Below are positions 1 through 64,000 of a DNA stretch of 64,000 bases, piece by piece. Position 1 is the first letter of the stretch. The number at the start of each line of letters is the position of its first letter. The stretch comes from an uncultured cyanobacterium (GTDB lineage: Bacteria; Cyanobacteriota; Cyanobacteriia; Pseudanabaenales; Pseudanabaenaceae). Made by a program: the position numbers and the translations under genes. The stretch covers positions 3,648,001-3,712,000 of the forward strand of contig OY969811.1 in the NCBI GenBank assembly GCA_963703315.1, given 5' to 3'. The notes beneath the pieces were generated by a model that had not been told where the DNA came from, did not search any database, and was given only the letters and a program-made list of their open reading frames with translations.

Positions 1-15700: not shown

Positions 15701-18172
15701 ATCCCCCTGCATCTCAGTCAGCAAATCATGTAAATCCTTCTCTAACTCCACACGAGTCTTTAACGGACGAGTCCCCCTCTCATCGGTCAACATAAACAGC
15801 AAAAACTTAGCCAATCGTTCATTCTCCTCCCCACAATCCACAATCACATCATTCAAATAGCGCTCCACCAATATCGCCTTCGGATTCGCACCCAACAGGC
15901 GATATTGCTCCAAAGTCTTAATTCCCTCCTGCTGTAACTGCGCTCCCACCACCTGAAGCTCAATCGGACGCACTTCACCTAGCTCATCCTTAAGATCATC
16001 AGCGATCGCCCCAATCAACTCAGGCTCCAAATAAAATCGCGATTTCTGAGTAAGGGTCTGAATCAGCGACTTAGCCGCCTTGACCTTGAGGTTCCCCACC
16101 CGATATAACACATTCTTACTGAGAATATCTTGATCGATCGCTGCCATGCTTTCAATCTGATTGCACTCCAGCAAATAATGCAAATAGTCCTCCCGCAACG
16201 ACAAAACTACCTTCAGCGAAGATAGATTTTGCGAATCATTTAGCAAACTTCCAATAAACTCAAAAAAGCGGCGACGCTCAGTAGGTTGATTGTAATAAAC
16301 AAAAAAGAACTCCTCAAACTGATCGAAAATTAAAACTAAACGCAAGTTTTGTGATTCTTTTTCCCTAAGTTTAGAGATGATGCTCTCACCCCCAGCCGCT
16401 CTCCCAGAGGGCGAGGGGAGTAAAGAGTCTTGCTCCCCCTCTCCCAATGGGAGAGGGGGCTGGGGGGTGAGGGTCTTGATCGCCTTCTCCAACTCCTCTT
16501 CCCAATTCGTATATACCCGCAAGGTGATCGCACAAACATCCCTACCCTCAAACGATGTATGCTCCAACTGCGGAATTAATCCTGCATTCACCAACGAACT
16601 CTTACCCACACCAGACTTGCCATACAACACAATCAACTTATAACTCGGCTTAGCAATGCGCGTAATCAACTCATCAAGATCCTGCTTGCGTCCCGAAGCC
16701 TCAATTTCAGTTGCCACATCAGTTTGCGATTTACCGACCGACTTCTTGCCCTGCAAGCGACCCGCTCCGATAAAGGCACGATAGCCATACTGTTGCTCGA
16801 TCGCATACTGTTCCTGCTTAGTGACATAGGCTTCGAGATATTGCTTTTGTGTGGTGTAAAGCGATCGCAATTCCTGCAAAACCGCAATATAAACCTGTGG
16901 ATGTCCCGTATCTCCTAACTCTTTGGCTTCAAGAAGCAATCGCAATCCCTCTTGAGCATTTCCAAGATTAATTTCTGCTTGAGCAAGCATTACTAAATAT
17001 AAATTACGCCATTCTTGATTGGTTTCTGGAGCTTGACTCAAAAATGAAATAGCAAGATTTGATTCAGTTCTAGCAACTTCCCATTGTTGCTTTTGAATTG
17101 CAATTTCGGCTAAATATCGATGATCTAAGACAAGATAATGTGGATTTTGTAACTCTTGATGTAAAGGTACTGCTTTTTGGATAATTGCCTCAATCGCTTC
17201 CCAATCAGACATTCGCTTCGCAATCACAACCAGACGCATAATTACATTTGCCATGAGATCGCGGCGATGTGCTTTTTCAAAAATATCCATCGCATTTTGA
17301 AAAGCCGATCGCGCTACTTCCCAATTAGGAGTTCGATATTTTTCAGCATCAGTAATTTGATAATTTAATTGTCCTATTTGATTGTGCAACAGACCACTAC
17401 GTTCGAGATCACCAAGCTGCTGCCAATACTCTAAACTTGCTTGCAAATATTGCAGAGCCTTTTCAGGTGAATTATTGGGCGGTAATGTGTCTAAACCGCG
17501 AATAAAGTTAAGATTAGCTTGCAATTTTGGCTCAAGATTCAAACCGCGATCGCCTAAATCCTTGAGCGCAGTCTCCAACTCTGAACATAGAATCGAACCA
17601 AGTTGATGAATTTGTCCTAACTTTTTGAAAAATGGAACCTCACTAGGCGCAAGTACATGACTAAATAGAGCTTCACTGCCATCATGGAGAGAAGTAAGTA
17701 ACTCATCAGTGTCAATGGAAAACTCCAGCGTCGTCGTCCAACTCTCAAAGTCAGGTGCAGTGCGGATAATTCGTTTATGAGTACTATCCGAAATCCACCA
17801 CACAATTGGATAGGGGCAGTGATTGCGAAACATCTCGCGATTGAGATTGATATCCAAAAGTGCAGCGTGCAGATCCTCTAGCTCTTCTAGTCCTACTATC
17901 GACAATGCTGCGGGAGTCTCTGACGATACTTGGGAAATTATGTAGTTATATAAATCTTTTTGCGATCGCGGTAACTTTATTTCACGGATTGGTTGTGGAT
18001 GGATTTCTTTGAGACGAATAATGAGGCGATCGCGCAAATTCTGATAATTACAACGTGCTAATAGTAGCTTAAACTCACCCTCATACAAATCTAGAGCCGA
18101 CGAAAGCTCTTGCAAAGCGTCTTCATTCTCAGGTGAGATATTTGCCGAGGCGAAATTAGATACGTCGCTCAT
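12743..18172 (-). CDS. TPR-like + STAND (nSTAND1-type) NTPase + 14 WD40 repeats + C-terminal TPR protein
   Basis: Walker A GKSGVGKSS, Walker B LIFDQFEE, LQVVG, YQLVHDYL, coiled coil, one TM helix, 14 GH..WN repeats. Confidence 0.9.
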   Translation of the reverse strand: MSDVSNFASANISPENEDALQELSSALDLYEGEFKLLLARCNYQNLRDRLIIRLKEIHPQPIREIKLPRSQKDLYNYIISQVSSETPAALSIVGLEELEDLHAALLDINLNREMFRNHCPYPIVWWISDSTHKRIIRTAPDFESWTTTLEFSIDTDELLTSLHDGSEALFSHVLAPSEVPFFKKLGQIHQLGSILCSELETALKDLGDRGLNLEPKLQANLNFIRGLDTLPPNNSPEKALQYLQASLEYWQQLGDLERSGLLHNQIGQLNYQITDAEKYRTPNWEVARSAFQNAMDIFEKAHRRDLMANVIMRLVVIAKRMSDWEAIEAIIQKAVPLHQELQNPHYLVLDHRYLAEIAIQKQQWEVARTESNLAISFLSQAPETNQEWRNLYLVMLAQAEINLGNAQEGLRLLLEAKELGDTGHPQVYIAVLQELRSLYTTQKQYLEAYVTKQEQYAIEQQYGYRAFIGAGRLQGKKSVGKSQTDVATEIEASGRKQDLDELITRIAKPSYKLIVLYGKSGVGKSSLVNAGLIPQLEHTSFEGRDVCAITLRVYTNWEEELEKAIKTLTPQPPLPLGEGEQDSLLPSPSGRAAGGESIISKLREKESQNLRLVLIFDQFEEFFFVYYNQPTERRRFFEFIGSLLNDSQNLSSLKVVLSLREDYLHYLLECNQIESMAAIDQDILSKNVLYRVGNLKVKAAKSLIQTLTQKSRFYLEPELIGAIADDLKDELGEVRPIELQVVGAQLQQEGIKTLEQYRLLGANPKAILVERYLNDVIVDCGEENERLAKFLLFMLTDERGTRPLKTRVELEKDLHDLLTEMQGDTSVLDLVLEIFVRSGLVVLVPESPLDRYQLVHDYLAEFIRASQAPEMAKLQQELAETKETLRETVDRLSVAVKEEEAAKFRARGRSRLAVGVGIVASVMAVGAGIAGFMALRTSVDTQFVSDSYKMLSLLNGDLQLEALVEAVETGERLQKNKIVSPDTKIRVITSIQEVIYAMQEKNRLLGHNGIVTSIAFSPDGKTIASSSSDNTIKLWNLEGKELQTFKGHSAIVWSVAFSPDGKTIASGSGDKTIKLWNLEGKELQTFKGHSAIVWSVAFSPDGKTIASGSGDKTIKLWNLEGKELQTFKGHSDSINSLAFSPDGKTIASGSWDNTIKLWNLEGKELQTFKGLSINSLAFSPDGKVIATSGGNNTVKLWNLEGRELQIFKGQSNDIWRIAFSPDGKAIVTGDLNGVIKLWNLEGKELQIFKGHSSGVWGVAFSPNAKVIATGSFDRTVKLWNLEVKEIPSFRGHSSSVNSIVFSPDGMTIATVSYDRTVKLWNVEGKELQTFKGHSNSVNSVAFSLDGRTIASGSRDNTVKLWNLEGKELQTFKGHSRGINSVVFSPDGKTIASGSDDNTVKLWNVEGKELQTFKGHSSSVNSVAFSPDGRTIASGSDDNTIKLWNLEGKELQTFKTFKGHSSSVNSAAFSPDGKTIASSSSDNTTKLWNLEGKELQTFKGHSNSVNSVAFSPDGRTIASGSRDNTIKLWNLEGKELQTFKGHSRGINSVAFSPNGKTIATGSADKKLKLWSLDLDRQKGLGCYWLQDYLATNRDLRQKLATCRDPQILKAAAPALIAEARTKGMSGKPEIALSLFQEAKKLDSSISLDLQTEINPYFIPKGERLAKEGDIKAALVAYDEAIKRNPNIKISADSWNTLCWNGSLYNSASQVIFACNNTVILEPSNLIFRQNRTIAKVLAGDKNGAISEIEISLSKIYRENLEVILSIRERNYSEQYTYAEQKGWLDDLSQDKTPFTEEKLEEWRQEEKSMS
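13470..15156 (-). repeat. Tandem ~123-bp WD40-coding repeats
   Basis: Near-identical units; two adjacent units (~14780-15025) identical at DNA level. Confidence 0.92.
16383..16473. mobile_element. Small palindromic repeat inserted in-frame (cyanobacterial SDR5-like)
   Basis: CTCTCACCCCCAGCCGCTCTCCC...GGGAGAGGGGGCTGGGGGGTGAGGG; encodes TLTPQPPLPLGEGEQDSLLPSPSGRAAGGES. Confidence 0.75.
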
Positions 18173-18369
18173 GGGTTTATTCTAGAAATTGCCTTAAATA
18201 TATCCTAAGCAACCAATAACTTAATTTTATTTTTATTTATGCGATCGCCCTGCTCTCACTGATTAGAAATCAATATCAACGCCCCAAGTCCTGATATGAT
18301 GATCTGGCAGAATTGTCGTCAACAAATAACGAAATTCTAGCGAATACCCCTAGCAAACATCTCGGAAAT

Positions 18370-20160
18370 ATGCGTCTATCTCAAATGCTCTGGGTCACTC
18401 TTCGCGAAGATCCCGCCGAAGCAGAACTCACAAGTCACAAACTATTATTACGTGCAGGTTATATCAGGCGCGTGGGTTCAGGCTTGTATGTTTATCTGCC
18501 GCTTATGTGGCGGGTTTTGCAAAAGATTTCAGCGATCGTGCGTGAAGAGATGAACGAGACAGGGGCGCAGGAATGTCTATTGACGCAACTGCAACCTGCG
18601 GAACTATGGCAGGAGTCAGGACGTTGGGATACTTACACCAAAGCTGAAGGGATTATGTTTGCCCTCACCGATCGCGCAAATCGTGAAGTTGGTCTAGGTC
18701 CTACCCATGAAGAAATTATTACAGCGATCGCTAGGGATACGATTCGCTCCTATCGTCAATTGCCACAGCATTTATATCAAATCCAAACTAAGTTCCGCGA
18801 CGAGATTCGCCCTAGATTTGGACTGATGCGTGGGCGCGAATTCATTATGAAAGATGGCTATTCCTTCCATGAAAATGAAGAGAGCCTCAAAGAGACCTAT
18901 TACGAAATGGATCGTGCCTATCGGAAGATGTTTGATCGCTGCGGTCTGAAATTCCGTGCTGTAGAAGCTGACTCAGGGGCGATCGGTGGTTCTGGTTCGC
19001 AAGAATTTATGGTGTTAGCAGAAGCTGGAGAAGATGACATTCTCTTTACTGAAGATAGTAGCTATGCTGCCAATGTTGAAAAAGCAATATCGCTACCCCC
19101 CGATGCAGTTCCTTCTCATTTTGATAAGTTCGAGAAAGTGCATACTCCTAAGGCTGGGACAATTGAGACAGTTTGCAAAATGCTGAAATGCGACCCTACA
19201 CAAGTCGTCAAGCAGGTTCTCTATCAAGTCATTTATGACAATGGCACAACAGTTTTAGTACTAGTTAGTATTCGTGGCGATCGCGATGTTAATGAAGTGA
19301 AGTTACAAAATGAACTGACGAAACTCGCTGCAAATTACGGTGGTAAGGCGATTATCAATCTTCAAGTTGCTGATGCGGAATCTCAACAGAAATGGGCGCA
19401 TTCTAAACTTCCTGTCGGATTTATTGCTCCAAGTCTTGATGATTCCTATATTGATAAAATTAAAGGTTTTGCACCGAAGTTCCTCCGCTTAGCTGATCGC
19501 ACTGTTGAGCATTTACAGAACTTTGTCACAGGAGCTAACGAATCGGATTATCACGTTGTCGGTGCGAATTGGGGTAAGGATTTCACACTGCCAGCCGTTG
19601 TCAATCTAGACAAAGCGAAAGCAGGCGATCGCGCCGTTCATGATCCTTCGCAAATCTTGCAAACCGCCAGAGGTATCGAAGTTGGTCACATTTTCCAATT
19701 GGGAACCAAATATTCGCAAGCAATGAAGGCGACTTTCACCAACGAGCAAGGAGAAGAACTGCCTCTAGTTATGGGTTGCTATGGCTTAGGTGTATCACGT
19801 CTCGCTCAAGCTGCGGTAGAGCAATCCTACGACAAAGACGGCATCATTTGGAATAAAGCGATCGCTCCCTATCACGTCATCGTCACAGTTCCCAATGTTG
19901 GCGATGCTAAACAAATGGATATGGGTGAAAGGCTATATACTGCCCTTAATGCCGCAGGCGTGGAAGTGCTGCTAGATGATCGCGATGAGAGAGCTGGTGT
20001 CAAGTTTAAAGATGCGGATCTTGTTGGTATTCCCTATCGTGTGGTTACTGGTAAGGCGATCGCTGATGGCAAAGTGGAAATCGTCAATCGAGCTACGAAG
20101 GTGGCGACATTGGTAGAGATTGAGTCAGTGGTCGAGTATTTACAAAACGAACTCAAGTAA
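18370..20160 (+). CDS. proS: Proline--tRNA ligase
   Basis: [56 protein letters not shown]. Confidence 0.98.
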
Positions 20161-20163
20161 TAG

Positions 20164-20189
20164 AAAGCGGTGCAATGCGCCGCTTTTTT
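20164..20189 (+). terminator. proS terminator hairpin
   Basis: AAAGCGGTGC-AAT-GCGCCGCTTT plus T run. Confidence 0.7.
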
Positions 20190-20235
20190 GTTTTTGCACT
20201 AACATGAAGATAGTTACTTCTAGATAGACTTAATC

Positions 20236-20859
20236 ATGGTTCAGGCGATCGCGGCAAAGGATGTAACCATAAGAGAATTAAAGCAAAATTTTGGGCTGCA
20301 AATGTCTGAAGATCCTGCTTTTTTTACTGAGTGGTCAGAAAATCTTGTGGGCTTGAGTGGTGAAGATAAACATCTTTTGGATCGTGTGAAGTCTAATTTT
20401 CTGGAATTGATGGAAGATCCACCAATGTTAGAAAATACAGTAAAGATGGTTGTACTTGCACCATTATTGGATCTTGCTGGTTTCTATCACAAACCATTTC
20501 GGATCGAAACAGAAACAAGTGTCTCTTTAGAAATGCAGGATGAGGGGACGATAATTCGTGGTCGGATTGATGTATTGGTGTTAAAAAATCGGCTGTGGTT
20601 ATTAGTGATTGGATCAAAACGCAGTGATTTTGCAGTAACAAGGGCAATTCCGCAAGCGTTGGCTTATATGTTGAGTAATACGGAAACAGTGGAACCGACG
20701 TTTGGCATGATTACCAATGGGAATGAGTTTTTATTTTTGAAGTCTTTTCAACAAGAGTATGCAAATTCGCGGCTGTTTTCGCTGGTGAATCCCACCAATG
20801 AACTGTATGGTGTATTGCAGGTGCTAAAGCATTTAGGAGCAAAAATTAGCGGACTTTAA
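20236..20859 (+). CDS. Type I restriction HsdR N-terminal-like PD-(D/E)XK protein
   Basis: GRIDVLV...VIGSKR, IPQALAYM, GMITNG. Confidence 0.8.
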   Translation: MVQAIAAKDVTIRELKQNFGLQMSEDPAFFTEWSENLVGLSGEDKHLLDRVKSNFLELMEDPPMLENTVKMVVLAPLLDLAGFYHKPFRIETETSVSLEMQDEGTIIRGRIDVLVLKNRLWLLVIGSKRSDFAVTRAIPQALAYMLSNTETVEPTFGMITNGNEFLFLKSFQQEYANSRLFSLVNPTNELYGVLQVLKHLGAKISGL

Positions 20860-20921
20860 GCAGATTAAGATTTGTCTATATGAATCAAGGCATCATAGCG
20901 ATCGCTTGATTATTTTTTTAT

Positions 20922-20951
20922 TTGACATAGTATTAATATTGATACTAGAAT
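20922..20951 (+). promoter_or_regulatory. hicAB promoter with palindromic operator
   Basis: TTGACA-18-TAGAAT; near-perfect 20-bp palindrome TAGTATTAAT/ATTGATACTA (20928-20947). Confidence 0.65.
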
Positions 20952-20969
20952 CAGACTAAAATATAGTAT

Positions 20970-21224
20970 ATGGCACAAATAGAAAAAATTGTTGCTCAGC
21001 TAAAGAGGAGTCCTCAAAATGTCAACTTTACTGATTTAGTAAAAGTTTGTAATCATTATTTTGGAGAGCCTCGCCAGCAAGGAACAAGTCACTGTATCTA
21101 TAAAACACCTTGGCAAGGAGATCCTCGCGTTAACATTCAAGAAAAGAACGGAAAAGCAAAAGTTTATCAAGTTAAACAGGTTTTAGCGGCAATTGAAAAA
21201 TTTGAGGGAATGAAAGATGGTTAA
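20970..21224 (+). CDS. HicA-like toxin
   Basis: F.DL.KVC..YFGEPRQQGTSH, NIQ..NGKAKVYQVKQV. Confidence 0.85.
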   Translation: MAQIEKIVAQLKRSPQNVNFTDLVKVCNHYFGEPRQQGTSHCIYKTPWQGDPRVNIQEKNGKAKVYQVKQVLAAIEKFEGMKDG

Positions 21225-21543
21225 CTACGAACACTATAGCTACAAGCTTACTTGGTCAGTTGAAGATCAAGAATTTGCAGGATTATGTGCAGAGTTTCCA
21301 AGTCTGTCCTATCTCCATGAAGATCGTTCTGCGGCGCTAGAAGGTATTACAAACTTGATAAAAGATGTAGTAGCTGATATGGAAGCAAATGGAGAGAAAG
21401 TGCCAGAACCGATAGCAGAGAAAACTTACAGTGGTAAGCTTCAGATTCGGATTCCTCCCTCTCTTCATCGTAGGTTAGCGATGGAAGCCGCCGAAGAAAA
21501 TGTTAGTTTAAATCGTTATATGAGTCAGAAGCTTGCAGGTTGA
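21217..21543 (+). CDS. HicB-like antitoxin
   Basis: WS.EDQEF.GLCAEFPSLS, YSGKLQIRIPPSLHRRLA RHH domain. Confidence 0.88.
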   Translation: MVNYEHYSYKLTWSVEDQEFAGLCAEFPSLSYLHEDRSAALEGITNLIKDVVADMEANGEKVPEPIAEKTYSGKLQIRIPPSLHRRLAMEAAEENVSLNRYMSQKLAG

Positions 21544-21580
21544 AGTTTATTGATAATGCCTTTGTGAATAAGAGTCTAAT

Positions 21581-21799
21581 TTATCGCTGGACAGATGTTT
21601 TAAAAAACATCGAAAAGTCCCTAGATGGCTTCTGTAATGGTTTCCTGCATCCCCGTTCTGAGTCGCCGTTGCAAGTGGTCGCGCCAATCAATGCAGAACC
21701 TACCGCTTTAATTCCATCTAATGCTGCGGTGATTCCTGCGGTGACAATTATTGCTAATGCTTTAAGAGTATTAGCAATAATTGCGATAGTTAATGACAC
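21581..21799 (-). CDS. Small hypothetical protein, hydrophobic N-terminal half
   Basis: 72-aa ATG ORF filling the intergenic gap; coding status uncertain. Confidence 0.35.
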   Translation of the reverse strand: MSLTIAIIANTLKALAIIVTAGITAALDGIKAVGSALIGATTCNGDSERGCRKPLQKPSRDFSMFFKTSVQR

Positions 21800-21920
21800 C
21801 TAGTCTATCAAAAACAGAGGATTTCGATAAAAGCAGATGACTTGTATAAATCCTCTGTTTTTATTAGGATATGTCTGGTAAAGTATTTATTTTTCTTTTT
21901 CTTGGGAACATATCAGTATC

Positions 21921-22805
21921 GTGAATCTCATGACAACATATCAACTTTTCCAAAAACTACTAATAGGTTCTGGAATAATCCTGTTAACACTATACATAGG
22001 CGCTTGTATATTTCTGTTTCTACGACAGAGACAACTAATTTTTAAACCGACCTATAACATTCTAGAAACACCTTTAAAATATAATCTTAAATATGAAGAG
22101 GTTTGGATTCCTCTTAAGGATAGGGATAATTTACAAGATAAATTACATGGGTGGTTTCTTCCATCCGAAAAAGATAATCTAGAATTAGGAACTATCTTAT
22201 ATCTTCATGGATCTGGTACAAATATTAGCAACTCTATTTATCTCCGAGATGTTGTGCAACTCAGAAAAATAGGATTTTCTGTCTTTATATTTGATTATCG
22301 AGGTTATGGTCAAAGTGTGGGAGATTTTCCGTCTGAACTGAGTGTTTATGAGGATGCTGAGACCGCTTTAAGATATTTAATCGAAAAAAGAGAAATTCCT
22401 CGCACAAAGATTTATTTGTTTGGTGTTTCATTGGGAGGAGCAGTTGCGATTGATTTAGCTATTAAAGAGAAAGGCATAGGAGGTTTGATTGTAGTCAGTT
22501 CTTTCACTTCTATGTTGGAAGAAATACTTTATAGAGGTTATAGGATGTTCCCAATTGAACTAATTCTAAACCAAAAGTTTGACTCTATTAATAAGATTGC
22601 ATCATTGACAACACCTATTTTAATTATTCATGGAACTTCTGACAAATCTAATCCAGCTAGTATGAGTCAAAAACTCTACAATGCAGCTCCTAATCGCAAG
22701 CAACTTCTCTTAATTCCAGATTTTGGACATGACAATATATCAGATATGATTGCAAGCACTCAGTTTAGAGATGGAATAAATAAATACATCAATGAAGCTA
22801 AATAA
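21921..22805 (+). CDS. Alpha/beta hydrolase (ABHD12/Bem46-like) with N-terminal TM helix
   Basis: LYLHG, DYRGYG, GVSLGG nucleophile, HGTSD, GHD. Confidence 0.88.
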   Translation: MNLMTTYQLFQKLLIGSGIILLTLYIGACIFLFLRQRQLIFKPTYNILETPLKYNLKYEEVWIPLKDRDNLQDKLHGWFLPSEKDNLELGTILYLHGSGTNISNSIYLRDVVQLRKIGFSVFIFDYRGYGQSVGDFPSELSVYEDAETALRYLIEKREIPRTKIYLFGVSLGGAVAIDLAIKEKGIGGLIVVSSFTSMLEEILYRGYRMFPIELILNQKFDSINKIASLTTPILIIHGTSDKSNPASMSQKLYNAAPNRKQLLLIPDFGHDNISDMIASTQFRDGINKYINEAK

Positions 22806-22870
22806 TTCATGCTGGTATAAGTCTTAAAAAAGCTGTACCATTCTATATTTTGTGAGTAGTGGCTAACTTA

Positions 22871-22937
22871 GTGATCGCATTCTGGAGTGATTGATTGGGC
22901 GATCGCGTTTTTTGTGAATGATTGGTGAGGTGATCTG
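22871..22937. repeat. HIP1-anchored tandem repeat block A
   Basis: HIP1-like sites at 22871, 22899, 22930 joined by G/T-rich linkers. Confidence 0.75.
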
Positions 22938-22940
22938 ACT

Positions 22941-23198
22941 CTAATAAATTTCCCTGCGATGCCCTACCCTAGCAATGAAGATCAACTGATTTTCTATATC
23001 AAATTCATAAATGACTCGATAATCTCCTACTCTCAACTTATAAAATCCAGACCACTGACCAGTCAATGGTAGTGGAGAAATCTTTTCAAAATTAATGCTT
23101 AACCATTGGATTTTCTTGAGAATCCGTACTCGCGTATCCTGAGAAATTTTATCTAAATCATCTATAGACTCTAGTTCAAAACTTACTGAATAAGCCAT
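22941..23198 (-). CDS. RelE/ParE-family toxin
   Basis: PLTG, YKLRVGDYRVIY, VGHRREIY. Confidence 0.92.
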   Translation of the reverse strand: MAYSVSFELESIDDLDKISQDTRVRILKKIQWLSINFEKISPLPLTGQWSGFYKLRVGDYRVIYEFDIENQLIFIARVGHRREIY

Positions 23199-23414
23199 TT
23201 ATTGATCTATTCCATATCTTTTGTATACTTCTGATGCTGGAATAGTAGATCTTCCCTCCACCCGTTTTTTTCGTATGTTTAGCAAACTTTGCATGAATAA
23301 TTCTTTGATTTCTTTTCCCTGATCAGGATCGCCAAAGTATTCATCCAAACGTTCATCCACAGTATTACGGATTAAAGTTTGTAGTTGCTCTACAGTCAAG
23401 TCTTTTACTTGCAT
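23199..23414 (-). CDS. Putative antitoxin
   Basis: MQVKDLTVEQL..., abuts RelE start. Confidence 0.8.
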   Translation of the reverse strand: MQVKDLTVEQLQTLIRNTVDERLDEYFGDPDQGKEIKELFMQSLLNIRKKRVEGRSTIPASEVYKRYGIDQ

Positions 23415-23476
23415 AGTTTCTACTAACGATGAAATATATGGGTGATTATAGCAATTTTTAGATCCTGAATAGGCAG

Positions 23477-23593
23477 GGGATCGCGTTTTGTGTTAATTGA
23501 TTGGGCGATCGTGTTTTGGTGAGTGGTTGGGCGATTGTGCTTTTTGATGGGATGATTGGGCGATCGCGTTTTGGGCGAGGGTTGGGCGATCGC
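23477..23593. repeat. HIP1-anchored tandem repeat block B
   Basis: HIP1-like sites at 23477, 23505, 23531, 23560, 23586; unit ~GCGATCGCGTTTTGGTGAGTGGTTGG. Confidence 0.88.
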
Positions 23594-23596
23594 TAT

Positions 23597-23884
23597 TTAA
23601 TAAACCTCATCATGACTCCCAATATCAACCAAAAAAATCACCATCTCCAACAACTCTTCATCTTCAGAAAATCTAAAAACAATCCTACAATCATAAGCAA
23701 CAGAACAAGACCATAATCCAGCTAAATTTCCTCCCAACTTATGAGACTTTAATGAAGGCGTAAACGGATCATCTCCCAACAGCCTTAAAGCTTTTACAAT
23801 TAGCTCAGTTAATTGTGGATTTTTCTTTGTAATTTTTTTGAAAGAGCGTTTAAATCCGTTACTCCAAACAACTTGCATCATCAT
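23597..23884 (-). CDS. YafQ/RelE-family toxin
   Basis: FKRSFKK, LKSHKL.G.LAGLWSCSV.YDCRIVF, IGSHDEVY. Confidence 0.9.
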   Translation of the reverse strand: MMMQVVWSNGFKRSFKKITKKNPQLTELIVKALRLLGDDPFTPSLKSHKLGGNLAGLWSCSVAYDCRIVFRFSEDEELLEMVIFLVDIGSHDEVY

Positions 23885-24089
23885 CCCCTAATAAATCAGC
23901 AATCAAATCATCAACACTTCCTCTTTTTGCTGTTCCATCTTTAAATGATTTCATCACCTCCTCAGAATTAGCCAAAATCTCCTGCCGCCGACTCTCAATA
24001 CGTCGCTTACGGATTAGCTCAAACAAATAATCCTGATCTTCTATTGATAAACCCTCAATAGAATCAATGATTTGCTGAAAGATCATCAT
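23859..24089 (-). CDS. Putative antitoxin
   Basis: FQQIIDSIEGLSIEDQ..., GSVDDLIADL; overlaps toxin. Confidence 0.8.
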   Translation of the reverse strand: MMIFQQIIDSIEGLSIEDQDYLFELIRKRRIESRRQEILANSEEVMKSFKDGTAKRGSVDDLIADLLGDDDASCLE

Positions 24090-24175
24090 AAGACTTCCTT
24101 AACTATTACAAAATTTCTTAACAACTATCTTCTGTACATTTCTAATTCTAACTCATTAACATTGAACGACTCTAG

Positions 24176-24210
24176 GCGATCGCGTTTTTGGTGAGTGGTT
24201 GGGCGATCGC
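24176..24210. repeat. HIP1-anchored repeat block C
   Basis: GCGATCGCGTTTTTGGTGAGTGGTTGGGCGATCGC. Confidence 0.88.
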
Positions 24211-24212
24211 CT

Positions 24213-24357
24213 TTAAGGGAAAAACTTGTAAATATCTTTACGGTGCAAAAACCTTACAAAAATTACTTCATTTTCAAAAATTTCTATCCCTACAAAGATT
24301 ACGATCCTTGACTAACTTCAAGTCCTTCTCAAATCTAGACTCAACCCTAACATTCAT
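24213..24357 (-). pseudogene. RelE-family toxin with internal deletion and frameshift
   Basis: MNVRVESRFEKDLKLVKDRNL joined out of frame to VGIEIFENEVIFVRFLHRKDIYKFFP*; ATGA overlap with antitoxin stop. Confidence 0.82.
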
Positions 24358-24581
24358 GCAACATTACCATCTAGAAGCGCAAAGATATTATCTTCAGGAA
24401 CAAATTCATTTTTTCTACCCTCAGCGATCGCATTTCCCAAACCAAACTCTTCTAAAGCATCTTGAAATATTTCCGCAAAAAGCTCCTTTCTAGTCTTAAT
24501 CAAATCAATTAAGATTTCAGTGAGCATTTCTCTTGTCTTCTCATCGTTAAGGAGTATTTGAATATTCAAACTCTCATTCAT
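24354..24581 (-). CDS. Putative antitoxin
   Basis: EIFQDALEEFGLGNAIAEGRKNEFV; coupled to RelE remnant. Confidence 0.8.
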   Translation of the reverse strand: MNESLNIQILLNDEKTREMLTEILIDLIKTRKELFAEIFQDALEEFGLGNAIAEGRKNEFVPEDNIFALLDGNVA

Positions 24582-24628
24582 AATCCAAGTTTATATAATT
24601 CTAGCTTAATAACATCAAACAGCTTTTG

Positions 24629-24718
24629 GCGATCGCGTTTTTGTGGTGATTGATTGGGCGATCATGTTTTGGTGAGTGGTTGGGCGATCGCGTTTTGGGT
24701 GATTGCTTGGGCGATCGC
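24629..24718. repeat. HIP1-anchored tandem repeat block D
   Basis: HIP1-like sites at 24629, 24658, 24684, 24711. Confidence 0.88.
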
Positions 24719-24767
24719 ACTTTGCATTTATATACAATTACATCTGATAATTACTGAGTTTAGAAAA

Positions 24768-24798
24768 TAAAAAAGCCACACAAAGTGCGGCTTTTTTA
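24768..24798 (-). terminator. ftsH terminator hairpin
   Basis: TAAAAAAGCCACAC-AAA-GTGCGGCTTTTTTA. Confidence 0.65.
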
Positions 24799-24813
24799 TA
24801 TGTATTGAAAATA

Positions 24814-26676
24814 CTATGCTTGAACTTCAGCAGGTTTAACTTGAGCTAGCAAACCAGTCAAGAATTCACCTTCAATCACTTCTGTTTCTAAAAGCTTCTC
24901 AGAGATGGACTCTAGCAGATCACGATTCGCATTAAGAATTGCTAGCGCCTTCGCATGGGCATTCTCAACGATGGTTTTGATTTCCTTGTCGATCGCCTCT
25001 GAAGTGGCAGGACTGACATTGCGAGCCATCTCCATCCCACCGAGGAATTGATTTTGTTGCTTTTGGTAGGCAAGAGGTCCCAAAACTTCGCTCATACCGT
25101 AGCTAGTCACCATCTTATCGGCGAGATCAGTAGCGCGTTGGAGGTCATTGGATGCACCAGTAGTAATGCTACCAAAGATGATTTCTTCTGCCGATCGCCC
25201 ACCGAGGAGAGTCGCAATTTGGGCTTCGATTTCTTCTTTGCTTAATAGGAAGCGATCTTCCGTTGGCAGTTGCAAGGTGTAGCCGAGAGCCGCCATACCG
25301 CGAGGCACGATCGAGATCTTCTCGACTTTACCGCTACTGGAGTTAAGCGCTCCTACTAGAGCATGACCAACTTCGTGATAGGCGACAATGCGCTTCTCAT
25401 TCTCATTGAGAACACGACTCTTCTTTTCTAGACCCGCAACTACACGTTCGACGGCTTCAGCGAAGTCTTCAAGTAGAACAGTTTCACGTCCAGCACGGGC
25501 AGCAAGTAATGCGGCTTCATTGACGAGGTTAGCGAGGTCAGCACCCGCAAAACCCGATGTGCGAGTAGCGATCGTTTCTAGGTCAACACTCTTGTCGAGA
25601 GTGACTTTTGCAGCGTGGATTTTGAGAATTGCTAAGCGTCCACTCTTGTCAGGGCGATCGACTAATACTTGGCGATCGAAACGACCTGGACGTAACAATG
25701 CTTGGTCAAGGGTTTCAGGTCGGTTAGTTGCAGCGAGAACAATTACTGTCGTTCCATCAACGCCGAATCCATCCATTTCGGTCAGCAATTGGTTGAGAGT
25801 TTGTTCGCGTTCATCGTTTCCGCCGTACATACCGCCACTAGAACGCGCCTTACCGATCGCATCAAGTTCATCGATAAAGATAATGCAAGGGGATTGTTTC
25901 TTGGCTTGCTCAAACAAATCACGTACTCGCGAAGAACCAACACCGACGAAGAGTTCTACGAATTCCGAACCAGAGATACTGAAGAAGGGAACACCTGCTT
26001 CACCAGCGACAGCTTTGGCAAGCAGAGTTTTACCTGTTCCGGGAGGACCAACTAGCAATACACCTTTAGGAATCTTTGCGCCGATCTTGGTGTATTTCTC
26101 AGGAGTCTTGAGGAACTGCACAATTTCTTGAAGTTCTTGCTTAGCTTCATCGACACCAGCGACATCGACAAACATGGTTTTGGTGGATTCGCCTTCAACA
26201 TAGACTTTTGCCTTGCTCTTACCAATCTGTAAGCCACCAGGAGCGCCGCCGCCACCGTTACGGCTGAAGAGTTGGAAGATACCGACAAAAATTAATGGGG
26301 GAATGACCCAGCTCAGTAATGTGCCGAACCAGCCCGATTTCTGTACAGGTGCTGCTGCAAATTCGACCCCACTCTTTTCGAGGCGTTCAGGGAGATTTAA
26401 GTCGAAGATTGGAGTGGTTGAAATCACATCACCCGCGATTTCAGGAGTGACACCCTTTAACTGATAGGTGATCTGGTCTTGACCAATGTATACCCTTGCT
26501 ACATGACCTTCTTCGATTTCATGGACAAATAGGCTATAGGGAACTCGTGCCACTGGTGGGGCAAATAGATTTGGTAAAAAGATATTTATTATGAGCAATC
26601 CTGCGCCGATCAGCAGGAGGACATTGCCAATCAGTCTTGCACGCGATCGCTTGGGATCTTCTTTTTTTACAGCCAT
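24814..26676 (-). CDS. ftsH: ATP-dependent zinc metalloprotease FtsH (FtsH4-type N-terminus)
   Basis: [33 protein letters not shown] and TTPIFDL.LP N-terminal motifs. Confidence 0.97.
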
Positions 26677-26810
26677 TTTTTAGAGCGCGATTATGTAAAT
26701 CGGCGATTTATTATTAATGTCATTATAGAAACGTTGTTTTACTGGCGCTAGATCATAAACGTAGGGATAGCCGCCTGTATCGTTAGGAATATAGACAACG
26801 CGCTTTGTCA

Positions 26811-26903
26811 TATAGCAAAAAAAGTTTGGTTTAGGACACAAAACCAAGAACAGAGTGTCGGCGCGGAGCGCCGACACTCTGTTAGAACTATTGCTTTGCT
26901 ATA
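26811..26903. mobile_element. ~93-bp MITE-like element with TATAGC ends and internal hairpin
   Basis: TATAGCAAA...TTTGCTATA; internal 16-bp perfect stem with GGA loop (26849-26883). Confidence 0.65.
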
Positions 26904-26904
26904 G

Positions 26905-27915
26905 TTATGTCATTGTCATGACGACATTTCTTTGGACATTGGTATTGAGGCTTTCTAAGGGGAAATGGCGATCGCTATGATCTATCTCGGCATAGTTTGT
27001 ATAACCAAGCTCTTGCAATAATTCCTTAAGCCTATCGCCTGTCGCGCCTGCTGCTTTGAGACTCGTAGGATGTACTTCAATGATCAGGGTTGGTTTGAGA
27101 GATGTAATCATTTTCCTAGCCCCTGAGAGAAAAGCACATTCACTTCCTTCCACATCAAGTTTTAGTAAAACCTTGCCAGTAAAATTTTGCCATTCCACTA
27201 ATTCATCAAAGCGTCTGAGGGGAACGGAAAAAGTTTTGTATTGATGGGTTGCGGAATGTTCGGGAAAGACTCCTGCGGAGCCAGATGTCCCAAGTGGGAC
27301 TAATAGCTCGATTTCGCCATCGGTATCGCCAACGGCGAGATTATGAATCTGGAATTTGCACAGCGCATTAGCGGTGAGAGATTTTTCTAAAGCCTTAGCT
27401 AGTCGGGGTTGTGGCTCAACGGCAAGCACAAAGCCATTCTTGCCAACTAATTTGCTCGCCACGATCGCAAAGCTACCATGATTTGCACCCACATCTAAAA
27501 ATGTATCACCTTCGGAAAGTAAGTTCCCTAAAACCTGTGTATCTGTATCTTGCGTAGCAAGCTCATTAACCACTTGAAATAGGCGCATATCAATCGGATC
27601 AAGAAATACTTGATAATTCGATAATTGCATTTCTAAATAGCGATCTGGTGAGAGTTTATAGAAAATCCCTGATAGGAATCTAAATAAACTTCTGCCACCT
27701 TTGAGATGCTTTTTGCCTGTGAAATTGAAATATAATTTGCAGTACAACCCGAATATACGGTATAGAAAGGGTAATTGCTTGCTAAGAGTTGGGTTGAGTA
27801 TCCATCCTAAAACTGAGCGATCATATAACCATGCATCGGGTTGCTCTATGTTTTCTGAATTAGCTGAGTTTGGAGAAGGAGCAGTTTTGGACATAGGAAT
27901 TGGGGTGAAAGTCAA
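26905..27915 (-). CDS. FkbM-family methyltransferase
   Basis: FLDVGANHG, AVEPQP, LKLDVEGSE. Confidence 0.9.
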   Translation of the reverse strand: MTFTPIPMSKTAPSPNSANSENIEQPDAWLYDRSVLGWILNPTLSKQLPFLYRIFGLYCKLYFNFTGKKHLKGGRSLFRFLSGIFYKLSPDRYLEMQLSNYQVFLDPIDMRLFQVVNELATQDTDTQVLGNLLSEGDTFLDVGANHGSFAIVASKLVGKNGFVLAVEPQPRLAKALEKSLTANALCKFQIHNLAVGDTDGEIELLVPLGTSGSAGVFPEHSATHQYKTFSVPLRRFDELVEWQNFTGKVLLKLDVEGSECAFLSGARKMITSLKPTLIIEVHPTSLKAAGATGDRLKELLQELGYTNYAEIDHSDRHFPLESLNTNVQRNVVMTMT

Positions 27916-27932
27916 AGATAATTGGGTGAAAT

Positions 27933-28709
27933 TTAAGCAACTAGCGATCGCACAGGAATTTTATTGGCACTGAGATAATCTTTAATTTCGGAGATCGTTA
28001 ATTCGCCATAGTGCAGTAATGAAGCTAGCAAAGCCGCTTCTGCTCGACCTTCAGTCACGGCTTCCAGAATATGTTCGCAATTACCTGCACCACCAGAAGC
28101 AATTACAGGAACTTCTACTAAATCTGCAACTTGACGCGTGAGTTCTAAATCGTAACCCGCTTTTGTGCCATCAGCGTCCATACTTGTGAGCAAGATTTCA
28201 CCAGCACCACGCTTGACGACTTCCTGCGCCCACCAGAGCGCGTCAATCCCTGTATTCTCACGCCCACCTCGCACATAGACATCCCAGCCCCGATTATGAG
28301 GATCATTTCTGCGTCTAGCATCGATCGCCACGACAATGCACTGATTACCAAAGCGATCGCTACTGCGATTAATCAAGTCAGGGTCACTAACGGCGGCAGA
28401 ATTCATACTGACTTTATCGGCTCCAGCCCGCAGCAGTTCACGAATATTATCGACATTTCGCACACCACCACCAACGGTCAGAGGGATAAATACTTGTTCG
28501 GCAGTGCGATAGACCACATCAAGAATGGTGCTGCGATCTTCATGGGTAGCAGTGATATCAAGGAATACGAGTTCATCTGCTCCTGCGCGGTTATAGACCT
28601 GTGCTAATTCCACAGGATCGCCAGCGTCCTTGAGATCGACAAAGTTTATCCCTTTGACAACTCGACCTGCTTTGACATCTAAACAAGGCAAAATACGTTT
28701 TGCTAGCAT
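27933..28709 (-). CDS. hisF: Imidazole glycerol phosphate synthase cyclase subunit
   Basis: [38 protein letters not shown]. Confidence 0.98.
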
Positions 28710-28789
28710 AAACTCTTCAAATATCCCAAGATCACAGCAAGAGCAAATATTTTAACCCGTTTTATTGTCCATATCACCTACGGCTCACA

Positions 28790-28822
28790 TAGAAAAGGTG
28801 GCGCTTTGCGCCACCTTTTCTA
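28790..28822 (-). terminator. Perfect hairpin at end of large gene
   Basis: TAGAAAAGGTGGCGC-TTT-GCGCCACCTTTTCTA. Confidence 0.6.
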
Positions 28823-31800
28823 TACTTTGATTTCAGGAAACACGAGAGGCTCATTGAAGGTTTGACTCATATTGCCAATAATCGCTTGCAAATAGATCCG
28901 CAATTGCTGGAATTTAATCACATTAGGGTGATATGTGCCATCAGTTTCTAGTTCAAATAATCGACCTGTAAATAACTCACTACTGAGGGTGGGATCTTCT
29001 AAAATCACCTCCCGTTCAGGTTCTTGCCAAGGGAATAAACCTTCGGGTAGATCGCCTTGCAAAATTGCCAAGATGCGATCGCGACAAGCCTTAATATTGA
29101 TCCCGCGTATTTGTAACTGTTGAAGTAACTGTGGTGGATTAATTGATTTCGTGAGGTTGAGGCGACAAATTTCTTGCAACAGGAAGTAATCAGAATATTG
29201 CTGACGTGCAATATCTTGTAAATGGGGATAGAGTGGTGAGACGGCTAACCCATTGGCGACCACCGAATTAGATAAAGGGTCAATTTTGGCATTGGGAAGC
29301 TTTTGTGATAGCCAGCGCGATACTAATGGAATATTCATCGTGCTACCCAGCAATAACACCTGATGAACATCTTCACCTAAAATACCTGCATTGCTGAGGA
29401 TGCTATTTAGTTCTCGATTAATGCGTTGGATAAATGGCTGCAAAATTAAGTTTTCCAATTCACGGCGAATCACCACAATCGGTTGTCCCAATAAGTCTTC
29501 ATTCCAAGAATCAACACCAACATCTCTACCAAAGGCGATCTTCACATGATCCGCAAGCTCTAACATTTGTTGACCGATCGCCGAACTTAACAGATATTGC
29601 TGGAGCAGAATCCGTTGCTGTGGTGCAGAAGCTCCAATCTCTGGCAAACTCAGATGATCGAAATTGCAAAGATGGCGATCAGTATTCGTAATTAATTGCC
29701 AATGGGGATAGAACAGTTGGACGATGATATCTTGGCTAAGGCTAATACCTGCATAGTCAAAGCTGCGAATATGGAGCTTTGAGCGATCGCTTGCTTTCTG
29801 GTCAATTCCTTTCACTAAACAGAGACTCGTGGTGATTGCCCCTGCATCAATTAAAAGCGTAATTTCCTGTGATAGCTTCTGCTCATGAATCAAAGATAGA
29901 ACTGGGGCGATCGCCTGTTCTACGGTTACTACCTGCTCAGCTTGGCTGACTAGACCCGACTTAAGGACTGCTTCACGAAGATTCAGGATATAAGTGTCCG
30001 ACCAATGGGCAGGATGCCCTAATACCACACCACTGAGTTTTAACAAAATCAAACCCAGATCAGGCAACTTGGGATGATTAGCGCGAGTTTGGATTTGTTC
30101 CAATAGACTTTTGAGGGCGGCAACTAACCAACGCAGACTCACTTGGCGATGATCTGCCCACTGCACAATCGGCTGCCAAGTACTCACACCGCGATAGGGT
30201 AAACCCAGTTTGAGAAACTGTTTGAAATGGGTAAGCGCCACTTCCCCCTCTTCTAGTCCAGCATTTTGCATCTTCTTTGTGATCACCCGAATATCTTTAG
30301 CGATCGGGTCATCTAGACTATGTTCTTCATGCCAAACTACTTTGCAGAGAATTTCATCGGCATCATCTAGATATAGTGAATAGACTTTGCCAGTATTTGC
30401 ATTCAGGAGACTCGCTCTAATGGCAGTACTACCAAAGTCAACCCCTAAAATCCAAGAATCATCAAGGCTATAGACTTCTTTCTCAGGCGGCGGTGGAATC
30501 AGCGCATTACTACGAGACTCCAAAATAAATGAGTCAATGTCTAAAACATTGTCACTGGTATCCATAATCGGTGCTACGGATGATAAACCAAGCTGTTCAC
30601 GGCGATCGTCAAGTAATGGTTCATTAAAGTTAAACGAATTCAAATCATTTAACAAATTATCCCAATCATTATCAACGGCATTACTTTGCTGATCAGCAAA
30701 CTCATTGAGCAGTAAGTCGTCTTCTCCATCCTCAAATTCATTATCTAAATCATCAAAATCAGCAAACATTTCATTAGATAACTTGGCTAAAGTATTAGCT
30801 GGGGGAAGAGACTGCTCTTTTTTATCTGCAAGACTATTCAATTTGTCATATTGCAATGAAGCAAAAAACTCATCTGCTGATAATTCGGAAATGTCAGGTT
30901 TAGCTTCACTAACTTTTTCGTGAATGAGATTTGACTCAAGTTGTGCCAGAGCTAAACTCCAATCATCTTCTCCAGAAGTACTATTAGCAGTAGGATTTTC
31001 CAAAATTGTTGGCACTTCTTCGATCGCTGCAAATTTAGTCACTTCCGTAGGATTGATCGACTCTAGAGGCTCAGACTGAGCAAAGCCTTGCAAAATCGTA
31101 TCTAATTCCTCATCGATCGATTCAATCGGTTCGGGTTCGGGAAGAGTAACAAGGAGCGGATCTTGCAGTGTCTCGGCTCCAAGATCGAGAGTGTCATATT
31201 TCTCTCTGCTGCGATCTTGCATGACTGTATCGATTCCTTCTAATTTAGTCTCAGGCGCAAAACTAAATAACAATGTATCCAGTCCACTCTCATCATCTAG
31301 GTCTAAATTTGTGCCTAAATTTGTGTCTAAATTTATCTCTAGTGGATTGATCTCAGATAGGGAATTACTCTCAGATGATTGCGTAAATAAGTCATCAAGC
31401 TCATCATGATTAGCAAAAGAAGTTGTTGGCGATCGCTTAGCTGCATTTTCGGCGATTACCTCCGCAAAAATAGCATCCATATCGTCATCCACAATTGATG
31501 ATGGATTAGCTATAGGAGATAACTCTTGTCCTTGGGCTTCACCCTCTCCCTGTAGGTCAAACAGAGTATCAGGATCATCGAAAATCTCAGGGATTCCACT
31601 AGATTCAGTCACAAAGTCCGATGTTTGCCCAGCAGGATTCATCAAGATTTCTGGCTGCTCATTAATAATCTCAGGTTCTGGGTTCTGTTGAAAACTCGCG
31701 GGGGCATCATCAAAAGCATCTGCTAATCCATCAATAAATAAAGCTTGAGGATTTTCAATAATTGGTGGTACTACTAAGGCTTCAATTTCGGGTTGAGTTT

Positions 31801-34240
31801 TTGTTTGAGATTTCCCCTGATCGCCTTGTGATTCTTGCGCCGAAACTTCGATAATCGTAGGATAAGCTTGTGATTCTTCAGTTTCCCAATTAGTTAAGGC
31901 ATAGGGTGTATTACGGATAAACTGGTCTAGATTAGCTGCAACTAGTGGATCAGCCGCAACGCCATTATCAAAGAGCCTCAGATCGGAATCGAGTTCTCTA
32001 ATTAATGAGTCTTCCCATGCTGGTAATTCTGAACTATCTGAATTTTTATTATAAAGTAAGATCAGCGATTCTTCAGAATCAGATGCTTGATCATTAAAAG
32101 AGTTATTAAAGAACTGTTCGATTTGATCTTCCATCCCATTGTCTTGAATCTCTTTAGCTGCATCTAATGTATCTAAATTAATTTCTTCAGATGAGATAGA
32201 ATTAAGTTGAGAAGCATTAAAAATCTCTAGTTCGGGTATCGAACTATTGGTCATTGGTGATTGAGTTTTTTCATGGTTAGGCAATTTCGCCATATCGAGG
32301 GCTTCATTTCCTAACCATGACAATAAATCTTCATCAGGAGAAACATCAGCAATATTAGTAGCGGGGGGGCGATTATTACTCTCTTCTAACCATTGTAAAA
32401 GCTGAGGATCATCGATTGACTGACCAGACTCACTCACTAATTCTAGAGGAGAAGAGAATGATGGTGAATTTAGATCACGGCTTTCTACTCTATACTCTTC
32501 TATTTGATTTCTGTCGATATCGTATTCTGCAACTATTTGAGTTGCTGCTTCTACATCAAAGTCAGGATCGAGTTCCTGAGAGTCTATAATATTTTGATGT
32601 TCTTGGAGATCAAGATGATCTGGTTTAAAGTCATCTAATTCATTAAAAGGATTAGCATTGCTACTTATCTCACTGGCATCTTCAAATAGAGTGTCAGAGG
32701 ATGCACCTAAGATACTTTCAATTTCAGGAACATCAATTTGAATATTTTCACTATTACTTATAGAATCCTGATCGTCTTCTAACTCTAAAGATAACAAATC
32801 ATTTTGAAAAGGTTCAGCTTCAAGGAAGGATTCTTCAATATCTGGAACTGTTTCAATAATGGGCGGAGCGATCGCTTCTCCAAACTCATTTCCAGCGAGT
32901 AATGCATTAATCAGATTCTCATCCGCAGGTTCAGTAAACTCTTCTAGATACCGTGACGGAATCTCATCTGGCAACTCAGGCAAGATATTGGCTACTTCTG
33001 ATGATATTCCAGTCGAACTCGGAGGCTGATATTCAGACTGTTGGCTAATCCGATCAACTAAGGCACTAATTAAGGCTTCCCCTTTTTGTTCAAGGGTCTC
33101 CATGTGACCCAGCTTAGCTTGGATCGATGTTTGATAACCTTGAATTTCCTGCTCTAGGGATTGAAATGTCGAATTAAACATTTCGTCTAGATGTAGCAAA
33201 AAGCGATCGGTTTGCTCCTGTACCTTGTTAACGAATTCTTCTTCGCGTGGAGGCTCTATAGGGTTAGGGTTAGGGTTAGCAGCTACCAAGTTAGCGGCTG
33301 AGTTAACGGCTGATAGGTTAGCTAAATTATCTTGCAGAGTCTGTGCAACAGTTTGATTAACGCTGTCAGCAACACTTACCGCTACGGTTTGCTGCACTGT
33401 TTGCTGCACCGTTTGCTGCACTGTTTGCTGTAATGTATCGGAAATTTGATCACGGACATAGTTGTCAACTGATCGGAGCGATCTATCTAATGATTCCTGT
33501 TGAGCAGCTTGAAAGTCTTGAAACTGCTGCATCCAATTAGCACGATCAGATTCTAGCTGCGAGATTTCAGCGTTTAACTTTTGTTTGTGCTGATTTAAAG
33601 TGATTAATTCTTGACTTATTTGCGATCGCTGTTGAGTCTCGACAATTTTATGTAAGTTCGCCGAAATTTCACCCACCATGAGCGCTCTTTCTACGGCAAG
33701 GGTTTGACTGACTACCTGCTGCACCGATTGCTGGACTGACTCTTTGACAACTTGTTGCAATGTTTGTTGAATTGCTTGCTGGAGTGCAACAATCATGCGA
33801 TCGTTGACAAATGTAGAATTTGGCTCAGGGATGCCATTCGTCATTGTGCTAGTCTCCTGTGTCAAGTTAAAGTCAGGGTCAAATATGTTGCTAGTTGCTG
33901 GGATAACTAATGAGGGCGTTAATGCTTCTAGTGTATCTGTTTTAAATTTACCTGTCTTCACTTCTTTGGCGGTTACTACATTGTTAGGGTCAGCGTCACT
34001 ATCTAAATCTGGATTTGCAAAAAGGTGTTCTTGCAAATGAAAAACTAAAGCTTGATATTGCTCATCTAAATTACTCAAGTGTGCGTCATCTGTCAGACCT
34101 TCTAGGTGCGATCGCAACTGTTTTAGCTTCTCTCTATGCTGAATCGTATCTGAAGATGCTTTCCTAGATACTGAGCCAACTGGACGACTCAGCGATAAGT
34201 TGATTTCATCGATCAAACTATTAATCAGGACTTTTGACAT
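28820..34240 (-). CDS. Very large protein: coiled-coil N-terminus, long acidic linker, C-terminal Hsp70/actin-like ATPase fold
   Basis: C-terminal ILGVDFGST, GHPAHWSD, LIDAGAITT, VLLLGS; start set at MSKVL with GGGGG RBS. Confidence 0.75.
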   Translation of the reverse strand: MSKVLINSLIDEINLSLSRPVGSVSRKASSDTIQHREKLKQLRSHLEGLTDDAHLSNLDEQYQALVFHLQEHLFANPDLDSDADPNNVVTAKEVKTGKFKTDTLEALTPSLVIPATSNIFDPDFNLTQETSTMTNGIPEPNSTFVNDRMIVALQQAIQQTLQQVVKESVQQSVQQVVSQTLAVERALMVGEISANLHKIVETQQRSQISQELITLNQHKQKLNAEISQLESDRANWMQQFQDFQAAQQESLDRSLRSVDNYVRDQISDTLQQTVQQTVQQTVQQTVAVSVADSVNQTVAQTLQDNLANLSAVNSAANLVAANPNPNPIEPPREEEFVNKVQEQTDRFLLHLDEMFNSTFQSLEQEIQGYQTSIQAKLGHMETLEQKGEALISALVDRISQQSEYQPPSSTGISSEVANILPELPDEIPSRYLEEFTEPADENLINALLAGNEFGEAIAPPIIETVPDIEESFLEAEPFQNDLLSLELEDDQDSISNSENIQIDVPEIESILGASSDTLFEDASEISSNANPFNELDDFKPDHLDLQEHQNIIDSQELDPDFDVEAATQIVAEYDIDRNQIEEYRVESRDLNSPSFSSPLELVSESGQSIDDPQLLQWLEESNNRPPATNIADVSPDEDLLSWLGNEALDMAKLPNHEKTQSPMTNSSIPELEIFNASQLNSISSEEINLDTLDAAKEIQDNGMEDQIEQFFNNSFNDQASDSEESLILLYNKNSDSSELPAWEDSLIRELDSDLRLFDNGVAADPLVAANLDQFIRNTPYALTNWETEESQAYPTIIEVSAQESQGDQGKSQTKTQPEIEALVVPPIIENPQALFIDGLADAFDDAPASFQQNPEPEIINEQPEILMNPAGQTSDFVTESSGIPEIFDDPDTLFDLQGEGEAQGQELSPIANPSSIVDDDMDAIFAEVIAENAAKRSPTTSFANHDELDDLFTQSSESNSLSEINPLEINLDTNLGTNLDLDDESGLDTLLFSFAPETKLEGIDTVMQDRSREKYDTLDLGAETLQDPLLVTLPEPEPIESIDEELDTILQGFAQSEPLESINPTEVTKFAAIEEVPTILENPTANSTSGEDDWSLALAQLESNLIHEKVSEAKPDISELSADEFFASLQYDKLNSLADKKEQSLPPANTLAKLSNEMFADFDDLDNEFEDGEDDLLLNEFADQQSNAVDNDWDNLLNDLNSFNFNEPLLDDRREQLGLSSVAPIMDTSDNVLDIDSFILESRSNALIPPPPEKEVYSLDDSWILGVDFGSTAIRASLLNANTGKVYSLYLDDADEILCKVVWHEEHSLDDPIAKDIRVITKKMQNAGLEEGEVALTHFKQFLKLGLPYRGVSTWQPIVQWADHRQVSLRWLVAALKSLLEQIQTRANHPKLPDLGLILLKLSGVVLGHPAHWSDTYILNLREAVLKSGLVSQAEQVVTVEQAIAPVLSLIHEQKLSQEITLLIDAGAITTSLCLVKGIDQKASDRSKLHIRSFDYAGISLSQDIIVQLFYPHWQLITNTDRHLCNFDHLSLPEIGASAPQQRILLQQYLLSSAIGQQMLELADHVKIAFGRDVGVDSWNEDLLGQPIVVIRRELENLILQPFIQRINRELNSILSNAGILGEDVHQVLLLGSTMNIPLVSRWLSQKLPNAKIDPLSNSVVANGLAVSPLYPHLQDIARQQYSDYFLLQEICRLNLTKSINPPQLLQQLQIRGINIKACRDRILAILQGDLPEGLFPWQEPEREVILEDPTLSSELFTGRLFELETDGTYHPNVIKFQQLRIYLQAIIGNMSQTFNEPLVFPEIKV

Positions 34241-34326
34241 AACACCCCCTACAAGACCTCCATAACGACAGATAAGGGATTTCCTCAAATTTATAGCTTA
34301 GAATTCTGCGATTTAATAAAGAACTA

Positions 34327-34365
34327 GATTTTTTGTGGTGCGGTGAAGCCACTCCACAAAAAATC
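34327..34365. repeat. Palindromic repeat
   Basis: GATTTTTTGTGGTGCGGT-GAA-GCCACTCCACAAAAAATC. Confidence 0.55.
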
Positions 34366-34557
34366 GATTCTTTTTTACTGCACGTCCCTTAAAGATCCAT
34401 AAATCCGAAGATTACTAAAATTGACCAACAAATTTACGGTTAAATGAGCTAAACTCTAAAGCCAAATTTGTTAGCAGACAATAGCACACATCTTTCCCAG
34501 TTTTTTGCTAATGTCTTAGCGATTTTCTATAAATTTTTTTGTGAGTTTCTGGCGAAG

Positions 34558-35073
34558 ATGACTATGAAAACCAAATCGCAGGTTTCTCCGATTTTGACTA
34601 CCCTTATAGCGTTTTTCAGTCTAGTGAAGTACGGGTTTGTTTCCCCGCCTTCGGCGGGGAAACAAACCTATGTAACTCGCTTACTTGAAAAGCGCTATAA
34701 GCAAGTTCATAAATTAAGCAACTACTTACTGATCTACGCGATCGCCACCTTATCAACTATGGCGATCGCTAGTAGTGCCTTAGCTGAGCGCCGTGAGGTC
34801 GATATTAGGTTATTGGTAAATCAAGATGAAGGATTTACAGTAATGACCCGCAAAGCCGAAATTCTAGCGCGATCGGCAGCTCAGAATGCTTTTGATCGTG
34901 ATGTGCTTATATCTGATGTCTCGGTCAAAGTAACGGCTCAAAATCCCAATCGTGATCAAGCCGCAATTATTTTACAACTGATCGTTTCCCGCCGCGATTG
35001 GGCAAGCCGTCCCGATCCTAAAATATGGGCAACTTACTTTCCAATGGCAAAAACATTGATTGGGATTCAATAA
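34558..35073 (+). CDS. Hypothetical secreted protein with in-frame MITE insertion
   Basis: Signal-like A-L-A site, L.VSR.DW...PDPK.WATYF motif; start uncertain. Confidence 0.7.
   Translation: MTMKTKSQVSPILTTLIAFFSLVKYGFVSPPSAGKQTYVTRLLEKRYKQVHKLSNYLLIYAIATLSTMAIASSALAERREVDIRLLVNQDEGFTVMTRKAEILARSAAQNAFDRDVLISDVSVKVTAQNPNRDQAAIILQLIVSRRDWASRPDPKIWATYFPMAKTLIGIQ
34605..34699. mobile_element. 91-bp MITE with TA target duplication
   Basis: TA-TAGCGTTTTTCA...TGAAAAGCGCTA-TA, central hairpin; second copy at 50362-50446. Confidence 0.85.
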
Positions 35074-35075
35074 AA

Positions 35076-35138
35076 ATAAGGGCAGTGCTTTGCACTGCCC
35101 TTATAAAAAAGAGGTAACGCATAGCGTTGCCTCTTTTT
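35076..35138. terminator. Two tandem hairpins between convergent genes
   Basis: ATAAGGGCAGTGC-TTT-GCACTGCCCTTAT and AAAAAGAGGTAACGC-ATA-GCGTTGCCTCTTTTT. Confidence 0.7.
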
Positions 35139-35145
35139 CTTGAGA

Positions 35146-36756
35146 TTAGAACGAGAATACAGTTCTCAAAGTACCAACAAAGATGGTGCTGTTGGTGGTG
35201 CTGTTGTTAGGATTGAAGATGAATTGAACGTCAGGGGTAATTCTGATGTTGTTGGTGATTGGCAAGTTATAGAACAACTCTACGTTGGTCTGAGATGCGT
35301 TGCCAATTTTGCTTTCGATGAAAGGTTGACCAACAGCAATACCAGCCAAAGCGCCTTCCTTGAACAAGTCAGGGAATGCAAAACCAACTGCCCAAGTTTG
35401 AGGATTCAAGTTATTGGTAGCAACGCTAGGTGTAAAACCAGCAGTATAGCCAGTACCAATAGCAGCAGTACGAGCATCTAATGTACCGAAGCCATAGCGA
35501 CCAAAGAGGGCAATTCCCTTAGAGAATTTCCACTCAACGTTGACACCACCACTGTTGACACTAGTATTGTTGACAGATCCGTTGGTGTAGAGCAGTTTAA
35601 TCGCAAAAGTCTTATCGCCAGCTTCGTTCTTAGGAGCAAACTCTAGCTCACCACTAAGTTGGTAAGCATCACCGAATAAGCCTTGGTTGGTTGCGGCGAA
35701 TGTAGGGCTGCTACCATTGCCAGCTAGGTAAAGACCACGCAAGCTGAAAGCACTCTTACCGATGTTCCAGTCGAAAGCAGCACCTGCGCCACCATTTTGA
35801 CCATTAATCAAAATGTGGAGAGGATTGTTGATGAAGAATGTCGAAGCAAAATCGTAGGCTTCATTGTTAGCATAGCTATTGGTGTCGATGTGATCATAGG
35901 CGTGCATCACAGGTCCAATAGAGAGACGAGCATCTCCAACAGTGAAATCATAGCGGAGCTTACCAAGGGTGAAAGTTGAACCACTAGTTAGACCTGTGTA
36001 GTCTTGACCATACGTACCAAAGCCAATATTGCTAGTCACTCCCGTAGTACCAGTAGTACTCAAAGCGCCCAGTGTTCCAGGAATATTAGCCGTACCATTG
36101 CCAACTTCGAGTCTGGTCTTCAACAGGTCGCTGCCAGTGAAGCTAGTGTTGAGGTCTAAACGAACCCGACTAGATACGAAAACGTTAGTGCTGGTGGGGA
36201 AGGTTGCTAGATTGTTTCCGCTAGCTGCTTGTGCTGAGAAGATTGCTTCGCCAGATAGCTTAGTGGTGGTGGAGAACTGTTGAGCTTCGAGCTTAGCGGT
36301 CTTAGCATCAAGAGCATCGACACGACCACGAAGGGTGGCGAGTTCAGCAGCAAATTCTTCTTGAAGCTTTTGTAAGGTGGCGAGGTCTTCTTTGCTAACT
36401 TTGTCAGCAAGCCCTGCGGAGATGATTTCGTTGATCTTGTCTAAGCAAGCATTCAAACCAGCAGCGAATTCATAACGACTGGTTGCTTGTTTGCCACGAA
36501 ACGTGCGATCGGGATAGCCAGCGATACAACCGTAGCGCTCGACCAAGGATTGCAATGCGGTGAAAGCCCAGTCAGTAGGCTTAACATCGCTAAGTTGAGA
36601 TACTGAAGTTACATTTTGGGCAACAGGATCATTGGTAATAGCTTGACTAACTTGTGAAACACCTGTTGTTTCTGCAAGTGCGGGAGTTGCAGCGACTGCA
36701 CCAATAACGCCCAACAAGCTGAGACTACCAACTAAATTTAAAGATACTTTTTTCAT
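35146..36756 (-). CDS. Cyanobacterial outer-membrane porin (SLH + OprB-like barrel)
   Basis: VTSVSQLSDVKPTDWAF, LVERYGCIAGYPD, FSTTTKL.GE, terminal LRTVFSF; RBS GAGGAG. Confidence 0.95.
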   Translation of the reverse strand: MKKVSLNLVGSLSLLGVIGAVAATPALAETTGVSQVSQAITNDPVAQNVTSVSQLSDVKPTDWAFTALQSLVERYGCIAGYPDRTFRGKQATSRYEFAAGLNACLDKINEIISAGLADKVSKEDLATLQKLQEEFAAELATLRGRVDALDAKTAKLEAQQFSTTTKLSGEAIFSAQAASGNNLATFPTSTNVFVSSRVRLDLNTSFTGSDLLKTRLEVGNGTANIPGTLGALSTTGTTGVTSNIGFGTYGQDYTGLTSGSTFTLGKLRYDFTVGDARLSIGPVMHAYDHIDTNSYANNEAYDFASTFFINNPLHILINGQNGGAGAAFDWNIGKSAFSLRGLYLAGNGSSPTFAATNQGLFGDAYQLSGELEFAPKNEAGDKTFAIKLLYTNGSVNNTSVNSGGVNVEWKFSKGIALFGRYGFGTLDARTAAIGTGYTAGFTPSVATNNLNPQTWAVGFAFPDLFKEGALAGIAVGQPFIESKIGNASQTNVELFYNLPITNNIRITPDVQFIFNPNNSTTNSTIFVGTLRTVFSF

Positions 36757-36915
36757 GATTCCACTCCTCACGAGAGTCAATTTTGGACTTATATGTTTAT
36801 GTAGTTTGTCAGAATACTTTTTGATCATGATTTATGTCACCGACATAATTTAATCAACCCTTGTAAGTCTGCAATAGATATACAAAGTAGCTTTTTACCA
36901 TCATTAAGTACTGTT

Positions 36916-36958
36916 AACTTAGATACATAAATTCTAAGATGTATGTATCGTAGCATAC
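36916..36958 (-). promoter_or_regulatory. Candidate NtcA-type promoter of porin gene
   Basis: GTA-N8-TAC (36945-36958), 23 nt, TAAGTT. Confidence 0.4.
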
Positions 36959-37158
36959 TTACATCTTATGATAAATCATCCAATTGGGTTATCCCGAAGC
37001 TATAGTAGCAGCCAGTTATGTCAACCCCAAAAGAGAGTGGCGGCGCAACTCTCTTTTGGGATTTCAGAAAACTAATTTGCCTAATTTATTGATTGGGCTT
37101 GCTAAGCATTAGCTTTGGGAGGATGCCACAGTAATCGTTTTAGACTTAAAATTCACAA

Positions 37159-37246
37159 TAAGTAGCTAAGCATAAATAAATTTAAAACCTAAAAACTTAT
37201 GCCTTCCACATAGCGAGCGGCATAAGTTCTGGTTCTTAGCTACTTA
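37159..37246. mobile_element. MITE-like element with 12-bp terminal inverted repeats
   Basis: TAAGTAGCTAAG...CTTAGCTACTTA, internal AACTTATGCC/GGCATAAGTT stem. Confidence 0.6.
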
Positions 37247-37274
37247 GCTAAATTTGCCCCATAAAATATTTTTT

Positions 37275-37955
37275 ATGTCTCTTCCCAATCAAAATTTAGA
37301 TTTGAGTGATATCTCCCAACAGTTAGAGAGTGAAAACTCACGCGATCGCCTCCGAGCCTTAGTCTCTCTTAGGGATTTATCTCCTGATGATGCTGTCCCT
37401 TTAATTTTGAAGGTAATTGATGATGACAATTTACAGATTCGCTCAATGGCAGTATTTGCACTAGGGCTGAAGCATACGGAAGATTGCTTTCCTGTCTTAG
37501 CAAGAATATTAGAAACTGAAAACGATTATGGAATTCGTGCCGATGCCGCAGGAGCTTTGGGGTATTTACAAGATAATCGAGCAGTTGAGCTTTTATTAAG
37601 AGCATTTTATGAAGATACGGAATGGTTGGTGCGATTTAGCGCGGCGGTATCTTTAGGGAATTTGGGGGATGTGCGAGCCTACGATGCATTAATCCAAGCA
37701 TTAGATAGTCATGAAACCATGTTGCATCAGGCAGCGATCGCCGCTTTAGGTGAAGTTGGAGACTTGCGTTGTGTCGATAAGATTTTACGATTTGTGCAGT
37801 CTGAAGATTGGTTGACTAGACAGCGCTTAGCTGAAGCTTTAGGGAATTTAAACTGTGAGAAAACTCTGTCGGCTTTGAATTATCTAGTTAAAGATGTGCA
37901 TCCACAGGTTGCATCGGCGGCAAAATACTCCCTTGATCGACTTGTGGCTGAATAG
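37275..37955 (+). CDS. HEAT-repeat PBS-lyase-like protein (NblB-like)
   Basis: IRSMAVFALG, DYGIRADAAGALGYL, WLVRFSAAVSLGNL. Confidence 0.85.
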   Translation: MSLPNQNLDLSDISQQLESENSRDRLRALVSLRDLSPDDAVPLILKVIDDDNLQIRSMAVFALGLKHTEDCFPVLARILETENDYGIRADAAGALGYLQDNRAVELLLRAFYEDTEWLVRFSAAVSLGNLGDVRAYDALIQALDSHETMLHQAAIAALGEVGDLRCVDKILRFVQSEDWLTRQRLAEALGNLNCEKTLSALNYLVKDVHPQVASAAKYSLDRLVAE

Positions 37956-38024
37956 ATTTCTCTACTTCTGCTCAGTAAAGTTTTAACAAATTTACAGGAG
38001 ATTCTCTTAGAGGATTTTAAAGAT

Positions 38025-39071
38025 ATGCCAATAATTTTGGCTGGTGATATTGGTGGGACTAAGACGCTTTTACGTCTAGCACATAAGCATTCTGACAAGC
38101 TTGAGGCATTGTATGAACAACGCTTTGCTAGTGCTAGTTATGCGAGTTTTACAGATGTTTTACGCGAATTTCTAGAGACAGCCAAAATACATCTAGGAGA
38201 TTTGCCAAATTTATCGGGAGCTTGTTTGGGGATTGCAGGACCTGTGCGCGATCGCCGATCGCAATTAACTAATTTAGGTTGGTCGTTTGATAGCGATCGC
38301 CTTGCCGAAGAGTTTAATATCGCTCATGTGAGTTTGATTAATGATTTTGTGGCGGTTGGTTATGGTGTGTTGGGATTACAGCCTAATGATTTATATACTT
38401 TGCAAAAGGGGAATGTAAAGGAGCGATCGCCTATTGGTGTTATCGGTGCAGGTACAGGTTTGGGAGAGGCATATTTAGGATGGAATGGTGATCGCTATGA
38501 AGTTTATGCCACAGAAGGGGGACATACGGATTTTGCCCCAAGGAATGAGCTAGAAATCGAGTTATTGCAATATTTGCAGAAGCGCCATGATCGCGTGTCG
38601 GTGGAGCGCGTAGTTTCAGGAATGGGGATTGTGGCGATTTATCAGTTTTTGCGCGATCGCCAATTTGCCCCTGAGTCAGCAGAAGTTGCTGAAAAAGTAC
38701 GGCTTTGGGAATCAGGTGATCTAAATGCTGATGTAGCAGCAGCGATCGCCAATGCTGCATTAAACAACTATGGAATTAATAGTGAAACTAATGTTGATCA
38801 TCTAGCTACGCAGACAATGCAAATGTTTGTAGAGGCTTATGCTGTCGAAGTTGGCAATTTAGCTTTGAAATTAATTCCTAATGGTGGCTTATATATCGCG
38901 GGTGGCATTGCTCCTAAAATATTGCCCTTGTTCCAAGACGGAAAGTTTTTGCAGATTCTCAAAAACAAAGGAAGAGTTAACTCTGTTCTAGAAGATATTC
39001 CGATTCACATAGTTCTTAATCCTGAAGTTGGGCTAATTGGAGCGATGCTTTACGCAGCCAACTTTATTTGA
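38025..39071 (+). CDS. glk: Glucokinase
   Basis: GDIGGTK, GIAGPV, LINDF, GAGTGLG, EGGH, GGLYIAGGI. Confidence 0.95.
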   Translation: MPIILAGDIGGTKTLLRLAHKHSDKLEALYEQRFASASYASFTDVLREFLETAKIHLGDLPNLSGACLGIAGPVRDRRSQLTNLGWSFDSDRLAEEFNIAHVSLINDFVAVGYGVLGLQPNDLYTLQKGNVKERSPIGVIGAGTGLGEAYLGWNGDRYEVYATEGGHTDFAPRNELEIELLQYLQKRHDRVSVERVVSGMGIVAIYQFLRDRQFAPESAEVAEKVRLWESGDLNADVAAAIANAALNNYGINSETNVDHLATQTMQMFVEAYAVEVGNLALKLIPNGGLYIAGGIAPKILPLFQDGKFLQILKNKGRVNSVLEDIPIHIVLNPEVGLIGAMLYAANFI

Positions 39072-39501
39072 GGCGCGATCGGATGTTATCGCCTACAGGT
39101 AATGGAAATACTTGATTGATTCTTTCTGGCGATTTTTTTAAATCAGCGATCGCCAAGAAATTCAATACCGTAAAGTGAGTTTTTTCTACGGCGGCAACTT
39201 TAACTGCGCCTTCGTCAAGTAGTGTTTTGTTACTATATATTTTTACCCAGATGTAATATTTGGGCAAAGCAACACCCACTTGGGTTGGTATGTCTCGCAA
39301 TAGTTCATACTCAACAGTTACAACTTCTTTGTAGATGTCCCGAAAATAGATTGTGAGATCGCGTTTAAGAAGTTTGTGAAACTGTTTAGGCACATTGCCC
39401 TGAATGTGTGAACCTTGAACGATCGCTAATGGATGTAATAGCTTTAATGGGGGATATCCAAAGCTAGCAATTCCCATAAATACGATCAAGCTATAGGTCA
39501 T
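39064..39501 (-). CDS. Hypothetical protein
   Basis: 145-aa ORF co-oriented with pdxH. Confidence 0.65.
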   Translation of the reverse strand: MTYSLIVFMGIASFGYPPLKLLHPLAIVQGSHIQGNVPKQFHKLLKRDLTIYFRDIYKEVVTVEYELLRDIPTQVGVALPKYYIWVKIYSNKTLLDEGAVKVAAVEKTHFTVLNFLAIADLKKSPERINQVFPLPVGDNIRSRLK

Positions 39502-39537
39502 AGTTAGCCTCTAGATAGAGAGAGAAACATTATAAGT

Positions 39538-40176
39538 TTAAGGAGCTAGTCTTTGAATTTGCCATGATTGATCTTCTTGTATTGTATATAAGAAGCGATC
39601 GTGCAGGCGATTCGGACAACCTTGCCAAAACTCAAAACTATTAGGAACAACTCGATATCCTCCCCAAAAATCAGGTAATGGAATCTCTCCGTCTAAAAAT
39701 TTGTGCTTAATCTGTTCAAATTGCATTAGTAGAAGCTGTCGTGAAGAAATAACAGAACTTTGTTGAGAAGTCCATGCTCCTAACTGGCTACCTCTAGGAC
39801 GAGAGGTAAAGTATTCCCAAGATTCAGCAGTAGTAACTTTCTCGGCATTGCCTGTAATGTGGACTTGTCGCTGTAGTGGCAACCAAGTAAATAAAATCGA
39901 AACATGGGGATTAGATCCAATTTGTTGAGCTTTGCGACTTTCATAATTGGTGAAAAACACAAACCCATTAACATCAAAATATTTTAGTAATACTGTCCGC
40001 ATGAAGGGCTGACCTTGCTCGGAAACGGTCGATAGCGTCATGGCATTAGGTTCGAGTAAATCAGCATTACAAGCTTGCTGAAACCAAGTCTCAAATTGCT
40101 TAAAGGGATCATCTTGCAGGTCTTTGCGTCTTAGTTGTCCTTTTTTATATTCTTCTCTTAGTGCGTGAATATCCAT
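39538..40176 (-). CDS. pdxH: Pyridoxamine 5'-phosphate oxidase
   Basis: EPNAM, RTVLLK, FFTNYESRK, RPRGSQ, WGGYR, EFWQG..RLHDR. Confidence 0.97.
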   Translation of the reverse strand: MDIHALREEYKKGQLRRKDLQDDPFKQFETWFQQACNADLLEPNAMTLSTVSEQGQPFMRTVLLKYFDVNGFVFFTNYESRKAQQIGSNPHVSILFTWLPLQRQVHITGNAEKVTTAESWEYFTSRPRGSQLGAWTSQQSSVISSRQLLLMQFEQIKHKFLDGEIPLPDFWGGYRVVPNSFEFWQGCPNRLHDRFLYTIQEDQSWQIQRLAP

Positions 40177-40316
40177 TTTGTGATTGCTTGAGGTTAACTT
40201 CAGGACTTCAGTATATAGCGATTTCCCATCGTGTGAGATATCAGGGATTTAGAAAATTGATAAATTTAGGGGTAGAGCATTTGCGCTGATATTTGTAAAT
40301 CATCACCGAAATCTCT

Positions 40317-41609
40317 TAGGGCAACCGCACACGTTTCTTAACAAACTAGCGAACATTTCTTAACGAGGAAAAAAGGGAGAAACGGGAGAATTGAGGATAT
40401 TTAGAAAGATAAGTCCAAAATGCTAGCAACAGTCAGTCCCGTCGGATTAATCGAAACCCACTTTGGGAACTTGCAAGATCCCAGAGCAGCACACAGTATC
40501 CTGCATAAGCTACTCGACATATTGATAATCACGATTTGTGCAGTGATCTGTGGAGCCGATAACTTCGTAGCAATCGCCGAATATGGCAAAGAGAAAGAAG
40601 AATGGTTAAAGACATTTTTGGAATTAGCAAACGGCATACCGTCAGTAGATACATTCGAGAGATTATTTGCGAGACTGAAGCCAGAAGCATTGCAAAAAAG
40701 CTTTATTAGCTGGATGGAAGCAGTCCATGAATCCACCGACGGAGAATTGATAAACATAGATGGCAAAACCCTGAGAGGAGCAAAGGAAGCAGGAAATTCG
40801 CGTAGTCTGATTCATATGGTGAGTGTGTGGTCAGCATCACAACATTTGGTATTGGGACAGCAAAAAGTGGACGAGAAATCCAATGAAATAACAGCGATTC
40901 CATCATTGCTAAAAATGTTAGCGATACGAGGTTGTGTGGTGAGCATAGATGCAATGGGATGTCAGACCGAAATCGCGAAAACAATCATCGAAGAGGGAGC
41001 AGATTATGTGTTAGCACTGAAAGGCAATCAAGGTAATCTCCATAAAGATGTGCGTGAACTATTTACCTCTGCACGAGAACAGAACTTCAAAAATATTGAA
41101 CATCAGTTCTATGAAACGGTTGAGAAAGGACATGGGCGCATTGAAACTCGTCGCTATTGGACAATGGGTAATACCGAATACTTAATCGGTGCAGAGAAAT
41201 GGATAGGTTTGAAAAGTATTGGTATGGTTGAATCAGAGCGCATTATAAATGGAATTATTTCTACTGAGCAGCGATACTATCTGCTTAGTCTTGAGAGTGA
41301 TGTCCACAGATTTTCCCAATCTGTCAGAAATCACTGGAGTATTGAAAATCAACTACATTGGATTCTTGATGTTGGTTTTGGTGAAGATGCTTCGCAATCC
41401 TGCCGAGGCTATATTGCCGAAAACTTGGCTGTTATACGTCATATCAGTTTAAATTTGTTGTCAAGAGATAAAAACAGTAAGGTCGGTGTCAAGACAAAAC
41501 GTCTTAAAGCTGGCTGGAACAACAACTATCTTAAGGATATCCTGAGTACCTTAAACATAGTCGCTGTCTAAATCTCGTTAATTGTTAAGAAACGTGTGCG
41601 GTTGCCCTA
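40317..41609 (+). mobile_element. ISAs1-family insertion sequence, intact
   Basis: 28-bp perfect TIR TAGGGCAACCGCACACGTTTCTTAACAA; 9-bp TSD GAAATCTCT at 40308-40316 and 41610-41618. Confidence 0.96.
40420..41571 (+). CDS. ISAs1-family DDE transposase
   Basis: DPR, IDGKTLRG, KSNEITA, IDAMGCQ, LKGNQ, HGRIE.R, HWSIENQLHW.LDV. Confidence 0.96.
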   Translation: MLATVSPVGLIETHFGNLQDPRAAHSILHKLLDILIITICAVICGADNFVAIAEYGKEKEEWLKTFLELANGIPSVDTFERLFARLKPEALQKSFISWMEAVHESTDGELINIDGKTLRGAKEAGNSRSLIHMVSVWSASQHLVLGQQKVDEKSNEITAIPSLLKMLAIRGCVVSIDAMGCQTEIAKTIIEEGADYVLALKGNQGNLHKDVRELFTSAREQNFKNIEHQFYETVEKGHGRIETRRYWTMGNTEYLIGAEKWIGLKSIGMVESERIINGIISTEQRYYLLSLESDVHRFSQSVRNHWSIENQLHWILDVGFGEDASQSCRGYIAENLAVIRHISLNLLSRDKNSKVGVKTKRLKAGWNNNYLKDILSTLNIVAV

Positions 41610-41857
41610 GAAATCTCTAAACGCAGTTGACTATTCATTAGCTATTCTCGCTTTAACACTCTAGGGAACTGGTTTAAAGTTGGAAATAAATCATGAGAGA
41701 TCGGTAACTCGATATACGAACCAACCTGATAAGTCCTCTCAATTTATTCGGCTGAGGTGCTTTATAAATAATAACTGTCACAATAATCTAATGTAAGAAT
41801 GAAAGCTAATCAGATTTTTATACTAAAATAGAGAAGATAAAATTACTGAGAATCCTC

Positions 41858-42601
41858 ATGATTTCTCAAACTGGGCGCATTCATTCAATTGAAACTTTTG
41901 GGACAGTAGACGGACCGGGGATCAGGTTTATTGTATTTACACAGGGCTGTCCCCTGCGTTGTCTCTATTGCCATAACCCCGACTGTCGTAATGCCCATGA
42001 TGGCAAAGAAGTTACCGTTGATTATTTAATTGACGAGATTAAAAAATGTAAATCCTTCATTCGCAAAGGGGGCGTAACTGTAAGCGGCGGTGAACCCTTG
42101 ATGCAACCCGAATTTACCAGAGAAATATTTCGGCGTTGCCATGAGCTTGGCTTACATACTGCCCTTGATACATCGGGTTACTGTGCGATCGAGGTGGCGC
42201 AACCCGTTCTCGAAGAAACTGACTTGGTGCTGCTGGATATCAAATCCTACATTCCCGAACTCTATTACCAAGTTACCAGCGTTTCCATCGAGCCAACACT
42301 TTCAATGGCAAGGTATCTCAGTGACATTGGCAAGCCTGTTTGGATCAGATTTGTGTTAGTCCCGCACCTCACCGATAATCTCGACAATATCAATCAACTG
42401 GCTGACTTTATCGCCACACTCAAAAATATAGAAAGATTAGAGGTTTTACCATTTCATAAAATGGGAGAATATAAGTGGGAACAGTTGGGCTTGCCCTATT
42501 CCCTCAAAGACACACCACCTGCACCGCCCGAACTTGTACAGCAGACCGTTGATATCTTTCGCGATCGCGGGATCAATGCCCTTGGTGCAGTTGGGATTTA
42601 A
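41858..42601 (+). CDS. pflA: Pyruvate formate-lyase activating enzyme
   Basis: GTVDGPGIRF, GCPLRCLYCHNPD, SGGEP, LPFHKMG. Confidence 0.93.
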   Translation: MISQTGRIHSIETFGTVDGPGIRFIVFTQGCPLRCLYCHNPDCRNAHDGKEVTVDYLIDEIKKCKSFIRKGGVTVSGGEPLMQPEFTREIFRRCHELGLHTALDTSGYCAIEVAQPVLEETDLVLLDIKSYIPELYYQVTSVSIEPTLSMARYLSDIGKPVWIRFVLVPHLTDNLDNINQLADFIATLKNIERLEVLPFHKMGEYKWEQLGLPYSLKDTPPAPPELVQQTVDIFRDRGINALGAVGI

Positions 42602-42653
42602 TGACCTGCTCCCAATATCCGAATAAACCTAAATTATTAGGAGGTAAGGGGTT

Positions 42654-43103
42654 ATGCTACACAAACATCATGAACAATATCAAGAGAAAATCATTTCCCT
42701 TTGGGTTGTGTTTTTGCTAGGTTTACTCTTCCATACCCAGCTAGGATTAATGCCCTTATTTCACGGGCTAAACATCATCACATCCCAGTCTCAGAATATG
42801 GCAGAGATTGCTCCGATTATGTGGTTGATGCTAAGTTTCTTTGTGCTGCCAATGGCGGCAATCATCGGTACTGTTTTCACTAATTCAAGGGGCTATCGCA
42901 CGATCCACTTTGGTTTTACGGTACTTTACACCATGTTAAATTTTTCCCATCTCATTGCCGATATCATGGTGCGGACTGATTTATATCAAATCGCACTCAT
43001 GGCGATTCTATTCGCGATCGGGCTTTTGATTAATCTAGTTTCTTGGCAATGGATGCGCGATCGCTCCCACAGATCCACCCATCAACATCTACAGCATTCT
43101 TGA
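42654..43103 (+). CDS. Hypothetical membrane protein (~4 TM)
   Basis: Hydrophobic segments, AGGAGG RBS. Confidence 0.75.
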   Translation: MLHKHHEQYQEKIISLWVVFLLGLLFHTQLGLMPLFHGLNIITSQSQNMAEIAPIMWLMLSFFVLPMAAIIGTVFTNSRGYRTIHFGFTVLYTMLNFSHLIADIMVRTDLYQIALMAILFAIGLLINLVSWQWMRDRSHRSTHQHLQHS

Positions 43104-43140
43104 CAATCTATTTGTTAGTAAATACAATGTAATTACTAAC
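43100..43140 (+). promoter_or_regulatory. mazEF-like promoter with palindromic operator
   Basis: TTGACA-17-TACAAT; palindrome GTTAGTAAATACA-A-TGTAATTACTAAC (43114-43140). Confidence 0.7.
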
Positions 43141-43153
43141 CGCAATCCACATT

Positions 43154-43414
43154 ATGAGTACAGCTATTAGAACTCGAATTGTTAAGATTGGAAATTCTCA
43201 AGGTGTGCGTATTCCTAAATTGCTCCTAGAGCAAAGTGGTATTCATACAGAAGTTGAGATCGAAGTTGAGGGAGATCATCTAACTATTCGCCAAGTCAGA
43301 CATCCCCGCGCAGGATGGGATCAAGCCTTTGCCCAGATGGCGCAAAACCATGATGATGTGCTTTTAGACGAAGTTAGTACAACTGAATGGGATCAAGTTG
43401 AATGGGAGTGGTAA
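43154..43414 (+). CDS. AbrB/MazE-family antitoxin
   Basis: RIVKIGNSQGVRIPK, PRAGW, WD..EWEW. Confidence 0.92.
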   Translation: MSTAIRTRIVKIGNSQGVRIPKLLLEQSGIHTEVEIEVEGDHLTIRQVRHPRAGWDQAFAQMAQNHDDVLLDEVSTTEWDQVEWEW

Positions 43415-43731
43415 TTACAAGATTTGATGTTGTCTTAGTCAATCTTGATCCCACCATTGGTAGTGAAATTCAGAAGACACGCCCCTGTCTTGTCATTTCC
43501 CCTGATCAAATGAATCTCCATATTTCCACAGTCATAATTGCTCCAATGACGACAAAAGGGAAAGTATATCCTAGTCGGATCAATTGTCAGTTTCAAGGCA
43601 AAAATGGGCAAATAGTTCTAGATCAGATCCGTACTATTGATAAAACTCGATTGGTCAAGAAATTGGGGCGAATTAATCAAGATGAACAAAAATTAGTACT
43701 TGCCACCTTAGCTAAAATGTTTGCTGAGTAG
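43402..43731 (+). CDS. PemK/MazF-family toxin
   Basis: LDPTIGSEIQKTRPCLVISP, APMT, DQIRTIDK.RL. Confidence 0.93.
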   Translation: MGVVITRFDVVLVNLDPTIGSEIQKTRPCLVISPDQMNLHISTVIIAPMTTKGKVYPSRINCQFQGKNGQIVLDQIRTIDKTRLVKKLGRINQDEQKLVLATLAKMFAE

Positions 43732-43848
43732 GCTTTTAAATCATTTAAGAATTGTACAGATCCCTCTCAAATGCAGACAGAATCCTTTTCAAGGGGGACT
43801 GGAGGGATCTCTTAGGGATTGCAACAAAAATATTAATGGGAACTGAGC

Positions 43849-46440
43849 ATGAAAGTTACGAATATCGAAGAATTGGAATCGCTGATTCAACGGGTGAAGA
43901 TTGCCCAAGCAAAATTTGCTGATTTTACCCAAGAGCAGGTCGATCGCATCTTTAAACAGGCAGCACTGGCGGCTAATGCAGCGCGGATTCCCCTAGCCAA
44001 GGCAGCAGTGAAAGAGTCGGGTATGGGCGTAATCGAAGACAAGGCGATTAAAAATCACTTTGCTTCGGAAATGATTTACAACAAGTATAAGAACGATAAA
44101 ACTTGTGGTGTAATTGAGTCGGACAAGCATTTTGGCTATGAGCGCATTGCTGAACCTGTGGGACTTTTAGCGGGGATCGTGCCTGTTACCAATCCCACAT
44201 CAACGACGATTTTCAAAGCGTTGATCTCGCTAAAAACCAGAAATGGAATTATTTTCTCGCCGCATCCCCATGCGAAGGAATGCACGATCGCCGCAGCGAA
44301 AATTGTCCTAGAGGCAGCCGTCGCCGCAGGTGCGCCCCCCGATATCATTGGCTGGATTGATGAGCCGACCGTGCCACTCTCTCAAGCCTTGATGCAGAAT
44401 CCGAACATTAAGTTGATTCTGGCAACAGGTGGACCGGGCATGGTCAAAGCCGCCTATTCTTCAGGACATCCTTCCATCGGTGTTGGTGCTGGCAATACTC
44501 CCGCGATCATTGATGAAACCGCCCATATTCAGATGGCGGTAAGTTCGATCATTCTCAGTAAGACCTTTGACAATGGCACGATTTGCGCCTCGGAACAATC
44601 GGTGGTGGTGGTTGATGCAATTTATGAAGAAGTAAGAGAGGAATTTATTAAGCGTGGGGCTTATTTCCTGAATGCAGAGGAACGCGATCTCATTCGTCAG
44701 GTGATTTTGACCGATGGGCGCTTGAATGCGGCGATTGTCGGTCAATCGGTGCAAAAAATTGCGGAAGTTGCGGGATTTACGATCGCTGACAATACTAGGG
44801 TTTTGATTGGGGAAGTTGAGGTGATCGATAAGGATGAACCCTTTGCCTATGAGAAATTGTCGCCAATTTTAGCGATGTATCGGGCGAAGGATTTCCATGA
44901 TGCAGTGGACAAAGCCGATGCCCTCGTTCTATTTGGCGGACATGGACATACTTCGGTACTGTATACGGCTCCTAATAATCAGGAACATATTCGTTATTTT
45001 GAGGCGAAGTTAGAAACATCACGGGTACTGATTAATACGCCATCGTCACAGGGGGCGATCGGTGATCTTTATAATTTCCGTCTTGATCCCTCGCTAACTC
45101 TTGGTTGTGGCTCTTGGGGTGGAAATTCCGTTTCTGCAAACGTCACGCCTCACCATTTGCTGAATGTGAAAACCGCCGCCGAACGCCGCGAGAATATGCT
45201 GTGGTTTCGCATTCCACCCAAAATTTACTTCAAATCTGGCTGCTTGCCTGTGGCATTGCGGGATCTCGCAGGCAAAAAACGCGCTTTAATTGTCACCGAT
45301 CGCCCTTTATTTGAACTTGGCTTAACTAAAGAAGTCACCGATAGCTTAGAAGAAGTCGGACTAGCTCACTACACCTTTTACGATGTCGAACCCGATCCTT
45401 CTTTGGCAACGGTGCGGAAAGGACTAGCGATCTGCAATAGTTTCCAGCCCGACGTGATCATTGCCTTTGGTGGGGGATCGCCGATGGATGCCGCCAAAAT
45501 CATGTGGCTGCTATACGAACATCCTGAAATCGAGTTTGAAGGCTTGGCGATGCGATTTATGGATATTCGCAAACGGGTCTATGAGTTGCCTCCTTTGGGC
45601 GCAAAAGCAATGCTGGTTGCTGTTCCCACCACATCGGGAACGGGTTCAGAAGTAACACCTTTTGCCGTAGTTACCGACGAAAAAACGGGGATCAAGTATC
45701 CTCTCGCTGATTATGCCTTGACTCCAAATATGGCGATCGTCGATCCCGAATTGACCGCTAATATTCCTAAACGCCTTACCGCTTACGGTGGTATTGATGC
45801 CCTCACCCATGCGATCGAGGCGTACGTTTCCGTATTGGCTTCAGAATATACCAATGGATTGTCTCTCGAAGCAATTCGTTTACTGTTCAAATATCTACCC
45901 AGTGCCTACAAGAATGGCGCAAATGATCCTAAAGCCAGAGAAAAAGTGCATTACGCCGCCACGATCGCAGGGTTAGCTTTTGCCAATGCCTTCTTAGGTG
46001 TGTGTCACTCGATCGCCCACCAATTGGGTGGTACTTGCCACATTGCTCACGGTTTGGCTAATGCCTTGATGATTAGTCATGTGATTCGTTACAACGCCAC
46101 CGATGTTCCCTTTAAGCAAGCGATCTTCTCACAGAATAAGTATCCCAATAGCAAATGGCGCTATGCAAGGATTGCCGACTATCTGAATTTAGGCGGTGCG
46201 AATGAAGAGGAAAAAGTGGTGAATCTGATTGCGGCGATCGAAGATCTCAAGCGGCAAGTGGATATTCCTGCCACGATTAAGGATGCACTGGCTGAGCAAG
46301 GTATCGGTGAAGAGTTCTTCATGGCTCATGTCGAAGATATGGCGGATCAAGCCTTTGATGATCAATGTACGGGTGCAAATCCCCGCTATCCATTGATTGC
46401 TGACCTTAAGCAGCTAATGCTACAGGCATACAGTGGTTAG
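43849..46440 (+). CDS. adhE: Bifunctional acetaldehyde-CoA/alcohol dehydrogenase
   Basis: TNPTST, ATGG, GVGAGN, ICASE, GGGSPMD, PTTSGTGSE, DALTH. Confidence 0.97.
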   Translation: MKVTNIEELESLIQRVKIAQAKFADFTQEQVDRIFKQAALAANAARIPLAKAAVKESGMGVIEDKAIKNHFASEMIYNKYKNDKTCGVIESDKHFGYERIAEPVGLLAGIVPVTNPTSTTIFKALISLKTRNGIIFSPHPHAKECTIAAAKIVLEAAVAAGAPPDIIGWIDEPTVPLSQALMQNPNIKLILATGGPGMVKAAYSSGHPSIGVGAGNTPAIIDETAHIQMAVSSIILSKTFDNGTICASEQSVVVVDAIYEEVREEFIKRGAYFLNAEERDLIRQVILTDGRLNAAIVGQSVQKIAEVAGFTIADNTRVLIGEVEVIDKDEPFAYEKLSPILAMYRAKDFHDAVDKADALVLFGGHGHTSVLYTAPNNQEHIRYFEAKLETSRVLINTPSSQGAIGDLYNFRLDPSLTLGCGSWGGNSVSANVTPHHLLNVKTAAERRENMLWFRIPPKIYFKSGCLPVALRDLAGKKRALIVTDRPLFELGLTKEVTDSLEEVGLAHYTFYDVEPDPSLATVRKGLAICNSFQPDVIIAFGGGSPMDAAKIMWLLYEHPEIEFEGLAMRFMDIRKRVYELPPLGAKAMLVAVPTTSGTGSEVTPFAVVTDEKTGIKYPLADYALTPNMAIVDPELTANIPKRLTAYGGIDALTHAIEAYVSVLASEYTNGLSLEAIRLLFKYLPSAYKNGANDPKAREKVHYAATIAGLAFANAFLGVCHSIAHQLGGTCHIAHGLANALMISHVIRYNATDVPFKQAIFSQNKYPNSKWRYARIADYLNLGGANEEEKVVNLIAAIEDLKRQVDIPATIKDALAEQGIGEEFFMAHVEDMADQAFDDQCTGANPRYPLIADLKQLMLQAYSG

Positions 46441-46441
46441 G

Positions 46442-46488
46442 TAAATAATGAGTGATGCGCGGCTAAGCCGCGCATCACTCATTATTTA
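46442..46488 (+). terminator. 22-bp perfect hairpin after adhE
   Basis: TAAATAATGAGTGATGCGCGGC-TAA-GCCGCGCATCACTCATTATTTA. Confidence 0.6.
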
Positions 46489-46599
46489 TTGGGAATAGAT
46501 TATTTTGGCGATCGCCAAAATCCTTAACATAACTTAGCTTGACATTATACATAGGTATAAACTCTAGGATACTGCCACATAAGTTTTGTGGAAATGCCG

Positions 46600-47328
46600 A
46601 TGAGTCACCTAGCTACCCGTCTACGCGAAGGTACGCAAAAATCCCATACTGCTGCCGAGAATACTGCATTTATGAAGTGCTTTCTCAAAGGCATTGTCGA
46701 GATCGTTCCTTTTAGAAAATTATTAGCAAATCTCTATCTTGTTTACAGTACACTCGAAGCAGAATTAAAGTGTCATTCGCAACATCCCATAGTTGGGAAA
46801 ATGCATTTTCCAGAACTTGATCGCCAACAAAGTTTAGAACAGGATTTAGCTTTCTATTATGGCGATAATTGGCGATCGCAAATTGTGCCTTTAAACGCTG
46901 GACAGGCTTATGTTGATCGCCTCAAGGAAATTTCTAATACTTATCCTGAACTACTGATTGCCCATTCCTATACGCGCTATATGGGCGATCTTTCAGGTGG
47001 TCAAGCCTTGAAGCATATTGTGCGTTCGGCTCTGGATTTGCCTAGCGATCGCGGTACAACTTTTTATGAATTTGACCAATTGCCGACGGTAGAAGCAAAG
47101 CGGGACTTTAAAGAGAAATATCGTCAAGCTTTAGATTCTCTTTCTTTGGATGAAGCAACGATTTTAGCAATTGTAGAAGAAGCAAATTACGCTTTTACCC
47201 TCAATCGGAATGTGGTCGATGAGTTGGAAGCAGATGTTAAAGCCGTACTTGATCCCCATGTATTTGAATTGCTGACTAAGCAGGATCGGGCAGGTAGCAC
47301 TGAGCGCCATCATAGTCACGCTGCATAG
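46600..47328 (+). CDS. Heme oxygenase (biliverdin-producing), low-O2 HO2-type by context
   Basis: LREGT.KSH..AEN, YTRYMGDLSGGQ, EEANYAF.LN. Confidence 0.92.
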   Translation: MSHLATRLREGTQKSHTAAENTAFMKCFLKGIVEIVPFRKLLANLYLVYSTLEAELKCHSQHPIVGKMHFPELDRQQSLEQDLAFYYGDNWRSQIVPLNAGQAYVDRLKEISNTYPELLIAHSYTRYMGDLSGGQALKHIVRSALDLPSDRGTTFYEFDQLPTVEAKRDFKEKYRQALDSLSLDEATILAIVEEANYAFTLNRNVVDELEADVKAVLDPHVFELLTKQDRAGSTERHHSHAA

Positions 47329-47334
47329 AAATCA

Positions 47335-47369
47335 TCAGAATAAACAGCGCTTCGCGCTGTTTATTCTGA
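47335..47369. repeat. Perfect intercistronic hairpin
   Basis: TCAGAATAAACAGCGC-TTC-GCGCTGTTTATTCTGA. Confidence 0.65.
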
Positions 47370-47391
47370 AATATTTATAGGAATTGAATGA

Positions 47392-48792
47392 ATGACTACA
47401 ACCACACAGACAGTTAAATTTGATATTAATCTCTTACATAAATATAATCAGCCCGTCCCCAGATATACCAGTTATCCCCCCGCAACAGAGTTAAACGAAA
47501 ACTTTCAACAAATCGATTTTCGAGGCGCGATCACGGCAGGTAATTTGCAGAAAACGCCTTTATCTCTCTATGCTCACATTCCCTTTTGTGATACCCCCTG
47601 TTATTTCTGCGGTTGCAATACTGTAATTAGCACTCGCAAGGAAATTGCGGAACCTTATTTAGGTTATCTAATTCGCCATATTGAGCAGGTTGCGGCAACG
47701 GTAGATCGCGATCGCCTAGTCCAGCAAATGCACTGGGGCGGAGGCACTCCTAACTATTTCTCCTTTGATCAAGTGGAAAGATTATGGCAAAGTTTTCAAT
47801 CGCATTTTACTTTTGCCGCCGATGCGGAAATTTCCATTGAAGTAAACCCGCGATCGCTGACTAAGGAATATTTACAAGGTTTACGCAATCTCGGTTTTAA
47901 CCGCATCAGTTTTGGCATTCAGGATTTTAATCCACAGGTTCAAGAAGCAGTTAATCGCATTCAGCCCGAAGAGATGCTATTTGAAGGAATGCGTTGGATG
48001 CGTGAAGTGGGCTTTGAAGGTGTGAATGTCGATTTAATCTATGGCTTACCCTATCAAACCCTAGAGACATTCCGCGAAACCCTCGATAAAACCATTGCTC
48101 TTGATCCCGATCGCATTGCGGTATTTAATTTTGCTTATGTGCCTTGGCTAAAGCCATTGCAGAAAAAGAAGATCGATCCCAACACTTTGCCTTCCCCTGA
48201 AGAGAAGTTGCAAATTATGCAAATGACAATTGAGACTTTAACCAATCATGGTTATGTATTTATTGGCATGGATCACTTTGCTAAGCCCAATGATGAATTG
48301 GCGATCGCCCAACGTCAAGGCAACTTACATCGCAATTTCCAAGGCTATACCACCAAGCCCGAATCTGATCTTTTAGGCTTTGGCATGACTTCTATCAGTA
48401 TGCTCCAAAATGTCTATACCCAAAATCATAAAGGGATACAGGACTTTTACAAAGCGATCGATGCAGGGCAATTACCGATTGAGCGTGGTGTCACCCTCAA
48501 TGCCGATGATATTTTGCGGCGTTCGATCATTATGGAATTGATGTGTCAATTTGAACTATCCCAGCAAGAAATTGAAGCCAAATATCATTTAACCTGCGAT
48601 CGCGATTTTGGTAAATATTTTGAGCCAGAACGCTTGAAACTGCGTCAGTTGGAAGCTGATGGTTTGATCGAACTAGAACGCGATCGCATTGAAGTCACTC
48701 CTGCGGGAAGGTTACTAATTCGCAATATTGCCTCGGTCTTTGATAGCTATCTCGCCAAAAATGACATAGGAAGATTCTCGAAATCAATTTAA
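47392..48792 (+). CDS. hemN: Oxygen-independent coproporphyrinogen III oxidase
   Basis: PRYTSYP, HIPFC..CYFCGC, GGGTP, GMDHF, RNFQGY. Confidence 0.96.
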   Translation: MTTTTQTVKFDINLLHKYNQPVPRYTSYPPATELNENFQQIDFRGAITAGNLQKTPLSLYAHIPFCDTPCYFCGCNTVISTRKEIAEPYLGYLIRHIEQVAATVDRDRLVQQMHWGGGTPNYFSFDQVERLWQSFQSHFTFAADAEISIEVNPRSLTKEYLQGLRNLGFNRISFGIQDFNPQVQEAVNRIQPEEMLFEGMRWMREVGFEGVNVDLIYGLPYQTLETFRETLDKTIALDPDRIAVFNFAYVPWLKPLQKKKIDPNTLPSPEEKLQIMQMTIETLTNHGYVFIGMDHFAKPNDELAIAQRQGNLHRNFQGYTTKPESDLLGFGMTSISMLQNVYTQNHKGIQDFYKAIDAGQLPIERGVTLNADDILRRSIIMELMCQFELSQQEIEAKYHLTCDRDFGKYFEPERLKLRQLEADGLIELERDRIEVTPAGRLLIRNIASVFDSYLAKNDIGRFSKSI

Positions 48793-48796
48793 ATCT

Positions 48797-49216
48797 ATGA
48801 CCACTACTTTGACAAAACCGATCGCTTACTGGCAACAAGAATATGTAACTGGTAACTCACAGGTTGATGGACAACATCAGCAAATCTTTGAGATTGTCAA
48901 TGCCCTCCATGATGCTGTAATTACCAAGAAAAATGTTTATAGATTACAAGATCTTCTGGAATGTCTAGCCAATCACACCATCGAACATTTTCAAACGGAA
49001 GAGTCTTTGATGATGGCAGTGGACTATCCCGATTATGATCGCCACAAGCAAACCCACGATAACTTGGTAGCCAAAGTCGATAATTTACTTCTCAAATTTC
49101 GCGATCGGAATACAAAAGTCATCACCACAGAAATCACTCAATTTCTCACTGAATGGTTGGCTCACCATATCAAAGGCGAAGACCAGAAAATGATTCAGTT
49201 TTTGCAAAATAATTGA
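48797..49216 (+). CDS. Bacteriohemerythrin
   Basis: D.QH, HF..EE, H...H, WL.HHI..ED di-iron ligands. Confidence 0.92.
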   Translation: MTTTLTKPIAYWQQEYVTGNSQVDGQHQQIFEIVNALHDAVITKKNVYRLQDLLECLANHTIEHFQTEESLMMAVDYPDYDRHKQTHDNLVAKVDNLLLKFRDRNTKVITTEITQFLTEWLAHHIKGEDQKMIQFLQNN

Positions 49217-49249
49217 TCCCTCCTCCCAGCCCCTTAAATAATTACTACT

Positions 49250-50326
49250 ATGGTTTCCATTCAATCTCGCCCCGAACCTGAACTACTCCGTGATGGCATC
49301 AAAGTTCCTGTTAAAGAAACCCTCTTAACTCCCAGATTCTATACCACTGACTATGACAAGGTTGCAAAGATGGATACTTCTTTGCAGCAAGCGGAACTCG
49401 AAGCCGTTGTCGAAGAACTGCGTACCGACTACAATCGCAATCACTTCAAACGCGACCAAGAATTTGAACAATCTTGGGAGCATATTGATCAAGAAACCCG
49501 TGCTGCCTTCATTGACTTTTTAGAACGTTCTTGCACCTCTGAGTTTTCAGGTTTTTTGCTATTTAAGGAATTATCCCGTCAACTCAAAGATCGGAATCCT
49601 TTACTATCTGAAGCTTTTAACCTCATGGCAAGAGATGAAGCACGCCATGCAGGCTTCTTAAATAAAGCAATGAAGGATTTTCATTTGTCGCTAGATTTGG
49701 TCAATATGACTAAAAAACGTAGCTATACCTTCTTCAAGCCAGAATGGGTAATCTATTCCGTTTATCTGTCTGAGAAGATTGGTTACTGGCGCTATATTCT
49801 CGTGCATTATCATATGCAAAATCATCCTGAAAACCGCTTCTATCCTCTATTCAAATATTTTGAAAGCTGGTGTCAAGATGAGAACCGTCATGGTGATTTC
49901 TTTAAAGTACTATTGCGATCGCAGCCTGATTTATGGGGTACATGGCAAGCCAAACTCTGGGCGCGTTTCTTCCTCTTGACGGTATTTGCCACCCATACAA
50001 TCACCGTATTTGAACGGGCTGATTTCTATAAATCCATTGGTTTAGATGCTCGCCAATACAATAAAGAAGTCGTGGTCAATACCAATCACACCGCCATTAG
50101 TGCCTTCCCTGCGGTACTAGATACCAGTCATCCCGACTTTTTCCCTAGATTAGAGAAATGTGTTGATTATAATTTCAAGTTGATGGCAATTAATGAAAGC
50201 GATCGCCCTCAATTTGTGAAGACCTTACAGAAGTTACCTTTATTCTTGGCGATTGTCTGGCAGTTGCTATTGGTGTATTTAATCAAGCCCATTGATGCTG
50301 AAGCTCAACGTGGCAAAGTTCATTAA
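49250..50326 (+). CDS. acsF: Mg-protoporphyrin IX monomethyl ester oxidative cyclase
   Basis: LLTPRFYTTD, EFSGFLL, RDEARHAG, LSEKIGYWRY, QDENRHGD. Confidence 0.96.
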   Translation: MVSIQSRPEPELLRDGIKVPVKETLLTPRFYTTDYDKVAKMDTSLQQAELEAVVEELRTDYNRNHFKRDQEFEQSWEHIDQETRAAFIDFLERSCTSEFSGFLLFKELSRQLKDRNPLLSEAFNLMARDEARHAGFLNKAMKDFHLSLDLVNMTKKRSYTFFKPEWVIYSVYLSEKIGYWRYILVHYHMQNHPENRFYPLFKYFESWCQDENRHGDFFKVLLRSQPDLWGTWQAKLWARFFLLTVFATHTITVFERADFYKSIGLDARQYNKEVVVNTNHTAISAFPAVLDTSHPDFFPRLEKCVDYNFKLMAINESDRPQFVKTLQKLPLFLAIVWQLLLVYLIKPIDAEAQRGKVH

Positions 50327-50360
50327 CAAAAAAAGCGGTGCAATGCACCGCTTTTTTTTG
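50325..50360. terminator. Bidirectional terminator hairpin
   Basis: AAAAAAAGCGGTGC-AAT-GCACCGCTTTTTTTT between convergent genes. Confidence 0.75.
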
Positions 50361-50361
50361 T

Positions 50362-50446
50362 TATAGCGCTTTTCAAGCAAGCGAGTTACACAGAATTGTT
50401 TCCCCGCCAAAGGTTGGGAAACAATTCTGTACTTCATAGCGTTATA
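50362..50446. mobile_element. Second, inverted and partly deleted copy of the 34605 MITE
   Basis: TATAGCGCTTTTCAAGCAAGCGAGTTACA...GTACTTCA matches the reverse complement of the 34605 element. Confidence 0.8.
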
Positions 50447-51503
50447 CGCCAACAGGTGCAGGAATATTACTGAAAGCGCCAACAGAAGGCTTGTTAAATA
50501 CTTGAGCAAGTTGACGAGGAGCGCGATCGCACCAGTTCTTCTTACCATAGACATAACCAGCAATCAAAGGCAATGCCACAGTTGCTTCCGAGTAAACCAT
50601 TTGCTCTTGAACAATATCAACCTTGCCCCAAGAATGTGCTTCCTTCAAAGTCGAACCCGATAGAGCGCCATCGCGTTCATCAGCAACGGTGATTTGGACA
50701 GCATACTTGTGCATTGCTGCCTCAAAACCAAGCAACTCGGCAGCTACTACAGTATCTTGAGCAAAGTTCTTGGGAACACCACCACCGATCATAAATAGAC
50801 CAGTGTGAGGACTTGCCAACTTGCACTGAGTCAATTCACGGAAGTCACGAACGGAGTCAATGCTAACGTGTTCTTCAGGAGAGAACCACTGATGATGGAC
50901 TAAGCCAAAACCTGCGGAACAATCGCTGAAAGCGGGAACGAAGATAGGAACTTGATGCTCGTAAGCTGCCAATACGACAGAGTGACGGTTTTTAGCATTT
51001 TTGTCGAGATATGCACCCATCTCATGGATGAACTCGCGAGAAGAGTAAGGGCGAGGAGGAAGGGAATTAGCAATTTTAGCGATCGTCATGTCGCAAATAC
51101 GCAATTCATCTTCATCGATGTAGGTGTCATAGATGCGATCGATCGCATTTTCGCGGAGTACGGTATCGTCCGCAAAGGTGTCACCAACGTAGTGATTAAA
51201 ACCGAGGGCTTCAAAGAAATCTTGGTCAACGATGTTTGCGCCTGTAGAGACAATCATGTCTACCATGTTGTTGGCGATTAGGTCGTAGACAACACCCTTG
51301 AGTCCCGCACTAAATAAAGAACCTGCCAAGCACAAGATGATCGCGCAATCTTTGTCCTTGATCATATCGTCATAGATATGCGCTGCACGTCCAAGGTTAC
51401 GACCTTGAAAAGCAGTATTTGCCATTGCGTCAACCAATCCGACCACATCAAAGGATTTGATGTCAATGTGTTTTACAGTCTGCTTAAGTAGTTCGCGTTT
51501 CAT
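50442..51503 (-). CDS. Deoxyhypusine-synthase-like polyamine synthase
   Basis: VSTGAN, DRIYDT, PAFSD, IGGGVPKNFAQ, DGALSG.T..EA.SWGK. Confidence 0.9.
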   Translation of the reverse strand: MKRELLKQTVKHIDIKSFDVVGLVDAMANTAFQGRNLGRAAHIYDDMIKDKDCAIILCLAGSLFSAGLKGVVYDLIANNMVDMIVSTGANIVDQDFFEALGFNHYVGDTFADDTVLRENAIDRIYDTYIDEDELRICDMTIAKIANSLPPRPYSSREFIHEMGAYLDKNAKNRHSVVLAAYEHQVPIFVPAFSDCSAGFGLVHHQWFSPEEHVSIDSVRDFRELTQCKLASPHTGLFMIGGGVPKNFAQDTVVAAELLGFEAAMHKYAVQITVADERDGALSGSTLKEAHSWGKVDIVQEQMVYSEATVALPLIAGYVYGKKNWCDRAPRQLAQVFNKPSVGAFSNIPAPVGV

Positions 51504-51565
51504 GATTCTGTTTGTCCTAGATGCTGTGTGTTGTAAATGTATGCAGGAAAAAAATTTGAGCAGAA

Positions 51566-51748
51566 TTCAATAACAAAACAAGCAGAATCACATACCTATG
51601 GGCTAGGAAATTTTCTCCGCGATAATGTTGGCTTTATGCTTGACAGTCACAATCATTTATCAGTAAAGATGTGATCAAGATAAAAACATTACACACAGAA
51701 ATTTCCTATCCCCAAAGGATTGATTTCTAATGCCTATTCAGTTTTGAA
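51566..51748 (-). ncRNA. Candidate structured 5' leader RNA (183-nt rod hairpin)
   Basis: Long imperfect inverted repeat with several G-U pairs on the minus strand. Confidence 0.5.
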
Positions 51749-52143
51749 AAATATTTAGCCTTCTCTAAATAATGAGAAGCGATCGACCTAGGTTGTTAAC
51801 AGTGGTTACAACCCTAGCAGTTAGAAGGTCGATCGGAACATACTAGGTCCTTCACAGGCATCATCCCAAGAAAGAGTAGGGTCAGACTCACGTCTTTCAC
51901 CCAACTTTAAATTGAGGAGCCAGTCACATCCAAGCAATAAAACCAGTTTTTTCAATTTTTATCTAGCTAAGTGCAAAAAATCCTTATTTATAATAGCACT
52001 CTTTTTGATAAATACAAGCAAAATGGCGCTAGAGAATTTATGTGTAAATAAGTTTAACTTTGTATCAGGAGACTTGTAGAGACTTAAGCCTCCTTCTTGA
52101 AACAAAGATTGAAACAAAGACGTATTTTCATACAGGGACGATC

Positions 52144-55100
52144 ATGATGACAGCGCAGTATCAGGAGGCTCTACACTCTTATGCAGAGGGTCGGTATGAA
52201 GAGGCAATGCGACAGTTTTCAGAATTGTTGTATGAAGATCCTCGCAATCCAAAGCTTCATATCTGGTTAGGTGCAACCTTTCGTAAGGCGGGGAAAATTG
52301 AGTATGCTAAGGTGCAGTATCAACAGGTATTAACGCTCACAGACGATCCAGATTTACTTGATCTTGCGAGTACCTCGCTTGCTCAAATTCAAAACAAATT
52401 AGCAGCTAATAGCTCTCAAAGATCTGCTCCACAAGATGATACTCAGTTAAGCACACCCCAAAAAGCTCCGACAGCCGCAGATCACAAAACTTCAGATCAA
52501 CGTCATGATCTCAAAAAGACTCAGAAGCAAGGATCTATCCCAAATCCCAATAAGCCATTAGCGAATACTTCAAATCATACGGTCAACACCAATGAAGAAA
52601 CCGTTAACTTGAACTTATTAGCTCCTTCTTCTCAGCCGAAAGCTCCTATTCCTAAGAAGGCTAGTGCTGCTAATGGCACGGTTCCGCCACCACCTGCGAT
52701 CGCGGCTCTATTTAAGAATCAACAACCTCAAAACGATCAAGATCATCAGGATAAATCTGGAGTATCACAAAAGGATGAGCCACTAATTGAGGTGATGATA
52801 GCTGATCAGGATATGGAAGAAATAACTGAAAGAGCCACGACTTCTGTCCTCAATGATACGATCGCCAATATTCAAGAAGAGAAGAAAAAAGAGAGCCAGA
52901 AAACGAAAGATCTCAGACCTACGAAAAAGAATAAAAAGAGCAAGCCCCAAGTTGATTCTCCTGCGGTAGAATCAGTATTTTTGGAGATAGACAATCCAAA
53001 TAATGATTACAAAAATCATCGCAAATCTTCTGCCAGCAAGGGTTATACGGCAGTCTCTTTGGAAGATATATTTAAGTTCTCTAGTGTGGGTCAAAAAATC
53101 ACCCTATGGGGAGCTTTAGTTGCGACTATTCCTGCGATCGCTCTCGGATTAGCGACATATCATATCGGTGATAAATTACTACTCAATAAAGTCAGACAAA
53201 CACAGCAATCTGAGGCAACTGCTTTAGCAAGAGTAACGGAAACCTTCATCAAGCAGCAAACTTCAGATGTGGAAGTCTTACAAAAATTGCTAGCTTCAAC
53301 GGAGATGGGAGAAAATACATTACAAAAGCCTGTAAATCCCAATCTCATTAATCAATCTAAACCTCTATCATCCCTACCAACTGCTCAGCAACGTCAATAT
53401 AAGCAACTATTGACAAATCGTTTAAATCTGTACAGCCAAGCTTATCCTGAATACAATAGTATTGCTTTGTTTGACATCAATGGAGAGTTAATTGCTCAGT
53501 CCAGTAAATCTAATACTTTGCAAACGATCGCTCCGAACAAGTTAAGCAAAGCGATCACTACTGATAAGGTATTGCTGAGTAATCCCATATTTGGCAAAGG
53601 TGGAGCGCATTTCTATGCCATCAGAGCGCTTAAAAGCTCGGTTTCTCAAAAAGTAAGTCTGGTTTTACAGGTGGAGATGCCTGTGAAACCATTGATGAAT
53701 GGATTAAATAATATCGTCAGTAATTCTGATAATAGTGGAAATAAAAGTTTTTATCTAGTTGATAGCTTCAATAAATACATTGCTAGTTCCCAATCTGTCC
53801 CAATTGGAGACGATGCGTTAATAGATTTTGCCATGTTGCCTGATTTACGATCTTCACAGTCATCAGAACTCCGAGATTTAGTTAAAGGCGATCGCAACGT
53901 GCAGGTTTTAGCCTACGCACCTGTCCTCAATATGCAGCAGTATGACATATTACCTTGGGATGTACTAACGACTATAGACAAAGCTACAGCGATCGCGGGC
54001 AATCAAAATCTATTGCTAGTAGTTGGCATAGGCATTGCCGCTACACCGTTACTAGTAGCTGCGATCGCTTATATGTTGTCTCGAAAGTTAAGCACTAGAC
54101 TGAAGGATATTCGGGCAGCCTTATCGGATCTAAGACATGGGAACTTAGATGTTAGTTTTGCGGCTCTGAGTGTAGAAGGAAATGATGAACTATCAGATAT
54201 TTCCCTCAGTATTAATAGAATGTCTGAACAGTTCCGCACCATGATGCAAAAGCAGGAGCAGGAAAAGCAACGCTTGCAGTTGCAGGTAACCAAGTTATAT
54301 AAAGTGTTATCGAAGTTGGCAAGGGAAGAAAAACAGGAAATTCAAGATTCAGACCTATCTGATGAGAACATCCTACTACTAGGTAAAAAAGTTCGTTCTG
54401 AAATGGTACAACGCCATGCCGAAGTGGAGAGTTATCGTCATCAGAAAGAAGATCTCCAAGCGCAGTTGATGCAAATGCTGAAAGATGTCCAAACCTTGTC
54501 TGACGGTGATTTAACAGTTTCAACGCGGTCTATTGATGGCAGCCTCACTAATGTGGCGATATTTTTTGATGATGTGATGCGTGGCTTACAAAATATTGTC
54601 ACTCAAGTCAAGTCTTCAGCGAACCAAGTTAATTTTTCTTTGGGGCAGAATGAACAAGCGATCGCCAATTTAGCTAGTGTGTCACAAAGACAGGTCGATA
54701 CAGTCAGTCGATCGCTAACCACTGCCGAAATGTCCAAGCTCGCAGCCAGTAACATTATCAACCATAGTGAGCAAGTAGTTCAGTCATCGCAGCTAGTCAC
54801 CGAAAAGCTATCAGATAGCGATCGCTCGATTGATGCCGTCATGCAAAAAGTCGGTGAGTTACAGCAAACAGTGGCGACAACTGCTAAAAAAATCAAGCAT
54901 TTAGGCACGATATCCCAAAAAGTCGCTAAAGCAATTTCTGCCATCAACGAAATTGCGATTAAGACCAATTTCCTCGCGATTAATGCCACCCTTGAAGCTT
55001 CACGAACAGGAGAGGTGAATAGTGGATTTATGTTAGTTGCGGAAGAGGTCGGAGAATTAGCAGCTCGTTCTGTGGCTGCGACTAAAGAAGTTGAAAGCTT

Positions 55101-55440
55101 ACTGAGCAATATCCAAAGTGAGACTACAGCCGTAATGGCAGTGGTGGAGTCAGGTAGCAATCAAGTATCGGAAAGCAATACCTTAGCGATCGCAGCTAAG
55201 GATAGTCTGCAACAAATTGCTCAAATCTCCCAACAAATTGATGGATTGATGTTGTCGATTACGGAAGCAACAACTTCACAAGCCCAAACATCTGAGGGGG
55301 TTGCTAACCTGATGAATGATATTTCTCACATGGCAAAAAGAACACTTGCCTCTTCTTCAGAAGTATCGAAGTTCTTTAAAACAACTCGTCGATATTCTGG
55401 AGAATTGCAGCAATCCTTAACTAATTTTAAAACTCGGTAG
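52144..55440 (+). CDS. Methyl-accepting chemotaxis protein (TPR, Cache-like, HAMP, MA domain)
   Basis: N-terminal TPR, two TM helices, HAMP, tip KTNFLAINATLEASRTGE..GF..VAEEV. Confidence 0.9.
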   Translation: MMTAQYQEALHSYAEGRYEEAMRQFSELLYEDPRNPKLHIWLGATFRKAGKIEYAKVQYQQVLTLTDDPDLLDLASTSLAQIQNKLAANSSQRSAPQDDTQLSTPQKAPTAADHKTSDQRHDLKKTQKQGSIPNPNKPLANTSNHTVNTNEETVNLNLLAPSSQPKAPIPKKASAANGTVPPPPAIAALFKNQQPQNDQDHQDKSGVSQKDEPLIEVMIADQDMEEITERATTSVLNDTIANIQEEKKKESQKTKDLRPTKKNKKSKPQVDSPAVESVFLEIDNPNNDYKNHRKSSASKGYTAVSLEDIFKFSSVGQKITLWGALVATIPAIALGLATYHIGDKLLLNKVRQTQQSEATALARVTETFIKQQTSDVEVLQKLLASTEMGENTLQKPVNPNLINQSKPLSSLPTAQQRQYKQLLTNRLNLYSQAYPEYNSIALFDINGELIAQSSKSNTLQTIAPNKLSKAITTDKVLLSNPIFGKGGAHFYAIRALKSSVSQKVSLVLQVEMPVKPLMNGLNNIVSNSDNSGNKSFYLVDSFNKYIASSQSVPIGDDALIDFAMLPDLRSSQSSELRDLVKGDRNVQVLAYAPVLNMQQYDILPWDVLTTIDKATAIAGNQNLLLVVGIGIAATPLLVAAIAYMLSRKLSTRLKDIRAALSDLRHGNLDVSFAALSVEGNDELSDISLSINRMSEQFRTMMQKQEQEKQRLQLQVTKLYKVLSKLAREEKQEIQDSDLSDENILLLGKKVRSEMVQRHAEVESYRHQKEDLQAQLMQMLKDVQTLSDGDLTVSTRSIDGSLTNVAIFFDDVMRGLQNIVTQVKSSANQVNFSLGQNEQAIANLASVSQRQVDTVSRSLTTAEMSKLAASNIINHSEQVVQSSQLVTEKLSDSDRSIDAVMQKVGELQQTVATTAKKIKHLGTISQKVAKAISAINEIAIKTNFLAINATLEASRTGEVNSGFMLVAEEVGELAARSVAATKEVESLLSNIQSETTAVMAVVESGSNQVSESNTLAIAAKDSLQQIAQISQQIDGLMLSITEATTSQAQTSEGVANLMNDISHMAKRTLASSSEVSKFFKTTRRYSGELQQSLTNFKTR

Positions 55441-55475
55441 CGCCAGATAGCCAGCAGTCCACTAGACAAAATGTA

Positions 55476-58400
55476 ATGAATTCTCCAATGATCGAACCAA
55501 TGATCGAAATAGTGCCACCAACTAAAAAGATATTTTCTGAGGAAACTCAAGCTTATACGCATGAGTTCAAAAATAAAATTTTAGATTTAGATGCCGATCT
55601 CCCAAACTTCGGTGAACAACTAGATGGTCTAATTTCGACGAATAAGTTATTGCAAGAAATGGCGATCAAGGCTAATTTTGATGTGCCTAACTCTCCTTTT
55701 GGAGAAATAATTCACCGTTTTGAGGACTCAATTCAGCTACTACGCGATCGCCATTCTAAGGTTGACTGGATTATTAAAGGGTTATTTATTGAAGTGGTTA
55801 ATATGATCAATCACTTCAATAATGAATATTATCTAGAGACAACATCAGATGAAGATGTGATGGCATCAGTAAATCATTTGTTTACCCAAATCAATGATCA
55901 TCTGCTCCAATCCGAAGAATTTACACTTCTCAAAATCCCAGAGTCTAGCTACAAAGAGAGTGAGCCTTTTAATTTAGATGAGACAACAGAGGCTTTACAT
56001 CTATTTGATGTTGATGATGCTCCAGAAACGCCAACTGAGTTATATAGGAATACATCTGACGAAACAGAATCATTAGACGGTTTTTTGATGATTCAACTAG
56101 AGCAAGAAGATCAAATTGCAACACCCTCAGAAATCTTTAAAGATGTTACAGATAATGCTAGTGATGAGTTGACGACTTTATTTCCTAGTTTATTGATAGA
56201 GCCATTTACAGGGGATTTAGATGATTTCTTGGATAACGCACCTAGCAATAATGATCATGAAGAAAAGTTGCCAATGCCAGAATTACTCGTAGATATCTTT
56301 TCAGAATCATCTACTGATCAAATTTTAGGCAGTGACGATGAAACTGAATTGCAAGGGGTAATTTGGCATGATCAAGAAGAGGAATTAGGCTTTGTCGAAG
56401 AAGATTTTAGCCCTGCGGAAACTGCATTCACAATATCTAAGTCTTTGGATAATGTGGATGATTCTACTGATTCTGGAAAGAATGATGATTCTATATTAGA
56501 GCAAAGTGCTTGGCAAGAAATTGATTCTGTAGATAATGATTCTGTATTAGAGCAAAGTGCTTGGCAAGCAGCAGAAACTAGTTTTAGCTTATCGAATCAT
56601 GATCTTATCTCTGACAACATAACTTCTGATGAATTTTTTACGTCACTAGAAGAAGAAAATATATTTGAAAATCCATTAATAGCTAATCAAAATTTACCAT
56701 CAGAAACCTCTTCTATGCTCAGCTATGCAAGTTTAGATAGTGATTTAACACTAGCAGAGATGCTTGATGATTTTTCTCACTCAGATATTGATACAGAGCT
56801 AGAGGAATCACCAATCTATCAAAATAAGACTAGTGTAATTCCAGAAGATGCTTCGCATAATCCATCGATAAGTTTAGAGAATCAAGAAATTGATGATTTA
56901 GAACTCTCAGGTTTATCTTTAGATCCAAACTACAATCTGAATCTAAATTTAGGTGTAAATAATGTTGCTAAGCAATCAAGTTCACAGCTAGCAACAACAA
57001 CGGAGAATGATGCTATTATTCGCATTCCTGTAAACCATTTAGAGATGTTGGGGGATTTGTCAGAAGAATTATTGGTGCGTAAGGGAAGTTTAGATATTTA
57101 TTTAGGCGAATTAAAGCTTTTGTCGGGAGAAGCTTCCAAACACTTGCAACTACTAGAGCCAAACTCAGTTATCCAAAATCAAAATGCGATCGCCAATCTC
57201 CAAAATACAATTGAGCAGATGAATAATGTCCTTGAGCGCACTGAGCAGCATACCTATGCGATGAGTCAGGATGTTCGTCATTTAAGAACAAATCTACGTC
57301 AAGTCCTTAAACATCCAATCTCTAGTCTAGTGAGAAAGTTTCCTAGAATCTTACGCGATCTGTCGCTAAACTATGGCAAGCAGGTTGAGTTAATTGTGCA
57401 AGGGGCTGAAATTGAAGTTGAAAGATTAATCTCTGAAATCATTGCTGAACCGCTTGAGCTATTGCTGCGAAATGCATTTGAATATGGGATTGAAAATCTC
57501 GATACGCGCCAACAGCAGGGAAAAGTCTCACAGGGCAAAATTGAGTTTATTGCAACTCAGACCGAAGAAAATATCGTTATTAAGGTAATCGATGACGGGT
57601 GCGGCATTGATATTGAGAAGATTCGCAATCAGGTTGAACAATCGGCAGCGATCGCGGGGATGTCGGGTTTTTCAACGATGGATATGAGTGATGAGCAGTT
57701 GATTGGCTTAATTTTTGAGCCAAGTTACAGTATGTCAACCTCATTCTCAAAATCCAGCAATAGACTAAGTGATGTCAAAAAGAAGTTACGAGAAATTGGC
57801 GGTACAATTTCAGTACAGTCGAAGAGAGGTGAAGGCACTGAATTTACAATGGTTTTGCCGAATATACTCTCCTTGATGCGGGTATTACTAATCGACATTG
57901 AGCAGATGTGTTTAGCAATTCCTAGTAAGGTCATTATGGAAGTACTTCCGATAGATTCAAAGAATTTCCATCAAAATCAAGAGACTTTGGTCTGGCGCGA
58001 TCGCCTAATCCCCATTGTTCGACTTAATTCTTTGCTCAAGCTCAATTGTCGTCATAGTGTCAACCCAGAACCCGCACAGTCTAATCCATCGGTACAGTCC
58101 GCTAGTCAGTCAAAGAGCGATAAACCAACTAACACCATTCCCGCATTCTTGGTAATCAGTTATGAGAGTGATCTCTTCGCTTTAGAAACAGATGGTTGTT
58201 GGAATGATCAAGAAGCAACATTTCATCAAATCGAAGGAGATATTAGTCTTCCTCAAATTTTTCTTGGTACGGTGATCTTAGGTAGCAATCAGGCAGTTGC
58301 GCTGCTCAATCCGATGGAAATAGTTAATCAATGCCTACGCTCGACCGTGAGTAATCCCCTATTATTTACTCAGAATGTTCATACTAGTTTCGATAATCTC

Positions 58401-58943
58401 AGTAGTTTATCTGACTTTTTTGAGGCAGAAGATATATCACCAGATCTATCGCGCCCTACCTCATTAGTACCACCAACTGAGCGATCACCTGAGTCGAAAA
58501 ATCTGCAAAATGCTGGACAATTTCCAAGTAATTTGGGTAATAAACAAGCAGGGCGATCGCATCAATCCAGAATTTTAATCGTTGAGTCTTCGGCAAATGT
58601 ACGGCGCTATCTTGCGATGGCGCTTACAAAATCAGGCTTTTTGACTGAGCAAGTTCAAGATAGTAAAGAGGCGCTCTCTTTTCTTAAAGAATGTTTAGCG
58701 ATCAACCTCAATGTTGATGTAGTCATCACTGATTTAGAGATGCCTCAAATGGATGGGTTTAAGCTCTTATCAAGTATTCGTGCGGAAGTCGATCTCCAAA
58801 ATTTACCGATTGTCGTACTTACTGCGAAGAATAATGAAAATGATCAGAAGCTAGCCTTAGAACTCGGTGCAAATGCTTATTTTAGTAAGCCTTATCGAGA
58901 ACAAGAGCTAGTCAGTAAATTGCACCAAATTATTTCGGGATAG
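55476..58943 (+). CDS. CheA-like hybrid protein (degenerate kinase core, CheW, receiver)
   Basis: IRIPV, GKQVEL, LLRNA, DDGCGID, GGTISVQS..GEGT.F, ITDLEMPQMDG. Confidence 0.88.
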   Translation: MNSPMIEPMIEIVPPTKKIFSEETQAYTHEFKNKILDLDADLPNFGEQLDGLISTNKLLQEMAIKANFDVPNSPFGEIIHRFEDSIQLLRDRHSKVDWIIKGLFIEVVNMINHFNNEYYLETTSDEDVMASVNHLFTQINDHLLQSEEFTLLKIPESSYKESEPFNLDETTEALHLFDVDDAPETPTELYRNTSDETESLDGFLMIQLEQEDQIATPSEIFKDVTDNASDELTTLFPSLLIEPFTGDLDDFLDNAPSNNDHEEKLPMPELLVDIFSESSTDQILGSDDETELQGVIWHDQEEELGFVEEDFSPAETAFTISKSLDNVDDSTDSGKNDDSILEQSAWQEIDSVDNDSVLEQSAWQAAETSFSLSNHDLISDNITSDEFFTSLEEENIFENPLIANQNLPSETSSMLSYASLDSDLTLAEMLDDFSHSDIDTELEESPIYQNKTSVIPEDASHNPSISLENQEIDDLELSGLSLDPNYNLNLNLGVNNVAKQSSSQLATTTENDAIIRIPVNHLEMLGDLSEELLVRKGSLDIYLGELKLLSGEASKHLQLLEPNSVIQNQNAIANLQNTIEQMNNVLERTEQHTYAMSQDVRHLRTNLRQVLKHPISSLVRKFPRILRDLSLNYGKQVELIVQGAEIEVERLISEIIAEPLELLLRNAFEYGIENLDTRQQQGKVSQGKIEFIATQTEENIVIKVIDDGCGIDIEKIRNQVEQSAAIAGMSGFSTMDMSDEQLIGLIFEPSYSMSTSFSKSSNRLSDVKKKLREIGGTISVQSKRGEGTEFTMVLPNILSLMRVLLIDIEQMCLAIPSKVIMEVLPIDSKNFHQNQETLVWRDRLIPIVRLNSLLKLNCRHSVNPEPAQSNPSVQSASQSKSDKPTNTIPAFLVISYESDLFALETDGCWNDQEATFHQIEGDISLPQIFLGTVILGSNQAVALLNPMEIVNQCLRSTVSNPLLFTQNVHTSFDNLSSLSDFFEAEDISPDLSRPTSLVPPTERSPESKNLQNAGQFPSNLGNKQAGRSHQSRILIVESSANVRRYLAMALTKSGFLTEQVQDSKEALSFLKECLAINLNVDVVITDLEMPQMDGFKLLSSIRAEVDLQNLPIVVLTAKNNENDQKLALELGANAYFSKPYREQELVSKLHQIISG

Positions 58944-58956
58944 ATCACACCAAAAC

Positions 58957-59046
58957 TATAGCTGTAGTCAGTTACGTTAGGACAAAAACAAAACCCAAAA
59001 GCGAGGGGCGGCGCTTTGTGCCGCCCCTTGCTTCTTAGGTTGCTAG
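58957..59046. mobile_element. MITE-like element with TATAGC end and internal hairpin
   Basis: Shares TATAG..G.AG.CAGTTA.GT with 37001 and TTAGGACA.AAA with 26831; stem 58999-59033. Confidence 0.6.
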
Positions 59047-59104
59047 AGCGTAAAAAATAATTTTGTGTATTTGGTGATTTATGTAGTAACATAGTTATTC
59101 GCAA

Positions 59105-59178
59105 CGGGATGTAGCGCAGCTTGGTAGCGCGCCTGCTTTGGGAGCAGGATGCCGTAGGTTCGAATCCTATCATCCCGA
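59105..59178 (+). tRNA. tRNA-Pro(TGG)
   Basis: CGGGATG...CATCCCGA, anticodon loop TTTGGGA, T-loop TTCGAAT. Confidence 0.97.
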
Positions 59179-59218
59179 CTTAAAAAGAAAAAACTGAGAA
59201 GCGCTCTAGGGCGCTTTT

Positions 59219-59761
59219 TTATTTGGCAGCTAACACTTGTAAATCCTGCGATCGCGCAAATTGTTTGCGCCATGCTGTAATGCCACCTGTGAGCGTTACA
59301 GTTTGATAGCCGCGATCGCTCAGATACTTATTTGCTTTAATTGAGCGCATTCCCGAAGTACAGTACAAAACAACCGTTGGTTGGCTGTTTTGGATCTTTT
59401 GATAGCTCTGTACAATATTTTGCACTTGTACCATTCCGCCCCCAGACTCAATTTGTGGCAGTGGGACAAGCTGGCTATTACCAATATGATCATCTTGATA
59501 TTCTTCTAGCGATCGCACATCAATTAAAATCGCAGACTTTAACTTACCGTTAGATAACTCGGCAACTGAAATTTGTGGCGTACTCAAACTTTGTAAATAA
59601 ACGGGTAAACTCATTTGCTGTTGATAGGCAATGACACTCAAAGTCCCAGTACTAGCAACGATTACAGCACCAACCACGACTAAGGGAATTAAATATTTGC
59701 GTTTAGATATAAATTCTTTAAATTTATTTCCTGTTGGTGTTTTCTCAGTTAATGGATCCAT
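59219..59761 (-). CDS. Rhodanese-like protein with N-terminal TM helix
   Basis: LIDVR..EY...HI, YCTSGMRS, L.GGI.AW. Confidence 0.9.
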   Translation of the reverse strand: MDPLTEKTPTGNKFKEFISKRKYLIPLVVVGAVIVASTGTLSVIAYQQQMSLPVYLQSLSTPQISVAELSNGKLKSAILIDVRSLEEYQDDHIGNSQLVPLPQIESGGGMVQVQNIVQSYQKIQNSQPTVVLYCTSGMRSIKANKYLSDRGYQTVTLTGGITAWRKQFARSQDLQVLAAK

Positions 59762-60536
59762 TAGATACTCTTTTTTTCAGTAGATGATTAAATGGGTAAA
59801 TTAAATGGCTAAAATAATTAGTCTGAATATTTAAATCCGTTCCATATTGATTTGGCATCTCTTGATTTGGCATATAGAAAGTACCGAATATATAATCAAG
59901 AATCGGTAACTGCACTGCTAAATTTTGAGCATATAGTTGAGGATGGCGATCATGATGCCAATGATGAAACTCTGGTGTCGCAATTATCCACTTTAAAATT
60001 GGAAACTTAATGCGAATATTGGCATGAATAAAAAAAGCGATCGCGCTAGAGAATATGGCATAAATTGCGAGAGTCTCAGTGGAAAACCCTAGCCAATAAA
60101 GAGGAATCATTTGACAAGCCTTTGTCACAATCTGCTCAAAAGGATGTACACGTACCGTTGCTAACCAATCAATATGAGTCGAACTATGGTGAATTGCATG
60201 AAACTGCCATAACCAAGGCACAGTATGGAATAAACGATGTAAAATATAAAAACTAAGGTCGCCAATCAATATTGCTGTAGGGACTTGGAATATAAGTGGT
60301 TGTTGACCTACAAAGCTAGATAATATCGGCATTGATCCTTGACTAAGCAAGGCAAAAACAACTAGTAGTTTTGTAGTGCCATGACCAATGAAGTAACCTG
60401 AAAAGTAATAAATAATATCTGTCAACCAACCGTCACGAAATATTTTTTGTTGATGAACTGCTAATAATTTTTCAAACGGTAAAAATATAAAGATTAAGAT
60501 CAATATTCCTTTAAGTACATCAGGCATTTCTAGCAT
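59745..60536 (-). CDS. Sterol desaturase / fatty-acid hydroxylase family protein
   Basis: His boxes HRLFH, HAIHHS, HAN, HHWHH; LDYIFGT. Confidence 0.9.
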   Translation of the reverse strand: MLEMPDVLKGILILIFIFLPFEKLLAVHQQKIFRDGWLTDIIYYFSGYFIGHGTTKLLVVFALLSQGSMPILSSFVGQQPLIFQVPTAILIGDLSFYILHRLFHTVPWLWQFHAIHHSSTHIDWLATVRVHPFEQIVTKACQMIPLYWLGFSTETLAIYAIFSSAIAFFIHANIRIKFPILKWIIATPEFHHWHHDRHPQLYAQNLAVQLPILDYIFGTFYMPNQEMPNQYGTDLNIQTNYFSHLIYPFNHLLKKRVSNGSIN

Positions 60537-60563
60537 TAGTCACATCACTAAATTTGTTGGCAG

Positions 60564-61493
60564 CTAATTGTTGACAGTTAACTTGGCGATCGATTGGGCA
60601 ATTTCAGGGATTCGAGCGATCGCTCTTTGCTGATCTCTAGAAAAATCTTTAGGAAACTTGCAATTTTCAAAAGTTGCTCCATTCCAGTCAATCCCCTTTA
60701 GATTGGCATTCCTAAAATCACAATTCTCCAAAACTGCATTTACAAACCGAGCATTCTCTAAATCTGCTCCGTAAAAAGAAGTCATCGCTGACATTTTGAC
60801 CTTTGCAAAATGGAGATTAAATGCCTTTGTTGCCAAAATAGCAGGAACAATCGTTAATATTGCAAACAAAATTGCATAGTAATGCTCATGCAGCTTAATC
60901 CAACTATAGCCAGCCGAGACTGCTGAAGATACTGCAACCGCCATCCAGACCATACCTACGGCGATCGAGCCTTTTCTATAACCGAGGTACATTCCAAAGA
61001 TAGATGTCGCAAATGCCATCACCATTAAGCCGACGGAGACAACAATCACAGCAGGATGACCAATCAAAGGTGTCAAAAGCAATAGGCTAATGAGTCCTAT
61101 GTACACATAAAACAACCGCCTCTTAGACATGGTTGCCGCCGTTGCAAAGGCAAACATCCAAACAAAAGGATTTGTCAACCATCCATAGGGATTTGACACT
61201 TCACCACCACAGCCTATAAACACTAATCGACCTGAGAACCAAGCAGCTAGTCCTAGAGGAACTCCCAAGATAATATGCAGAACCATTTGTCTAATCTGCG
61301 CTTGAAATGCTTCCGCATCTCTCCCAATCGACGTTTCTGAGAAATCAGCGCCCGTCAGATTTGTACCTCGAAAATCACAACTCCTTAATCTTGAACCTGT
61401 AAAGTCAGTATTATTGGCATTACCTGATCGAAATTCATTTTGAAATGATTGGTTTTTAAAATCGTGATAGCGATAACTTATATGATCATTCAT
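60564..61493 (-). CDS. Pentapeptide-repeat membrane protein
   Basis: Pentapeptide repeats at both ends flanking TM helices. Confidence 0.85.
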   Translation of the reverse strand: MNDHISYRYHDFKNQSFQNEFRSGNANNTDFTGSRLRSCDFRGTNLTGADFSETSIGRDAEAFQAQIRQMVLHIILGVPLGLAAWFSGRLVFIGCGGEVSNPYGWLTNPFVWMFAFATAATMSKRRLFYVYIGLISLLLLTPLIGHPAVIVVSVGLMVMAFATSIFGMYLGYRKGSIAVGMVWMAVAVSSAVSAGYSWIKLHEHYYAILFAILTIVPAILATKAFNLHFAKVKMSAMTSFYGADLENARFVNAVLENCDFRNANLKGIDWNGATFENCKFPKDFSRDQQRAIARIPEIAQSIAKLTVNN

Positions 61494-61533
61494 TGCCTAA
61501 CCTCCAATTAATTTCACACTAATTAATTTCGCA

Positions 61534-62241
61534 TTAATCTCGCAAGAGAGTTCCTTCAGCACAAGTTGGCTTACCATTTTGGAGAAAAGGTTTAGGCAAT
61601 CTTGTTGTTACTCCCATATCAGGTGACTCACAGAGAATTGTAAAAGTTGCCAGTTGTTGTTTGACCGCTTGGGTTTTAGCTTTATCTGCTGTTTGCAAAT
61701 CTTGAGAGGATTCAGGCAAAACAAATACTGCACCAACAAAACCTTTTGCCTTGTCATTCTTGGGAATAGCGTATTGATAAGAGACAAAATTAAAACTTTG
61801 CAACTCATACTTATAGTTATTGGTCTCTTCACTTATGCCCAGACCTAAAACAGGAATTGATTTGCCAAACGCTCCATTTTCTAACCAAAAGGCTTGTTGA
61901 CCTCGATTCATAGTCCCAACATAGGTTTTGCCCTCAGAACTCCTCACTTTATTGCCGCAACTATTTGTCTGATTGAGAAAATTAGGTAAAACTAGACCCA
62001 TTACACCCAAACCTAAAAGACTGTAGACAACCCAACGCCAAAGAGAGCGCCTAGATTTTTGTGGTTGATCCGATCTTACTGACTCTTGCGGCTCCTGATG
62101 TAAATCAGCGATCGCCTCTTGTTCAGTTTCTAAGACTAGTAAATCACTGCTTAGTTTATCTATTTGCAGAGCTTCTCCTTGAGAATTATCGTCATTTTGC
62201 AGCAATAAATCAGATGCTTTGGGTGGGGCTTGCCGAGTCAT
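61534..62241 (-). CDS. Type IV pilin-like G/H family protein
   Basis: LPNFLNQ, SEGKTYVGTMNRGQQAF.LE, terminal Cys pair. Confidence 0.82.
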   Translation of the reverse strand: MTRQAPPKASDLLLQNDDNSQGEALQIDKLSSDLLVLETEQEAIADLHQEPQESVRSDQPQKSRRSLWRWVVYSLLGLGVMGLVLPNFLNQTNSCGNKVRSSEGKTYVGTMNRGQQAFWLENGAFGKSIPVLGLGISEETNNYKYELQSFNFVSYQYAIPKNDKAKGFVGAVFVLPESSQDLQTADKAKTQAVKQQLATFTILCESPDMGVTTRLPKPFLQNGKPTCAEGTLLRD

Positions 62242-62352
62242 TTGGATTACCTCTTGAATAAATTACAGATAATTTCATTGTTTTTTAGGTTGCCTAGCCT
62301 TCTACAATCTGCAATCTCTGTTATAGGCTTTGATTAATATTGCCCTTAATCC

Positions 62353-62390
62353 AGAGGATAAGAAGCGATCGCGATCGCTTCTTATCCTCT
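62353..62390. repeat. 38-bp perfect loop-less palindrome centred on overlapping HIP1 sites
   Basis: AGAGGATAAGAAGCGATCG|CGATCGCTTCTTATCCTCT. Confidence 0.85.
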
Positions 62391-62746
62391 AGAGTCTTCT
62401 ATCTTGCGTGCTAAACAAATAAGTACAAATACTTAGGAAACAAAAATCAGATTGGAAACCATCCTTGCCTCTTAGGTCATTTTAAAAACGACTTGATCTA
62501 GTACTGCTATATTGTTAACTAATGTATTAAATTATTGCTATTTACTCCTTTAGGAGTAGCTCAACATATCCTTAACACTTTTTTAAGATTTCTCGTCGAA
62601 TGCATATAATTTATAAATATAGTTAGACTCCTTATTCTGAGAGGGTTTGAGTATTATAAATATTTTGTCAGAAGGCAAACGTAAAGATGTGTTAAGCTAA
62701 TTTGAAATCCATATAAATACTCTTAGTTAAAGCAGGATTTAAGAAT

Positions 62747-63814
62747 ATGACCATTGCAATGGGCAGGTCGCAAGAAGTCGAAAGAGGATGGTTTGACATC
62801 ATCGACGACTGGCTAAAGCGCGACAGATTTGTATTTATTGGTTGGAGTGGTTTATTACTATTCCCCACCGCATTTTTATCTATTGGTGGTTGGTTTACAG
62901 GGATCACCTTCGTATCTTCTTGGTACACTCATGGTCTAGCTTCTAGCTTCCTTGAAGGATGCAATATCTTGACCGTAGCTGTATCTTCTCCCGCATTGAG
63001 CGTTGGTCACTCACTGCTTTTGCTATGGGGACCTGAAGCACAGGGCGACTTTACTCGCTGGTGTCAAATTGGTGGTTTGTGGACATTTCTTGCACTACAT
63101 GGCTCTTTTGCATTGATTGGCTTTATGCTGCGTCAATTTGAAATTGCTCGTCTAGTCGGTATCCGTCCTTATAATGCGATCGCCTTCTCTGGTCCTATCG
63201 CTGTATTTGTATCCGTATTCTTGATGTACCCCTTGGGTCAATCTGGTTGGTTCTTTGGACCTACCTTCGGTGTAGCTGGTATTTTCCGTTTCATCTTGTT
63301 CTTACAAGGTTTCCACAACTGGACTCTGAACCCATTCCACATGATGGGCGTAGCAGGCATCCTCGGTGGCGCATTGCTCTGTGCAATTCACGGTGCAACT
63401 GTTGAAAACACCTTGTTTGAAGATGGCGATGGTTCTAGCGCTAACACCTTTAAAGCTTTTAACCCTACCCAATCTGAAGAAACCTACTCCATGGTTACAG
63501 CTAACCGCTTCTGGAGCCAAATCTTCGGTATTGCTTTCTCCAACAAGCGTTGGTTACACTTCTTCATGCTATTCGTACCTGTAACTGGACTATGGTTCAG
63601 CAGCGTCGGTATCGTCGGTCTAGCATTAAACTTGCGTGCCTATGACTTCGTTTCTCAAGAAGTCCGCGCCGCAGAAGATCCTGAATTTGAAACCTTCTAC
63701 ACCAAGAACTTGCTCTTGAATGAAGGTATTCGTGCTTGGATGGCTCCTCAAGACCAACCTGCCGAAAAATTCATTTTCCCTGAAGAAGTATTGCCTCGCG
63801 GTAACGCACTATAA
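62747..63814 (+). CDS. psbD: Photosystem II D2 protein, monocistronic copy
   Basis: [39 protein letters not shown]; no overlapping psbC start. Confidence 0.98.
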
Positions 63815-63825
63815 AATCCTCAAAT

Positions 63826-63856
63826 ATTTTGGACGACGCGAAGCGTCGTCCAAAAT
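63826..63856 (+). terminator. Hairpin after psbD
   Basis: ATTTTGGACGACGC-GAA-GCGTCGTCCAAAAT. Confidence 0.6.
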
Positions 63857-63868
63857 GTCTTATTAATT

Positions 63869-63970
63869 TAGCTATCAGAGATCAGCGCAGTTCGACTAGT
63901 TTTTAGATTATGATGAATCTCATCAAACCTCTAGACGTTAGCAGCTACTAAAGCTGATTTCTGATAGCTA
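63869..63970. mobile_element. ~100-bp MITE-like element
   Basis: 18-bp TIR TAGCTATCAGAGATCAGC / GCTGATTTCTGATAGCTA (one mismatch). Confidence 0.6.
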
Positions 63971-64000
63971 AAAAATTATTTGCAATTTAAACCTATAAAA

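Follow-up and report, generated by a model that had tools for sequence, protein, structure and literature searches.

The window, a stretch of 64,000 nucleotides from a single-contig source genome (G000; other G- and L-numbers denote compared genomes and loci), carries three toxin-antitoxin (TA) modules that alternate with four blocks of repeats built on HIP1-like octamers (Table 1). Cassette here means a stretch with a HIP1-like octamer at both ends that comprises one gene or one TA pair and its own upstream sequence. Judged from sequence, the arrangement of an upstream antitoxin and a toxin of the RelE/ParE superfamily fits a type II TA layout, with cassettes 1 and 2 predicted to be intact and the toxin of cassette 3 broken. 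An earlier note on this DNA had counted three antitoxin/RelE-type pairs; the third toxin gene proved to be a pseudogene, frameshifted by a 122-bp internal deletion at 24293/24294 that is not near any HIP1. A contig of run X1 crosses the deletion site without a gap. In a profile search, antitoxins 1 and 2 gave no significant family.

The -10-like boxes that had been reported in the short upstream regions are present, and a TATAGC/TTATA stretch near the cassette 1 box is kept in most homologues. In a consensus promoter scan, the minus strand gave no full -35/-10 pair; all four sites lay on the plus strand, versus 7.0 in shuffled sequence. The distance from toxin stop codon to neighbouring HIP1-like site is 3, 3 and 2 nt in cassettes 1, 2 and 3, in agreement with the 2-3 nt of the earlier note. 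Genome-wide, a stop within 10 nt of HIP1 is found for 6 of 152 TA genes versus 69 of 3,525 other genes; since this TA excess is slight, the close spacing is a trait of some cassettes and no rule.

Table 1. Features of the variable region and its right flank (window positions)
Feature	Position	Strand	Remarks
Solo HsdR_N-type nuclease gene	20236..20859	+	PF04313; no repeat block here
hicA-like/hicB pair	20970..21543	+	HicB PF05534; hicA-like ORF without Pfam match
Degraded GMC-oxidoreductase gene, 3' remnant	21609..21770	+	blastn 86-90%, in two pieces, to GMC 3' end
Alpha/beta hydrolase	21921..22805	+	PF12146; variable first slot, GMC end to block 1
HIP1 repeat block 1	22871..22937	+ (G/T-rich strand)	3 sites: 22871, 22899, 22930; last degenerate (GTGATCTG, 3 mismatches)
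Cassette 1 toxin, RelE/ParE family, 85 aa	22941..23198	-	PF05016, E 4e-12; TIGR02385
Cassette 1 putative antitoxin, 71 aa	23199..23414	-	Upstream of toxin; co-travels with it
Extended -10-like box TGCTATAAT in cassette 1	23445..23450	-	Sequence only
HIP1 repeat block 2	23477..23593	+	5 sites: 23477, 23505, 23531, 23560, 23586
Cassette 2 toxin, YafQ/RelE family, 95 aa	23597..23884	-	PF15738, E 3e-11
Cassette 2 putative antitoxin, 76 aa	23859..24089	-	Co-travels with toxin
TAGAAT box upstream of cassette 2 antitoxin	24145-24150		
HIP1 repeat block 3	24176..24210	+	2 sites: 24176, 24203
Cassette 3 toxin pseudogene, ParE family	24213..24357	-	88 aa in relatives, PF05016
Cassette 3 antitoxin, 75 aa	24354..24581	-	PF25734, E 6e-13
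TAGAAT box upstream of cassette 3 antitoxin	24598-24603		
HIP1 repeat block 4	24629..24718	+	4 sites: 24629, 24658, 24684, 24711; right end of array
Hairpin downstream of ftsH	24767..24799	-	Outside array

When the HIP1-like sites were located individually, the four blocks had the 3, 5, 2 and 4 sites and the 26-31-bp period first reported. Each unit combines HIP1 with a C-free, G/T-rich spacer of ~19 nt in the form TTGG-HIP1-GTTTT. Across the whole set, units are 22-34 bp long (mode 27) with a between-unit identity of ~0.72-0.78 versus 0.59 for shuffled units; HIP1 is perfect at 135 of 306 sites, and terminal sites are often degenerate. TGG, GTG and GGT are over-represented 4.8-7-fold in the spacers. 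The three-site C-free pattern occurs at 8 places in the source genome versus 0 for a reversed control and is therefore not due to chance. With C at 1.1%, varied run lengths and 181 distinct spacers out of 202, the spacers could stem from sloppy synthesis by a reverse transcriptase, telomerase-like or of a defence type. We find this hardly credible: the source genome has no RVT_1 match, and this one genome holds several locus-specific spacer subtypes.

Blocks range from 1 to 24 degenerate units across arrays, and their unit number varies widely. The earlier reading of consecutive units as empty slots or scars is partly right, since 2 of 10 long blocks show a 2- or 3-unit periodicity (0.73 versus 0.59 for period 3, 0.79 versus 0.53 for period 2) that points to tandem expansion; the other eight show none. 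Contigs of run X1 matched the region (pieces 4-7) with zero differences or gaps. As X1 probably represents the source sample, the match rules out an assembly slip and does not count as independent support. One contig of run X4 carries an additional unit in block 3. The weak GC skew gave no means of tying block polarity to replichores.

Flanks and variation of the array in related genomes

The variable region begins at ~20236, to the left of the limit drawn in the earlier note. The HsdR_N-type gene found there is a block-bounded cassette family in the arrays of L021, L023, L024, L098, L100 and L108. The hicA-like/hicB pair, which here has a lone HIP1 upstream (20898), is block-bounded in L093, L099 and L111. 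The GMC-oxidoreductase gene is the anchor of this array type in relatives; no intact copy was found in the source genome, and comparable remnants lie ahead of the arrays in L026 and L130. In L097 the alpha/beta hydrolase gene sits directly after GMC. Across arrays, defence-like genes of varying kind occupy the anchor-adjacent slot (PARIS AriAB, type II restriction enzymes, PDC-S39, PDC-S54, an AbiJ-like gene), so that the repeat pattern marks defence hotspots. PADLOC matched 10 of the 24 variable-slot proteins submitted, one of them the hsdR_N cassette gene. On the right, homology to relatives starts again at ~24760-24860. The suggestion that proS and ftsH form a conserved frame failed: they are not a conserved pair, and none of 14 relatives had a skewed block in the stretch of up to 1.5 kb downstream of ftsH. 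None of eight empty proS sites has a block, which is evidence against block-to-block seeding of new loci.

The comparison is between species-level genomes, many being drafts or metagenome assemblies, and related genomes are not independent of each other. In related genomes of the genus, the window modules are ~90% conserved from HIP1 to HIP1. Computed on 6, 7 and 10 copies, column identity among homologues was 0.8-1.0 within the span bounded by terminal HIP1 sites; block columns mostly gave 0.5-0.76, and values were lower beyond the blocks. Relatives carry longer arrays drawn from a shared pool, in which modules change neighbours, locus and order (15 families followed). Both orders were seen for 23 of the 41 family pairs that co-occur in at least two arrays (28 arrays), in a gene-based count that overlooked cassette 3 both in the window and in L111. 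A count by DNA clustering (18 of 22) was set aside because families merged where a block was missed. G036 has the cassette order 2-1-3 versus 1-2-3 in the window, with one junction shrunk to a single site between two cassettes; cassettes 1 and 3 stand in opposite order in G000 and G002, both single-contig genomes. The source genome has a second cassette pool (2.19 Mb), which is also permuted in G035, G043 and G044, as judged by match coordinates. Tandem cassette duplicates occur in L028, L109 and L076.

Contigs of four runs showed no recombination event, circle or within-population switch. RNA runs contained 0.05-0.07 of the sequence words. In one contig of run X3 the end of the hydrolase gene is joined to cassette 3, without cassettes 1 and 2, with 76 nt on the short side. 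Contig joints at which the match goes back have 31-41 nt on their short side and are accounted for by the repeat. Correlations of host with cassette identity were uninformative (p < 0.05 in 1 of 8, with 5-9 genomes each).

The source genome has ~15 such loci. By Pfam labels, TA or TA-like genes border 25 of its 27 blocks of at least three sites: 23 adjoin recognised TA families or DUF433/DUF5615, and two adjoin DUF6883/DUF4926 or DUF4160/DUF2442 pairs, which we take to be TA genes. A phmmer TA census undercounts, and the figure of 25 therefore relies on Pfam labels. With one method for both sets, 16 of the 27 blocks versus 63 of 664 lone intergenic HIP1 sites lay near a TA-like ORF. The proposal that HIP1 blocks are junctions of shuffled TA cassettes thus held on all three counts on which it could have fallen: cassette content and order vary between genomes, homology ends fall at HIP1 sites, and the repeats are tied to TA-gene boundaries and not scattered. 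Matching blocks adjoin TA genes in Nostocales and other cyanobacteria. Blocks were present in 20 of 37 members of family f19 and in none of most other families; block-bearing genera include common bloom-formers, and units are abundant in Pseudanabaena. The three-site pattern was absent from viral contigs, a phage collection gave no match, and phage was rejected as the vehicle; plasmids gave three weak matches, to genes only.

Orientation to the repeat was the same in 87 of 87 copies from 15 families, of which eight face against the G-rich strand and seven run with it. Polarity was also uniform in 13 of 13 multi-block loci of the source genome. HIP1 alone is therefore not the junction, since a palindrome would permit both orientations. 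Among 29 loci with homologues of window cassettes, four had too few units, and 21 of the 25 scorable ones carried the window spacer subtype (similarity 0.67-0.76 versus 0.57-0.61 to the second subtype). Subtype fidelity of the second pool is weak, with 17 of 23 nearer their own type and differences of 0.00-0.07.

The repeats might instead be passengers or RNA-level elements, such as hairpins or insulators, that lengthen through slippage next to TA genes at insertion hotspots, the genes moving by other means. Neighbouring HIP1 pairs do fold into an 8-10-bp stem (~-11 kcal/mol) on either strand, unit number is highly variable, and the same TA genes are found block-free in other lineages (L036, L350-L355, L358 and L359). 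This explanation is nevertheless quite improbable, as it leaves unaccounted for the breakpoints at terminal HIP1 sites, the fixed orientation with uniform array polarity, and the one-site junction in G036. Because genes read both block strands, a strand-specific RNA signal is unlikely; an Rfam scan gave only two chance-level matches, both over the ftsH hairpin and none on a block.

Recombination machinery and proposed mechanism

As the earlier note had it, no integrase or transposase is adjacent. No recombinase recurred among 347 array-neighbourhood proteins scanned, and the source genome has no serine resolvase and no IntI over the cut-off (best TIGR02249 score 32 bits versus 265). It does carry RecA, DprA, ComEC, a Dam-like methylase and three full-length C5 methylases.

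We considered whether the arrays are CALINs, with atypical attC cassettes moved by an IntI present elsewhere in the genus. IntI exceeds the TIGR02249 cut-off in 23 of 48 genus genomes, and PMC8618304 describes integrons as abounding in TA cassettes that have promoters of their own. Against this, none of the array-bearing genomes G000, G034, G007, G008, G013 and G003 had an intI match, whereas G006 has intI but no GMC array. A block of at least three sites stood next to intI at 0 of 20 intI loci, the nearest being ~7 kb away (L333). No RYYYAAC...GTTRRRY pair, the motif we take to mark attC, occurs on either strand of 22821-24760; the blocks fold only into short HIP1 stems of 6-10 bp, similar on both strands, whereas the real attC hairpins beside intI in relatives differ and measure 73-129 nt. 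From the intI survey, the intI loci and the attC comparison, we rejected IntI acting in trans, and the CALIN interpretation is very improbable. Two-site HIP1 pairs in the integrons of L337 and L341 lie in a short ORF-less cassette body and are not attC.

An unlinked site-specific enzyme, perhaps dependent on HIP1 methylation, could recombine polar G-HIP1-T sites via circles. It would excise and insert HIP1-to-HIP1 segments (empty 27-bp units or cassettes) as an integrase does, and the units would be SDR5-like mini-elements that regenerate their own target. Cassette ends exact at HIP1 and the 8 of 10 long blocks without higher-order periodicity, which fit independent insertions, are in its favour. 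So are HIP1-linked site-specific recombination in PCC 7002 and SDR5 insertion into HIP1 (both as cited in PMC4390886), and precise HIP1-to-HIP1 excision in smtB (as cited in PMC13756078). Yet the source genome has 8,231 perfect HIP1 sites and blocks of at least three sites at only ~15 loci, terminal sites are frequently degenerate, and no candidate enzyme recurs beside the arrays; the single clear XerC-like gene is far from every array. We therefore regard such an enzyme as unlikely. A TetR-integrase fusion beside one array (G000:4367.6-4368.8k) was rejected as cassette integrase: it scores under the PF00589 cut-off and its catalytic motif is apparently incomplete, presumably lacking the first catalytic Arg. 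Genes of 398-422 aa next to other arrays, at 12-23% identity to the fusion, are not its relatives.

We favour, as the probable explanation, that the polar degenerate HIP1 repeats supply portable homology that host recombination and natural transformation can use. Because the blocks of one array point one way, any two of them form short direct repeats. Host RecA/DprA, supplied by natural transformation, would cross over inside the blocks, and a shared cassette or conserved anchor gene could provide a second, longer homology arm. Such crossovers would insert, delete or duplicate cassettes, and duplication followed by deletion would reorder them without free circles. The periodic blocks and tandem cassette duplicates fit unequal crossover. 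The asymmetric spacer would set orientation and favour exchange between arrays of one spacer subtype. Short units that are ~72-78% identical are poor substrates for plain RecA recombination, and an enhancer or anchor must therefore be assumed. The reported recombination-boosting effect of homologous, methylated HIP1 may assist: in PCC 7002, according to 10.1101/2024.09.10.611283, homologous HIP1 sites lift integration up to 7-fold and methylated sites by more than 100-fold. TGG/GTG/GGT-type sequence is what RecA binds most stably, as reported in PMC3763553. We infer that TA genes dominate most likely through the survival of addictive modules in deletion-prone, block-flanked DNA; phage defence possibly contributes.

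A more speculative extension, for which we would claim only a modest chance, is a phylum-level HIP1 cassette system. In it, an unlinked dedicated factor would read methylated HIP1, drive polar recombination, capture TA and defence genes between HIP1 sites, and trade them by natural transformation even across orders. If so, HIP1 would be the core of an integron-like device assembled from host parts.

The function of HIP1 has been open for three decades, according to PMC13756078. At these natural loci, genes have repeatedly been gained, lost and reordered in company with HIP1-based repeats, which makes the arrays native substrates for testing the recombination hypothesis. The arrays also suggest how shuffled sets of TA and defence genes could be built with no integrase, and the repeat pattern may offer a modular insertion joint for cyanobacterial engineering.

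Comparison with known systems

The array in the window probably belongs to a family of gene-cassette arrays that lack an integrase; the earlier note knew of no description of this architecture, and we found none in the literature. CRISPR differs in that here the conserved part is 8 bp only and the spacers are mutually similar; neither cas families among the array neighbours nor CRISPR in Rfam were detected. As for IS, MITE or REP-RAYT elements, the source genome has one Y1 transposase and seven IS110 copies, all of which lie away from the arrays, and transposases beside arrays are sporadic and unrelated (L076, L142 and L152). Sites of the pdif type are fixed 28-bp XerC/XerD sites (11-6-11), usually of alternating orientation, whereas the HIP1 joints vary in length and are degenerate and directly oriented. 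Minimal mobile elements have no internal repeat joints. With these two, and with dif and homology-facilitated illegitimate recombination, the arrays share variable genes between conserved anchors, and TA or defence modules that host functions move without any recombinase encoded in the cargo.

The likeness to integrons is one of function only. Like sedentary chromosomal integrons and CALINs as described in PMC8618304 and 10.1101/2022.08.03.502626, the arrays consist of reordering, tandem, gene-sized modules common to several genomes, rich in TA genes with their own promoters; stop codons abut the junction, and cassettes are common to distant taxa. Unlike integrons, they have no IntI, attI or attC, and the junction is a variable-length degenerate block of 26-31-bp tandem units on both sides of the cassette. 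Each genome holds many short arrays, and both orientations relative to the junction occur among cassette families.

SDR5 is likewise a short HIP1-tied repeat of cyanobacteria. As cited in PMC4390886, PMC5861425 and PMC13756078, it is 21 nt long, splits HIP1 between bases 3 and 4 and is confined to Nostocaceae; that description sets it apart from the window units, which are 26-31 nt long, keep HIP1 whole, are tandem and degenerate, and flank cassettes. HIP1-linked recombination, in the accounts of smtB excision, a PCC 7002 plasmid and transformation (PMC13756078; PMC4390886; 10.1101/2024.09.10.611283), also has its breakpoints at GCGATCGC and is tied to natural transformation and homology. As described there, those reports concern single or engineered sites, whereas here polar tandem repeats organise exchangeable arrays.

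Repeat blocks in the window and across its genome

Four blocks of HIP1-like octamers (period 26–31 bp; 3, 5, 2 and 4 sites) had been described between three minus-strand gene pairs, and this arrangement is borne out. The pairs had all been assigned to the RelE family; toxin 1 is RelE/ParE and toxin 2 YafQ/RelE, and toxin 3 is a pseudogene that lacks 122 bp at 24293/24294 compared with intact 88-aa relatives. Neither HIP1 nor microhomology is present at the ends of this deletion, and sequencing run X1, probably from the source sample, gives an identical sequence, deletion included.

The genome carrying the window (G000; single contig, 4.57 Mb, 99.67% complete) holds 8,231 perfect HIP1 sites, so HIP1 by itself is not remarkable. 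The distinctive feature is HIP1 in tandem, separated by C-free spacers, which on one strand are 46% T, 41% G and 1% C (202 spacers of the window subtype) and are 4.8–7-fold enriched in TGG, GTG and GGT. Under a query-independent definition, G000 contains 53 intergenic blocks at 30 loci; 27 blocks have at least three sites, and 15 of the 30 loci include such a block. Block polarity is uniform in all 13 multi-block loci. Spacer subtype varies by locus, window spacers giving 0.72 against arrays at the GMC-oxidoreductase (GMC) locus of relatives, and 0.57–0.64 against other G000 arrays, with shuffled spacers giving 0.59. A two-site block at about 976 kb in G000 has another spacer subtype than the window. 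Perfect HIP1 accounts for 135 of 306 sites of the window subtype, the rest being degenerate. The HIP1 site of this subtype is asymmetric: read along the G-rich strand, 109 of these sites have T in place of the octamer's last C, and only 11 have an altered first G.

As the reading in the earlier note requires, the blocks keep to gene boundaries and are not randomly placed: a toxin–antitoxin (TA)-like ORF lies within 300 nt of 16 of the 27 blocks, compared with 63 of the 664 intergenic HIP1 sites that stand alone (phmmer). By Pfam labels, 25 of the 27 adjoin TA or TA-like pairs, counting two DUF pairs that we take to be TA-like; the others bordering blocks are BrnTA, YoeB, ParE, HicAB, MazF, PIN, TacA-GNAT and DUF433/5615.

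Arrays in relatives and cassette order

The array region is matched in 43 of 47 other genomes of the genus, where cassettes 1–3 lie mostly in arrays downstream of GMC, a gene that neighbours a cytochrome-oxidase operon. Blocks occur at 22 of 28 GMC loci, five others ending at a contig edge and one having none; nine of the 28 were selected for holding window cassettes, and the 19 chosen by GMC alone comprise 13 with blocks, five at an edge and one with none. Among 22 other proS loci, three carry arrays, 11 have different neighbours and eight are empty, the next gene lying 25–125 nt from the proS hairpin with no block. In the window and in L026 and L130, two of the three proS loci that hold arrays, a 3' remnant of GMC precedes the array, which suggests that these arrays were copied from the GMC locus and took part of the anchor with them. 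To the left of the window cassettes, the hydrolase, hicAB and hsdR_N genes come from the same cassette pool.

Defence-like genes are frequent in the variable slot beside the anchor. In almost all genomes the first slot after GMC (L021–L109) is occupied by a hypervariable gene of defence-like type (HNH, AbiJ-like, type II restriction enzyme, PDC-S39, PDC-S54, PIN_8 or DUF4238); many of these genes belong to no family and are candidates for new defence genes. The recurrent x12/x13 and x22/DUF2283 cassette pairs are candidate uncharacterised TA systems; x12, x13 and x22 proteins have no match in Pfam or NCBIfam.

Breakpoints had been expected to fall in HIP1. Indeed, cassette homologues show 0.8–1.0 column identity between their terminal HIP1-like sites and repeat-level identity outside, and spacers adjoining one cassette vary between its copies. 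Orientation to the G-rich strand is constant in 15 families (87 copies, 28 arrays), eight running against it and seven with it. Cassette order varies between genomes, as had also been anticipated: in these comparisons between different species, whose related genomes are not independent, both orders were seen in 23 of 41 family pairs co-occurring at least twice (28 arrays), which deletion from a single ancestral array could not have generated. One genome (G036) has the order 2-1-3, with its 2|1 junction reduced to a single site, and in one contig of run X3 (88% likeness) the hydrolase is followed by a block and then directly by cassette 3. Cassettes 1 and 3 occur in opposite order in two single-contig genomes, which argues against an assembly artefact.

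Of 301 genomes across the phylum, 24 carry a strict three-site pattern (20 of the 37 in family f19, two of the 18 in f20, and the two from the genus), and its reversed control gave no match. A named collection gave at least 140 matching stretches; among the 80 matches listed are Pseudanabaena, Dolichospermum, Anabaena, Aphanizomenon, Sphaerospermopsis, Cronbergia, Tolypothrix, Calothrix, Nostoc, Coleofasciculus, Oscillatoria, Phormidium, Leptolyngbyaceae and one Pseudonocardia. A Pfam TA gene lies within 1.5 kb of the match in 20 of 27 loci outside the genus, and in an f19 genome (G085) a homologue of cassette 1 (78% over 72 aa) is bounded and oriented in the same way. The same TA genes also occur block-free in other genomes.

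Array features and side observations (G000, genome of the window; other G-numbers, genomes; L-numbers, extracted loci)
Location	Strand	Feature	Details
Window 22941–24581	minus	Cassettes 1–3
Window	minus	Cassette 1 toxin	RelE/ParE family
Window	minus	Cassette 2 toxin	YafQ/RelE family
Window	minus	Cassette 3 antitoxin	PF25734
Window 12743–18172		WD40/TPR protein	1,809 aa; tandem repeat 123 bp x 13.5 at 13494–15154
G000:C1:1371740–1372234 (L073)		Long block	16 sites; 3-unit higher-order periodicity
L031:7792		Long block	25 sites; 2-unit higher-order periodicity
L034:6406–6603 with family of L034:10097–10432		Recurrent cassette pair	x12/x13
L029:9177–9434		Recurrent cassette pair	x22 with DUF2283
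L027:9323–11425		Fused PARIS AriAB	proS locus
L026:14907–16985 (also G011, G016)		proS	692 aa, ~100 aa over most relatives; internal insertion
G000:C1:4367585–4368817 (L072:9586–10818)		TetR–tyrosine-recombinase fusion	410 aa; divergent from fatty-acid desaturase; HIP1 block 42 nt away; integrase domain looks degenerate
G000:C1:1754114–1755637 (L086:6115–7635)		XerC-like, two integrase domains	507 aa; sole clear tyrosine recombinase found in G000
G000:C1 ~347.9k, 2426.7k, 2715–2717k, 3075–3077k, 3869k		IS110 transposases	Seven copies, equal scores, two back-to-back pairs
L326, L327, L337, L341, L343		Genuine integrons with attC arrays	Genus relatives
L337		ORF-less 217-bp cassette with HIP1 pair	At least 8 copies

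Proposed mechanism of exchange

Modularity emerges from comparison of genomes, and the engine of the shuffling we infer: cassettes would move by homology-guided exchange inside the blocks, which are polar direct repeats. A palindromic octamer alone would permit inversions and would offer thousands of sites. Such exchange is indicated by fixed orientation, spacer-subtype fidelity (21 of 25 scorable loci), tolerance of degenerate sites, block periodicity and cassette duplication. Units of 27 bp with ~75% identity are poor recombination substrates, and the model therefore has to postulate an enhancer or else a long anchor. The earlier note saw no adjacent integrase or transposase, and we found no recombinase that recurs among 347 array-neighbourhood proteins; in G000, the Y1 and IS110 transposases and the XerC-like gene lie far from the arrays, and searches for a serine resolvase or a reverse transcriptase found neither. 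A dedicated enzyme encoded away from the arrays is a less likely driver of the shuffling.

As regards homology-guided exchange, G000 encodes RecA, DprA, ComEC and candidate methylases of the GATC and C5 types. Homologous and methylated HIP1 sites have been reported to raise integration in PCC 7002 (10.1101/2024.09.10.611283), and greatest stability on TGG-rich DNA has been reported for RecA filaments (PMC3763553). By analogy with integrons, for which survival of addictive TA modules in deletion-prone DNA has been reported (10.1101/2022.08.03.502626), the TA enrichment may reflect modules that would persist in such DNA because they are addictive.

Comparison with integrons and other cassette systems

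No account of TA cassettes set between tandem HIP1 blocks emerged from the literature covered, which was partial, and an earlier mention is possible; 'HIP' does not occur in a Synechocystis TA survey. The likeness to integrons that had been proposed holds for operation, in that the array works like integron cassettes, but not for membership. IntI is absent from G000, and the HIP1 blocks contain no attC boxes and fold solely into HIP1–HIP1 stems on both strands. Of the 48 genus genomes, 23 do have an IntI above the cut-off; their integron loci have ordinary attC hairpins, without adjoining block arrays. Nor do the HIP1-block arrays qualify as dif-modules, SDR5, CRISPR or IS elements. We conclude that these arrays are a real and widespread cassette architecture, integron-like in operation and outside the integron, dif, SDR5, CRISPR and IS classes.

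Follow-up and report, generated by a model that had tools for sequence, protein, structure and literature searches.

The window analysed here is a stretch of 64,000 nt from the genome of an uncultured cyanobacterium whose nearest named records are those of Pseudanabaena. On its minus strand a speY-type gene starts with an ATG at 51503 and is preceded by a long leader, which runs from a short ORF through helix P1, hairpin H2 with a U-tract and a rod-like hairpin to the ribosome-binding site (RBS) of the gene. The features are as follows.

51990..51998, minus strand: extended -10 promoter box TG-n-TATTAT, from the genus alignment, with a predicted transcription start at ~51983
51821..51955, minus strand: leader ORF of 44 codons with a TTG start, encoding a candidate arrest peptide (...CEGPS, then MFRSTF), from pN/pS and homologues
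51837..51847, minus strand: Pro-Ser-Met codons of this ORF, predicted stall site and predicted anti-RBS strand, from invariance and duplex rank
51780..51835, minus strand: helix P1, consisting of a stem, a conserved bulge and an inner hairpin, from its occurrence in 53 of 64 loci and covariation
51760..51779, minus strand: short hairpin H2 with a conserved 6-bp stem and a variable loop; similar hairpins lie 3' of P1 in other families
51735..51751, minus strand: U-tract and AAyTGAATA motif, doubling as the 5' strand at the base of the rod, from TTTT and motif counts
51566..51748, minus strand: unbranched rod of 183 nt, likely a self-folding spacer, from its fold, the rarity of its shape and covariation in congeners
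51515..51524, minus strand: RBS region of speY, able to pair with the codons of the stall site according to duplex and folding predictions
50442..51503, minus strand: speY-type deoxyhypusine-synthase (DHS) homologue (PRK02492, NCBIfam cut-off passed), predicted to carry out the agmatine-coupling step of homospermidine synthesis

According to PMC13625781, SpeY enzymes couple two agmatines en route to homospermidine and, as cited there, SpeY-made homospermidine is essential for normal nitrogen-fixing growth of Anabaena. The gene in the window is the single DHS-like gene of the source genome. An arginine decarboxylase gene (SpeA) and an agmatine deiminase-family gene are present as well, the latter away from the speY locus, which makes the iminohydrolase route likely. 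A search of the genome identified no gene of the arginase/agmatinase family, no spermidine synthase above cut-off and no HSS-type domain. As judged by its polyamine genes, the predicted repertoire fits a route from agmatine to homospermidine via SpeY. Between speY and the convergent acsF gene, two perfect 15-bp inverted repeats at 50315-50430 are probably terminators or short repeats. Positions 41858-50326 are occupied by a gene cluster of anaerobic or low-oxygen appearance, as judged from translations; AcsF is the sole member that was scanned against families, and the others presumably include a PFL-activating enzyme, AdhE, a heme oxygenase, HemN, a hemerythrin and, at 43154-43731, what we take to be a MazEF-like pair.

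The original prediction for this locus was a 183-nt rod-like hairpin on the sense strand of the gene, ending ~62 nt before the start codon and containing at least five G-U pairs. All of this was confirmed: the minus strand folds into one unbranched hairpin of -61.1 kcal/mol (z -7.4; 0 of 200 shuffled sequences were equally stable) with 74 pairs, five of which are G-U, and ends 62 nt before the ATG, while the plus strand forms a weaker structure (-43.6 kcal/mol, z -4.1). The inner ~30 nt of the 5' arm are paired without interruption, and the predicted restriction of the inner bulges to the 3' arm holds for this rod; in the genus it is a tendency rather than a rule, the 3' arm being the heavier one in 28 of 36 rods of relatives (on average 24.1 versus 20.5 unpaired nt). 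As a control, 3496 non-coding 183-nt segments of the same genome, sampled from 11,576 start positions on both strands, were folded; none reached 70 unbranched pairs (best 69, compared to 74 in the rod), while 335 were of an energy as low as that of the rod. Thus, the shape of the rod is exceptional, its energy is not. The rod occurs once in the genome, and each of 48 congeneric genomes has it at a single locus, so that a multi-copy repeat or MITE, which had been named as an outcome that would speak against the prediction, was rejected. The rod also has no match in Rfam, and the proposal of an uncatalogued structured RNA within a long leader was accordingly borne out. 6S RNA (RF00013) is a rod-like RNA of ~185 nt and, hence, similar in length and shape; however, the rod does not match RF00013, its predicted fold lacks a central bubble, and the 6S RNA of this genome is located elsewhere.

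All 48 genomes covered by the genus search possess the region, and 47 could be used, the remaining contig ending short of the gene. In these congeners the rods are 45-73% identical to the one described here. A z score of -3 or lower was obtained for 43 of 47 (25 shuffles each), 37 form a single hairpin, and in all 47 the sense strand folds more stably than the antisense strand. All but one of the 47 rods measure 172-210 nt, and 52-81 pairs are formed in 46 of 47, with longest perfect helices of 5-15 bp, mostly 8-11. One congener carries a 294-nt version with 109 pairs that is partly branched (L037:1171-1464), and in another (L024) an insertion of ~100 nt with a strong palindromic core resides between rod and RBS. 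Among the 36 unique single-hairpin rods, the two arms of the same rod pair with -38.3 kcal/mol, whereas exchanging arms between genomes that are 40-70% alike gives -25 to -28 and shuffling them -22; the own arm is the best partner in 14 of the 36. In a subgroup of 14 sequences, from which the structure was itself derived, with one 5-bp side helix of it dropped, double changes occur at 10 of 34 pairs, a number not reached in any of 500 shuffles and higher than in all slid controls. RNAalifold returned no consensus pairs for a 29-row alignment of rods, which is probably due to register shifts, and recovered parts of the rod, plus side helices, in subgroups of 9 and 14. A lack of covariation, the second outcome held against the prediction, was not encountered: the arms co-evolve, with compensatory double changes across the congeners. 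The rod thus provides a clean natural case of a structure that is kept while its sequence turns over.

Sequence conservation within the rod is limited to a basal helix of ~14 pairs; the interior has almost no invariant bases, and the genus alignment shows invariant columns only at the base and no conserved loop. An alternative fold with a terminator in the 3' half can be drawn in 11 of 47 congeners, and so is not conserved, and none was found at this locus. In sister genera branched self-folded spacers take the place of the rod, one genus having the basal motif together with a short hairpin, and in some lineages the leader is shorter than 100 nt and has no rod. No long unbranched rod was found among the folded leaders of other lineages, the best having 56 pairs (L133) and none approaching 73, and 18 leaders from other lineages gave no match in Rfam. 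The unbranched rod is genus-specific, whereas the upstream leader ORF and helix P1 are widely shared. This distribution bears on the proposal that the rod is a polyamine sensor, in the form of a riboswitch that binds the polyamine through its bulges. Its position in the leader of a polyamine gene and the lean of the bulges towards the 3' arm would suit such a role, and a covarying structure is present in the 5' leader. However, conserved ligand-binding nucleotides and an alternative fold linked to a terminator were not found, and the leaders folded from other lineages lack an unbranched rod, so that we consider a riboswitch most improbable. What stands of the undescribed cis-regulatory RNA originally proposed is an uncatalogued, covarying, single-copy RNA behind a promoter box; the rod as its sensor does not. 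Based on the drift of the interior and the branched or absent spacers of sister genera, what selection maintains would appear to be a certain length and the ability to fold back, rather than a binding pocket.

Two further explanations for the rod were considered. As a long, G-U-rich duplex whose sole sequence-conserved part is its base, in a genome with three RNase III genes, it could be a site for RNase III or another nuclease, and by cutting the leader off from speY, cleavage would then make the message more stable or relieve its repression. However, the rods contain only short perfect helices, the sister genera have branched spacers, and the 5' basal motif is also present in lineages without a rod (AAyTGAATA occurs in 11 of 63 leaders, mostly rod-less ones), which renders this role improbable. 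Even less probable, in our view, is a domesticated mobile or foldback insertion that has persisted because its self-folding leaves the leader undisturbed. The restriction to one genus, the fast-evolving interior, the complementary termini and the 294-nt version would agree with such an origin; in opposition to it are the single locus per genome, the tight length distribution and the co-evolving arms.

The long structured leader of the original prediction was upheld, but the 44-codon ORF within the same leader had been missed. According to the genus alignment this ORF spans from a TTG at 51955 to a TAA at 51821, and the TTG is aligned in 46 of 47 congeners. Across 39 unique gap-free congener sequences pN/pS is 0.17, and 0.07 for codons 21-44; variable codon positions are third positions in 33 cases versus 16 first and 15 second ones. 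Each of the other five frames is interrupted by stops in all 39 sequences, and the three early in-frame stops of the ORF itself all occur after Pro-Ser. The leader ORF is thus shown to be under purifying selection. A 12-row profile of the peptide identified matches in 173 of 401 cyanobacterial genomes of the class, corresponding to about three quarters of the number of genomes bearing a DHS gene (227 of 401). The tallies of ORF and DHS gene run in parallel in five families (37/37, 38/37, 22/22, 9/9 and 30/32); several families have DHS genes without a detectable leader ORF, and a few genomes have the ORF without a DHS match. We inspected the downstream genes of 60 of the matches listed, picked to span families, and of four loci found earlier. 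In 63 of these 64 a DHS-like ORF follows within ~800 nt, and the remaining one lies at a contig end. The leader ORF precedes both speY subfamilies, as six of the downstream genes were confirmed by NCBIfam (four PRK00770, two PRK02492), the remaining DHS-like ORFs being judged from their N-termini. In two genomes with two DHS genes a leader ORF lies ahead of each: L255 and L056 (G318) and L256 and L124 (G622) are pairs of a PRK02492-type and, by score, a PRK00770-type gene at distant loci, each with its own diverged ORF. No leader ORF was detected upstream of 11 of 14 other PRK02492-type loci, several of which are inside operons. Of 20 further DHS genes, chosen mainly from profile-negative families, 18 likewise showed none in the upstream region. 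Two contigs (L188, L201) with a cyanobacterial leader belong to a MAG titled Rhizobium and are probably mis-binned.

The peptides share the motif W-x-L-x3-L-x3-R-x3-P-x7-CE[GA]PS, in which nine residues (W, L, L, R, P, C, E, P, S) are the same in all 64 sequences; the last block served as the alignment anchor, and the invariance of Pro and Ser results in part from this selection of the loci. Start codons at fixed offsets are TTG in 55 loci, ATG in 5 and GTG in 4. A scan of 40 members revealed no Pfam match and no relevant NCBIfam match, and the 26 database proteins that match the peptide are all unnamed or 'hypothetical'. A search of the main texts of open-access papers identified no description of this speY leader or its control. 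The leader ORF is very probably real and regulatory, and its product is probably an arrest peptide. The conserved core of this control region is likely the leader ORF just upstream of the rod, and not the rod itself.

Helix P1, found in 53 of 64 loci, overlaps the 3' end of the ORF and begins 13 nt downstream of the first nucleotide of the Pro codon. Going by the usual size of ribosome footprints, we take it that the mRNA enters the ribosome at this point when Pro occupies the P site. Of the 10 pairs of P1, 9-10 are retained, with compensatory U-A/C-G swaps at two positions. Its bulge (TAAC core, 51814-51825, minus strand) keeps its sequence across families, remains unpaired in the folds, and might be a candidate contact for a protein or for tertiary structure. 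The predicted promoter at 51990-51998 is supported by the genus alignment, in which TG and TA...T are kept and the middle varies, and there is no indication of a start site downstream of the rod, the start at ~51983 being itself a prediction. Four RNA runs were available, covering contigs of relatives only (share of words 0.06-0.20). In three of them the cover ends at 51940-51974, and in all four it is empty at 51992-52063; this edge would fit a start near 51983 but is not counted as support. Contigs from RNA libraries of three studies connect H2 with the sequence beyond a divergent rod. As these libraries may contain DNA, a transcript across the rod is not demonstrated by them. We also rejected excision of the rod as an explanation for these joints, since where discernible they contain divergent sequence instead (141-149 letters). 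An antisense promoter-like site at 51744-51773 was likewise dismissed, its second box falling into the variable loop of H2.

The segment behind P1 is central to the main rival explanation, in which the same leader peptide acts through transcription attenuation or pausing at H2 and the U-tract. Stalling at high polyamine would then free the 5' arm of H2 and stop transcription, turning speY off, which is the opposite sign to the switch outlined below, and the rod would serve for timing or insulation further downstream. In 39 of 53 loci P1 is followed by a short hairpin and, at a distance of 12-45 nt, by TTTT, compared to a background of 23%; by eye, P1 can be prolonged into the 5' arm of H2 by the codons that follow Ser in many PRK00770-type loci, and feedback by the product would match the eukaryotic PPW and PS* uORFs (PMC11550727). 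On the other hand, no terminator-like site was detected in 51400-52200, the U-tract is 8 nt off the H2 stem in this genus, the RNA-library contigs, with the above reservation about DNA, bridge H2 and the far side of the rod, and P1 and H2 are missing in the short-leader lineages. We regard attenuation as rather unlikely.

The reading we prefer, at a rough probability of 0.45, is a ribosome-stalling switch in which the leader peptide is likely the sensor and the rod likely a self-folding spacer. The leader would be transcribed from ~51983 and the ORF translated from its UUG, both of which are predictions. Without a ribosome, base pairing between the Pro-Ser-Met codons and the speY RBS ~325 nt away would keep translation off, with P1, H2 and the rod folding out the intervening sequence so that stall site and RBS can meet; a ribosome stalled at Pro-Ser would cover the stall codons, leave P1 intact and free the RBS, and speY would be translated. 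The rod may prevent mis-pairing of its 180 nt and bring both ends together. The trigger can only be guessed; it might be the substrate agmatine, in analogy to ornithine and SpeFL, or a shortage of polyamines.

Evidence for the pairing comes from several predictions. Among 2461 start regions of the genome, only 8 match or beat the duplex of stall codons and speY RBS, the 12-mer for this ranking having been chosen after the match was seen. In the best fold of the free leader, pairing of the stall codons with the RBS closes a single multiloop that contains P1, H2 and the rod, and this closure is dominant in 30 of 47 congeners. Two other lineages possess complements of their own: about 11 pairs form across 760-830 nt in L099 and L100, and 8-9 perfect pairs in the short leaders of L053, L055, L105, L106 and L155. 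These short leaders (<100 nt; L053:1300-1490 and counterparts) have an ATG-started ORF ending in PSPC or PSPR, are devoid of P1 and of a long spacer, and their Pro-Ser-Pro codons are perfectly complementary to the RBS over 8-9 nt. When the rod was shuffled, the pairing index dropped from 0.85 to 0.56, with a decrease in 18 of 25 genomes, 21 of which had been picked for high native pairing, which inflates the effect. Other results are less favourable. In equilibrium folds of 23 genomes, masking of the stall site barely opens the RBS (mean unpaired probability 0.29 to 0.30), and over 47 genomes the value changes from 0.35 to 0.40, going up in 15 and down in 7. The Pro codon is CCC or CCG in 18 of 47 congeners, at the cost of one RBS pair that is not compensated. 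At 45 PRK00770-type loci the own RBS pairs no better than swapped or shuffled ones (-10.7, -10.7 and -10.5), and at 18 PRK02492-type loci slightly better than the control (-11.7 versus -10.1). Many PRK00770-type loci (L119-L156) carry a TTTATGC motif ~25-30 nt before the speY ATG that could pair with the Ser-Met codons; at these loci, such pairing shows no excess over controls. Accepting release of the RBS upon stalling as the output would, thus, be tentative. We lean towards an architectural rather than a sensing role for the rod, although a role as spacer leaves unexplained why 180 nt are kept rather than deleted.

To our knowledge, few bacterial metabolite-sensing arrest peptides are known. 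The polyamine example among them is SpeFL, the leader of speF in gamma-proteobacteria, which stalls at termination and needs Rho (bioRxiv 10.1101/604074). In the source genome, which is 99.67% complete, no Rho was found above cut-off. In both systems a short leader ORF directly precedes a gene for polyamine synthesis and is overlapped at its 3' end by a hairpin (here P1, found at 53 of 64 loci); both also have a long spacer (257 nt in SpeFL and 317 nt here) and basic residues upstream of the stall point, which here is a predicted one. The HIRRxxH sensor motif of SpeFL is, however, missing from the column counts of the 64 peptides, the position of the stop varies, the enzyme is a different one and the start is UUG. 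With neither the SpeFL motif nor Rho, the predicted leader resembles SpeFL in its layout but is not a member of that system. Similarly, the odc1 motif of alpha-proteobacteria combines a structured leader, a conserved UUG-started uORF, a polyamine gene and an RBS within a helix, the last being predicted here; its peptide has 11 residues and overlaps the main start, there is no long spacer, and clade and gene are others (PMC8632094).

A C-terminal motif of the Pro-Ser type in a uORF before a polyamine gene is shared with AZIN1 (PPW) and HOL1 (PS*) (PMC11550727). There, scanning and eIF5A are involved, whereas the present leader is bacterial and has at least two codons after Ser, and we regard this as a resemblance only. 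Extrapolating from the conserved peptide to the cyanobacteria at large, it might be speculated, with rather more doubt than for the switch at this locus, that a Rho-independent arrest peptide ending in CE[GA]PS lets the ribosome bind agmatine or homospermidine, with P1 as a brace at the mRNA entry and a distant start site controlled through a long-range helix that is closed by freely evolving self-folding spacers. About three quarters of the sampled cyanobacterial genomes with a DHS gene contain this short element, which makes polyamine sensing in cyanobacteria directly testable. If true, the leader would be a bacterial counterpart of the eukaryotic PS and PPW polyamine uORFs, attached to two different speY subfamilies.
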